A stretch of 64,000 bases of DNA from Octopus bimaculoides (lineage: Eukaryota), in NCBI RefSeq assembly GCF_001194135.2, contig NC_068994.1, positions 2,601,143 through 2,665,142 of the forward strand, given 5' to 3'. This document shows positions 1 through 64,000 of the stretch, in pieces. Below the pieces are notes generated by a model, which worked only from the letters and a program-made list of their open reading frames with translations, had not been told where the DNA came from and made no database searches. Both the position numbers and the translations under genes were made by a program. How positions within the stretch are numbered: the first letter of the stretch is position 1; every line of letters starts with the position of its first letter.

Positions 1-1113
1 AGATGAAAATTACTTTTTGGTTAAAAACTTTGTAGGTTATGCTTCTCATGGAGTCACCCTATTTTCCTCTAATGAATTTGTAGTGTATTCCTTTAAGTCA
101 TGTACTAATCTTTTATCATGACTCTAGCTTACGCCCCTAATTATATTTCTCTAATAGTCTTAACCAACTTTTATGAATTTATTACAAATACATGTTTTCT
201 GTACTGTATCAGTTATTATTACGACTCACATTCCACACTCCAGCCTATTCTGTGGTTTGATGTCATGATGACTGGCCAGAGACAGACAGTGGTGGAAGAG
301 GTCCAGGGAGGGGTTCCTCCTTCAGGAGTGATGATACCCTGGAAGTGTAAGTGAAAGTTGTACTGCAGTGGATATAGGAGTGGGGGTGGATGTGCTACTG
401 AACCTTAACTTTGCTTACATGTCATACTTTACATATGTATTCACATATATGTATGTACACACACACACACACACATTATAATACCTTCAAATCCCTTCCA
501 TAAGCACTGCTCCCCTTAGTGTTGATTCTCTGTAATGTTTTGACTTTTTGGAGACAATATTCTCAGTGGGATAATAATACATAAAAATAAAGAAAGAATT
601 TACAAAAAAAAAAAACAGGTAGTTTCCATAGGTCCAACTAGGGACCCATAGAATTCCTTTTTTTGATTTTGACGCTTAAATTTTGTATTTCTTAATGTTG
701 TTTGTATTTTAAAGATTTTTATGATAATGAGTTACATTGAGATTATCAAGAAAAAAGATATTGATCATAGAAGCCTCAAACTGTCCCTGATTATTGTCTT
801 CTTCTTTGAGCCTTTCTCAAATTAAACAGTTGTTCTCCATTCTTTCTTTCTCAAAGTTCTTACTGATGTTCTTTCAGTTGGTTTTTGCTCAGCTTATTCA
901 GTTGCACTTTTCTCCTTCATTATGTTGGATATAGTCAACACATTGTTCACTCTTTGTGTTCTCTCTTCTCAAATCTGTTGACTTTTAACTTTGATACTAT
1001 AGCTATCCTGTACATTTGTGATCAGTGATGTTAGCTCAACTTATCTTTTGGCTTTATCTTAAGCTTACTCTTTTTTCTTGCTTTTGTTCTTCTCTCATCC
1101 TTTGCCTGTGTCT

Positions 1114-1225
1114 CATGCTAAAAAGCTCAACCATTTCCACATGTATTGCCTAAGGAAGATTCTAGGCATAAAAATACCAGCATAGGATTCCTGATACAAA
1201 GATTTTCAGAGATGCAAAACCAGGG
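1114..1225 (+). mobile_element. Degenerate RTE-type non-LTR retrotransposon fragment (C-terminal part of RT ORF)
   Basis: Translates, with one frameshift, to HAKKLNHFHMYCLRKILGIK / QHRIPDTKIFRDA, matching the post-RT LINE motif of type KKLERFHxRCLRxILxIxWQDxIPxTEV. Confidence 0.65.
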
Positions 1226-1999
1226 GCCCTAAGGCATTTGAATCATCAGGGATCTGCATAGCAACTGCTAAAAGAAAAGCTTGTGAATCCTATCTTAGCA
1301 ATCCTATGTGTGCTGTCTGTGGCAACTACTTCCTTGCCAGAACAGACATTTTTGTCCACAGCAAGACACATAAACAAGCAATCTTCTTCTGTCTTTCTTT
1401 GTTTCTTTCCCTCAGGGTCAGTGTTGGGAGGCAGTTGCTATGTCATCATGACTGTGATTTTGACAAACAAGCTATCATTACCATCATGTGCACGTATGTG
1501 TGTGTGCATGCGTCTGTGTGTGTGTGTATGGGTGTATGTATATGTTTGTTAGTGTGCTTTTTACCCCCACTCTCCACCCAGGACCTTTTAAGATTTAAAG
1601 AGAAAATCTGTTTTCTTTATCATCATCATCATCATCAGTACCATCGTCATATTTACCACATTCAATCATAACCATACCATTCTACACCATCCTCATCACC
1701 ACCATCATTTCAACCACCACCATTATCACAGTTGGGTGATTTGAGGAAGATTCTACTGCTGTTTCTAACAGGCCAAACTACTACATAGAGGCTCCCTGTA
1801 AATCAGAATACGTGATCTGATCAATAAGTATCTGTTGCCATAGTGATGAAGCTAAAGCACGCAGAGTGAAGCTGCTTGGCACAGATTGAGCTTGAACTTT
1901 ACTGTGCATATGCACTAAGTTTTAACACTCTAGCTCACTTCCACTGTTTACAGCAGTGCTTGGAAGGAAGGTGTGTAGCGTGTGATCATCACATTGACC

Positions 2000-2232
2000 A
2001 TGACAGAAAAAGTTGAGCAGAGAATCTACATCAAATTTTGCCAAAAGCTTGGCAATACCTGTTCAGAGGCCTATACAAAGTTTTCAAAAAGTTTTCATTG
2101 TTCTCGACACAAGGAGATCTTGTGCAACTGAAACGTGAGTGTATTTTTGGTCAGCTGAAAGCAGTTTTGGCACAAAGTTGGCAGACACGCATCTCATACC
2201 CAAATCTTCAGTGATAATGAACTGAACTGAAC
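2000..2232. mobile_element. Rearranged mariner remnant: + strand N-terminus joined to an inverted internal segment
   Basis: 2000-~2076 (+) reads MTEKVEQRIYIKFCQKLGNTCSEAY (mariner EQRxxIKFC N-terminus). 2232-~2077 (-) reads SVQFIITEDLGMRCVSANFVPKLLSADQKYTHVSVAQDLL, frameshift, VENNENFLKT (WVPxxL linker region). Confidence 0.8.
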
Positions 2233-2469
2233 TGTTGCTGCAGTTTCAGCTGGTTAATCTCAAGACTGCTCTAATCTGGCCAACCCCAAGGAAATCTAAG
2301 TTAAGAGCACTAGATTCTTTGGAAGAAAGCAAGCGAATGTATAGAAAACAAGGACGAAAAGAAAAAAAAAACAGAGAAATGTTATACAATTACAAATTGC
2401 AAACAGGACATTAACAACAAGTGTCTTTCGACTAAGAACGAACTAAATTAAGCTGACTTGAGGTTACTT

Positions 2470-2650
2470 GATCAGCTATAAATTGCCGATTTCACATCTT
2501 GCTGTCTTAATAAGAGGCAATACATACATGCTGAATAATGTAGTCTTAGATACACTATTCCTGAAAATAAAATGTGAACGTCATGGCTGGAATGTGTTTG
2601 ATGATTTGTTTACTCAAATCAGGATTGACCTAAGTTGAACAACAACAGCT
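2470..2650 (+). mobile_element. Dispersed ~200-bp repeat, family D (SINE/MITE-like, class unresolved)
   Basis: Shares blocks such as 'tagtcttagataca' and 'catggctggaatg...ttgat' with copies at 6345-6510 (+), 6780-7190 (+, interrupted), 22800-23000 (-), 38555-38700 (+) and 62430-62640 (+). Confidence 0.55.
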
Positions 2651-3554
2651 GTTGGTTAGTAACACTCCCATGAGACGATAAGGGGGGATGGGGCAGCAAT
2701 CAGAGAATTAGAACCAATTAAATACTGGTCTACTTAAGATTGTAATTCAGGATTATACAAATTAAATTAGATAAGAAATGTGTTTCAATCTACTATGTAT
2801 TAATAATCAAATTAGAAATAAGGTGAATTGCTAGTGTTGTTAGGATAAAATATATAATGTAAGATTTAAAATGGTGTAAGCAGAAAAACCGAACACTGAA
2901 CTATATAGAAAATAGTGAAGCTAAACTAGAAAGATTACACTATGATGGAATTATACTGGGAATTGAGCTAATATTTGACTCTGATTTTCACACAACATTC
3001 TTTGCTAGTTTAATCACTCAGTGGCTAGTGCAGAATAATCAATAATTCAGTGTTTTTAAACTTAAAACTAAGCATTTTCTTGATAGTCTAGAGAAAGCTG
3101 ATAAGTCTGCAGAGGATAAAACAACATAACATTCAATAGAGTCAATCTATGTATGGGAAGATTGTATGATAACTGTAACAGTTTTCACAAAAGATCAGGT
3201 TTGTATAAAAAGTGAAAGACTACAAAATAGTGTTTGTAATGTGTTTTGACCTCTGTAAAATAACAGTTTGTTGAGGCTTTAATCTTTTGTATAAAGAAAA
3301 TTGAAGCCATTCAAATTAGTTTAAAAAGATGTTTTTTGTATTTTTAGAATATTAAGGTGTATGTTGTTATGTTGCAGACAACTGTCTCAGTCAGATTTTA
3401 TTTCCTCATCTGCCTTGACAGTAACACAATGGTCATTTCTAGTCTAGGCTAAATTCCAGACAGCCAGTGTTCTCAAATATCAGGTCATTAAGAATGAAAT
3501 GTCCAATTTTCTTGTGCACCAAGTTTGACAGTCGTTAACTCTAATGTTTTATCC

Positions 3555-4030
3555 TAACAATTCTTTGTTTTACAACATTGAAGAGTTACATCATCACTTT
3601 TCGAAATGCAATTCATGGTGGATAGATAAAAAAAAATCATGTTGTTTATGGATATGAGTTCCGTTTTGGAACCAATGAATCCCAGACAGCTCAAAACATC
3701 AATGGGGTGTTTGGTGAAGATGTGGTGAATGAGCACACTACAGTGTTTGAGAAGTTCCTGTCTGGTGGCTTTATCTTGAAAATCAGCCCTGTGGTAGACC
3801 TGAGACCAAGGTGGATAATGATGTGCTGGAAACTGTAGTGGAAGCAGATGCATCTCAAACAACACGTGACTTGGCAGCAAAGTTTGATGTTTTGATTCCA
3901 ACTGTATTGGACCATTTGAAACAAACTGACAAGGTAAAGAAGCTGGACAAGTGGGTACCACATGAACTGAATGAGCATCAAATGACACGTCATCTTGAAA
4001 CTTGCTGTTCTCAATAAAAAGTCTTGCATT
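3555..4030 (+). mobile_element. Mariner transposase 5' half, pseudogenised (Hsmar1/cecropia-like)
   Basis: YEFRFGTNESQTAQNINGVFGEDVVNEHT...FEKFLSG...GRPETKVDNDVLETVVEADASQTTRDLAAKFDVLIPTVLDHLKQTDKVKKLDKWVPHELNEHQ: two HTH regions plus the WVPHEL motif, with frameshifts and an early stop. Confidence 0.92.
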
Positions 4031-4659
4031 ATATATAATTGTATATATTTTTTGTCATTACACCTTCAATATGGTCTTAAGGAATGAATGGAAGAAAAAA
4101 GTGCTAAAGTAGCTTGAAGAAGCCATCTGTGTGTTACAAGGGAAATTGGACATGTACGATAATTTATATGTTCAAAATATATCCCGGTGGATAATGATAG
4201 ATAATATGTTTCTGGAATTTTGATTATTTGTAAGATATGAAAAATACATGAAAGTAAACAAAACTAAATAGGCAGTTCTTGAATCTAGGACATTATTTTC
4301 ACTTTTGTCATTGTACATTATCTTTTCTGGGAGTCATATCTGTGCCCAACGTGTTCATCATAAGCTTGAAATATTTAGATATTTCAATCCTGTCATAACC
4401 AATAGAACACAAAATGTATCAGACGCAACCAAAAACTCAAACTAATATAAGAAAAATAGCCAACTCAAAAACCTTTCTATCCATAACGCACCGCAAGCAA
4501 GTAAACCCAAGAATGAGCTATTTACAACCACTCCACGAAATACAAGAGATGACAATGACCAAAGTGATGACCCCTCTTTTAAGACAGGGAGTGTACATCA
4601 GTGATACACTATTCTGCCCTGGAAAAATAATTAAATTAATCTTTTTCTTTAATTATATC

Positions 4660-4700
<41 letters not shown>

Positions 4701-5878
4701 AAGAGAGAGAGCGTAGAACACTAAGCTAACTGGAAAATGGTTTGCAGATTTTCAGTGCAACAAGGATATTGTTTCACATAGAAAACACTGAAACCTAAGG
4801 AAGCTATTGTGATAGACAGAGAATTACTGGGGACTCAACATGTCCAGAAATATTACTGACTTTCTGGTGACAGATTAAAAACTGTAATTTAGGAATTACA
4901 TAACAATGCCGATGAGAAATGAGAAACTATTTCATTTTGCTCTTGAAGCAAGAAATAACCTTTTATATTGCAACTCACTGGCAATTAGTATATGACAACA
5001 CACTTCAACTAATAACTGTATATGCAATTAATAATGTGTACACCTATATGTTTTATTATTAATTTTATCCCTGCACCTGAAGAAGCCATAGTATCTCAAG
5101 AATGTGTTAGCTGCCAACAACTAGCTAGCGATATTGACTCAATGAAATATTTTCCTAATGCTTCCACATCACTAATTTACATCAAGCTGAGGAATATCAG
5201 TAAGTTCTCTAGCAAAACTGGGAGGAAATCCCACAGCTAAACTATGTATGCCAATCTTAAGTCAGAGATCTAAGTATTGAATTATTGACATGAAAGCTTG
5301 GTCGGCTTCCTCAGCCCACTTCAATGTCATTTGACACATCGTAGAGCACAGAATTTACTATTTACTTGAAGTTGCTTTCATTTCAAATCTAATGTTCCAC
5401 TGACATCTCAACATATCTCTGGGATGGTAAATACTCCTTTCACTGTCACCCCTCTCCTCCACCTACAAAACAGTACTTACTTTTTTTCTGTTTTTCTTTC
5501 TTCCTCCCACCTCTCCCTGTTACTCTTCCTTTCTTTATCTACCCCTCTCTCTAACTGTCTTTTTGCCTTTCTTCACCTCACCCCCACTACTCTCAGACTC
5601 TTTTCCTTTCTCTCTACAATTGGTTTATGAAACAACTGTCTTCTCTTGTAATGCAGAAAATTCAATATTTTCAATTATTGGAAAGAAAATATAAACATTT
5701 TAAATAGCTGTAAACTTCCTGACAACAATAGACTGAAGGAAACTACAGATTTACTTAACATTTTTATTCTCTTCCAACTGCAGTAAATTAAAGATTATTT
5801 CATAAACAATAGCAGACTCTGAATCATATATTAACAATTTCTAAAGTTTTCTACCCTGGAAACCATTTTACTGCTTTC

Positions 5879-5880
<2 letters not shown>

Positions 5881-5924
<44 letters not shown>

Positions 5925-5950
5925 AATCTCTCTCTCTCTGTCTCTCTCAA
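5881..5950. repeat. (GT)n + (CT)n compound microsatellite
   Basis: Seen directly. Representative of many (GT)n, (TA)n, (GA)n, (CAT)n and (TAA)n tracts, e.g. 4660-4712, 9047-9122, 14690-14743, 24405-24712, 41970-42030, 44590-44670. Confidence 0.95.
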
Positions 5951-6344
5951 TCTCTGTGCTGACATACATACACTCACTGGTTGTTATAGAGGTGCTAGTT
6001 CTCACTCAGTTACTGTCTCAATAATCTATACGAGACAATTTACTGCATCAGAGGAATACTCAGTCTTTTTATTCTTATAATGTTTATTCTCTGTTAATCT
6101 CTCTTATAACTGTTGTCTGCTTACTTGTCACACTAGTCTTACCAACTTTTTCTGATCAAGACTTCCTTCTTGGTGCTTTTAGACTCTACCATTAACAATA
6201 ACCTTTACAAGTCCAATTTACTAATTAAGAGGAGAATTTAAAGAGGAGTGTTAAGTAAACAGTTTGGAAGGTGTTAAAGGTAATATGTCAATAAATCAAC
6301 ACATCACTGGTAAAAGTATGTTTCTTTATGACTATTTCACCTGC

Positions 6345-6510
6345 AAGAAATAACAGCTAAATCTCTTCTACTGAGTTTGAAAAGGATACCTTAGATAATA
6401 TAGTGACAGACACCACCTTTGACCAAAAAGAAATGCCATGGCTGGAATGCCGTTGATCATAGTTCTGCTTGATAAGAAATTGACCTGAGGCTAAGCAACA
6501 ATAAGAACAA
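6345..6510 (+). mobile_element. Family D dispersed repeat copy
   Basis: 'gaaataacagctaaatctc...gccatggctggaatgccgttgatcatag...gacctgaggctaagcaacaa' aligns by eye with the other family D copies. Confidence 0.55.
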
Positions 6511-6849
6511 CCACTTCATTTCGGGGTCAGGTGCATTTTCCTTGATCTCAGCTGACTTTCACAGGTCTCAAACATAACTTGCTGATTTCATATTAATTCT
6601 GCATTGATAAGCATGGTTTATGTCTGCTGAAGTTCCTAAAGATACCCAAACAGTGAATTCCATAAATCATTTGATAATAAACAAGAAGTGCTATCTGAAA
6701 TTATTTGCTTTCATTGGATTGTCTTATTTTGATTTCAGTTTTAAACACTAATCCTATGAACACCTCTCAAACCTTTAGATTGTTATATAACCTACTAGAA
6801 ATAGCAGTCATATCTTCGAATTACTCTCTATATCCCTTTAAAATTGGAT

Positions 6850-7080
6850 ACATGCCAGTACCATCTGACTGGCCCTCATGCTGGTGGCACATAAAAAGCA
6901 CCCACTAGACTCTCAGAGTGGTTGGCGTTAGGAACAACATCTAGCTGTAGAAACTTTGCCAGATCTGATTGGAGCCTGGTGTAGCCTTCTGGCTTGCCAG
7001 TCCTTAGTCAAACCATCCAACCCATGCCAGCATGGAAAGCGGACATTAAACAACAATGATGATGAGGATGATGACATGAT
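6850..7080 (+). mobile_element. 3' end of the RTE-type LINE (or a SINE sharing its tail), nested in a family D repeat
   Basis: Starts with the GCCAGT-N8-ACTGGC hairpin, has the core 'ggtggcacataaaaagcaccc...ggttggcgttaggaa' and ends 'ccaacccatgccagcatggaaagcggacattaaa' plus a (GAT)n tail, as at 36285-36545. Confidence 0.8.
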
Positions 7081-7839
7081 AAGGTAGACATGGACTCTGT
7101 GTCTGAAAAAAAAAAATGAGATGGTCTCGGCTTTGATCATAGGACTGCTCAATCAAGCCTTACCTTGGGTTAAACAACAACTGCAACCCATTCAAATCAA
7201 GCTATACAACATTCAACCCCATAAAATAACTTTTCTTGGTTATGATGATTTTTTACTAAATACATTTCTTATGGCTGTTTATGTAAGAAATATGGCATTT
7301 GTGATTTCACACTTTTAGAATTAAAGATCTCCTCATGCCTGTCCATTACTTGAACTCTAGTGCTGCTAGACTAGTTATTTCAATAAAATTTTAATGAGCT
7401 ATTAATTCTAATTTTATTTAATCCAGTATTCATGTCTTTTGGGTTACCAAATAATTGAGGTTGTGTTGTAGTTTTTGTTTAACAACTGTCTCACAACCAG
7501 ATGTTGTTGTTACTTCCATTGTTATGAAACTCCTTTTGGGTAATCTTCTTACTCCTTATGACATCTTACTTTTTCGTCATTAACATCCATGCCAGCAGAG
7601 ATTTTTTCCCAATAATATCTTGATTTCTTGACATATTGTCTTTAACAACCCCCACCCTGTTCACCTCTTTCATCAGATTACTTTTCCTTTTTAAATTAAT
7701 AATTCTAACATCTAACTTTTCTCTTGACTTTTAGATAAAACTTTCATTCATTGATAGTCTTCCAAACCTTTCAAGTTTCCGTTTTAATAAACCAAATATA
7801 TTGATTTGTTGTACAGGCCTAAAACAACACATTTTATAG

Positions 7840-7960
7840 GAGGCTTTTGTTGATTAAACTAAACCCCAATACTTCCCTGGTATTTTATTTTATCAAACCT
7901 GGAAAGATAAAAGGCAAAGTTGACCTCAGTAGGATTTGAACTCAGAAAACAGAGGGTTAC
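7840..7960 (-). mobile_element. tRNA-derived SINE, family B (partial)
   Basis: Reverse complement contains 'ttctgagttcaaatcc...tcaactttgcctttt', the B-box-like block and body shared with 51133-51360. Confidence 0.7.
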
Positions 7961-9043
7961 AACTAATTAACAGAAAGCATATGGCCTTGCAGTTTAATGA
8001 TTTCTACCAGTTAGTAAAGTCTAATAACAATGTTGTCAGTATTTGAAGAATAATTTTGTGATGGTTTATAAAATATCAGCTAAAATAAAATTTCGAAAAT
8101 TCAAAATTCTAAATGTGGAAAGAAAAAGAAAAATCATCTGAAAATTAGTATAAAATCATTTATTAAACTCAAAACCTAGAAACATTATATACAGAGCATC
8201 AGTATTAAACAATGGCTCTAAATGACTTGGTTATGAAATCAGTTGTGTATTAAGTATTCATTTTTTTCCTGCAAAATAAGATTAAATATGCAAAATGGAT
8301 TGAATCTTTTAACATTATTCTCTGCAAAACATTCTATCTTTGATTAATTATACTGTCTTTGTAGTAGTCCTAATATATCTTGATATTATTTAGTATTCAA
8401 CATGGCTTGCTATTATTTAACATTCTTGATTGGTCAAAGAATTTTGTTTTCAGTATCATTATCATCATAAAAAAGAGTGGAGAAGAATCTCATTTCCATA
8501 TATGGAGTCTGTTTGTTTTTCTTAAGAAACACTATTAGATCGTTAATGGCTTTCATGCAATGGCAGACAGGATCAAAGACAGTTTCTTTTCAACTACAAT
8601 AGGCTGTGATCACCTGCAGAGAATAAAGTATATACCTGATGTATAACTAAAATTAGAAGTCAGTGTGATTTTACTCTTGTCATAAGGTAGATAGATGCTT
8701 ATCAAATCACTCGGTTTGTTCTAGCTATGCCATGACACCTAACTATTAACATTCTGACAATAATGTTTTCTATGGTTTGCTTCTTGTAATCATTGTTTGG
8801 ATACATACAGAGATGCAGTTCTTATATTGAAAAGCAATGCTGCATAAATCACTGAGAATTTTGCTCAGATGAATCTAAAATTGTATTCACACTTACCCTC
8901 ATTCTTTCTTTTTTTTCTTCAGACATTCACTACTAACTTTAAATACATTTCTAGATACACCAGAGAGGGATAACACTATAAACCAATTATGTGTAAATAC
9001 ATATAGCTGAACAGTTTACACATACATACTGTATGTATGTGTT

Positions 9044-9122
<79 letters not shown>

Positions 9123-9186
9123 AGGTATTCTGTGTGTTAAAATAGGTATGATTTCTACTTTGTTTTCTTAAATTGGCTAATATTAT

Positions 9187-9970
9187 CTCTCTCCCCAGCA
9201 GTGCTCCACCAGCTTAACCATTTGCTCCTCTAGTAAGAGTCTACCACCATAACATCTCCTTGCCATTAGTACTCCACTGTATTAAGCTCTTTCCTCCAGC
9301 ATGAGTCCACCATCTTAAACTCTACCTTCCAACAATAGTTCACTATGTTACCCTCTCTTTCAGTAAGGGTCCACAACCTTATTTTCTATCCGAAAACATT
9401 TGGCCATCCCTTTAATTTCCCTCCCCAATAGAAGTCCAACATTGATGTCTTCCTCCTCACAGTAGTGATCCACCAACTTCTCTCTGCCCAGTATTTATCT
9501 ATCACATTAAACACTCTCCTTCAGTAATGGTCCATTATCATAACCTTTCTCCTTTAGTTGTAATCCATCACATTCATTTATTCCCAGAACCAGTCCACTA
9601 CCTTAATCTCTCTCTCTCTCTCTCTCCCTCTCTCTTGCTCATTCTTTCAATAGTCCTCTACTTGTTCCCTTAGCAAAATCCATCACCTTAACATCTCTCC
9701 CCTACCAGTGCTCCACCAGTGATAGTCTACCTTTATTTCTCTCTTTCAGCATTAGTCCATCACTTTACTCCCTCTCCTCCAGCAGCCCACCACTTTAACC
9801 TTTCTCCCTCTCAAGAATGATCCGGCCCATATTTCTTCACCACTTTAACTTCTCTCTCTGCCAAAGGTGGTCCACTTTGTCTCTCCTCCAGCAGTAGTCC
9901 ACCATTTTGGTCTCTATCCTACAATAATGGCCCATGTCTTTAATAACTCTTTCTTAGTAGTGGTTCAGTA
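9187..9970. repeat. Degenerate ~32-bp minisatellite (about two dozen units)
   Basis: Recurring unit close to 'ctctcctccagcagtagtccaccactttaac', e.g. at ~9190, 9290, 9770 and 9880. Confidence 0.8.
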
Positions 9971-10102
9971 CAAATTCTCAGCCATGATGAAAGCTATCTG
10001 AATGAAACACAAGCCAGATTGCATTTTCAGTCAGCAATATTTACATAATCTCTGCACAAAATTACTTTCAAGTTTTCTAAAGATTGTTGTGTTTAACCAC
10101 AG

Positions 10103-10253
10103 AAGTACAGTGAACCGGTTGAAGTAACATCTTATGGTGAACTCCGGGAACTAGAAAATTACAAGAGCGACACTCTAGTAACCTACAAGGACACTGGCCG
10201 AAGTTGGATAGATAGAGATATTGGATATTATGAAGAAATACCAGCAATGTCAG
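10103..10253 (+). CDS. Protocadherin cytoplasmic exon (151 nt, phase 0 to phase 1) of the upstream paralog
   Basis: cacag|AAG...TCAG|gtagtg. Reads KYSEPVEVTSYGELRELENYKSDTLVTYKDTGRSWIDRDIGYYEEIPAMS, with 23/50 aa identity, identical length and identical phases to exon 61442-61592. Confidence 0.88.
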
Positions 10254-10424
10254 GTAGTGTAATTCTACTTGTCTCTGTTCCTGTTGTTGTAGTTGATATT
10301 CTTACCTTGCATTGCCTGTATTTTGTATAGAAAGAAAACTGGGTTTTAATTTTGGTTTTTTTCTCCTCTTGTTTCTATTTACCATCTACAGCATCTTGAA
10401 TCATCTTACTTGTATATTTTCCAG

Positions 10425-10543
10425 ATCTCTATAGTGCCTGTCCTGCTATATCAACCAGCTACGAGAGACAACATTACCAAGATAGATTTCTTAAACCCCT
10501 AGAAAGACAGCTGTCCCTGACACCTGAAGATATCATTAACTGA
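10425..10543 (+). CDS. Terminal coding exon of the upstream protocadherin paralog
   Basis: Polypyrimidine acceptor 'cttacttgtatattttccag|' after a 171-nt intron. A phase 1 join gives (D)LYSACPAISTSYERQHYQDRFLKPLERQLSLTPEDIIN*, open to TGA at 10541-10543. Confidence 0.75.
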
Positions 10544-11110
10544 CCCAAGGCAATTTCTATCATATCTTACAATCTCAATCATCAAAGTTATTTAGAAATA
10601 GAATATACTCTGTATACCTTAAGAGGAAAGAAAAAGAGACCAGATTTTTCATTACTTAAAGTTTCATTAAAAATGTTTTCATTCATGTAGTATTATTTTT
10701 TTTAAATGCATAGTTCTTACACATTTGAAAAGTATAAATTAAATATATGCATATAGAACCAAAAGTGTGATATTTCTGATAATACTAATTTTCCCTATTA
10801 AACTGCTGCTGCTATATTACAAATGATTACAATACAAAATAAAACTTATAAATGCTTTTTATTTGGATACCTAGTCATATTATTAATCATAAAGTTTAAA
10901 CAGTCTTTATTTTCTCCTCATTCATGTTTGTCTATTCACTCTAAACTTACCAACTGGTTATTTTTTTTCAGTCAAGGTTTGATATTTGATATTTTGTTTC
11001 CCTCAAAGATATAGAAATGCAAACATTATCACTAAATTATTATTTTTAAAAACACTGCTCTTTGGTCCTTTAAATATATTAGAATTTGTTTTTATAAAAC
11101 TGCAATTGAA

Positions 11111-11365
11111 AATAAAATCATGTATAAAATAACATTATACATAGTTAAGGGAGATGATAGTTTATTGTAAATGTTGAGTAAATAAAAAAAATTCATTTGC
11201 TATTTATGTGACGATTTCAATTACTCAATAAAATTGGTCATGTGATCAACTATCATGTAGAAAAAGTTTAATTTTGTATATAAAACAAAAGAAAAAGAAA
11301 AATAGAAATAAATCTAGAGAACAATAGATATTTCTACTTTAGTTTGTTGTTTTTGTATTTTTAGA
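11111..11365 (+). terminator. Candidate polyadenylation region of the upstream paralog
   Basis: AATAAA at 11111, 11181, 11227 and 11307; the last is followed by a U/GU-rich tract at ~11335-11362. The region is AT-rich, so some hexamers are expected by chance. Confidence 0.45.
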
Positions 11366-11419
11366 CATGTTGGTATTGGATAAATTTCTTATGGCTAACT
11401 GTTAGTGGAACTGATAATT

Positions 11420-11490
11420 CTGTGTTCTCTCTCACTCTTACTCTCTCACTCATTCTCTCTCACTCATTCTCTCTTTCTCTCTCTTTCTGT
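11420..11490 (+). promoter_or_regulatory. Candidate core promoter of the downstream protocadherin
   Basis: CT-rich tract with a duplicated 'ctctcactcattct' giving two TCATTC initiator-like motifs (11450, 11464), ~270 nt upstream of a GTAAGT donor. Inference only. Confidence 0.3.
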
Positions 11491-11741
11491 GAGGGGAACA
11501 TATCAACTAGTTTATCAGATGCTGGTTTAAGCATCACCCATCTCTATCACCACACACTCACTAAACATTTCACAGAGAACACAGAGAGGAACTGCTGGCT
11601 TATACTGACTTACTCACCACATCAATCTATCAACATGAAGCCATTGTCACACCATAGCAGCAGTGACACAGACAACCATTAACAAACAGAACATTGGGAC
11701 CAAGTCACAGTTTATACAACAAAGGATTTTATGCTGTAAAA
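11470..11741 (+). other. Candidate non-coding first (5' UTR) exon of the downstream protocadherin
   Basis: Unique, A/C-rich sequence ending in aa|GTAAGT (11742), followed by a T-rich intron start. The coding exon begins at an acceptor (18445), so an upstream exon is needed. The start coordinate is approximate. Confidence 0.45.
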
Positions 11742-14040
11742 GTAAGTATATCTTTACTTTATTGTTTTCATTTACTTTATTGGATAAATATATTTAAATT
11801 GTATCAAAACAAAACAAAACAAAACAAATTTAAATACTTTTTTTCTTTAAAATATCACCAAATAGCAAAATAAATAGTTATTTATTTACCTGTTTATTTC
11901 AAGAGATGAAAACTAAATTCTCTCTAACTACCTATTTTTATTTATTTTTTAAAATATATTTTAAGCTGTGTATTTTAGCCTTATATACAATTCATAATAT
12001 AAATAAGGAGAGAAATATCTTGACTGTATAAGATGTTTGTTGTTGTTGTTGTTTTGTTTTGTTTTTCTTCAATTTCTTGCTTGGAAGGTTTATTGATCAG
12101 CTGTAATGTCTCCTTCTAATGCTTAGCCTCAGGCCTTATACAAGTGAGAAACTACACAAAACTGTTTCTCATAGTAGTTGATGATCACAACTCTGCTGGA
12201 GGTTGAAAAGCCATTAGAACCACATCAATTCTTAGAGGAAATATCTTTCATCAAAATATTCCCAGGAGAAAATTTCTTCATATACTAAATAAACATTTTG
12301 AAGACATGAAGATGTTATCCTAAAACGGCAGCATATTGACAACAAAATATAATCAATATATTGTTGAAATATATGACACTGTTTTTTCATTCTTTACTGC
12401 TATAGATATAACACTTTTTGAAATTTTCTTTTCATTTTAAATATAATACACTTCTAGACCACACATTTCAAAGTAAATCAATGCTAATATATTCCAGCAC
12501 TTGTGTTTGCATTTTATTTTACTAGTTATCAAATACAACTTATGTAATGTTTTTATATTTATCAACTGCAAATCACAAATGTATTTGGAAAGTGAAAATC
12601 AAAATGAATTTTCTAAAACTAGTTTGTTGAAAAGATATCAGTAAATGAAAGAGTTATCGCTAACAACCAATTGATCTATTACTTACAAATTAACAATATA
12701 GTCTAATTAAAGAAGTTGTTATTGGGTATTGAAAGTTTGAGAGCTGCATGCTAAGTAGTTTCATCATTTGGATCACTTTTCATAATGAGAATGTTTTACT
12801 TTTTTTTGTTAAAATGCAACTGGAGTAAGTTGATATCTCACTATTTCACAAAGTTATTTAAATTCAAGAGTTATAAAACTATACAGTTTAGTCATTATTT
12901 AGATATAATAAGCTATTTTAAGTGGCAATTTTAATTGTGTTTGCTTGAAATGAAGTATTTTGATTGGCTGTGCCAATATCTTGCTGAGTTTTACTTTGTA
13001 ATATTGAGGTTATTTGCTGACCTAAGATGACTTAAAGAATTGTTTATGTAGTGAAATAGTTGCAAATGACTTTTTGGTTAACAGTCTCTTTCTCCAGATT
13101 ATACCATTTATAGTGGTAAATATGAGAATCTATTTAAGTTAGTGTTAAGGAGAATGTACATAGCAGATAATAAGCAAAAACTAGGAAGTGGATGAAGTAG
13201 GGGTTCTAAAGCTCTTTAACTCTAATACCACAGTAAAAGTTGAGCTAAGCTCACAGTTATTGATTTGAAAGCCTGGCAAGCTCCTTATATTGCCTCATCT
13301 TGTTGTTTATAGCAATGATGATGATGATGATGATGTTTTTATGTAATTCCCATGGTGCAACGTGATATTATCAGTAGAGTTAGTGATATATCAGACCAAC
13401 AAGTAGCAATTTAATACCTGTAACTTCATGCTGAGAAGACATGCATAGATTTATACAGAACTCTTCTCCTCTCTCTTTTTAGATATTGCAATTGTGCTGT
13501 AATTTACATATCAGTGAAATAAGTGAGATATCAGATATATTCTATGGGATGTTACTATTCCTTATACAGTATGATTTTTATTGTGAGATGTGAGAAATAT
13601 TTCATAGCTGGACTTGTCACATTTTATTTGTTAGTCTTAATTCTATTCTATAATTCTATGAGTAGATATAATCTCAGGAGTGAAGAGCATCAAGTTAATG
13701 GTCAGTTTTGTGTCCAATCATTGTATTATCCTCTGTCCACTGTGAAGCCAGGTCATCACCACCAATAAAATCCAAACTTTACAAAATGGTGAAGTGCCAA
13801 ACTTGTTGCAAAGTAATGAATCTTTCCAAATTACAGTCATAATTATCATTTCCATTGGCAATATATTTTATAGTTTGTAAATGCTTCCTCGTCACCGATG
13901 GCCTTTTTGAAGGATACTTTTTACTTCCAGTTTACATGCATTAAATAGATGAAGTATAACTGTTCCCTAGATAAGACATTATTTTGTCACTGGTAACATT
14001 CCGGGAAGCTTTGTTAACTTTTAGTAACACCAAGAATGAT

Positions 14041-14430
14041 TGTGTGGTTAAGAAGTTTACCTGGCAACCATGTAGCTTAAGGTTTGGTTCTACTATTTGG
14101 ACCTTGGACAAATGTTGTTTTTTACATTAACCTCAGGTTGATCAATGCCTGGTCAATAAAATTAGTATATGAAACTGTGTGGAGATCCATTGCATGTATG
14201 TGTGTGTGAGTATGTTTGTACATGTGTCTGCATGCATTTGTCTGCACAAATGCATGAATACATACATGTAATGCATGTGGAGTATGACTAAATGATTAAG
14301 GAATTCACTTTGTAACCATGGGATCCTTGGTTCAATCCTACTGTGTGACATCTTGGGCAAGTGCCATTTTCTATAGCTTCAAATTGTAATGGAAGTGGTG
14401 GGTAGAGAGAGAAAGTGTGTAGAAGCTCCT
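14041..14430 (+). mobile_element. Two degenerate tRNA-head SINEs, family A (CORE-like block)
   Basis: 14041-14190 and 14280-14430 each have a tRNA-like head ('ggttcaatcc' B-box-like) then 'gtgacatcttgggcaagtg' or similar, resembling the CORE-SINE 'tgtgaccttgggcaagt' block. Confidence 0.7.
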
Positions 14431-14688
14431 TTGATGGCTTTGTAGCTGTAAATGAAAAATTTCAATTTTGTCACACACATTGTGTTATGCTGATTCTGCC
14501 TGAGAATTACATTAACGGTACATGTGTCTGATTTGTGAAATGCTCCACCAGTTAGACATTAATTCAATGAGCTACTGATGCAATGGATTAAACATTTGAA
14601 TCTTCATCACTGAAACTAATAGAAAACCATCCATGCATGTAAGTATGTATGCAGTGTGTATGAATGTATGTATTCAGGTAGGTATGCA

Positions 14689-14746
<58 letters not shown>

Positions 14747-14994
14747 TGAAGGATGAAATATCTATGGAAAATCAAATGGCCAGTGCTCATTGAATCCTAT
14801 CCCTTGTGACATTTGTTTTGCATTGAGTTACAAGCACTCACTCACTACTCTTGCAATCAGAAATGCAGTAAACCAATGATGAGCTCTTTGGAAAGTAGTG
14901 ATGAATAACATTATTGTTCACCAGTGTGCTATAAAATAATTTAAAAAAAAAATAAAGAGTGATCTTATATGTTAAGGAGTTTAAGTTAATAGTG

Positions 14995-15197
14995 ATTTCA
15001 AACGTTGGCAAAAGGCCAGCCGTTTTTGGAGAGAGGGTACTTGATTACATTGACCCCCGTGATTAACTGGTACTTGATTTATCAACCCTGAAAGGATGAA
15101 GGGCAAAGTCGACTTCAGAAGAATTTGAAGATGGATGAAAAGTTGCTAAGCATTTTCACTGGTGTGCTAATGATTCTGCCAGCTCATCACCTTTGAA
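14995..15197 (-). mobile_element. tRNA-derived SINE, family B
   Basis: Reverse complement reads 'aaggtgatgagctggcagaatcattagcac...gtcgactttgcccttcatcctttcagggttgataaatcaagtaccag', homologous to 51133-51360. Confidence 0.85.
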
Positions 15198-15244
15198 TTA
15201 ATGTTAATACTAAGAATTATTGCGTTGAGTCAAAAGTTTTGTAA

Positions 15245-15900
15245 TATTTTGGTAACATATTTGCTTTATCAGTCAAATTGCAGCAAAAGCAGCTTAGCAT
15301 TCAAAGTAGAGGACATCGAGTTTTATTGTCTGAAGCCACTTTTTTGCCAGCACTTTGATACCACACTGAAACCAGTTCTTGTTGTTCAAGGCAAAAAACT
15401 TGTTCACTAAAGCTTCAGCTTCCTCTTGGTCGGTGAAGCATTGCCATGGATCTGAACAAGTGATAATCTGAGTGACTATATGCTGGATTTTGCATCAGTT
15501 CAATTCCCTCCAGCGACTGGAGTTCATTCTGGATCATCCAAGCAGCATGAGGTCTTGCTGCAGAAGAACTCACTCTCTGTTAATCAATGCTAAGTATTTG
15601 TGCTGCTCAATGGCATACATCCACTCCAGCTGTTTGGAGTATAAATTGTCATTGAATGATTCAACCATGCAGAAAAAAGACTCATAATGAATCATTCTGT
15701 CATAATTCTGCCAGAGACAGAGCATCATCTTGTGTTTGAAATACCCATGTTTGGTGACAGATTCCGGAAGCTGGTCCTTGCTTAACCACTGTCTATGCAT
15801 GTTAGCATTGCAGAAAAATACTTCCCTCAGATTATTACTTCTTCAAATCCACGGCTCACTTTCTCTGCTCATCATGTTTCACCAACCAAGAGATGTAACC
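15245..15900 (-). mobile_element. Mariner transposase catalytic-domain pseudogene
   Basis: Reads, with stops and frameshifts, HRQWLSKDQLPESVTKHG...KMMLCLWQNYDRMIHYE...DNLYSKQLE...ALINRE*VLLQQD...EEAEALVNKFFALNNKNWFQCGIKVLAKKWLQTIKLDVLYFE, typical of the mariner C-terminal half. Confidence 0.88.
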
Positions 15901-17124
15901 AAGAAGTTACCAAAATATTGCAAAACTTTAGACTAAACACAATAATGTTATCTCATGATCTATAACAACCTCATTTACTTTTCCCATCATTAATATAAAT
16001 AAAATTATTGCTGTAAGTAATTGTCCCCTTCATCTATACCTACCCAAAGCAATTGTCTAAGTGCTGTAGCATTATTTCAAACTAAAGCCTCCACTTAGCT
16101 TTAAGTGCCAAGTACTACATTATTTACCTTAAGAGGATCTCTCATATGGATGCATGGAGCATAAACCACACATATATCACTACCAGATGAGAATTGTCTG
16201 CTATAGGTGCCAGAACTGCCAGATCACGTGATTTTGACATGCTCCATCTCTTCAGTAGCAGACATCCAGTAGCTGCATACCAGTCAAACCTTGCTACCAG
16301 CAATATGTTGAATTTCAATGACTGTTCAAACACTGATGTCACAAATATCCAATAGGCTTATTAAAAAATGGTTATTAGCAACAGAGGCAGTATTAATACC
16401 AAAAGATTTTATGTACCATGTATCCTTGTGAGAGGTCCATATGAAATGTCCTCTCAAGGTAAGTAACACAGTACTTGGCATTCTAACAATGCATCCACAT
16501 TAAGTTGGATACAAAGAGTACATTTTGGTTTTAATACTGTCTCTGTCACTAATAATTGTAATTAAGCTCAATGTTATACAAGAAGCCATGGAACGTGTAT
16601 CAGTGGGATGGTTTTTAATAATCTCACAGAATCTACACCCATTCAGTTTAGATTAATTTAAAGCATAAATTAACTACTATTTTATATTCACTTGCTAACT
16701 TCTCAAGAAATACATCATTTGCTTATCATACTTGCTATTTCCCCCCCCCCCCACCTTCTAGCATATTCTTGTTAGTGTTTATCTACTATAAAACCAATTT
16801 GCTGTGAGCAGTTACCATGGCACCATACTTGCTGAACTTTAGGCAAGGATTGAGATGCAGTTATTTATTAAAAGTAGTGAAAACGGTTTTGTTGGGGGTG
16901 TTTTTGTTGTTGCCATTAACATATATTCTTAAGATGACAAATCGACTGAAATGTTTTGCCTGTAATTTTCCATTTTTATAGCTTTATCTGAGAAAATGTA
17001 AGATATGGGTCTGACTTCAAAGATAAATACATCATGGAATGAATACATGCTCTCTCTCCCTCCCTCCCTCCCTCACCCTCTCTTTCTCTCTCTCTCCCTC
17101 ACACACACATAGACACATGCATGT

Positions 17125-17158
<34 letters not shown>

Positions 17159-18445
17159 TAATAAATTAATGTTATTATGTTTCAAGATATAGTTTCAGGT
17201 TTCTTACCTGGTTTCATTAAATAATTCCCCCCAGATTAGTGTACAAAAAGTTTAGTCAATCTATTCAAGGCCTGGTACTTCACCAGTACTTATTATTTTA
17301 TTGACCCCCAAAAGGATGAAATTTGAAGTTAATCTTAGCAGATTAATTACTGACTCTGTCATTCATCATTCTTCTACAACTAACTCGTTATTTTATTGCA
17401 AACAGGCTTTCTTTTTAAATTCCTACATATTTTTTCTAACATATTTTTAAACTAAATCATTCATTAATATTTCTCTATGCAGAAAGTAAGGTAGACAAAT
17501 GGAGAAACCAATTATATTGTTAATGTTTATTCTAATTAATGCAGAAAGAATGAAAGCCTGGTTCACTTCAGTAGGATTTGATTAGTCCAACATACAACTG
17601 CTTCAGCTATTTCCAATGTCCTAATTGTGGCTCTATTTAACAGTATCACCTGGCCCTTTGTCCCTTTAGAGGAGCCCATTTTGTTGCAAACCTTATATTA
17701 TGTCAGATGTCTTGCCTGAAGTCCATTCCTCCCACAAGTCACTGAGGTTAAGCAAAAAGATCATTGGCATTGTCCTTCCTTCTGATTAAGTTTTTTTTAT
17801 TTTTAATAAGCATAATAATAATAATAATAATAATAATGAAATATCTAAATATCTTATAATAATTTAGTTTATTGTAAAATGTCAATAGAATTAATTTCCA
17901 CTAATGTAAATTCAACTGAGGGAGTAAAATTTTACTTCAGGTTTATTATAAACATAAACTATTATAATTTAGTATAAAGAAATGGTTACCGATTGATATA
18001 ATGAAGTAACTTTTTTAATGAAATAATATTTCATTGAATAAATAAGATTTGAAAATCTTTACTGACTGGAGTACAGGGGAGCTAACTTTACTTCTGATCA
18101 TGATGTCAAGTTGAGCATATTGAAGTAATTATACCATAGCAATCATGAACATGACACAGAATGCACCATAGCCAATTATTTCCAGTGAAACAACATTTTT
18201 TCAGCTAAAAGTCAAGTTTTATGAGTTTAAAATATCAATATGCTGGAGGGAAATCTCACAAATAAGCAAAAAAGTCTGTTTTCCAAAAATCAATAGCAGA
18301 TGAAAGGAAATGGAAACATATTTAGACTTATTTTCAGTAGCTTTCTTCCTTTTCCTTTGCATTTTCTTTTTTATAGAAATGAAGTCAAGAATTTATTTTA
18401 GAATGTAATTAAATTTATTTTCTTATTCACTTACATGTTTTTCAG

Positions 18446-18499
18446 AATGATCTGACAGTTTTAACAGCTCTCTCATATGAAGCAACTGTACATGGAAAT
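18446..18499 (+). other. Splice acceptor and 5' UTR part of the large protocadherin exon
   Basis: 'tcttattcacttacatgtttttcag|' ends at 18445, 54 nt before the ATG; the segment contains upstream ATGs. Confidence 0.7.
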
Positions 18500-20881
18500 A
18501 TGTTTGTAGAATACTTATCTATATTATTGCTTCAATTCTGCTTATGCATGGACATCACCTACCACGTCAACGAAGAAGACAGTCCTCACACCTATATAGG
18601 AGACATTGCTGTTGACTCTAACTTATCACACCCTCTCACACATCAACAACACACTCTCATTACATTTACACAACTACAAAGGACAGTCGAGAGTGGTTCT
18701 CACTTATTTAATGTCACCAACTCAGGAAAACTATACACTACTCAAACACTGGATGCTGAGTCTCTGTGTACGTACAACAAGGAATGTTCCAGAATAGTTA
18801 AAGTAGCAGTGAGGAAAGGAAAGACATTTATGAAGATATTAAAAGTGAAAGTAATAATAGAAGACATTAATGATAATCAACCAGCATTTCCCACCAAAGA
18901 GATTTCATTACAATTTGATGAAGGTGATGGGAAGGGAATGAAAAAGTCCATTCCTAATGCAATTGACAAAGATGTTGGATTTCATAATCACATGATAAAA
19001 TACTTTTTAGCAAAATCTGAAAGTGAACCATTTTCATTATTAGTAACTAGAAGAGCTGATGGAATCTCAATGTTAGAAATTGTTTTAGAAGAGAGGCTAG
19101 ATAGAGAAATGAAGGAAATCTATAACATAAATGTTGTGGCTAAAGATGAGGGATCTCCACCTAAAGAGAGTGTTTTAAAAGTTAGAGTAATAATTAGAGA
19201 TGAGAATGACAATCGACCTGTATTTTCTAGAAATATTTATAATGTATCCATCAAAAACACACATAATAAGAATATTCCAATCCTCACACTTTCATCGACA
19301 GATTCTGATACAGGAGACAATAAGAAAGTTTCTTACTACTTTAGCCCGATGACTTCAGACATTGTTAAAAGACAGTTTCAAGTAGATCACTCTACTGGCA
19401 AAATTTTTTCAACAGAGAGTTCTAGTCTAGATACTAAATTGACATACCAACTCTACATAGAAGCTAGGGATGGAGGCAGCCCTCCTCTCAGTTCTATAGC
19501 AACAGTTCTGGTGAATGTTATCAACCAACACAACAATCCTCCATCTATTGATATTGATTATGTTTCTGCCCTCAATCACAACACAGCTACCATTTCGGAA
19601 GATACCAAAGTTGGTAGTTTCATTGCTTATGTGATGGTCACTGATAATGATGTTGGGTATAATGGACAAGTCAGCTGTAGCCTCCATCATGATATATTAC
19701 AGCTGGTGTCCATGGGGTCAAAAGAATTCAAAATAGTTATGAAAAGTTCTGTTGACAGAGAGACACAAGATTATTATAATGTTTTGATTACTTGTCAAGA
19801 TGAAGGTTTCCCATCTCTTAAAACAGAAGAAATGTTTTCACTCCAGGTCACTGATGCCAATGATGTACAACCACAATTTAACAAAGACATGTTTAAATTT
19901 TTAACTTATGAAAATGAAAAACCACATTTTCCTATTGGCTTTATCAATGCCACTGATCCTGACCTGGGACTGGCTGGTAAGCTAACATATTCCCTATTGC
20001 ACAAGAAAAGGAATCCAATTCCCTTTCAAATTTCTAACTATGGCTTTATTTCAACAAACCAGTCTTTAGACAGAGAACACAGAGATTTCTATGAGTTTGA
20101 GGTTTTTGTGAAAGACAATGGAACACCATCTCTGAATAACACAGTGAATGTTGAAGTGGAAGTATTGGATAGAAATGATAATGCTCCATATTTTACATTT
20201 CCTAGTGTTGACCCTTTTACACTTGATGTCCACTATCACCCGCAAAGTAAGAACGACATCACAGTTTTGAGAGCTTCAGACAGAGACAATGGAAATAATG
20301 CTTTTCTCAGGTATGAAATCATTTCAGGTAATGAGAGACAGCTGTTTAAACTAGATTCGTTCACTGGTGTGTTATCCTACTCTCGCACAGTTTACCAAAA
20401 TGATGCCGGATCCTATGAGCTTGAGTTTGTTGTGAAAGACAGTGGTACTCCAATTCTATCAGCAACAACAACTGTCTCTTTGACACTGACTGTTAGTAAT
20501 AAGACGTCACCAATGTTCACAGCTGTCCACTTACAGTCTGGTAACAATCTCAATTTAACTTGGGTAATTATCATAGTAGTAGCAGCTGTAATAATATCTG
20601 TGGCTATTGTGGTTTCTGTGACACTGTGCTTTATTAGAGGCACCAATACTCGAAATAATTCTGCAAGGGTTCGTGAAAATTCTCAATACCATTCAAGAGC
20701 AGAAATGAAACAGTTAATATATCAAACAAACAATCCTATAGTTGTGACAAAAAACCCAGAAGAGATGCTCAGCAATAATAGTCCATCAATTATATCTTCA
20801 AGCCAGTTTTACCCTGAGGAAAACTCGAGCAAAGACTGGAAAACAGCTACTCTAGTCCGGACGCTTCCAAAATCTATAACG
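18500..20881 (+). CDS. Protocadherin large exon: signal peptide, 6 cadherin repeats, TM helix, proximal cytoplasmic tail (cephalopod expanded type)
   Basis: 794 codons. Hydrophobic N-terminus; repeated xE, LDRE/DAE, DxNDNxPxF, DxDxG and AxDxGxP motifs; EC1 C-X5-C (C90, C96) typical of protocadherins; TM at aa ~686-712. ACG|GTAAGT phase 0 donor at 20881/20882; the unspliced ORF runs on to a stop at 20968. Confidence 0.97.
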
Positions 20882-21091
20882 GTAAGTTTATTTTCTTTCT
20901 ACTACATAATATTTGGTTTGTATTTCATAGATTTCTCTTTTGACAAATTACTAATTTATATTTATTAATTCTATATTACTATTGGTGAACAGGATTTTCC
21001 AGAGTTACAAAATAATAGAAGTTTTCAATAAACCTCGATGACATGTATTCATTGCTAGAAACATTGCAATTTCAACAATTATAAGGAAGAA

Positions 21092-21129
<38 letters not shown>

Positions 21130-21133
<4 letters not shown>

Positions 21134-21348
21134 TCATCATGTTGAACCATTAATCCCTACACATATTTTTTCTCTTTCCATTCTTTTCTTTTTTTTCATT
21201 CTCTCTCCCTTTTTTTTCTCTCAATCCTTTTTGTTGAAGAGTGTAGGCTTGAAACCTCAATGATTTTTCCATTCTTCTTGAGTGTTAAACTAATACACCT
21301 GCTTGTTGTTCCTTCACCTGTCTTAGTGTTTTATTTTCTGTAAATCTG

Positions 21349-21355
<7 letters not shown>
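21130..21355 (+). mobile_element. Short element embedded in (TA)n, possibly a Penelope-type terminal repeat remnant
   Basis: Flanked on both sides by (TA)n. Contains 'ttgttgaa gagt gtag gctt gaaac', resembling a decayed hammerhead stem II plus GAAAC. Confidence 0.35.
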
Positions 21356-21389
<34 letters not shown>

Positions 21390-21554
21390 AAAGAAAAGGA
21401 TAAAGAGACCAATGGCAAAGTTAGAATTATATTTTATGGATAAAGTCCTACAGCTGTTTCAGGGAAAATCCAATGTATCCCTTCATCGGAGACGGTAATA
21501 GCAGAAGAATGGATTATTACATCTGTAAGAGGAGATTTGTAGTAAGAAGTGAGA

Positions 21555-21900
21555 GGGATGACAATGATGCCACCATTGTTTACCATATTCCCATCCACAC
21601 TGGCAGAGATAAAGGCTAAAAAGACTGACATCATTATCAAGAAAAATATTGACATGAGGTGTAAAGAGGTGTATATCTATGAACATTGCAATACCTTCCA
21701 AAAAGAACACCTCCATGATAGTCACAAAGAAGCTGACCAAGTACAAAGGCATGAAGATCCAGCTCTGAAACAACTCACATGTTATTGTGGGTGTTGTCAA
21801 TGAGGTGACATCTTTCCCACAACACCTCAGGTACACAGTTGGGACCCAGCCATACATCATACAAAACAGGAAGTACAAAAAGAGCAGTAACAAGTAATAA
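21555..21900 (+). mobile_element. Old R4/Dong-type non-LTR retrotransposon 3' fragment (restriction-like endonuclease region)
   Basis: DNDATIVYHIPIHTGR / IKAKKTDIIIK / KKLTKYKGMKIQL*...VIVGV across frameshifts, matching the RLE pattern ILWDxPIxTDRxIxANRPDI...EKxxKYxxL; ends in a TAA-rich tail. Confidence 0.65.
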
Positions 21901-21914
21901 CAATAATCATGATG

Positions 21915-22127
21915 ATGGTTTCAAATTTTAGCACAAGGCCTGCAATTTTAGAAGAGGGTGACAAGTTGATTACATCAATCACAGTACTTGACAGGTACTT
22001 ATTTGATTGACCTCAAAAGGATGAAAGGTAAAGTCTACCTTAATGGTAATTGAACTCAGAATGTAAAGAGCTAGAAGAAATGCTGTCATGCATTTTGTAT
22101 AACATGCTAACAATTCTGCCAGCTCAC

Positions 22128-22130
<3 letters not shown>
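21915..22130 (-). mobile_element. tRNA-derived SINE, family B
   Basis: Reverse complement has 'gtgagctggcagaattgttagcatg...ttctgagttcaatt...ctttacctttcatcc...aagtacc'. Confidence 0.85.
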
Positions 22131-22177
<47 letters not shown>

Positions 22178-22182
<5 letters not shown>

Positions 22183-22490
22183 ATACAAAGACCTGGAAAT
22201 AGGGATAACTCGAATGTGGAATCTAAAAACAGAAACAATTCCTATCATAGTAGGTGCCTTAGGTATAATAAAAAAATATTCAGACAAATACATAACAAAA
22301 ATACCAGGACTTACAAATATATATAACATACAGAAAATTGCACTACTGGGTACTGCACACATTCTACGCAAAACACTTTCAATACAGTAACCATAAGAGC
22401 ACCACAGCAAACCACAGCACATACCCAAGGCGCACAGAGCTGCGCTCGGTAGTGAAGTGAAAGCACGTTATAAAAATAAAACTACTGAAC
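22178..22490 (+). mobile_element. Young R4/Dong-type non-LTR retrotransposon 3' end inserted in a (TAA)n tract
   Basis: Uninterrupted frame 22178-22390: KYKDLEIGITRMWNLKTETIPIIVGALGIIKKYSDKYITKIPGLTNIYNIQKIALLGTAHILRKTLSIQ*, the C-terminus of an RLE-type ORF. ~100-nt 3' UTR, (TAA)n on both flanks, CpGs retained. Confidence 0.85.
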
Positions 22491-22799
22491 AATAATAATA
22501 ATAATCTAATAAAGTGAATATTTCAATTTTATAACTTAATCCATTTAGAGTTTGTAAGCTCATTTTAACTGAAAGAATAACTTTGTAAAGAAGACGTAGA
22601 GTTACTATATACTGTAGTGTATCATTTTATGGATCCAGGGACAATTAAAAGATAAAGACCTTTAAGAGATGGTAGTGAGTTCTGAAATAGTCTGTTCATT
22701 AATGTCTCAACTTAAAATAATGACTCCTAACTCTTGGATATCTGGTAATGTCTTCTAAGATGTAAGAATCAAATCCAGTACTTGTGATGAAGAGCAAAG

Positions 22800-23000
22800 C
22801 TGATATGGTTATATGAATGATATAGAATCTTTCTTAACCATTGTGCCAGTGGTTGTAGTCTAGTCCCTGGGATTAAAAGCATTTCAGCAGGTTATGCAGA
22901 ACTACACTGTGTAAGATATCCTTTCCTTACTTAATAAGAGGAAGTGATGAGAGATTTGACTGCTATTTCTAGTAGGTTGAGCAAACCACATAGAGGCTCC
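22800..23000 (-). mobile_element. Family D dispersed repeat copy
   Basis: Reverse complement 'ggagcctctatgtggtttgctcaacctactagaaatagcagtcaaatctc' matches the starts of 62440 and 6785. Confidence 0.6.
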
Positions 23001-24424
23001 AACATGGGCTTCCTTAGCCATTGTGTTATGGTCACTGGCAGTACACATTACACAAATACAGGTATATTAAATACCATAAAACATAAATTCTTGATTTATT
23101 AACATTATTTTTGCCTCTATAAGATGAGTTATAATTACCAATAGCAATTAAGCTTGGCTTCATATGAAAAGGGAAGATAATCTCAAGAATCAAGAATTTC
23201 TCCAAAACTGACATGCCATTAATGCAAAAGAAGAACTCATTGTCTGAAGATAAGAAGAGAGTTGTGTCTTTTTGCCTCAATATATATCATCAGCATAACA
23301 ATTGTCCAACCTTATCTCTTACCCCATCTGCAAAACAAAAAGGTAGTGACACTCCTACTCCATGGTTGAATGGTTCATGCTTAAAAGAGACCTACTTTGT
23401 CCAATTCATTTGAAAGGGTTTTCGTAAACCATTCTATCAAGACTAGAATGGAGAAACTGAAGGAAATGTGTAAGAAAAGAAAAGAACAACAATAAACAAA
23501 GCTACAGAGTTGGAGATGGATAAATGTTTGGTTAGTGGTGAGACAGTAGGGTGTGAACTACTGTGGGTTGGGCTTCTCCCTAGTGTATTACAAGAATAAA
23601 AATCAGCAACTGACTTTGATTTTAAGGAAGCTAATTCAACCAAAAATAGCTTTGATCTAATAAACCTGATTTAATGGAAATACATAAAATAAATTAACAC
23701 AAAATATTATAATGATGCCATGACAAATATTTAATGAGATAAAGAATAAATAAAAAGAGATGAATCATTTATGGGAAGTTAACCATCTGATAATTGTGAA
23801 AAAAAAAAATTGATGTGAAAGTAACATTTTTCATCATCTTTTGATTTTTTTTTTGCATAAAACTATATTGTGGAGTGGTTTGACTTTATCAATAAATATA
23901 AACCAATTACCATTTAAATATCCTAAATTAGATAGGATAGACAAAAACTTAGAGTGATTATCCAAATGCAAATGTTCCTAAACTGTTGTTCAAATACAAA
24001 AATATAAAAAAATTTGCCTCTAAAGAAAATTAAATTGTTGATAGTAATTAAAAGATGGCAGAAAAACACAATTAAAAAAAAGAATTAATGTTCTACGAAG
24101 TTCAGAGTTATAAAAATACTGAAAATAGTATGTTTTATCTTTTAAAACAGGACTTGAACAATGATGCTTTTAAATTAGCTGCTGTTATATTAGTAGTCAA
24201 AAGTAATTCCCCCTGTTCTTGTCATTTACATTCTATAAGAAAAATGTGTTAAATGATTCTGTACTGGAAATATTTGTAAAATTAATAAATACAAAAGAAT
24301 CTACTGATTAAATGACAATATTTTTAATATGAGACATTCAGAGGATACAAATATACAAGAGGGGTGTGATGTAATTTATTGAATGTGCATGTTTTATTTA
24401 GGTAACTGTGTGTGTGTGTGTGTG

Positions 24425-24496
<72 letters not shown>

Positions 24497-24660
24497 TGCA
24501 CACACACACATATTTCATATATGTATGTATATGTGTGTGTGTGTGTGTGCATATATATATGTGTGTGTGTTTGTGTGAATATCTTTCTGTCTATGTATTA
24601 TGTGTGTGTGTGTGTGTGCATATATATATGTGAGTGTTTGTGTGAATATCTATCTGTCTA

Positions 24661-24711
<51 letters not shown>

Positions 24712-24719
<8 letters not shown>

Positions 24720-25290
24720 AATGGCTGGGCAAAGTTCAGAGAGCTGCTACCTTTGTTAGTAAGAAAGGGCCTCTCCCTCAGAATGAAAGACAAACTGTAA
24801 GATGCCAGTGTATATACAGCTATGCTACATGGCAATGAAACATGCACTATGGCTACGGAAGACATGCATAAGGAAGTGCCAGTCTCTAACTATGAATGGA
24901 ACTTGTAGAAATGGTAGACTCAGGAAGATATGCGATGAAGTGGTGAAAAAAGGTCTTCAGACATTGGGCCTCACTGAGGAGATGACAAGGAACCAAAATT
25001 TCTTGTGATTTGCTGTGCGTAAGAAATCATATCAAGCTAAGTAAAATCATAGCCATCCATTCATACAAGTATGTCCTTTACAGCTATGCTTTCCACTCCC
25101 TTTCTCAACCAAGAGGTTCTTGTCTTGTAAGCTTATGGGTGCTGGTGCTATATGAAAAGCACCCAGGCATTAGGAAGGGCATTCAGTTGTAGAATTCCTG
25201 CCAAACAGATAATTAGAGCCTGGTGCAGCTCTCCAGCTAGACAGCTTTTGCCAAACTGCCCAACCCATGCTAGCATGGAAAGCAAACATT
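24712..25290 (+). mobile_element. RTE-type LINE 3' end (internally deleted, degenerate)
   Basis: GWAKFRELLPLLVRKGLSLRMKDKL*DA..YTAMLHGNET...GRLRKICDEVVKKGLQTLGLTEEMT...KSYQAK*, then a 3' UTR ending 'ccaacccatgctagcatggaaagc'. Same family as 63630-64000. Confidence 0.85.
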
Positions 25291-25399
25291 AAATGACAAT
25301 GATTATATATATACACACACACACATATATGCATGTATGTATAAAGGTTTTCTTTTTTCCTCATTTATTTACATAGTTTGTCAGCCAAGACTAAAATGG

Positions 25400-28345
25400 A
25401 ATTATTAGCACGAGAGGAATTATCCCATGTCAGATACCATCATTTGCATGCTTTTTTTACATATCGCCAGCATTAGTGAGGCTACAAAACTAAAATTCCT
25501 TCTAATTGAGTTGGGCTACAGTAAAGAGGGAGGTATCTTTATGCTAGATGAGATCAGTCTTCAATAATTCGTCTCATATCTTTCTGGGTTTCCCTCTTCC
25601 AAAAGGTCCATCAATTTAAGTAATTAGCATTTCTGTATGCAACTATCTACATCTATACACATCACATGACCAAACCAGTGAAGTCTTCTCCCTTGCACAT
25701 TGCATCTAATTCCTCTCATACCCAACATTTCTTTCTATACATTAGCACTCTGTTGCACATGCACACTGACATTCCACATCCTGTGGAACATACTAGCTTC
25801 ATTCCTCTCTAGTCTTTACATGTCTTCTGCGTTCACAGCCCACATCTCACTACCATGTAGCATTGCTGTTCATATACATGCATCATACAATCTTCCTTTC
25901 ACTTGGAGAGAGAAACCTTTGGTTGCCAAAGAAGTAAAATCTCTCAGAATTTTCTCCACCCTATTCTTATTCTAGCATTTACACCTTCTGTGAATCCTCC
26001 TCCAATGCTAATTAGGTCCTCTAAGTAGCAGTATTTTGTCCACTACCTCTAAATAGCCTCCGGGACAGTTGAGAAAATGGATTTTCCAAGTATCTGTAGT
26101 GTTTATGTTCCTGTGTATCTTCCACATACAAATATTACCGTCTCTGATAACCTTCCCATTATTCCATTGCACATTTTGTGTGCCCATAGCTTCAACAGGA
26201 TATGCTGTATGGAATTCCTGCCGACACCTTTTCTACACATTGAGCAGAGCCATTTACCTGATGAAGGAATGGTGCTGTCCATTTTCTTGCTTACTAGAAT
26301 ATTAGTCTTTGCTCGATTAACCTTAAGGCCTTTTGATTCCAGATTTTGCATCAGCACCTGAGATCTTTTTTCTAGTTCTGTAACAGAATCTGCTATAAGA
26401 GAAAGATTATCAGCATATAACAGTTCCCAAGGTCAACCAGTTTTGAATTCCTCTGTTATGGCCTGTAGGACGATGATGAATAGGAGGGGACTGAGAACTG
26501 AACCTTGATGAATGCCTACCTGTACACTAAATTCATCATTATACTCATGGTTAACTCTCACCTTACTGACAGAACCTCAGTACATGGCTTGTATGGCTTT
26601 CACAAGCCACTTGTCTACTCCTTGCGTCCTCAGAACCCACCATATCACACAACAGGGCACTATCAAAGGCTTTCTCTATGTCATCATCTGCCAAGTACAA
26701 TGGTTTATTCTTGGCCAGATACTTCTGCTGCTGTTGTCTGATCATAAAAGTAACATCAGTAGTGCTTCTCCCCAGCACAAAGCCAAATTACATTTCATCT
26801 AATCTGATTTTGCTTCTAATTAACTGGGCTATAAAACTCTTTCCATAACTTTCATGATGTGGTCCAAAAATCTTGAGGTTTCTGTAATCATTTCTATCTA
26901 AGGCATCTTCCTTGCCCTGGTAGCAACTGACTATAATACTGCTACACCAGTCATTGGAGATGACACTTTCCTGAGTAACCTGATTAACTATATGGGTGTC
27001 TAGACTGTATCCTACTCCACCTGATATTTAAAGCATTTCAGCGGTGACTCCCGATGGGCCAAGGATATTCTGTCTTCATGCTCTCCATTGACTTATCTAT
27101 CATACAGCTCTCAACACAAATAGCTGGTCCCTCTGTTAGGTTCACATAGAGGAGATTCCCTTTCTTTCATATATTCTCCACATTTAATAGTCTTTCAGAG
27201 TAGCACTACTACACTTCTTTCTTGCCTGCATCACTAAGTGCAAGCATAACCATTATCCAGATGTACACACTTCTCTCACACAACATCACAATTCTCTCTA
27301 ACCCATTGTCTAGCAACTTGGAACACCTTAAGTCTTCACACTATAAAACATTAGAAAACCTCCAGCTTTCTGCTTCTGCCCTGGCTAGATAGACCTGTTG
27401 CCTAGCTTCTCTCTTGGTTGTCTTTGCTGCCTCCATTTCTCCAATCTTTCCAAGTCTGTCTCTTTGCTTTTATGGTTCTATCTACTTCACTGTTCCACCA
27501 TCTGGTCATTTTCCATCTAGTAGAGACTTCGCCTCAACCACATATTTTGTCTGCAATCTTCAAAAGGTTGTCTTGTAGGAACTTTCAGTTGTCCTCTACA
27601 TTACATGTCTCAACCTCTTCCTCTTTCTCCTCAAATGTTCTAATCAGAATGTCTCTAAACCTCTGACTGTTTGATGGATCTTTCAGCATCCATAACTTAT
27701 TTTTCCAGACCAGTTTGTGTCTCTGTGTTCATCTAGCCCTAAGTCTGAAGTCACTAACCACTAACTTAAGTCGAGTTGTATATTCCTCACTGGGAAATGA
27801 TTTAGCATTTATAAGCATCTGTCTATCCCTGTTTCCAGTGAGGATGTAATCAAACTGGCTTAAGTGCCCACCAGACTGATTTTCTGGATGGTTTTCTGAC
27901 GTTAGTGTTGCAGTCCAACAAGTCATTTGCATCACAGAATTCCAGGAGCCTTGTTCCCTCCTAATTTCTAATGCCAAAGCAAAAACCTCTATGCATGCCA
28001 TAAAACTCATAAGTGTGTTGCCCAACATGTCTATTGTAGTTGCAAGCTACAATGATAAGGTAAATTTTCTTTGTTGTTAAGGTAGTCTGCTGAAGGGACT
28101 CATAGAAACAGTCCTTCAGTTCATCAGCTAGTCCAGCATGTGGAGCGTATGCAGAGATAAATATCATTGTTACATTATACAAAGGATTCTTAGCTTGATA
28201 ATCCTCTCACATACCCTGATTATCTCAATAACTTTATCCATTTCTCTGCCATAAGTATACCTATCCCACCCATCCCCATCACTTCTCCCTATCCAGAAGA
28301 ATTCATATCTATAGTCCATGCCCACAAGTGCTCTAACCTATTTTT
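25400..28345 (-). mobile_element. Near-complete degenerate RTE-type (RTE/RTEX-like) LINE ORF2: APE endonuclease, RT and Cys-rich region
   Basis: APE motifs (ISAYAPHAG, SQFDYILT, KLVVSDFR); RT motifs (GRSTTD, KYLAKNKPLYL, DIEKAFD, LESKGLKVNRAKT); CSMCRKGVGRNSI...LWAHK.C...FVCG; many stops and frameshifts. Confidence 0.92.
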
Positions 28346-29554
28346 CTGTACACACACACACACACACATATTTATGTATCTAAATCTATAGAGATGCATG
28401 TAGATATGTTTTTACATATGTGTGTGTATGTCAATGTGCATATTCATATAATACATACAGCCATTGCAACGAGTGTACGAGCTAAATAGCAAATGTCCTT
28501 TATTAATATCTTTAGTCAGTGTTTGTCATAGCTTATTATACATTTCTGCCTCTATTCCGTCTATATTTTTGCCCTTTCAATTCTGACCAATCCTAATAAT
28601 TCCAGTTTTTCACTGCAAACCAATTCTTCATATATATTTTTCAACAAACTTTTAATAATTCATTGTTCTGATCTTTTACACCAGTACATTTCCTATCTCT
28701 TCTCTTCCTCCAAACCTGTTTCTTTATGCTGTCAGGGAGGGCAGGCTTATTGTGTGTATATCCTTTCTGTCCCTCAACTTCTTGTCCAGCCTTTTCAGAC
28801 ACATCCAACATCAGTTTAAACTGATAACTAATAACACACACATACAAACACAAGTACACATGCACATATATGAAAACCATCACAAAACTATTTTCCATTT
28901 TCTTCCAGCATCTCATATCAGTGTGAATAGTTGGAGTGTCCTTAAATAGTGTCTGTTTGCAAATATAAGAAATCAGATCCTAACTACCTCCAAAATAGTA
29001 TCTTAGCTGTTATAGAAGCAGACAGTAAGGAACAATTGTAAAATATCTCAATCAAGCAATGAATATAACTAGAAAAGTGAAGATGTTGATGGTGACCTGA
29101 GTAATTTCAAATGACTTCAAATCTCTTGAGTAACAGCAATGTTTTCAACTTCAAATCATTTGATAACTTTATTACATCTACATCAATTTCCCGAAAATGA
29201 AACTCTTCCCACAAATGTTGATTATCTTGGCAATTCATGTTATTTTTCTCTCTTACTGACAAGAATAGTATTGAATCAGTCCTCTTGGGCCCATTATTCT
29301 CTCTATTTATGTGGAATCTGAATAGTTTGTTTTCTTATCGTTAAAATAGCAATTAGTTTCTAGTACCACTGGATATTGGCTGGTAGCATTTTTGTTGTAT
29401 GTTCACTGTATGCAGTGATTACTGCCATTGTGTTCCACAGTATTTTTCAGACATAGAAAATTATCAAAATCCTGATAACAAATAACATCTTCAGAATAAA
29501 AGAATAAAATCCAATATGCATGTATATGTATGTCTATCTGTATTCACATACGTA

Positions 29555-29598
<44 letters not shown>

Positions 29599-30850
29599 CT
29601 AGTAATTTCAGACTAAACCATTTAATAACTCCGTATCGCCTGAAATGCTATCCTACTGTAGTAACATCTTGTTAAATGAACAAAACGTTAGATTGATAAT
29701 AATAAAACCAATAGATTTTATGATGTAGACAGTGTCTATTATACACAGAATTCACTGTTAATTAAGCTGTCAAAGAAGATTAGGATAGATGCCAAGTGTT
29801 CTGTCTACCTGTCTATCTTACTGATCAAATCAGCTTCCATTGAGACGAAGCCCATAATTTCTTTCTATAGACTATCTTCTAACTTGACTTCTCTGACACA
29901 TATACCTTGCAGGCGAACAGTAAGGGAAAAATAATTGTATAATCTTTTCAGTTAAGTTAGATTAAATAACTATCACTAAGTAAATGGGCTCTGCCTCACA
30001 TTACAAGCTAACAGTTTTATATAGTATCATTGAGTTTTCCTGCCCATTTCACAGAGCATCCTACTTAGAAAGATCTATAGACCAACTAGTTACATCACCA
30101 AAAGAGAAGAAAAGTATCTTTGAAAATTGTATCTCCTAAAGAATGATACATGTCAAGTAGAGCTATATTCCATGTTACTTACCTAGAAAAAACTTTAAAA
30201 ATCATCTAATGTGCACTCATTTACAAACACACAACCTAAATATAAATAGCTAAACACAATTTACTATAAGACACGCAGCAAAGAGGAAAGAACAAGGAGT
30301 ATGTGGTAGTGTAAGAAGGAGTAAGAGGGACACACTGTCATCAATTAAGTCACAGATTATAAGGAAAGAACTTGACAAACCAATCAATCAATTAATTAAA
30401 TAATTTACTAACCAGTTAACTGATTATATGATTAATTGATAAAAAAAAACAGAGGTAAATACTGCAATGTTCTTGTGGCACAAACAAACTACCTGCAGTA
30501 ATTGGGATGTTCCTTAATGTGTGTGTATAAAGCACACACACACACACACACACACATATACATATATATATACATAGTTGCTTAAGAGTTGCCTAAAACT
30601 CCATAAGTCAGAGAAAACAAACACACATATAGTTGTCAATATTGTAGAGTTGATATATTAATATTTATACTATACAATATTATAAATCCATTTCAGCTGA
30701 TTTTACTGAACTTGAGTATGAAACTGATTGGCAAAATCAGCTGAAATAGATCTAAAATACTGTATAGTATAAATATTAATACACATACATATATATATGT
30801 ATATGTGTGTGTGTGTGTATGTATCAACATGTGCACACACACACATGCAT

Positions 30851-30890
<40 letters not shown>

Positions 30891-31025
30891 TTTCTTTTCT
30901 TTTTTTTTTCTCCACTTACTACAAGTGGAGCAAGAGCACACATGAAAATGAAAAGTGTTGCTGAAGAGGTTACAGATATGTGATGAAAAATTTCCGGACA
31001 ATGGACATGAGTTAAAATAATAAAC

Positions 31026-31035
31026 NNNNNNNNNN
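31026..31035. other. Assembly gap (10 N)
   Basis: Seen directly. Confidence 1.
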
Positions 31036-31429
31036 TCACTCACATATAAAAGATTGGGTTCTGTACAGTTTGCATCTCCCAAATTTCCCTCACCAGTTAT
31101 TGATCAGCCTGAGACTACAGTAGACATGGTTTTTATTTACTACATTGAAAGTTCAAAAAGAAAAAAAAAAAAAAAGAAATTAATTTTTCTCTTTTGTAAG
31201 GCCTATATAATGATGATTTACTGCTGATCCTGATAAATCATTCTGACATTATTAAATGGCTTCTTTTGTTACTTAATACAGACCACTGCAAATATGGGAA
31301 TTGGAGAAACTTTGCTTGACATATAATGTATAGTCATGTATGATTGGACGGCATGAAAGTAAATTTTCAAATACAAACACTTTTCTTGCTGTTTGTTGTA
31401 ATGAATTCTGAAATAGTTATATTTAACTG

Positions 31430-31575
31430 GATATGTGGCTAAGACGTTTGCAACCATGTGGTTCCACATAAAATCCTAATGTGTGGCATCTTGGGCAAAT
31501 GTTTTGAGCTTTCTATCATAGCCTTGTAAGTGGGAAGTTGGTTGATGGAAACTGTACTGAAGCCAAGTGTTGATA
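31430..31575 (+). mobile_element. SINE family A copy (a partial - strand copy lies at ~31040-31115)
   Basis: 'gtggctaagacgtttgcaaccatgtggttcc...gtgtggcatcttgggcaaatg...gatggaaactg'. Confidence 0.7.
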
Positions 31576-31583
31576 TGTATGTA

Positions 31584-31618
<35 letters not shown>

Positions 31619-31735
31619 AATATATATGTAAATAGATAGATAGATACATACATACATACAAACATAGACTGACAAACAGACAGAGACACACTCACACACA
31701 CAAAGATATATATATGTGTTAAAGTCTGTCATAGC

Positions 31736-31775
31736 GGCCATGACGAAGGGAAATAGCCCTGAAACTCGAGTCGCC
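31736..31775 (+). ncRNA. Candidate minimal type I hammerhead ribozyme (Penelope-associated type), one extra base in the core
   Basis: GGC-C(A)TGACGA-AGGG aaatag CCCT-GAA-ACTCGAGT-C^GCC: CUGANGA-like core, 4-bp stem II, GAAA, palindromic stem III, GUC cleavage triplet and 3-bp stem I. Confidence 0.45.
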
Positions 31776-32077
31776 TTTATATATTTATATTTATATATTT
31801 ATATATTTGATCCTTTATACTGAACACTCAATATTTCATCTACATTCAATACTTTCTTTCATGGTGCCATCCATTTTTATTTTATTTTATTTTATATTGT
31901 ATATTGTATATTAAATTATATATTGTATATTCCATATTCTATACCCCACATTAGTTCTGCAGGAATATAAATAAAACATAAAAAACAGACAGTGTTGGAA
32001 CTCTTTTAAACAAAATAATATATTCCTCTATACACAATCATACAAAAAAAAAACCCTTTTTTGTATTTATTTTTACT

Positions 32078-32124
<47 letters not shown>

Positions 32125-32491
32125 ATATTAATGTTTGCATTTATGTGAAGTTGTTTATAAACTTCACAGCTCTCTTGTAAAAGTTTAGTTAATACTAAAT
32201 ATATACTCTACTAAAAAAGCATTGAGTAATTCTTCAGTTTAATGTAACATTATTTTTATGTATGACTTAAAATAAAAAGAAACATTAATATATATATATA
32301 TATATGTATATAAAATTAACTCTCTTGGCAGAATAATAAACAGAGGAAATTTTATTTTTATTGATGAGGCATTCATGATGAATCTTACTAATTTACAAGC
32401 TATCAAAATATTAATTGCATCCTTTTGATCATCAAGGCTTACTTAATTAATATAAATATATCTTCTTATGCCCTGGGTCAAAATGTAAGTG

Positions 32492-32525
<34 letters not shown>

Positions 32526-34536
32526 CATATTCACACGCATGCACACAACACACAATCACATGCATAAACACACACTCACACATATTTGTATATAATGACA
32601 GCAGGATATTACATATTTACATTACAACTTCAAGTTTTGCGATTATGTGGTTCATGACATAATGTGGAGTGAGTTTTATGCTTCCACCTATAAATATTAA
32701 TATATAATTTAATATTAAATTGTCATTTATAAGTCAGTAGTTATGTTTCAAATTCTTAAAGGCTTGTTATCATTGCTGTATTAGGGTGTTCGTGGTTTTA
32801 TGATAGTTAGTATGTAAATTTTTGAAAAATATTTCCATTTGTTTTTTGCAAACAACCAATAAAAGGAAGAAAATTAAGCAGTTATTGAGTGTTTCTCCAG
32901 ATGCAATTATTCTGAGAAAGTCAGAGAATTATTTTTAAGCAGAGATCATACTAATGCTAATGCTTTATTTAAAATTTAAAATGGTTTTTATAAAAAGAAA
33001 CAAATTTGTTTTATCGTTATTTCAAAATACAATTGATTGGTGAGAGACCATTCTGATGTCTAAAAATGTATTTTTACATATGCAGTCATAAAGATATTAT
33101 CTCAGTATGCTTATTCAATGTTTAGTACTCTCCTTTAAATTAAGAGTTTCTCAAGTTTACATAAATTACAGATTGAGTTAACTTGTGCATAAAGTACTGG
33201 TTTATCTAGAAAAGGCAATCTAATGTTTTTGGAAAATCAAACACTAGGCTTGTGTAGAACCAAATTTATTTTCAAAGTATAACTATGCAGATAATGTCTA
33301 ATATCAAATTGATTAAAATAATTTTGCTATTAATCCAATGTAATCTATGCCATTCAGGTTGTTAGCTGTGACAGTGACTGCATGAATTATTAATTTTTTT
33401 TTAGACAATGACCATTAACTAGACATATGTTTAGGGAATAGAAATTGCATTTTGGGGTGTAAATAGTCTATGGATTCCCATAATTTTAATTATTCATAAT
33501 TTTGTAATCATTAATGGATGGTAGGGTAATTGTGTAGTTTGTTAGTTTTGAGTAGCTTATTTTGAATGAATTTATGTTGAAATTTTGTCATCTTTACATT
33601 CAGGAGGAAAGAGCTATTTCACAAGAAGGTGAAATATTTCTTCCAAATGGGATATTGATATCGATTAAATGTCAGGAATTAAACCATCATGTGGTCTTTC
33701 TTTGTGTAAGGGTGGAATAAAGTTTAACTTTCAAAAGTACAGGCTTAGTTAGGGAAGCATAATAATTAGGATCAAACTGGGTGAAAGTGTATTTTTATTA
33801 TAAAAATTGCAAAAAACTATCTTGGAGTCACACAACTATATATATATGACTGTAGGCAAAATTGAAAAAGGGAAACACATTTAAAATTAATTATAATATA
33901 ACAAATAATTATAAAAAGGCATCAGTAATACATTAAATTCTATACATAACATGGTTAAAAATATGGCTTTGGGTTTTAATGCAGAAGATGGAATAGAAAT
34001 ATCAAGGACCGTATTCCCAATTTTAATCTCACAATCAGACTCGACAGAACAAGAAAGAATTTGCAACCCCCCACTCACCCCACAAAAAAAACAAAAAAAA
34101 ACAACAACAACAGAAAACAATAGAATACAGGGAAGTCTCAGAGTAATACTTTGAGACAAGAGTATGTTAGTTATAAGTTTGTTAAGAAACAATCATGATT
34201 TTCAGATTTCTATAGATTTCTACTATTAAATACTCTCGATTTTGATAAACACTAATCTGCCATGAACCCTTTCCGTTAGCCATAATAATAATTGTTTCTA
34301 ATATAGTCACAAGGCCAGCAATTTTTAAGACTTGGACTCAGAATGTAAAAAGCTGGAACAAATACCACAAGGCATTTTTTTCAGTGCACTAAAAATTAAC
34401 CATGATGATGAAGAGGATCAGGAAGATGAGGATGGTGGTGGTGGTGGTGATGGGAACAATGATGAGGATGATGATGATTGCCACCATCAGCATCATAATG
34501 CTTATTTCTCCCTGCTGACATGAGCTGAACATGCGC

Positions 34537-34591
<55 letters not shown>

Positions 34592-35229
34592 GAGTTAACA
34601 TAGTTATTCCAAATATTGTCGTTTTATTTATGTTCCATTGTATCTTCAGCCTACACTTACCTCTTGCATTGCCACATTTTAATCGGATGAAGTGTAGTGT
34701 TTTCCTTCTTTATGCTACTGTCTTGTGTAAGTTAGAACACCATTAGAAAGATTATCTTCTTCTCCTCTTTCCTTATATTCATATTTTAATAAGAAAATGC
34801 TTTGAAATGTTCATCTGGGAGCAACTGATTTTTTTCTTTTTTTTTTCTATGTCAGTTGCTTTACTCTATCCATCATCTCGTTATCATTTGGGCATTGCCC
34901 CAAATTAATTAACTGGTTGTCAATCAATGTTATGCTCTAAGACAGCTTGGATTGAGAGAAGGCTTCTTGCATGCAGGCGAGATAAGTTACTTTCTTTCAG
35001 AGGTTCAATTATGGCATGAGTTTAGTGCTTACATTCTACAAGATATGAAACTATTCTAAAAAAAAGGAAAAAAAAAAAAAAAATCTCTGTCTTTCTCTCT
35101 GTGGCTATCCTTCTCTCATATTTATTTTATCTTAGACTCTTATTCATACACAGTATTCATATAAGTGTTTATACTCACTCATTATTGCTCTAGCATATTA
35201 CTGATACACTTTCATCCACTTCTACATAC

Positions 35230-35540
35230 AAACACATCATCATCATCATCATCATCAACAACATCATCATTGTCACCATTATCATCATCACTTAACGTCT
35301 GCTTTCCATGCTTGCATGGGTTGGACAAATTTGACTGAGGACTGGCGAACCAGATGGCTGCACCAGGCTCCAATCTGATCTGGCAGAGTTTCTACAGCTG
35401 GATGCCCTTCCTAATGCCAACCACTCCAAGAGTGTAGTGGGTTCTTTTACATGCCACCGGCACGAGAGCCAGTCAGGCGGTACTGGCAACAGCCACGCTC
35501 AAAATGGTGTTTTTTACATGCCACTTGCACAGGAGCCAGT
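35230..35540 (-). mobile_element. Young RTE-type LINE 3' end with (GAT)n tail
   Basis: Reverse complement of the family 3' UTR, with hairpin units running into the gap; CpGs largely retained. Confidence 0.88.
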
Positions 35541-36284
35541 NNNNNNNNNNNNNNNNNNNNNNNNNNNNNNNNNNNNNNNNNNNNNNNNNNNNNNNNNNNN
35601 NNNNNNNNNNNNNNNNNNNNNNNNNNNNNNNNNNNNNNNNNNNNNNNNNNNNNNNNNNNNNNNNNNNNNNNNNNNNNNNNNNNNNNNNNNNNNNNNNNNN
35701 NNNNNNNNNNNNNNNNNNNNNNNNNNNNNNNNNNNNNNNNNNNNNNNNNNNNNNNNNNNNNNNNNNNNNNNNNNNNNNNNNNNNNNNNNNNNNNNNNNNN
35801 NNNNNNNNNNNNNNNNNNNNNNNNNNNNNNNNNNNNNNNNNNNNNNNNNNNNNNNNNNNNNNNNNNNNNNNNNNNNNNNNNNNNNNNNNNNNNNNNNNNN
35901 NNNNNNNNNNNNNNNNNNNNNNNNNNNNNNNNNNNNNNNNNNNNNNNNNNNNNNNNNNNNNNNNNNNNNNNNNNNNNNNNNNNNNNNNNNNNNNNNNNNN
36001 NNNNNNNNNNNNNNNNNNNNNNNNNNNNNNNNNNNNNNNNNNNNNNNNNNNNNNNNNNNNNNNNNNNNNNNNNNNNNNNNNNNNNNNNNNNNNNNNNNNN
36101 NNNNNNNNNNNNNNNNNNNNNNNNNNNNNNNNNNNNNNNNNNNNNNNNNNNNNNNNNNNNNNNNNNNNNNNNNNNNNNNNNNNNNNNNNNNNNNNNNNNN
36201 NNNNNNNNNNNNNNNNNNNNNNNNNNNNNNNNNNNNNNNNNNNNNNNNNNNNNNNNNNNNNNNNNNNNNNNNNNNNNNNNNNNN
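35541..36284. other. Assembly gap (744 N)
   Basis: Seen directly. The long X-containing ORFs in the track are artefacts of this gap. Confidence 1.
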
Positions 36285-36545
36285 CGAGATCATTGCCAGT
36301 GCCCCTGGACTGGCTTGTGCGGGTGGCACATAAAAGACACCATTTCGAGCGTGGCCGTTTTCGTGCGGGTGACACGTAAAAGCACCCACTACACTCTCTG
36401 AGTGGTTGGCGTTAGGAAGGGCATCCAGCTGTAGAAACTCTGCCAAATTAGATTGGAGCCTGGTGTTGCCATCCGGTTTCACCAGTCCTCAGTCAAATCG
36501 TCCAACCCATGCTAGCATGGAAAGCGGACGTTAAACGATGAAGAA
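36285..36545 (+). mobile_element. Young RTE-type LINE 3' end
   Basis: Hairpin unit 'gccagtgcccctggactggc', core 'gtaaaagcacccactacactc...gttaggaagggcatccagctgtagaaac', end 'ggaaagcggacgttaaacgatg'. Confidence 0.88.
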
Positions 36546-36546
36546 G

Positions 36547-36935
36547 TATACCAGAGTAAGCACATAAATGCAAAACAAGGTGGAAAAAATAGTACTTGAA
36601 TACCAGAGGTAGAGTAATATGCTTTATTAAAAAGCAACAGAAATATCACAAAAACTGTTACTCAGAGTTTCACATTCCCATTCGTAGGACAATTTTGTTT
36701 AGAATTGAACAGAAATTAGGTTATAAGCAAGCATATTTGCTTATAACCTTATTTCTGTTCTATTATATATGTGTATGTATGTATGTGTGTGTATGTATGT
36801 ATGTGTGTATGTATGTGTGTGTATGTATGTCATTTTTCAGTTTTATTTCAAGATTTCTAGCCAATAGAGAAAGAGCCAGTTTCTAACCTAGATCCAAGGC
36901 TCCTTCATTGGAATTTCAACAACATCAGCAGAGTA
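36547..36935. mobile_element. Probable non-autonomous element: unique block, 28-bp hairpin, (TATG)n microsatellite, second unique block
   Basis: Inverted arms 36703-36730 and 36737-36764 (2 mismatches), microsatellite 36765-36830, abrupt boundaries. Repeat status is inferred; no second copy was seen in this window. Confidence 0.4.
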
Positions 36936-37478
36936 TTTTTGTATGTATGTATGTATGTATGTATGTATGTGTGCAGATTTATATATTTTGTTTTATGTAT
37001 GTATTTTCATGCATATAGTATTCGCATGCATATAAATGATAAACTTGAAGGTTTTACTGGTTTTTGCAGTTCCAGTGATGATTTGGATCTGTAGTCTTCA
37101 AATCAGCTTTCTCCTATCTGGCTTTAAGAAGCATAATTCCTCAAAATTGGTAGTTAGGCAGTGTGTTACATATCCCAGGGCCCCAATAATTAATAAATTT
37201 TCTTTCTATTTGAAAATTGGTTATAAAACACGTGTAGTCATTTTATTGTCTTTATCTTATGATATTTACTTTGTATTATATTATACTTATTTATTGCACT
37301 TTTAATTATTAATTTTTTTATATGTGACAGTGGATTTTCATTGATGAGTTCATGAACCTTGGTTTTTTCCCTAAAACTATATATTTGTATATATTTTATA
37401 CTGTGAAACTTAATTTAATTTTAATTTTTAATAAATTGATTTTAATTGAGTTTTACCTGTAATTTTGGATTTTATCCC

Positions 37479-37512
<34 letters not shown>

Positions 37513-38994
37513 TATATCTTAAATGAATGTATTTCTGAGGTTTATATTTGGACTTGAGTCAATTGAGAATTTGAGAATTCCTTTCTTTTCTAAGTATATT
37601 ATTGGAGTGAACTGAACCCACCATGTTCTTGACTGCATGTAGCATTAGCTATTACTTAATGCCAGTTTCCTTTTGAGATTAGAAGAATGTGTATGTATGT
37701 GTTTGTCATTGTATGTGTAACAGAATGAATAGATTTACTCTATACTAAGTAACAATGCAGAACAGTTGTTTAAAGTGTCTTGCCTGTTCACTCACTTTAA
37801 AAAAAATTGGCGACAGTGTCAGGGAAAGAGAATCTTGGCACCAGAAAGCTGAGCTTGGTAAAAGACTGCCTCATGAATATTGATTTCATTTATCAATCAA
37901 TATCCATCAGGCTAGCACCTGGCTTCAGTTTCACAATTTCTTTTAATAAGATGCAATAGCATACTAATTGGACTTGACAGCAGTCTAGCATAGTTGAAAC
38001 ATGTTTAGGACAAATGATTTGTGTAGCTTGGTAGAGAGAAAAAGAGAAAAATATTTGCAGTGGTAGTCATTACTTACAATGCTTGGCTGAATGATTTCAT
38101 AATATCATGAAAATCTGATTTCTAAAGTAAAAGAAGGAAATGTTGTAGAGGTATTGCTAAATATAATGATAGAATTAAATTTCTAGGACCACTGAAACAT
38201 TTCTCAGATCCAATTTCTGATTGCTAAAAACCAAAAGTGATCAGAATATATCTAAGCTATTCTACAGAGTGAAACTATCCTGATATTCATTTATCAATCA
38301 AATCTCTTCATACAGAATTTAGAATGAAAATAACTGCAATTGTTTTATACATTGGTTTCATTTCTGATGCAGTATGCTATTTTAAATCCTGTAATCTATG
38401 AGATTCTTTCTTGACAAGTTTATTAATTGCATTTCATTAAGTTACAAGTGAAATAGAAAAGAAAATCTTTTGACCCTTGGTCTCATCATTTGAGACTTTA
38501 TTTGTTACAACACAAATGGTTATACAATCACTTTGGAAAATAATGATCCAATGAGGGAGCTTTTATGCTCTTACTCAACCTGCTAGAAATAGCTGCCAAA
38601 TCGCATTCCAGTTATATCCTACCTTACGGGGGTGGGGATGTATGAATGCATTGGATAAGGCAGTCTTAGATACTACATAATCTAATGTATCGGATATTGT
38701 ATTCCTAATTTTTGGAAATCAGAGAGTTAAATTTTATTTACATTACTACTGATTTATAAGTGAGTAATACATCCATTTAAATGGTATTTAAAATTAGTTT
38801 CTGAAGACAGTGATATTGAGCTGAATTCCGCACTAAACTTAACAACTTAGTTCTCAATTTGTGCTACATTTTCTTCACTTTCATCATAGTTATTTGTTGA
38901 TGAGGAACCTTATCTTATAATTAGTAAAATGAGCATTCATGTAATGAAGTCGGCCAAGAAATTTCAATTATACATGCACATGCACACACATACA

Positions 38995-39120
38995 TATACA
39001 AGAAGCCTTGTATATTTTCCATCTACCAAATTTGCTCACAAGGTATTGGGTCGCCTAGGGCTACATTGGAACACACCTGCTCAAGCTATAATGCAATGGG
39101 ACCAAACTTCTTAACCACAA
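38995..39120 (-). mobile_element. SINE family A copy (degenerate)
   Basis: 'ttttccatctaccaaatttgctcacaagg...ggtcgcctagggcta...acacctgctcaag...aatgggacc', similar to 49910-50045. Confidence 0.65.
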
Positions 39121-41970
39121 TGTCATACCAAATTCAGTGCATGTGGGAGAGTGAGCAAGAAAGAGAGGGAAATTGGAAAATGATTTGTGAAATATAATAA
39201 AAACAAAATGGAAATAAACCAAGCTTTCTGAAAAGTGTTAGAATCCAATTTTGTAAGATCTACATGAAGAGGCCAAGTCTTTGTTTTGTTACTGTATTTG
39301 TTGAATGCTGAGTTGGCACAACTTCAAACATTCACCAGTGTCCTTTGAAATGAAACTCTTTGCATTGTTTTGTTGAAGTTATTTACATTATTCTGAATGA
39401 AAGAGAAACTGGTCTTATATAATCAACTAAATGCATTTAAAAGTATTTGGTATTTTCAAAAATCAGAAATAACAGTGTAATCTATCCTCCCTTTCTGCAG
39501 AATATTATGTCTTTGTCACAATGAATGCAAAAAGAAATTTTCTGGTAGTAATTAGCATTGCAATAGTAACAACATTTATAACACATTGCATTATATCAAT
39601 CTGAAAAACAATCTGAAAAATATGTTTTGTTTTTTAAGTATTTCTTAACTGTGTTTAACTAATTGTTTCAGACAAGGAGTAGTCATGTACAAAATATTCT
39701 CTGTGCATTGGCTGGATAAAATGTGTTTTGATGTGAGAATCAGTGCAACACTAAATATAATTACAACTTGATTACATGTTATATTAACAACCACATTTGT
39801 GGCATCCCATCAAAAGCAATAGAGGAGAAGATTAAGTTTATCTTATCTTTGAAAACTATTGTAGCCAATTCATACATGGATCCAATATTTGATAGAGTCG
39901 GCTCAGTGAAAAGATAAAGGTAATAGAAGACATATTTTTTCAGCATATAAATAGCTGTTTGCTGATATGAATGATTCACCAAAAAGATATTGGTATAAAA
40001 TAAACAAGTACAATGCTGAAACAACTTTATGGATAACTAGGATAGAAGTAAGACAATATTTTAATTTCAATATTTTTTTCACTAAATTCTGGTTGAATTT
40101 TGGAAATATGAATTATAGTCTGGTAAATTAGAAAATGACATTGAAAACAAAATTGTTTTTACTTATATTTTTATTGTCAGGCCAAGATTTAATTATTGCT
40201 TGATGTTCTGTAAATTGTAAATGTATATTTGAAGCCTAGCAGAGGAGTTGAAACCAAACAAAAGTAAAGGAAATGCAAGTAAACAGGAATCTTACAAATT
40301 ATTTTGATACTGAAGCAAAGTCAGTTCATGGGATCCATGGCTCAATTCCATAAGAAGTGTTAGATATCTTATGTCAATGGAGCAAGCTTTCACTGTTTCA
40401 AACATAACTCCTTATCTTACCACTTTATACAGAATATATTCAGTTCTTCTGAAGCAAGACTATTGATAAACATTGTAGCTAGTGTATATTTCTTAAAATC
40501 TTTATCATCATTCTCATCAATGCTTTTATATTTGATTGTTGAAGTTCGATGTGTCAGCCATTCGGCATATCAACACTGATTGCAATTCTTTGTTACATTA
40601 TCAGTGAGGTCCAGCATCCACAGATCTAGCCTCACATATTTTTCATAATCTTCTCTTGTTATTACTTCCATCCCTGTAAGGTGGTGAGCTGGCAGAATTG
40701 TTAGAATGCCTAACAAAATGCTTCATGGCATTTCTCACTCATTGTTTGCTATAAGTCACCTGTCCAGGACATACTGTTTTTGTCTCTGATGCTAGCTTCT
40801 CTCCTAGCTTACTTATGCTTCACCTTCCATGCAAATTAATGTAACATAGCTGTTGAACCATACCCACCTGATTACTCTCCAGTCTCTATGGGGTCCTATA
40901 TTTTGAAAACCATCTGAACATTATTCATTGATTCATTTCATTGATGTTTACTACTAACTACTTTAGCATATTTATTTGGCATATAAATTAGAATTTTAGT
41001 CCTTGCCACTACAACTTTTAGACTATTCTCTTTCATTTTGAAAATTTTTTGAAATTCTTGATAAACTGAATTATCAGAGCCAGGTAATCAGCATATAAAA
41101 GTTCTTAAGTATAGCTGAACTCCAATATATGACCTCATGATCTATAATTGGTATTGAGAACATAATTTTATCTGCAGTTTCATGTATACATTAAATTCTT
41201 CGGTGAACCTGCTACAGATTTTGACTTTGCTTATATCACTCTTGTGCATGACTTCAATTGATATCGTGTACCTAGTGTTCTAAGTACTCACCAAATTATG
41301 GAGAGCTGAATACCTTTTTTAGGTTATTGAATATGAAACAAAGTTGTTTGCTTTTCAATAAGAACTTAGATTAAAATATAACATGGTTATTTTTTAAGCC
41401 AGTTCTAATACCAACATCATATTTTGCTATTAAACTAGTATTCTTCAAAGCAGTTTTGAAATTGAATAAATTTTTAATAATATATAACTTGAATAATGCA
41501 TTCATGAAACTAGAAAAATGTTTAATTCAATAAACATTTTTGTCTCATCGATAAATTTAATACCTAATTTTGAAATTTTTTTATCCTTCAAAGTAGTTTG
41601 CAAGTTTTTGAAAATATATTTTTTATCTAGTTTGATCATTTCTTTGTTGCATACATGTTTCACCCTTCTATAGTTTGTCTGGCCTGTTTAGAATAATTCA
41701 GTAACTTACCAATTTTTCACAATTGCATTCTTGTGACTCACACAAATATTATTCTCATCTCCCAAGATGCACTGCCACATCTTCAAGACCAAATTTCTAA
41801 AGAAGGGATAGTTTCATAATTGATGAGAAACTTGACAATCCTATCAAATGATTGATTTTCTATTCAGTCTAATTACACACATGTGCACAATCATATGCAT
41901 AAACACCTACACACACTCACATAGCACACCACACCACAATAACACAACACACTAAAATACACACACACAC

Positions 41971-42041
<71 letters not shown>

Positions 42042-42849
42042 TCACATAGCACACTTTATTACACACAAACACATTTTCTGAGCAAAACGATGATGAAATG
42101 TATAATTTGTAATTTAAAATTTTATTTTGACAAAATTCACCCTGTTTTTTTCCCCAACAGCAATCTTCCTCCAATATTCATCCCTTGAAGATAAAGGATA
42201 AATTAGCTTAGAACAATGTATAAATTAAATTAAACATTTTTCATCATCAATTTGCCATGATGCTCTCTATCTCTTTTATTTCTGAGTAATTAATGACAAA
42301 CAGCTGCGTGCAAGCATATGAATGTGGCTGTATATGTGTGTGCAAGTGTGTATGTGTGTGTGATTAACTGTATGGATGTGAATATAAAGGTGTGTATGTT
42401 TGAATGTTAGCTACAATTCTTCATTTGTGCAAATGAAGTTGAAGATACTGTGATACATATTGTTATTGTTGTTATTATTATCATTTTATTGTCATTATTA
42501 TTACCATAGATACTACTACTACTACTAGAAACAATTACTGCTGTTGTTGTTATTGATGCTATTGTCATTTTTTTTAATTATAAAATTGGGTTTTCATGAA
42601 GTAAATTCCCTCAATATTTTCAGATAAGAAAATATAAAATAAAATTATCAAAAAAAAAAAAAAGGATCTTTAATCAATGAGAAAATTTTCATTCCAAAAA
42701 TGATTAAAAGTGAAATGCTTTCTAAAAATTAATGGGAGCAGATGATTTATTTCCTGCACACAATATGATCACTTACATTAGGCTTGAGTAGTAACTACTG
42801 TTGAAGGGCTGAATTAGTAGACTCCCTTAATGCCATCTCCTATACAAAA

Positions 42850-42900
42850 GAATTGACCCATGATTTTAGGCCTATGTCTGTCACTCCTGTATTGATCTCT
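42850..42900 (+). mobile_element. Very short, old LINE RT remnant (CR1/L2-like)
   Basis: ELTHDFRPMSVTPVL resembles the RT N-terminal motif DxRPISxTPxL; too short to classify. Confidence 0.35.
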
Positions 42901-43462
42901 TGTTGTCAACAATATTTCAAAGTCATTATATCATGGAAATAGCAGCCATGGCATTAGTGCAGGCTGGAAGGATAGCCGTTAATTAAAACTGACAAATGAA
43001 GCATTTACTGTCTCAAAGGCCTGGAGCAAGCTGATTTGCAGTCAACTCAGTCTAGGTTGTTAGGACATTATTTATGATGTTCAAACTCTACTGCAGTTGA
43101 GTTAACATTGAAAAATAGGAGTTACGATGATGAAAATGATAATTTGAAGCTTCTTGAATCCCATGTCAGGAAGGAAATAATAATGATAATGATGATGTTG
43201 GGTAGTAACAACAATGATGACATAGCATTTGATAAATGTTTAACTTTCATTTTTTGATTCTACAGTAGATAGAAGTGGGCAAAGCACTTTAATGGACATG
43301 CTTCAAAGCACCCAGCTGTTGGAAATAGGATCCCCAGCTAGTGAACAATATTAGCAACAATAAATTTGTATACCAACCATTGGGGCAGTAATTTCTCATC
43401 ATGTGATTAACACTACAGAAACCAGGTTTCAGCACTATCCAATGGACTCCTGTAGTTTCTGA

Positions 43463-43498
<36 letters not shown>

Positions 43499-44054
43499 AT
43501 ACATACATACATACACACACACGCATACCCATATACATGAGGTCATCATCATCATCAGCAGCAGCAGCATTTTTGTGTACTTTCCATGGTGACATGAATT
43601 GGAGAGGTCATCATGGTCTGAGTTGTTACTGACAGTCATTATTACTCTTATAGACTGTTGCTTGTACATGCCATTTTGGCTTGGTTTCTACAGCCAGGTG
43701 CATTTTCACATGGCACCAGTATTAGAGAGGTTGTCATACCTCAGTAAGGCAAAACTAAAAGGTCCTCTTAATTCTACACTCATTCTCCATTCATATACCA
43801 ACCACTTTACATTGTGCATTTTGTGCATTTTCTAGTGACACCAAAACTAGAGAAGTTGTCAAATGCTTAATGAAACACAAGTAAAGAGACCTCCCAACCT
43901 TACTTTTCCTCTGCTTGCTCACCAACCACTTCAGAGAGTATGTTAGGAGGAAGATTTTGCTGTAGCACCAATACAGCAGGAGATGTCTTGTACACTGTAG
44001 GTGTAGTGAGAACACAGTACCCTAAGACTTGTTCTTTCACTCAGGTAATATAAT

Positions 44055-44079
44055 CAGGGACAGGAAGAGGAGAGAGAGG

Positions 44080-44112
<33 letters not shown>

Positions 44113-44560
44113 CGAGCAATGACAGAAAAATGGCCAGATGGGAGAATGGGTGGGTAAAATGTACAAGAATATGATGGTAGAGACACAATGACTTCGGTGG
44201 AAATAGGTGGGGGGAGTGATGGGCAACACAGAGGGGAACAAAGACAAGAGCAGGTGGTGGATAACAGAAGAAGTGGCTCAAGAGCGAGAGACTGATGACT
44301 ACCAGTAGAGAAAGGGGAGCAGTTGGAGTGTACTGGGTACAAACAGTTCAATACAGTCTCTCACACAGAGGCTGAATGATGAGAGAGAGAGAGAGAGAGA
44401 GAGGTAGGTAGAGTGATGAAGGTGGTGGTGGTGGTGGGTTGGGGAGACTATGTGGGTAAGCTTCATACCGTTTGGCATTATGTGAGCTGCATGGGGGTGG
44501 TGGTGCTGGAATGAATGATGAAAGGATATGAGAGATGGACAAATGAGGGAAATGATGGAG
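44055..44560. repeat. Purine-rich low-complexity tract with (GA)n and (GGT)n
   Basis: About 500 nt strongly skewed to G/A on the + strand. Confidence 0.8.
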
Positions 44561-44627
44561 AGATGCGGATTATACTCGAGGACTTACAATATATATATAT
44601 ATATATATACACGTGTGTGTGTGCCTC

Positions 44628-44675
<48 letters not shown>

Positions 44676-44731
44676 TACATACAAGCTGTACCAGACTCCA
44701 TTGCTTACTTCAGCATGGTCTTTATCGTTGG

Positions 44732-44765
<34 letters not shown>

Positions 44766-46976
44766 TCACACATGTATATATATATATATTATTCTGTTTA
44801 TTTCTAATGTTGCTATGTAAATTCAAGTATAAGATAAAAGAAGGTATTCAGAATAATACAAAAGTAACAATTTCAAGCTGGAGTCGTCTATTAAAGTCAT
44901 TCATTGGCTTCTTGTACTTTGCACTTTGTATCCTTCCTTTCATATAATATAAACCTGTTATTCAAGTAAAACCTTTGCAAGCACTTCATAGTAATTTACA
45001 AATATCCTTGTCTTAGAATGTAACCAAAATGTAGATCTCATAACTCCTTGTATGTCTGTGGTTATATGCCTAAATAAGACATTTGTATTTGTAACGCAAA
45101 TAATGATTATATTTCTTTTCTAGTTTCTCTAAATGCCCCAAAAGAATTTTATGCAGTTATGTGAAACTGCTATATTCTTCCATCTTACTCATGAAAAGCT
45201 AAAGATAACTCAAAGATATATCCAATACATTATTGGTGATATCTTTTTATTCATCTATATATTAGTTCAATGGTTTTGAGGGAAAAACAAAATATGATTT
45301 ACATAATGTGTTTCCATATCATTTCTTTTTGAACCTGACATAGTATAAAACATGGAATATTCTAGCTAGTCTCCTATCTCTATGTATTTCATCATGTATC
45401 ATTATTTTCTTATAAACTTTAATGTATCTATCTATACACTGAAATGGCATCAGTGCTTGTGATGGAAGTTGTGGTGATGGTGTGGCTGCTCAAAATACAT
45501 TAGTAATGGCCAAATGGTAGTCATTTTTTCTCCCTAATCTCTACAGATCTTTACTGAATAAAAATGCATCTAAGAGAAAAGAAAGAAGAGAAAAAAACAA
45601 CCATTTGTAAAAACAAGTAAGATGTATGCTGCTTATCTATGGTTATGCATTTCTTGGAAGCTAGGAAAATAAATGAATATAGCTATAACGTTCTGTATGT
45701 TTTATTAGCTGAACTACATCATGATATAGTGGTTGCCATTACTTTAGGTATATTGGGGTGGAAATGGGATAAAAGTGTGACATCCAATCAGATGTTCTCT
45801 ATGTTGTGGATGGCTTTAGATTGCCTGCTGACCCAAATGACATGTTTACGCTTCAGTCATTTTTATCCATCTTCCTTGATTGTGACACTTCTGATATCTG
45901 ACATGCATCTCAAACTCCAAGGAATTTGGTCAACCATTACAGATATGGAAAAAATATCTTTTCCTTGTTATCGATCATGCAGAGAATATTGTGAAGAATT
46001 CCATTTGCTTTTATCAATTATTATAGCAGAAGATTTAGTAGAAGAGCAATTAACCAAAACTGAATTGAAGCCAATACTAACCTAAATAAAAATATTTATG
46101 AAATACCTTTCTTTGCAGAAGATAAACATTTTACTGTCTGATAGCATCAGATGGCATTTTTTTCACTTTCTACATGAAGCTAAAACTGTCATATGATACT
46201 GAAACATTAAATGCAAGATGTCTGAAAAGAAGAAGAGATATATAAATTTCATAACTACATATCTCAATTTTGAACACACGCACACAAACACACACATGCA
46301 TTGGCACATGTGCATGTGAGTACTCACATGCAAACAGTTTATAATAAGTGCTTTTGTTATGTGTCAATAAATCGAATGTTTAATGAAATGATTTAAACAT
46401 TTGCATATGAATTGAAGCAGTTATTTCTATAGCTTAGTACTGTTTTACTAATATTTCCAAATTATATATGTAAACAGTGTGCAACCTTTGTGAGGACAAC
46501 TCAGCTCCCAAATGAAAGCAATTCTGCATGCAGCGTCTGGGCATGCAAGGTCACATTAAGGACACAGTCTCTAACTAACGTGGTTGGGTCTTAGGCACCA
46601 TAAATTAGGAGGTTAATGTACACGCAATATCATGGTTTGTAATTAATAGCTGAAGAATATTTGTATGGGCTTCGTCTATGCTTAGAAGGAAGACTTTGAT
46701 ACTGAAGCTAAAAGAAAATAGCTGAATAGTTACTCAGGATTTAACATAATTTAGCATACTTTTGTAATAAACATAGAGTATTCCAAACGGTTTTTATTCC
46801 CAAAAATTGCTACCTATGGAACTACAGGAACAAGCTATTATCACTACCACTTAGACAATGCAGTTTCAAGTCTACATTGATTCATCCATTTAATACAACC
46901 TACTTATATCATTTCAGTAGCTGTTTTTCCAGTTTGAACAGAAACAATGTGTGGACCATGCGGGCAGTCATACATA

Positions 46977-47455
46977 CCCCTGGAAAGGGGGAGTTTCTCC
47001 CCCCCCCCCCCCCCCCCCCCACCGAGCCCCATTACTCATTATGTGAAATATTTTAAGAGTCTAAAACCATCTCTGGAACATAAGTAATGTATTTTTTCAG
47101 TTTGGAGAAAATCAGTTATGAACTTCAGAAGTTCTGTGGGTTTACACACACACATCCTCAGTTGTATATATATATATATATACACAGTAGAGGTAGAGAA
47201 ATTAACATAAGTATGTCATCAAGAGTAATGTCTCTTGAACCAACAAAGCAACCAAGTTATGCAATTGTTCATAGTGTCTATCCAGAAAAGGGGGTTTCCT
47301 GACCCCAGGGGACCCATTACTCATTATGTGTAAACTTTTAAGAGCCTAAAACCATCTCTGGAACATAAGTAATGTATGCTCCCAGTTTGGAGAAAATTAG
47401 TTGGAAACTTCAGAAATTCTGAGGGTTTAAACACACACACACGCATCCACAGTTT
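46977..47455. repeat. Direct repeat of ~180 bp (46977-47165 and 47281-47455), possibly two Helitron-like non-autonomous copies
   Basis: Shared 'cccattactcattatgtg...ctaaaaccatctctggaacataagtaatgtat...cagtttggagaaaat...aacttcagaa.ttctg.gggttta.acacacacac..atcc.cagtt'; period ~285 nt. Confidence 0.85.
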
Positions 47456-48374
47456 TTGGTAGGTATATTAAGGGTTCTAACAAAAGATAGCTATAGTTTC
47501 ACACCCAAGTTGCCAGCTTTCACTTCAGCAGACAATATTAGAGGACAAATGTGTCCTTTCATGAAAACAGGTCAAAATTAGTAAAAGTTATTAAATATTC
47601 CTAAATATATTAAAGTTATTAAAATATAAAATAGAATACTATGGAATGTTTAGAGTGAAACTGGATTTTCGACAGATAAATTGCATCTATCCATACCAGC
47701 AATGTCTTCCACCACAACAAATAAATGTGAAATAAAAACACTAAAGTGTATAATAATGTTCTTTTATGGAAACAATATCATAATTTGTAATTATAATACT
47801 AGCTATAAAAATGATATCTGAAATTATAATGTAAACAATATCCATAGCATTAAGTAAAAATTACCCTTGCTACAAACTGTGCAATTCCCCAGTCGCTATA
47901 ATTTAACATATGTGTTCTGTTAATTTAGGCAGATTTTCAGTTTAATGGCTGTTAGCTGTGAAAACATAATTTCCCAAGAGAGTATAGTCCAGCAATATTC
48001 TGTGATTCACAACCACATTTTAAATTATTCTTTTAAGATCTGCTTGATTATGTTAAAACTGTCAAGCTTGACATGATTTAGGATGCTACATTTATAGAAT
48101 AAATGGCAAAGAAAATGATTACATGAAGTCAGAAATCACAGGAAACTAATATATTTTTGATCATCACATGTGTTTGTGCGTATGTGTATATACATAAGCT
48201 CACTTACATCCAGATACATAATATCTATGCATATTATCATCATCATTTGAGTTATTGCTTTTGCTATGCTGGTATGGGTTGAATGAGACTTCTTGTGACA
48301 GATTTTAAGTTAGATGCCAACTTACTGCCAACCCTTACTTGTTTTCAAGTAAGATATTTCATTCAATATCTACA

Positions 48375-48490
48375 TGCTTTAAGGCAGCAAGCTGACAGAC
48401 TTTGTTAGAATGCCAGACAAAATGCTTAGAAGCATTACATTCTGAGTTCAAATTCTGCCAATGCTGACTTTACGTTTCATCCTTGGATGA
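48375..48490 (+). mobile_element. SINE family B copy (partial)
   Basis: 'aaggcagcaagctgacagactttgttagaatgccagac...ttctgagttcaaattctgcc...ctttacgtttcatcc'. Confidence 0.75.
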
Positions 48491-48718
48491 AGTAGATAGT
48501 CTGCTACTATAATGCTAGGCTGACCAAAGCCTTGTATGTGGATTTGGCTGAAGGAAACTTAAATAAACCCATCATATGTATGTATATATGTATGTATGTA
48601 CATACGTACGTACGTATGTACACACACCCTTGTATTATGTAGTGGTTGGAATGGTGGGCACTAATTTACAACTTGTAACATCATATAATGTTCCTATACA
48701 GTATGGAAAACAAACTCC

Positions 48719-49185
48719 ATGATTGGTAATGATGATGATGATGATTACGATGATGGTGATAGTGGTGGTGGTAGTGATGATATCATTGGTAGGAGAGTGG
48801 TTGGGATAATGATAAAGGGGAAGATGCTGAGTGTGAGGATGAAGATGATAAGAGCATATTTGTTGATATTGGAGATGATAATGGTAGTGGCAAAACCATC
48901 ACTTGTGAGAATGGAACACTTATAATATGGTCCCAGTTGTGATGATAGTTATTAGTTCGAGATGATGCTGATAGTTGTGATGATTGTTGCATCATAGCAG
49001 TGGTATTAGGTAGTGGTGATATTGGTGATTAAAGTGGTAGTGTAGGAGATGATGTTAAGTTATAATGGTGTTAGTGTTTTGGTAGAATGGTGTTGGTGGT
49101 GTTAGAGGTGATAACGATAGTGGTGATGGGGATAGTGTTGATGGTGCTACTAGATGTGATGGTGATAGTGGAGATGGAGACCTCG
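48719..49185. repeat. Degenerate (GAT/GGT)n trinucleotide low-complexity region
   Basis: Seen directly; explains the ORF-track calls at 48719 and 48783. Confidence 0.85.
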
Positions 49186-49909
49186 TGCAAAATTAACTCT
49201 TCAAAAAGACTTCATTAGTTAATCAATTGTTCTGTTGTTTATTGTATCTTAATGTCCATAAAGTGTAGAATGCTTAGAATGAATATTGTAAAGTAGGTTA
49301 AAATGTTCACTGATAACTCTAGATTGTAGACTACTTCAGTTATTGGTTTCCAATATTAAAGAAAATAGGTTCAAATCTCTGATAGCAGCTCAGGCTTTGA
49401 AAAAAAAATCAATGTTTTCTGCTACTAGCTTTAAATACTGTGACCCCTGCCAAATAGCTAGTAACTCTACATTTAAGTTAATAACTTTGCTTTTAAATTC
49501 TCAATATCATAAAATATGTGTTTTATATCTCTGAAATATAATCAAAAATAAAGAACATTATTTAGAGGTTGGATGTGGAAGTTGAAAGATAGAATTTCTT
49601 ATTTGCTTTATCAATAACTTAGTGTTTATTATTTTGATAATGTTTTATGGTTTTGAGGTTAACAATGTTTTATTGACTCGTTGATCAAACTAATGTTTGA
49701 CTGGTATTAAAGTTGAAGGTTAGAGAGAATATAATTGCAAATAATAGAGAGAATATAACAAAATATACAAGAGACATGAGGCTAAAGGAACTCCCCTAAT
49801 GATCAGAGATAACGTGGCTTTGATTTCAAGATGTAGCCATTCCACTTGGTATGAATGTCACAATTTCATATCCATTCTCTTATAACTTTGTACCAATATA
49901 ACAAATTTA

Positions 49910-50040
49910 TATGTTAGTTTGCATCTACCAAATCCACTCACAAGGCTTTGGTCAGCCTGAGGCTATAGCAGAAGACACTTGCCCAAGGTGTCATGCAGTG
50001 GGACTGAACCCCAAATCATGTGGTTGGGAAGCAAGCTTCT

Positions 50041-50045
<5 letters not shown>
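49910..50045 (-). mobile_element. SINE family A, well-preserved copy
   Basis: Reverse complement: 'agtaagaagcttgcttcccaaccacatgatttggggttcagtcccactgcatgacaccttgggcaagtgtcttctgctatagcctcaggctgaccaaagccttgtgagtggatttggtagatgcaaact', i.e. tRNA-like head, CORE-like block and 3' tail. Confidence 0.85.
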
Positions 50046-50083
<38 letters not shown>

Positions 50084-51132
50084 ACACACAAACACACCCA
50101 CATATTCTTCTGTACAACTGGTGTGCACCATCTACTGTTGACTCTCCTGAGTTCCTCCAACCTTTGATGGGTTTTGTTTTTCAACCTGCAGGATATCTAG
50201 AAATCCTCCTCCTCATGAAGCAAGCTTGGTGGGGTTGCTGGTTTAGTTGCTGATGATCTGGCTGTGCAACACGTTGTACTGGGTCATATGCTACCAGAAG
50301 CATGAGAGTAATCTGACATACATGCACACATACATACATTTGTATGCATGTAAATATGTATGTATGTATAAATATCTATCTGTCTGTATGTTATTTTTAT
50401 GTAGGCTCATGTATCATAAACCCACAGAATACATGTTCAGCATGTATATGGTAACCTATTAAGAATAAATTTACAAAATTAATTCTCACAAAAAGCTGGT
50501 TGTATTTTAGATGGATATGGTCTCAATAAAGACATAGCACTCAGCAGGTATGAAATCTATCTTCATCGCCACATTACAATATCCCCACTAAAATAAATAT
50601 GCAGATATGAAATGAAAACAGACCTCAGAAATCTACTCATATAAAGAAAATAATTAGAAAACAAAACAACACAAAAGAAACCAATAAAAACAACACCAAC
50701 AGGAAAATAGCCATAAATAATGAATTGTCCATCGAAGGAAAATCAATATATCTGTTTGTTCTGTTGCTCATGAGACACATGTCAGCTAGGTGGGGGAAGG
50801 GGGGAAAGTTCTATGATATAAAACTGTCAAAAACATAAAGTATCCACCTTGATCACATTTCACTGCCATTGATATTATCTTGCAGTTGAGACATAAAATG
50901 GAAGAAATATAAAAATCTTGAATCACACAATAAATAACTACAGTATTGTTAATAGGGCCAGAGTAGTCAATATCAGACAAGCACTTTACAATAGAAGGCT
51001 ATCAGAAAAATAAATGAAAGCAATATGTTTCCTTTCCAGTGCTGGACACAAGAACTAATTAAGCCAGATGAACCACTTGCTCTTTGAGTCAGAACAGAGC
51101 AATTTGCTTCAACATTATTATTATTATCATTT

Positions 51133-52095
51133 GGAAGGCAGTGAGCTGGCAGAATTGTTAGCACATCAGGTGAAGTGCTTAGCAGCATTTCATCTGTCTT
51201 CGTGTTCTGAATCCAAATTCCGCTGAGATCCACTTTGCCTTTCATCCTTTCGAGCTCAATAAATTAAGTACCAGTCAAGTACTGGGGTTGATCTGATTGA
51301 CTCGACCCCTCTCCCCCAAAATTCCAAGCCTTGTGCCTGTATTACAAAAGATTATTATTATCATTTGGCAGAATTATTAAAATATTAAATAAAATAACTA
51401 GTGGAATTTCGTTACAAATCTTTACATTCTGAGTTCAAATTTCACTGACATCGACTTTACCTTTCATCCTTTCGGGGTTGATAAATTAAGTAACAATGAA
51501 ACACTGGGGTTGATGTAATCAACTAGTCTCCTTCCCTAAAATTTCAGGACTCGTGCCTTTAGTAGAAAGGATTATTATTATTTACTTCTCAGAGCTCTCA
51601 ATCTTACTTGCTCTGGTTAATTCTGTGTGAGTACACAGCATTCTGTTGTTAAAGGCCTCACAGGGTCTCTGTCTATGAATTATAAGACTTGGTACTTAAG
51701 AGTTAAGTATTGTGGAAGATACTTCAACACCCAAGCACCAATCTCAAAATCAGTTTTTAGAGCACGCTCTATCCTCATGTGAATTTCAAATTATTATTAT
51801 TATCATTATTATTATTATTGTTGAGGTGGTAAGCTGGTAGGATCATTAGCACGCCGGGCAAAATGCTTAGCAGTATGCCATCTATCTTTACATTCCAAGT
51901 TCAATTTCTACCAAGGTCAACTTTGCCTTTCATCCTTACAAGGTCAATAAAAGTAAGTACCAGTTGAGCACTGGGGTCGATGTAACTGACTTGCACCCTC
52001 CCAGAAACTGCTGGCCTTGTGCCAAAATCTGAAACCGTTATTATTATTTCTATTAAAGCAGCAAGCTGGCAGAATCATCTGCATGCCAGACACAA
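51133..52095 (+). mobile_element. Cluster of four same-orientation family B SINEs
   Basis: Copies at 51133-51360, 51365-51580, 51823-52050 and a 5' stub at 52058-52095; A-box-like 'tggcagaattgttag', B-box-like 'gagttcaaatt' and (ATT)n tails. Confidence 0.88.
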
Positions 52096-53379
52096 AGTGT
52101 GTGTGTAAGCAAATATTCAAAGTGCATGTAAACATATACATCTCATCATCTTTGTTGTATGTCTGTTTTCCATGCTGGTATGGGTTGGACAGATCACCAT
52201 GTTCAGAATCAGTACATATTCAGAAGTACTGCTATATTCAAAATCATGTGATAATGTTAAGTAAACAGTTGATTTACCTCATTCCGCACCTGTTCTTTTT
52301 TATCTCACACAACATACTCACACACACACACACAACACACATACACACACACACAACACACACACACATACACACAATGCCTGCACATAATCTTGTATCA
52401 AAATTTTTCCAGTTATAAGTTTCATATCCAGTAGGATTTAGTTTTCGAGTTTTACCAGTTCAAACTTGCCACTTAACAGAGATTGGACCAGTAAATTCAT
52501 ACAGCAGTTGAAAAAGGAGTGTCTCAGTCCCCATACACACACACATTCCAAATACACTATCAGCTTATATCCGTGCAAGGTATTTATGATCCTACAGACA
52601 AGTTGTCAGGATAATCTTAAGAGATAGAGCAAAGTAGAGAAGGAAAACATAAATCTTTCATCAATATAAGGATCAATAAACAACTTCACGTAAAGTGACA
52701 AATCTCATACATTCTGAGTGTTATGGAGAGCAACTTAGATAGAGTAAGCAGGGATCCTGAAGGCCTTGGCCATTTACACCATTACTTACCAAACCCCAAG
52801 TTTCAAAGTCATTCCTCAAACTGCCAACATTTGTACCTGAATTATTGTCATAGTTGGATTAACGATCTGAAAATACTGCATTCTGTTATTGGTGAGAAAC
52901 TATGGATTTTAGTTATTTAGGATGTTCTTTCACACATCTCATATCTGATATTGTTATTGTGATGCTATAGATATTGCTACTGAAGTTGTGGATGAATGTT
53001 GCTGGAGTTGTTATTGTGATTGCTTTTGTTTTAATACAGCTTCAACTTATGTTTATCTTCTCTGTTGTTACATTTCGTTGAACATGTTATGCAATCTTTC
53101 TAAGCTTTTGCTAGATTTACTTTTTACTGTGAACAATAGAATACTTTTCCTCACTCTATTCCATCTACCACCCACTCTGTTTGCGTGTATGTGCATGCAA
53201 ATGTGTGGTGCAGCTGAATTCGGTAAAATATTCCATTGCATTGCTTGTATGAATATCGATATCAATAGTGTGAAATATTTTTTCGTACTTTTATGTTGAA
53301 CATTTATGTTTGATAATATTAACGAGAATTGTTTGAAAATTGTTGTTATCATTCTCATCATCATCAGCAGCAGCATTGA

Positions 53380-53620
53380 TAGTTTCTATGAGATAAAGCA
53401 TTTGTTATTGACATAGATGCAATTGTACTTGTTAGTGGATTTTCTGTATGAGAAGGTGATGTATTTCTTATCTCTAGCTTGGATATTGATGTCTAATAAA
53501 GGTATTTTTCTATTGATGCCAGTGTAGATTAGAACTTTCAGACCTTTCTTTATATATATTTTTGTTAGCAACCAGATATTTTGATTGACGATATATCTTT
53601 AGTAATGGGTGCCATTATTG
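53380..53620 (-). mobile_element. Probable Penelope-like element RT remnant
   Basis: KIPLLDINIQARDKKYITFSYRKSTN resembles the PLE RT C-terminal motif LPFLDxxI...TxxYRKxT. Flanking sequence to ~52900 may belong to the same element but is unreadable. Confidence 0.5.
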
Positions 53621-54316
53621 TTGGGGCTGAAAGAATAGATTAGTTGTGCCAGTGCTATTTATTTACCACTCTTCCTCAATCTGTCTTCTTCATAAATGTG
53701 TGTGTGTGTGTGTGTGTACAGAGAGGGGAGAGAGAGACAAACAAAGAAAGATTACTATTTTTTGCCCATCCATTAGGCAGGAATAAAAAAAAAAATTGTA
53801 ATCCTAGTGCTGAAAACATTGGGAATATCATTAAGAACTAATCTGCTGTAAATTAAATCTTTACTAGTAGCATTGCCAAGGTTCACTCTTAAAATATCAA
53901 TCCTTTTTGATTTTAAAGAATATAATAAAAGGGTTGGCATCTGATCATTGCGACTGATTTATGTAGTTTGCATAAGTGCAAAAACTTGGTACAGACTTAG
54001 AACTGAAAATCACTGGGTGAAGAAATTATTTATTTATTTATTATAGACAATACATTGCTGTATCTTATTGAGTAATCACCCGATGCCAATGCTTATAGCC
54101 ACTTCTAACAGCAAGCAAACATTATGGTGTAACTATTCTAAAAGCTGTGCTCCTATTCTAAAAACCAAGATACACATTTTATTATTGTGCAAACTGGATT
54201 ACAAATAAACCCAGACATATATATTAAAATAAATAAGTGTTATATGCTTGGAACTGATTAGCATATCATTATTATCATTATTATTATTATTATTATTATC
54301 ATTATTATTATTATTA

Positions 54317-54876
54317 CTCGGTGAAAGAGCAGAGCATGCCATCAAAGTTACCCTGGAATAAAATATATGAAGCCCAATATATCCATCATGACTGCCTGTC
54401 TGATAAGGATACATCAGGTACATGCATCACAACCATATGCATGTGACATGATGATCTCATATCAAGGTAAATAGTGCATTACCTTGCAGGTGGGGGCCCA
54501 GTTGGAATTTTCTTCAGGTTGAGTAGCCCAGCTCACTCAAAAGGTCCCTGAACAAGGGTTGTTTAAGGATGTTGAATGAAACATCCATGTTTCCAGAGGT
54601 GAATTATCTAAACCCCAAAGAATTCCTCTCAACACATGGGTATGATGCTCCCCCACTACTTCTGCCCGTGATCAGAGATGCACATATTGTCAGTCACCAA
54701 AGGACATGCTCAACTGGTTAAGGTCAAACAATTGACAAGCAAATCTGTGGTATTGAGCAGAATATTTACTGTAGCCCATCTTTTTATACCAAGACAAAAC
54801 AATGTACATGATAAAACTTCTGATCAGTTAAGATCTGAAGTCATGAGACTCACTGCCTGGTACTGCATCAGGGCAT
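54317..54876 (-). mobile_element. 560-bp non-coding element inserted in a (TTA)n tract
   Basis: Sharp boundaries with (TTA)n on both sides, higher GC than the flanks, no ORF and no terminal inverted repeats. Orientation inferred from the longer (AAT)n tail on the - strand. Confidence 0.6.
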
Positions 54877-54914
54877 TTATTATTATTATCTATTTATTTA
54901 TTTATTATTATCGT

Positions 54915-55045
54915 TATTATTTTTCTGCTGAGGTTGACTTTGCCTTTCATCCTTTGGGATTGATGAAATAAGCACCAGTTGAGCATTGGGGGTGGGGATC
55001 GATGTAATCAAGTTGGCCCTTCTCATAAAATTTCAGGTCTTGTGC
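54915..55045 (+). mobile_element. SINE family B, 5'-truncated
   Basis: 'gaggttgactttgcctttcatcctttgggattgatgaaataagcaccag...aaatttcaggtcttgtgcc...gaaaggattatt'. Confidence 0.8.
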
Positions 55046-55179
55046 CAAAGTAGAAAGGATTATTAACAAATTATTAACCAACACTGCAAAATAATAAAGA
55101 GTATTTCCTAAAAGTGTATCAATATTTCTTTGTCAGGCATGCTTATGGTGAGAAAACTATTTTGAATGAATACAAGTTT

Positions 55180-55310
55180 TCACAAGTTTCTGTCAACTAA
55201 ATTTCATACACAAGACAATGGTTAACACTAGGCTTCAGTAGAAAGAAACTTGCCCAAGATTTGTGCAGTGGAGTCAAACCTGGAATGATTGGTTTGTGAA
55301 GTGAACCTCA
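55180..55310 (-). mobile_element. SINE family A copy (degenerate)
   Basis: 'cttgcccaagatttgtgcagtggagtcaaacc' is the reverse complement of the CORE-like block and B-box region. Confidence 0.65.
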
Positions 55311-57372
55311 GCAATACTTGCATCTATGAGTCTGAAAATTTATGATTTTCTTAGTGATAGTCTTTGCAGGAGGCTGAGAACTAATAGCAGGAAATATTCG
55401 GTAAAAGAGAGAAGTAAAAGTGAAATAGTAAGTGCAAAATAATTGAACAAGTTAAATATGTTGATAATTTAAGCTGAGAGAAATTAAAGTGGCAGAATTG
55501 ATTGTGGATAGGACAGAAGAGTCAATCAAGCAGAATCATCTTATTCAGTGAGGGAAAACAAATATAAAATATCACTGATAAACGTATTGTTACATGATAT
55601 AGTATAATGGGAATTGTCTAACATTTTTCCTGTCAGAATATTTCAACATCTTACAATACAACACATTTATTATGCCATAGTATACTGTCTAGCAATAATC
55701 ATTTTTGTAACTGGATACAGTGGAACTTCTGTCTAGTATAGAACAACAGCTTATATTCCCACTATAACCTTGTTAATCAATGTGACACCTCATCTCCTAA
55801 ATTTGCTTCAAGGAAGTTCACATTATCAACAGAATGTTTGACATCTGATGCTTTGGTTTTAAATGAATTATATATTATTTTTTTTTTTTTTTTGTTAAAG
55901 CCAAACAGAAATTAATTGGAAACAAATTGCTTGAAATAATTCTTTCAACTTGCTAACATTACCAATCTGAAAGTGAAATAAAGGTAGCAATAAAATGTGT
56001 CTAGTAACATAATTGAAACTATTCACAAGTGGAAGATAGATAAACAGTTCTTTAATTCAGATTAAACTTAATGTTTCAATGCCACTTATTACATTGCTTG
56101 TTATTGATACAATTTCTACTTAATAGATATACAGCTTTCATGAAAAAGTTTTTTTTTTAAATGTCTTTTCCATGGTTACATGTACACACACACACCAACA
56201 AATATGTTTACATACATCAACAGATACGTACATACTCACACACCAACAAATACATATACATGCATGGCCACCAAGAAATAGATACATACACACATGCATA
56301 CAAACAAACATACACATAAATACATATACACATGTACGCACACAGTTACATAAGTAATAATAATGAAATAGTTGCTATCAGAATAACAGTTATGAACTAG
56401 ACTTCTTTGAAATCCTTACTGAAAAAAAAAAAATTAATATGAAAGAATATGCTAATAGAGCCTCTAGACTAAAGAACTAAAGATATTTAAAAATGAAAGC
56501 AATTTGTTTAATTTATAAACAACAATATGTCATATTGCAACAAACAACAATGACAGGTGGAGCAATCACATTAATACTAAACATACTAAAATGGATTTTG
56601 AAAAACTTGAAAGGCCCACATTTATTAATAAATTTTTTTTAAAATAAAAGAATCTATAATGTGCCAAGATGTTCTTTGGAAAATAAAACCTTTTTAGACT
56701 ATAACAAATTTCACTTAAGGATATAGTAATGCTTTTGACTACTGGAAAGAATAAAAGTTTGAAGTAAAAATAAAATAAAATAAAAATATATGAAGAAAGA
56801 AATAAGAACCAATAATGGTAGAAAGTGATAATTTAACGAGTTCTTGGACAGGCCTATTAGTAAGTGAACATTAAACATAAAATGTTTACAACCAAATTAT
56901 CATTATAGAGATACTTGGGATATTGATTGATCCAAGTTGTAATTTTGGGAGTCAACACCAGTAAATTTGAGAAGTGTATAGGAGAGAAATAATATTAACT
57001 CTAAATGCATGAATAGTAAACTATAAAAAGATAAGTAGTATTGTTAAATGAATAGAATGACAAAGTTTTAAAAAGGACAAGTTACAAAATTATCATCACA
57101 ATGAAATTGCATAATATGAAAGTAATCCAGTTGTTTTTAAAGTCCTGGTTAAACAAACGTATGATTAAAGACGTTTCAACTGGAGCAGTCCATTTTTTTG
57201 GGGTTTGTCAGCTCCATTGTTCCTTGGACTAAATAATCCAATACATATTCAGTTTCAGTTAGTACTAAATATGGCAATTACCACTACTACCTACTACTAC
57301 TACCATCCATAACAATTTCTACATTATGTGCTGCATCATAAAATCAGATGGTTAACAACACCTGGCTTCAGT

Positions 57373-57710
57373 GTGGACCATTATTACCTCTTAAAGCACT
57401 CAGTTTCAGTCCTGCTCTCAGAGGCTACAGCAGTCCACTTTCTGGTGCTATCTGCTCAGTGATCAGATTAAATGGTTATCTATCAGAACTATTTTGAATC
57501 ACATGTTCAGACTGTTATGATTGTTCTCTGTCATCTCTTCAATATGCATTGACTCTCAAGCCACTGCTGCAGAAATTGGAGGTGTTGAACTGGGATACAA
57601 TATATGGACAATATTGTAATGGTGTTGGATGACACAAAAGGAATCAACATCATTCTAAAGCAATTCCAGTTGGTGACAGGAGCAAAGATTGTTTTTGAGC
57701 AAGGGACACA
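57373..57710 (+). mobile_element. Tx1/L1-like LINE reverse transcriptase fragment (degenerate)
   Basis: VDHYYL / LKALSFSPALRG...ICSVIRLNGYLSELF*IT...LSSLQYALTLKPLLQKLE / YMDNIVMVL...ILKQFQLVTGAKI, collinear with the RT motifs VDH, VNGxLSxxF, LSPLLYxLxLEPLL, YADD and SGAKIN. Confidence 0.7.
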
Positions 57711-57799
57711 TTCCACTGCCCAAGCTGCCCAACTGTGCCAAAAACTTCAGTGCAGAGGGACCAAAATGCCCGATTGAAGATGCTCAAATTTGTTCAGTG

Positions 57800-57875
57800 T
57801 ATATCTTCTACTATAGCTCTTGGCTGACCAAAGCCCTGTGAGTGAATTTGGTAGATGGAAACTGAAAGAAGCCTG

Positions 57876-57927
<52 letters not shown>

Positions 57928-58130
57928 GTGTGTGTGCATATGAATGTATGTATGTGTGTGCATTTTGTGTGTGTATGTGTGTGTGTTACTGCTTCCTTAC
58001 CTTGACATTGCTTGATAATTGTGACAGGTAGAGCATCCAGCCACAGAAAATCTGCTTCAACAAATTTTGTCCAACCCATGCAAGCATAGAAAAGTGGGCA
58101 TTAAAGCAATGATGATGATGACGATGATGA
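57800..58130 (+). mobile_element. SINE family A 3' part, microsatellite, then the RTE-type LINE 3' tail
   Basis: 'cttctactatagc...gaccaaagccctgtgagtgaatttggtagatggaaactgaaagaagcc', then (TA)n/(GT)n, then 'catccagcc...ccaacccatgcaagcatagaaaag' and (GAT)n. Confidence 0.7.
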
Positions 58131-61100
58131 TAGAATTATGAGAGCTACATTGCAAGGATAAAGTTCCATCCATCTTAACAATTATGCAATCATTTATAAG
58201 GAATATTACACCAAGGTTATCCTCAAATAGATCAATACATTTGATGAAGTAATATATACTGAAAAAACGTAAATCTAAGAGTGGGATGAAACATGCAAAA
58301 TGGATAAGAGTTACAGTTACAGGTAATGAAATGGAACAAATCCATTTTGAACTGAATACCACATTTCAATAACAGAAAGCAGATCAGTATCTATCACATT
58401 TGTATATCTTCCCAGGGCTAAATACTTGAAAATAGATTTATTGTTGTAGTTAAAGAAGTAGCATGAATTTACTATGCACTGCAGTTTCATTAGCATTTAA
58501 ATTAATATATTATCAAAAAGAAAAAAAACTTACATTATAAAAGCACGTATATTATTCATGATACATGTTAGAGGCAGAAAATAGCAAGTTACTACATAAT
58601 CCTATAAACAAAATAAGAGCAAGGAAACAAACCATATATGGGCTAGCTTTCTAGTCTCTTAGACACTATGTAATAAATTAACTGACAAGTTAAACAAATG
58701 GACATTCTTAATAATGTTATATTGAGGTTGTTCAAAAATGACTAGCATGATAAAATGAGTAGAGCTAAGAATTTTTCTCAAAATCCATTAGGATAATAAT
58801 AATTTATGTAATTGGTAATCAGGTAGACTATGTAACATCATGTTATAACAATTATAGAAATTCTTCATTGCAGCATTCTGATAATAGTCAAAGGAAGCAA
58901 TGTATAATTTGAACCTGATGTCTTCCTTATGTGTCTGTCTGTGTGCATATATGGTTAATGATCTATGGACTCATTATATCTAACTGGAGAATGGGTAATA
59001 ATCTGACTATTGTTAGAAAAGGTATCACATGGTCAAGCATTGGATTGAGGTTTCTTCTTACTCAAGCTAGCTGAGACAAACATACAAAAATGATAAATGG
59101 AATCTTCATTACGCGTGTGCATGTGTGTGTGCATGTTTCTGAGAACACTTTTTCAAATATTTAAGCAACAATATATTTGGAAAATTATTTCATCTGTTTT
59201 TTTTTTTGTGTGTGCACTGTCTAGTGGTAGTTGACTGTTCACTCAGCTTTGCATCAATGGAGAGAAGATAAAACTTAATGAAAAGGAATTCAAGCATAAA
59301 TATATATATTATAACTTAGGTTGAAGCAATGTACATATAAAGATAAAAATTGATTGAATCATTGACTTGAATTAATATCATCATATCCAAAAGGGTAGAG
59401 GAGGGGGACATTTTATTCTTATTGTGTAGTAAGCCTTATTGATAGAACTATTATCATTATATTGGAGTAAAACTAAAACTCCTATCACCTTCATGAAGTT
59501 CATAGAATCAAACTTGGGTTAAACCAGAAGAAAATAATAATGATGATGATAATTTTCTAGAAAAACACAAAATTATAAGAAAAAAATATGTGATTATGCA
59601 GATGTAATTATGAAATGTATACAAAATATAAATATTTGAAAAAAAAATAATATAAATTGATAAATTGTAAAAGCAAAAGATATACCCAACTCAGAAATGA
59701 TCAGAATATTCCATTCTACTTTCTACTCAACTAATTGCTGTCTTTCTAATTCAGCCAGTAAGCAAAAGTATTGGGTAAATTTATTGATACCATTCTCAGA
59801 GGGCACTTAACTATTTACCCAGTGAAAACAAAAAATATCAAATAACATGAATTTTCTTTTTCTTACACAACACCAAATATTTATAATTATCTACACTCAC
59901 TCGAGTGACAGTTTTCAAGAGTTGAGCCCTTAATGAAGCTTCATAATAACAATCTAGTGTTTTTTTTTGTTTTGTTTTTTTTTTCACGAATGTTTTAAAA
60001 AAAAAACAAACAAACACAATACTAGATTGCTATTGTGATATATAAAATGTGAGCAGAAATGAGAGGAGACTGTTAGACAATCAAAAGATATTGTGAGCTT
60101 GACTGAAATTTAAAATATGAAAAGGAAAACAGAAAATGATATAGCTGTACAAGAACAAGCAGTCCAAACAAATCTTTTAAAGCAAAAATAACAGCAACTG
60201 TTTTGTTATATTTAAGATGTGTGGCAAAATATAAGAATATGACAATAGTTTGGTATGCAAAAAGAACAATTTCCTATCTCCAGAGACTTGTAGAAAAGAC
60301 AATGATAGTAGAAGTAGAAAGCATTTATAGATGTTGCTACAATGTTTGATAGCAAAGTCAAAGCAGGGGAAATAGAAAAAGATTGAAAGTTTGAACTTGG
60401 TTAGAGAACAGAAACACCTAAGAAACCTGAAGAAACTTATCTATATTTTCATGTAAGCAGAGAGAAAAGTTTCAAAATTTGGTAGTTGTCTTTATCTATT
60501 GTCTAGTTTGGCTCTTGGACATCTTTGGTGGAGTCTGCTGTATTGTGAGCATTTAGTGAAGGTCTCTGGCATGAGGATAACTTCCTCCCTTCCTCTCATC
60601 AGTCACAAATGCTGCAGAAAATGTTTGTCCTCTTCTTTGTAAAACTCCTCTTTGAGAGTTGACTTGATTATGCAAACTGTAAAATATGAATCTACTGTTG
60701 TGATTCGATATGAAACTTTGTTACAACAACAGCAACAATGATTTGTTGCAATGATACAAATTTACAGAGGAATAGTCAACTGAATCAATCCACTGTAATT
60801 ACTGATACTTATTTAACTTACTTTAGAATAATGGAAGTTAGCCTCAAAGGTTTTGAGTTCACTATGTAGAGGCAAGAAATAGATGGACTGTAATTGATAT
60901 CAGCTAATGTTGTTAATTAGAAAGCAATTCACATTAATGACACTTTGAAACTATTTAAACTGGTTTGTTAAATGATTGAAAGATAATTATGTGTTTTTTT
61001 TCCATCTAACATATAACTGTATACTGTAAGTTCACAATTTTTTATGCTAATTCTTTTATGACAATATTTCTAATAGAGTACACTATGTGTTTCAATTAAT

Positions 61101-61441
61101 TTTAAAAATCTAGAATTTAAAAGGATTTACAAAATTACTTCATTATTAAGCCAAAGAACAAAGTCATATAAAATAATATCAAGAGTTTTAAATTAAATAT
61201 ACACTCTTTCAAACATTGGGTTTGTATCAAAGAATCAGAAGCAGCCTTAGGCAGAGATTTATATAAAAAATAGCTATTGTTCCATTGAAATACCTTATCT
61301 TTTCATGTCACTATTTCTTTGAACAAAGAAAGAAAACAACTCATATAGAATCTATTTCCTCTCCTCTTTTCATATCCATTAGCAATGGATAGTGAAAGTT
61401 GCTATATAGTGTTTGATAATTGTACATTTTTTTGTCAACAG

Positions 61442-61592
61442 AAGTACAGTCAGCCAATAGTTGTGACATCTAGCGATGACCCTGTTATGATTCCTAACTA
61501 TCTCAGTGATTCATTGGCAACTCTAAGAGACAGTCACCTTACTTTGGATGAGCAGTATAATGGACTTTATGAAGAAATACCTGCAATGTCAG
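61442..61592 (+). CDS. Protocadherin cytoplasmic exon (151 nt, phase 0 to phase 1), predicted next coding exon of the 18500 gene
   Basis: caacag|AAG...TCAG|gtaatt. Reads KYSQPIVVTSSDDPVMIPNYLSDSLATLRDSHLTLDEQYNGLYEEIPAMS; paralogous to 10103-10253 and in frame with the donor at 20881. Confidence 0.85.
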
Positions 61593-61789
61593 GTAATTAG
61601 AAATATTACATTATCTCTTTAGTTTCCCTTCAACCATAACTTACCAATTTATCTTTAGTGTCAGACTTTAGCTGCACCTGTCATTAATTCCCATTGGTTC
61701 AGTTATGATCATTGCTATTAATATTAAATAGATGTGTTTATGCTTAGAAATATTTTCCCATCTTAGTAAATTCTAAGGTTGTAGAAGGA

Positions 61790-61935
61790 AGAATCTGTGC
61801 AGTGCTGGACTGAATGCTTTGTAGTTTAAAGTTTTAGTCTCTTTATGCTGAGGTAACTCCTCATCAGTGCTGACTTTCTCTTTCAGCATTCAAAGGTTGA
61901 TGAAATAAGTACCAGTTAAATACTGAGGTCAATTT
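61790..61935 (+). mobile_element. SINE family B copy (degenerate)
   Basis: 'tgctgactttctctttcagc...ggttgatgaaataagtaccagttaaatactgaggtc' matches the family B body. Confidence 0.6.
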
Positions 61936-62429
61936 AAGAGATTATGACCGTCTGCTAATGTTAGAAACTATTATTTAAGCATTAGATATTAAGCTATTCT
62001 AATTATCAAGTTAATTAATTACTTGTCTATCTATCTATGTGCATATGCATGCATGTGTGTAGGAAGATATCTAGATGAATATGTAGAAAAGATTTCCAAT
62101 ATAGTTTTATACTACTAACCATTCTTTCTTGGCTCTTTGACTTTCAAAATCAATTTTTTTTGTGCAAAATTTAATTCTGACAAGTTTTATAAGTTGCCTT
62201 GAAGCTGTTGGTGAAACATTTCATTGGCAACAGAACATTGTTGCTGCAAGGTGAATTATCTCCATCATAACAAAGTTAGATGTAGAACAACAGAAGACAA
62301 GTAATTCTAAGTGTGTTGCAGCATATAGTAAATTTACATCTTACATTACAAATTTCCTTGTCAAAATGTTAGCAGGAAGATTACTTGGATAAATGTGTTG
62401 TTGAAGTCCCCCCTCCTACACAGACAATC

Positions 62430-62640
62430 CACCAACAAGGAAGCTTCTATGTAGTTTGAGCAGCTAGAAATAGCAGCTAATTTCTCTTCAAACCATGCCC
62501 TACCATCTAGAAAATATTGGGATGTATACATTATAAAATGTAATCCAAGATACACTAATCCTGAGAAAAGATGGTTTCTCCAAGGTTGGAATGCCTTTAA
62601 TCATAAGTCCGCTAACTCAAGCTGAACTGGAGCTAAACAG
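62430..62640 (+). mobile_element. Family D dispersed repeat copy
   Basis: 'gcttctatgtagtttgagcagctagaaatagcagctaatttctc...ggttggaatgcctttaatcat'. Confidence 0.6.
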
Positions 62641-63629
62641 TAACTGATAAACTTATAAGTATTTTCTTTTTCAAATTTGATATTTGCAAATGCCAGAGAT
62701 TTTATTAGATTTTCCACATTATTTTATGAAAAATAAATTAATCAATGAAGCATTAACTTTATTTAGAAGCAGTTTCAGACATTCTTATACTTGTTCTAAT
62801 TGTGACACAGTGTAAGCATCTATCCCTTCTGGCGGGTTTTTTATACGAGATTTTACACTAAATTTTGTTTAAGATTTTGAGTTATGAAAGTTTATCTAGT
62901 TTCATATGATGTGATTTAATTAAGTCAGTGTGGTAGAAAGTTCAATGGAGGAGTATAGATCTAGCCTGCATTAGTAAAGTTGGATTATCATTATCATAAT
63001 CATCATCACCATCAGTCCGTTGTCTAAAACCCCATTTGTGTTATCAAGTGAGCAGCCAGCTTATTGATTTCTACATATAAGCTGTGGAAGACAGGTAAAT
63101 AAGTTTATTCTGTGGAAAAGAAATAGTGATGCAAAAATCAGAGAAAGTTATTGGTATAAAAGTAAATTGGTAACTTCATTGGATGTATGAGTTTTATAAC
63201 GTAGCTGTGCAGTGGACAGCAAACAGTAGTAATATATATTAATCACATAAAAGAGCTGCTGACAGACTGCTTCTATGATCAGATGTCTCTCGTTTAATTC
63301 TTTATCCTAACAAGTATCTCAAAGGCTACAGAAGCACCTAATTTGATTCAAGATCTGAACTCTTTTGTTTCCTTTTACTCTGTGAAGTATTAAAGTACTT
63401 TTCTACTCTAGCATCAACTCTTGTCAATGTTTCATTTGTATTCTTACATTGTCTTACAGTATAATCTTAAGATATTTTTTTGATATACTTTATTTATGAC
63501 TAAGTCATTAATTTATCTAAAATTTATGTCATGGAGTACAAGCTTTAGTAAGCCACTGACAAAAAAAGGTTCTAAGTTTCACAGGGTAATTATTGATTAG
63601 GTCTGTCAACAAGGGCTTCAAATAGATTA

Positions 63630-64000
63630 GATTCCTTTGTAGTATGTGGTGAGAATGGAGGAGGATAGCTGCGTGAAAAAGTGCCACACCCTAACAGTTG
63701 AGGGAACCCGTGGAAGAGGTAGGCCCAGGAAGACCTGGGCTGAGGTGGTGAGGCAAGACCTTCGTACATTGGGCCTCACCGAGGCGATGACTACGGACCG
63801 AGACCTTTGGAAATGGGCTGTGCGTGAGAAGACCCGGCAAGCCAAGTAAGATCGTTGCCAGTGCCCCTGGACTGGTTCTTGTGCGGGTGGCACATGAGAT
63901 GCACCATTTTGAGCGTGGCCGTTGCCAGTACCGCCTGACTGGCTCCTGTAGGATTTTCGAGCGAGATCGTTGCCAGTGCCCCTGGACTGGCTTGTGCGGG
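63630..64000 (+). mobile_element. Young 5'-truncated RTE-type LINE: ORF2 C-terminus and start of the 3' UTR (runs off the window)
   Basis: VRMEEDSCVKKCHTLTVEGTRGRGRPRKTWAEVVRQDLRTLGLTEAMTTDRDLWKWAVREKTRQAK* (GRGRPRKTW motif), intact frame, CpG-rich, followed by tandem hairpin units. Confidence 0.92.

Follow-up and report, generated by a model that had tools for sequence, protein, structure and literature searches.

Octopuses have some 170 protocadherin genes, with expression mainly in nervous tissue, and the locus described here raises the question of what the cytoplasmic tails of these adhesion receptors have in common, and what might bind to it. Published analyses of octopus protocadherin tails report only the absence of vertebrate tail motifs, and Styfhals et al. 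call the intracellular partners unexplored (PMC6339937). The octopus-specific motifs of Albertin et al. 2015, as taken up by Styfhals et al., comprise ectodomain, transmembrane and PP1 patterns only (PMC6339937). The window, by which we mean the whole 64,000-nucleotide stretch of Octopus bimaculoides DNA analysed here, contains two short exons, A and B, which close with a peptide that includes the string Y-E-E-I-P. In the initial annotation of exon A it was suggested that an exon of this kind, dedicated to the purpose, may couple protocadherin adhesion to tyrosine-kinase signalling through Src-family SH2 domains. No paper on YEEIPAMS, or on protocadherins together with YEEI, was found in the literature searched, although an earlier mention may exist.

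Gene structure

Exon A is 151 nt long, preceded by ...ccacAG and followed by GTagtg. Its frame 1 reads KYSEPVEVTSYGELRELENYKSDTLVTYKDTGRSWIDRDIGYYEEIPAMS with one nucleotide left over, so that it exits in phase 1, and this frame alone is open, both others being interrupted by stops. Exon B is likewise 151 nt in length and AG/GT-bounded, and reads KYSQPIVVTSSDDPVMIPNYLSDSLATLRDSHLTLDEQYNGLYEEIPAMS. By direct count 23 of 50 residues are identical between the two exons, which tblastn aligns (exon A against exon B) with E = 2.8e-10, and the longest identical block is the terminal YEEIPAMS, with G-x before it in both. Each exon is already annotated as coding sequence in the RefSeq set of O. bimaculoides. 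The splice boundaries, residue count, tblastn match and RefSeq genes bear out the initial description of paralogous protocadherin tail exons of this length and identity, and direct comparison upholds G-x-YEEIPAMS as their common ending and YEEIPAMS as their longest invariant block. The degenerate pattern TAYGARGARATHCC, which is YEEIP back-translated, has two matches in the window against 0.00 expected from 100 shuffles.

The large exon 1 of gene A lies just upstream of the window. The only long open reading frame in the window, at 18500-20968, is a protocadherin exon 1 whose GTAAGT donor follows codon 794 at 20881, and encodes a signal peptide, six cadherin repeats, a transmembrane helix and the proximal cytoplasmic region. 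It is identical at 794 of 794 residues to XP_052828885.1 and XP_052828886.1 of O. bimaculoides, and its Pfam domains are Cadherin (five copies) and Cadherin_2. Gene B therefore has what defines a protocadherin, namely a signal peptide, about six cadherin repeats in one large exon, a single transmembrane segment and a tail that is not of the catenin type. Because an 865-aa isoform splices exon 1 straight to exon B, the latter is exon 2 of gene B, the two being separated by an intron of 40.5 kb. The last exon of gene B was looked for in the 64-kb window and not found. As a whole the window aligns collinearly with chromosome OX597827.1 of O. vulgaris, the nucleotide identity being about 88-94%.

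Table 1. Features of the two protocadherin genes in the window and the evidence for each
Feature	Position	Strand	Evidence
Exon A, penultimate coding exon of XP_014767711.1 ("protocadherin beta-15 isoform X1"), phase 0 in, phase 1 out	10103..10253	+	AG/GT, single open frame, peptide exactly within XP_014767711.1 (P0449)
Motif A, TAT GAA GAA ATA CCA = Y-E-E-I-P	10229..10243	+	sequence pattern
Gene A, last coding exon, split codon G/AT then ...DLYSACPAISTSYERQHYQDRFLKPLERQLSLTPEDIIN, TGA at 10541-10543	10425..10543	+	sequence, tblastn, identity with C-terminus of P0449
Gene B, exon 1, 794 codons, donor ACG/GTAAGT, phase 0	18500..20881	+	open reading frame, donor, 794/794 match to RefSeq
Exon B, penultimate coding exon of gene B (XP_052828885.1)	61442..61592	+	AG/GT; P0445 tail ...LPKSIT/KYSQPIVV...YEEIPAMS/G...
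Motif B, TAT GAA GAA ATA CCT = Y-E-E-I-P	61568..61582	+	sequence pattern

A constant exon shared in the vertebrate manner was considered and rejected. Exons A and B have diverged as separate copies, a large exon of its own precedes each of them, and the same one-to-one layout of large exon and tail exon is found in loci of O. vulgaris, O. sinensis, O. bimaculoides and Argonauta.

Conservation of the motif among octopod protocadherins

Relatives were gathered with exon 1, the ectodomain exon, as query, and are thus unbiased as to the tail. The best 120 of 2,387, all of them protocadherins with 54-96% identity, were analysed; they come from O. sinensis, O. vulgaris, O. bimaculoides and Argonauta hians. 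Y[E/D]EI is present in 89 of these best 120, and is followed by proline at +4 in 82 of the 89. In terms of tail classes, Y[E/D]E[I/L]P accounts for 82/120 of these nearest octopod proteins and Y[E/D]EI with another residue at +4 for 7/120; in one clade (13/120) EYSNYxPNIPP replaces the motif, short isoforms without the exon make up 11/120, and aberrant or truncated models the last 7/120. Absence of the motif from most paralogs, which the initial annotation had named as fatal to its proposal, is therefore not what is seen.

Over 52 distinct contexts of 22 residues the profile of the motif is E49/D3 at +1, E52 at +2, I52 at +3 and P46 at +4. Downstream of this there is A or G at +5, M, V or L at +6, and S at +7 in 22/49; upstream, position -1 is mostly Q, H or P and -2 mostly K, R or G, with an acidic residue in 50% of contexts at -4 and in 37% at -6, and tryptophan exactly at -8 in 24/52. 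Across 52-70 distinct contexts the flanks are very divergent. On these sequences the general motif is Y-[E/D]-E-[I/L]-P, and both the AMS ending and the acidic lead-in are confined to the two close paralogs of the window. The YEEIPAMS block and the acidic residues said to precede it thus survive in part, since YEEIP extends to the family and AMS does not, and the acidic run belongs to exons A and B and is reduced elsewhere to the partial enrichment at -4 and -6.

An unselected alignment of 115 cytoplasmic domains gives the order of conservation as I 98%, E(+2) 91%, P 88% and Y 83%, and in it the motif block is the best-conserved part of exon 2. The other conserved elements of the tail are EMRQLIYQTNNP, FYPE..W, KYSQP, NYxSDTL, a Trp block and a C-terminal QDTY[LV]xP. 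In an alignment of 42 proteins picked for carrying the motif, Y837 and E839 are the sole invariant cytoplasmic columns. The idea of an exon dedicated to the motif has to be given up, because its 50 residues hold several further conserved blocks (KYSQP, NYxSDTL and the Trp block). Tyrosine is present in all 52 E-E-I contexts and in the Octopus and Argonauta orthologs, and homologous blocks found elsewhere (CEKLP, VQELQ, IEEMT, IDEMP and SEEVP) are without it.

Constraint on the peptide and on the nucleotides

A block of this kind might be kept for the sake of its nucleotides, if GAAGAA served as an exonic splicing enhancer of the purine-rich type, if it formed part of the surroundings of the 5' splice site in a tiny exon flanked by very long introns, or if gene conversion between tandem paralogs homogenised the block. 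In agreement with this, the motif falls within 1-25 nt of the donor in all copies examined, TATGAAGAAATACC is the same in exons A and B, and isoleucine is encoded by ATA in 8 of 10 subfamilies, against an ATA usage of 31% in these genes. The DNA of 14 tail exons from 10 subfamilies was compared, and silent variation occurs at every codon of the motif (TAT/TAC, GAA/GAG, ATA/ATT, CCA/CCT). One copy, O. bimaculoides gene L008, reads TAC GAA GAG ATT CCA, with three silent changes and the peptide unchanged. Pairwise same-codon fractions in the motif are 0.64-0.80 for Y, 0.64 for E, 0.64 for I and 0.53 for P, and equal those found where residues are identical in the ectodomain exon of these genes (0.72, 0.67, 0.59 and 0.53, respectively). 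The initial annotation had asked whether synonymous sites are as conserved as the peptide, and the motif codons prove to be no more conserved than conserved residues of the ectodomain.

In the YDEIP clade the codons GAT GAG destroy GAAGAA yet keep the acidic residues, and purine-rich codons for K, R or G, which an enhancer ought to accept just as well, are never seen. The proline codon stands 10 nt from the splice donor in most copies and 1 nt from it in one, so that the distance ranges over 1-10 nt, and the donor can account for the last 3 nt or so only. Both the splice-site and the GAAGAA-enhancer explanations are rejected on the silent variation and the ectodomain-like codon fractions. Gene conversion is rejected as well: over the remaining part of the exon, identity between A and B is only 46%, no conversion tracts can be discerned, and such highly diverged flanks within the same exon argue against it. 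Amino-acid identity in the remainder of exon 2, at 46%, in fact falls far below the 60-66% of the ectodomain. Two O. vulgaris pseudo-exons with stop codons have lost the tyrosine or the whole motif, and exon A is 98.7% identical in nucleotides to its O. vulgaris ortholog, the adjacent intron and UTR being 87.5-92% identical. Because the motif codons vary silently like those of conserved residues elsewhere, and because decayed pseudo-exons lose the motif, selection is placed at the level of the peptide. Purifying selection on the peptide maintains the motif, and we regard constraint on the nucleotides as extremely improbable.

Position in the protein and known motif classes

An AlphaFold2 model built from the 42-sequence alignment confidently predicts six beta-rich cadherin domains and a transmembrane helix at 686-715. 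Tail residues 713-863 have a pLDDT of 24-29 and no secondary structure, and the motif is placed about 120 aa C-terminal to the transmembrane helix on the cytoplasmic side. As modelled, it is a short linear motif in a predicted disordered distal part of the cytoplasmic tail. It has both the sequence of a group I SH2 docking site, Y-[E/D]-E-[I/L/V], and the cytoplasmic, predicted-disordered location. Y-E-E-I/L in a cytoplasmic tail also conforms to YxxPhi, with invariant acidic residues at +1 and +2 that this consensus does not predict. The ITIM and ITAM classes are rejected, since position -2 is I, L, V or S in only 6/70 contexts and a second YxxL/I at a spacing of 6-12 occurs in 0/70. WIRS and PP1 ([RK][VI]xF) patterns are absent from both proteins of the window, and no cytoplasmic family was recovered by Pfam, whether with whole proteins or with tails, the tails having no match even at E <= 10. 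The earlier impression that none of the vertebrate CM1-3 or WIRS motifs can be recognised here thus holds for these tails.

Relatives outside the main octopod radiation

An exhaustive search of representative sequences returned mostly giant FAT-like cadherins. Thirteen matches of protocadherin length (852-1,162 aa) were inspected, and of ten that were looked up nine were octopod again. Divergent octopod clades, with 42-51% identity to P0001 where measured, have YEELP, YEELL, YEELS or YETLP at the place of the motif; in the P0215 clade the block is C-E-K-L-P, a form shared by three species, and in the P0251 clade it is V-Q-E-L-Q. The element [DS]SG[HR]GW[ST]E precedes the block in most divergent clades and is absent in those with YEELS (P0192) and YETLP (P0168).

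The picture outside the octopods rests on transcript assemblies, the nearest named relatives being PCDHD1/2 of Acanthosepion pharaonis. In these tails I-E-E-M-T, I-D-E-M-P or S-E-E-V-P follows the Trp block, without tyrosine, and many of them bear [VI]IY[EQR]EI[EG] further upstream. Because exon 1 of a named A. pharaonis gene ends in ...DVIYE/GTAGGT, the latter motif appears to straddle the junction of exons 1 and 2; exon 2 of one named cuttlefish gene was not found within 10 kb of exon 1. A YxEI-type site thus recurs in both lineages at different positions in the tail, and the E-E-Phi-P block can persist without a tyrosine to accept phosphate.

Isoforms

Exon B is skipped in the 807-aa isoform X3 of gene B, and P0443, P0441 and P0442 are without it. 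The predicted RefSeq models of three Octopus species include this 807-aa isoform, and a predicted 797-aa isoform of gene A without exon 2 exists in O. vulgaris. Since exon-2-skipping isoforms are present among the predicted RefSeq models, splicing can remove the YEEIP motif. A brain transcript of O. vulgaris differs from its genome-predicted counterpart in one residue only, Y843C, which is the tyrosine of the motif.

What might read the motif

The reading that we rank first, and put forward tentatively, is that Y-[E/D]-E-[I/L]-P may be a phosphotyrosine switch recognised by the SH2 domain of a protein of the Src class (group I). Adhesion-dependent phosphorylation of the tyrosine would be the first step. 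The resulting pY-E-E-I would then dock the SH2 domain of such a protein, for which a Src-family kinase is the best match, with proteins that have Fes/Fer-, Syk-, Nck- or Vav-type SH2 domains as the other candidates. Through docking, tyrosine-kinase signalling would be brought to, or activated at, the contacts made by protocadherins, and skipping of exon 2 would yield isoforms from which the motif is missing. We infer the phosphorylation, the SH2 partner and the downstream effect from the motif match and its conservation. SH2 docking is favoured because YEEIP equals the core of EPQpYEEIPIYL, the reference high-affinity ligand of Src SH2 (PMC2888578), and because the octopod substitutions follow the order of Src SH2 affinity (I > L) and the acidic character of +1 and +2 is invariant. 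The IC50 for Src SH2 is 0.5 uM with pYEEI, 0.8 uM with pYEEL and 1.1 uM with pYEEV, and affinity is lost on changing E+1 or E+2 (PMC2888578). It is favoured also by the presence of the motif in 89 of the best 120 relatives, under selection as a peptide and in an accessible tail predicted to be disordered, and by the recurrence of a YxEI-type site in an independently expanded lineage outside the octopods. Work on apCAM and Src in Aplysia indicates that molluscan neurons employ Src-family kinases at adhesion sites (PMC2150837, PMC4569314). As vertebrate Pcdh-alpha (CNR) binds Fyn (cited in PMC6339937), SH2 coupling in octopods would be a new site and not a new principle.

Other observations weaken the case for SH2 docking. 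In the unselected alignment the tyrosine, at 83%, trails isoleucine, E(+2) and proline, homologous blocks exist without it, from CEKLP and VQELQ to IEEMT, IDEMP and SEEVP, and the clade of 13 members has EYSNYxPNIPP instead. Published specificity screens find a hydrophobic residue at -1 of the optimal Src kinase substrate, to which the octopod residues at -1 to -3 (Q/H/P, K/R/G) are a poor fit. Matches to SH2 consensus motifs are, furthermore, frequently non-functional. The same residues could instead form a YxxPhi sorting signal, Y-E-E-I being bound in its unphosphorylated state by mu2 of AP-2 or by other AP complexes and steering endocytosis or trafficking, and phosphorylation might switch it off, as has been described for the sorting signals YRSL of L1CAM and YVKM of CTLA-4. 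All 89 motif-bearing proteins have Y-x-x-[I/L], Phi is the most conserved residue (I 98%), the tail is disordered and accessible, and skipping of the exon would give an isoform distinct in trafficking, in parallel with the alternatively spliced RSLE exon of L1CAM. The consensus leaves +1 and +2 free, yet E/D and E are invariant there in 52 contexts, and proline stands at +4 in 88%. Since invariant acidic residues suit a Src-type pocket and are needless for YxxPhi, SH2 docking is preferred, and we consider a sorting signal unlikely.

The tyrosine-less E-E-Phi-P variants count against YxxPhi as much as against SH2 docking. They would be explained by a docking site that does not depend on tyrosine, with a core of x-E-E-Phi-P to which [ST]G[HR]xW[ST]E upstream may belong, read without phosphorylation, for example by an LC3/ATG8-type partner of [W/F/Y]xx[L/I/V], in which tyrosine is merely the preferred aromatic. 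E(+2), I and P do exceed Y in conservation when tails are not selected for the motif, one clade retains C-E-K-L-P in three species, the Trp block of non-octopods is followed by I-E-E-M-T, I-D-E-M-P or S-E-E-V-P, and tryptophan eight residues upstream co-occurs with the motif (exactly at -8 in 24/52). Against this, the main octopod radiation keeps tyrosine in every E-E-I context and in the orthologs of Octopus and Argonauta. "Any aromatic" is in addition not the rule, because the residues seen in place of tyrosine (C, I, S, V) are non-aromatic. A tyrosine-independent ligand is in our opinion rather improbable, and SH2 docking remains the reading that we place first.

A more far-reaching proposal is that Y[E/D]EIP serves the independently expanded octopod protocadherins as a shared intracellular output, phosphotyrosine docking doing the work of the vertebrate constant region, with skipping of exon 2 and A-to-I editing of TAT to TGT (Y to C) as neuronal off-switches. 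Editing is hinted at because Y843C is the single difference between the O. vulgaris brain transcript and the genome. Taken with all its parts, this proposal is very doubtful.

Comparison with known systems

The closest counterpart of the motif is the Src SH2 ligand pYEEI of hamster polyomavirus middle-T (EPQpYEEIPIYL), which contains the same five-residue string Y-E-E-I-P. Phosphorylation and SH2 binding have been shown experimentally for the viral ligand and for FAK, and are putative for the octopus motif, whose host is the tail of a cephalopod adhesion receptor; the residues before the tyrosine differ as well. A cellular analogue of pYEEI is FAK pY397, with YAEI. The neuron-specific mini-exon of L1CAM, Y-RSLE, whose binding of AP-2 is regulated by Src phosphorylation, resembles the octopus arrangement in being a splicing-dependent YxxPhi motif in a neural adhesion molecule and a possible sorting signal or phospho-switch. 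The sequences differ (YRSL and YEEI), and the L1 exon has four residues whereas the exon skipped in octopus has 50. Tyrosine-based linear motifs in the tails of adhesion receptors are thus already known, and the octopod YEEIP is a further example.

The cephalopod Trp block, DSGHGWSEGD, may bear some resemblance to CM2 of the delta-protocadherins, which is not used as evidence here. CM1-CM3 are comparable to the octopod motif as short conserved blocks in a disordered protocadherin tail, but Pfam scans gave no match to them in octopus tails, and earlier authors did not find them in octopus (PMC6339937). With the vertebrate clustered protocadherins the octopod genes share the principle of one intracellular element common to many variable ectodomains. 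The constant domain of Pcdh-alpha/gamma binds FAK/Pyk2 (PMC7339444), and in vertebrates the tails of protocadherins are linked to non-receptor tyrosine kinases and to regulators of actin, WIRS-WAVE included (PMC7339444, PMC6339937). Vertebrates share the tail element by means of constant exons, whereas each octopus gene owns a copy of exon 2, and the octopus tail lacks sequence similarity to the vertebrate clustered tail, matches none of the cytoplasmic families of Pfam, and contains neither a WIRS nor a PP1 pattern. No YEEI-type site in vertebrate protocadherins is reported in the literature searched.

Implications

A motif selected as a peptide across four octopod species, and identical to the optimal Src-family SH2 ligand, provides a specific hypothesis that can be tested cheaply. 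If a sorting signal or a tyrosine-independent ligand should prove to be the answer instead, the motif would still mark the most constrained site of the tail. If SH2 docking is correct, the two independent protocadherin expansions, of vertebrates and of cephalopods, would both lead to non-receptor tyrosine kinases, by way of unrelated sequences and a different gene architecture.

Conserved elements of the cytoplasmic tail

Besides the Y-[E/D]-E-[I/L]-P motif encoded in exon 2, the cytoplasmic domains of 115 octopod protocadherins share several blocks, namely RCNN in the juxtamembrane region, EMRQLIYQTNNP, FYPE..E.W, KYSQP where exon 2 begins, NYxSDTL, a Trp block of the form [ST]G[HQR]xW[ST]E approximately 8 residues upstream of the motif, and QDTY[LV]xP at the C-terminus, and conserved tyrosines are present in several of these. 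The cephalopod Trp block, exemplified by 'TDSGHGWSEGDTGH' in the related protein P0265, bears a possible resemblance to the CM2 block of delta-protocadherins (DSGKGDSD...); Pfam scans were negative, and no supporting text was found in the literature.

A distinct tyrosine motif, [VI]IY[EQR]EI[EG], lies upstream of the Trp block in tails of non-octopod protocadherins that are probably decapodiform (P0322, P0327-P0329, P0355, P0357, P0389, P0414 and one genomic locus). In Acanthosepion pharaonis, exon 1 terminates in ...DVIYE|GTAGGT, so this motif straddles the exon 1/2 junction, through which single-ORF gene models run straight.

Coordinates of the features discussed
Feature	Sequence	Position	Strand
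Exon 1 of gene B	window	18500-20881	+
Exon 2 of gene B (exon B)	window	61442-61592	+
Intron separating exon 1 from exon B	window	20882-61441	
Assembly gap (run of N) with flanking repeat copies	window	35530-36330	
Repeat at 3' end	window	63620-64000	
Tail pseudo-exon with in-frame stops, O. vulgaris	L002	3986-4117	
Tail pseudo-exon with in-frame stops, O. vulgaris	L002	22471-22626	
Non-octopod tail with [VI]IY[EQR]EI[EG]	L009	12380-12480	

Loss and variation of the motif

Isoforms that lack the motif are annotated (P0441-P0443 and P0448). In an 807-aa isoform of gene B, annotated in O. bimaculoides, O. sinensis and O. vulgaris, exon 1 bypasses exon B to give ...ESTISTQVCPQIL, and a 797-aa isoform of the gene A ortholog likewise lacks exon A. 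Exon 2 has a length of 151 nt, so its omission shifts the downstream frame. Within the 40.5-kb intron preceding exon B, tblastn with 66 tail queries found no further protocadherin exon and, the N gap excepted, there is no ORF of more than 150 aa. The repeat copies flanking this gap and the copy at the end of the window have alike translations (...RSLPVPLDWLV...), so that the repeat is probably an interspersed element.

One of the two decayed O. vulgaris pseudo-exons reads ...KH-EEIPGVS, its Tyr gone, while the other (...NFNFIEKYSKF) is without the motif. Elsewhere in this species, outside the window, P0164 and P0271 differ solely by Y843C, at the motif tyrosine: GQYEELPGM in genome-predicted CAI9732486.1/XP_029645236.1 (852 aa) becomes GQCEELPGM in brain-transcriptome protein QBA31128.1. 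The tyrosine is retained in the O. bimaculoides and Argonauta orthologs. Y843C could have arisen by editing, as a SNP or through an error. Replacement of TAY by TGY amounts to an A>G change, the direction expected of A-to-I RNA editing.

A second tyrosine downstream of the motif

In 19 of 70 distinct contexts, Y-x-N follows within 18 residues downstream of the motif, as in YEEIPGVSDQNIYKNN and YDEIPTESEYTNDN; the clades concerned comprise the tails of P0036-P0053, P0056-P0080 and P0023/P0057, and SEYSNYxPNIPP occurs in the motif-less clade. The consensus of Grb2-type SH2 domains is pYxN, and its match to the residues that follow the motif suggests that these tails carry tandem tyrosine motifs.
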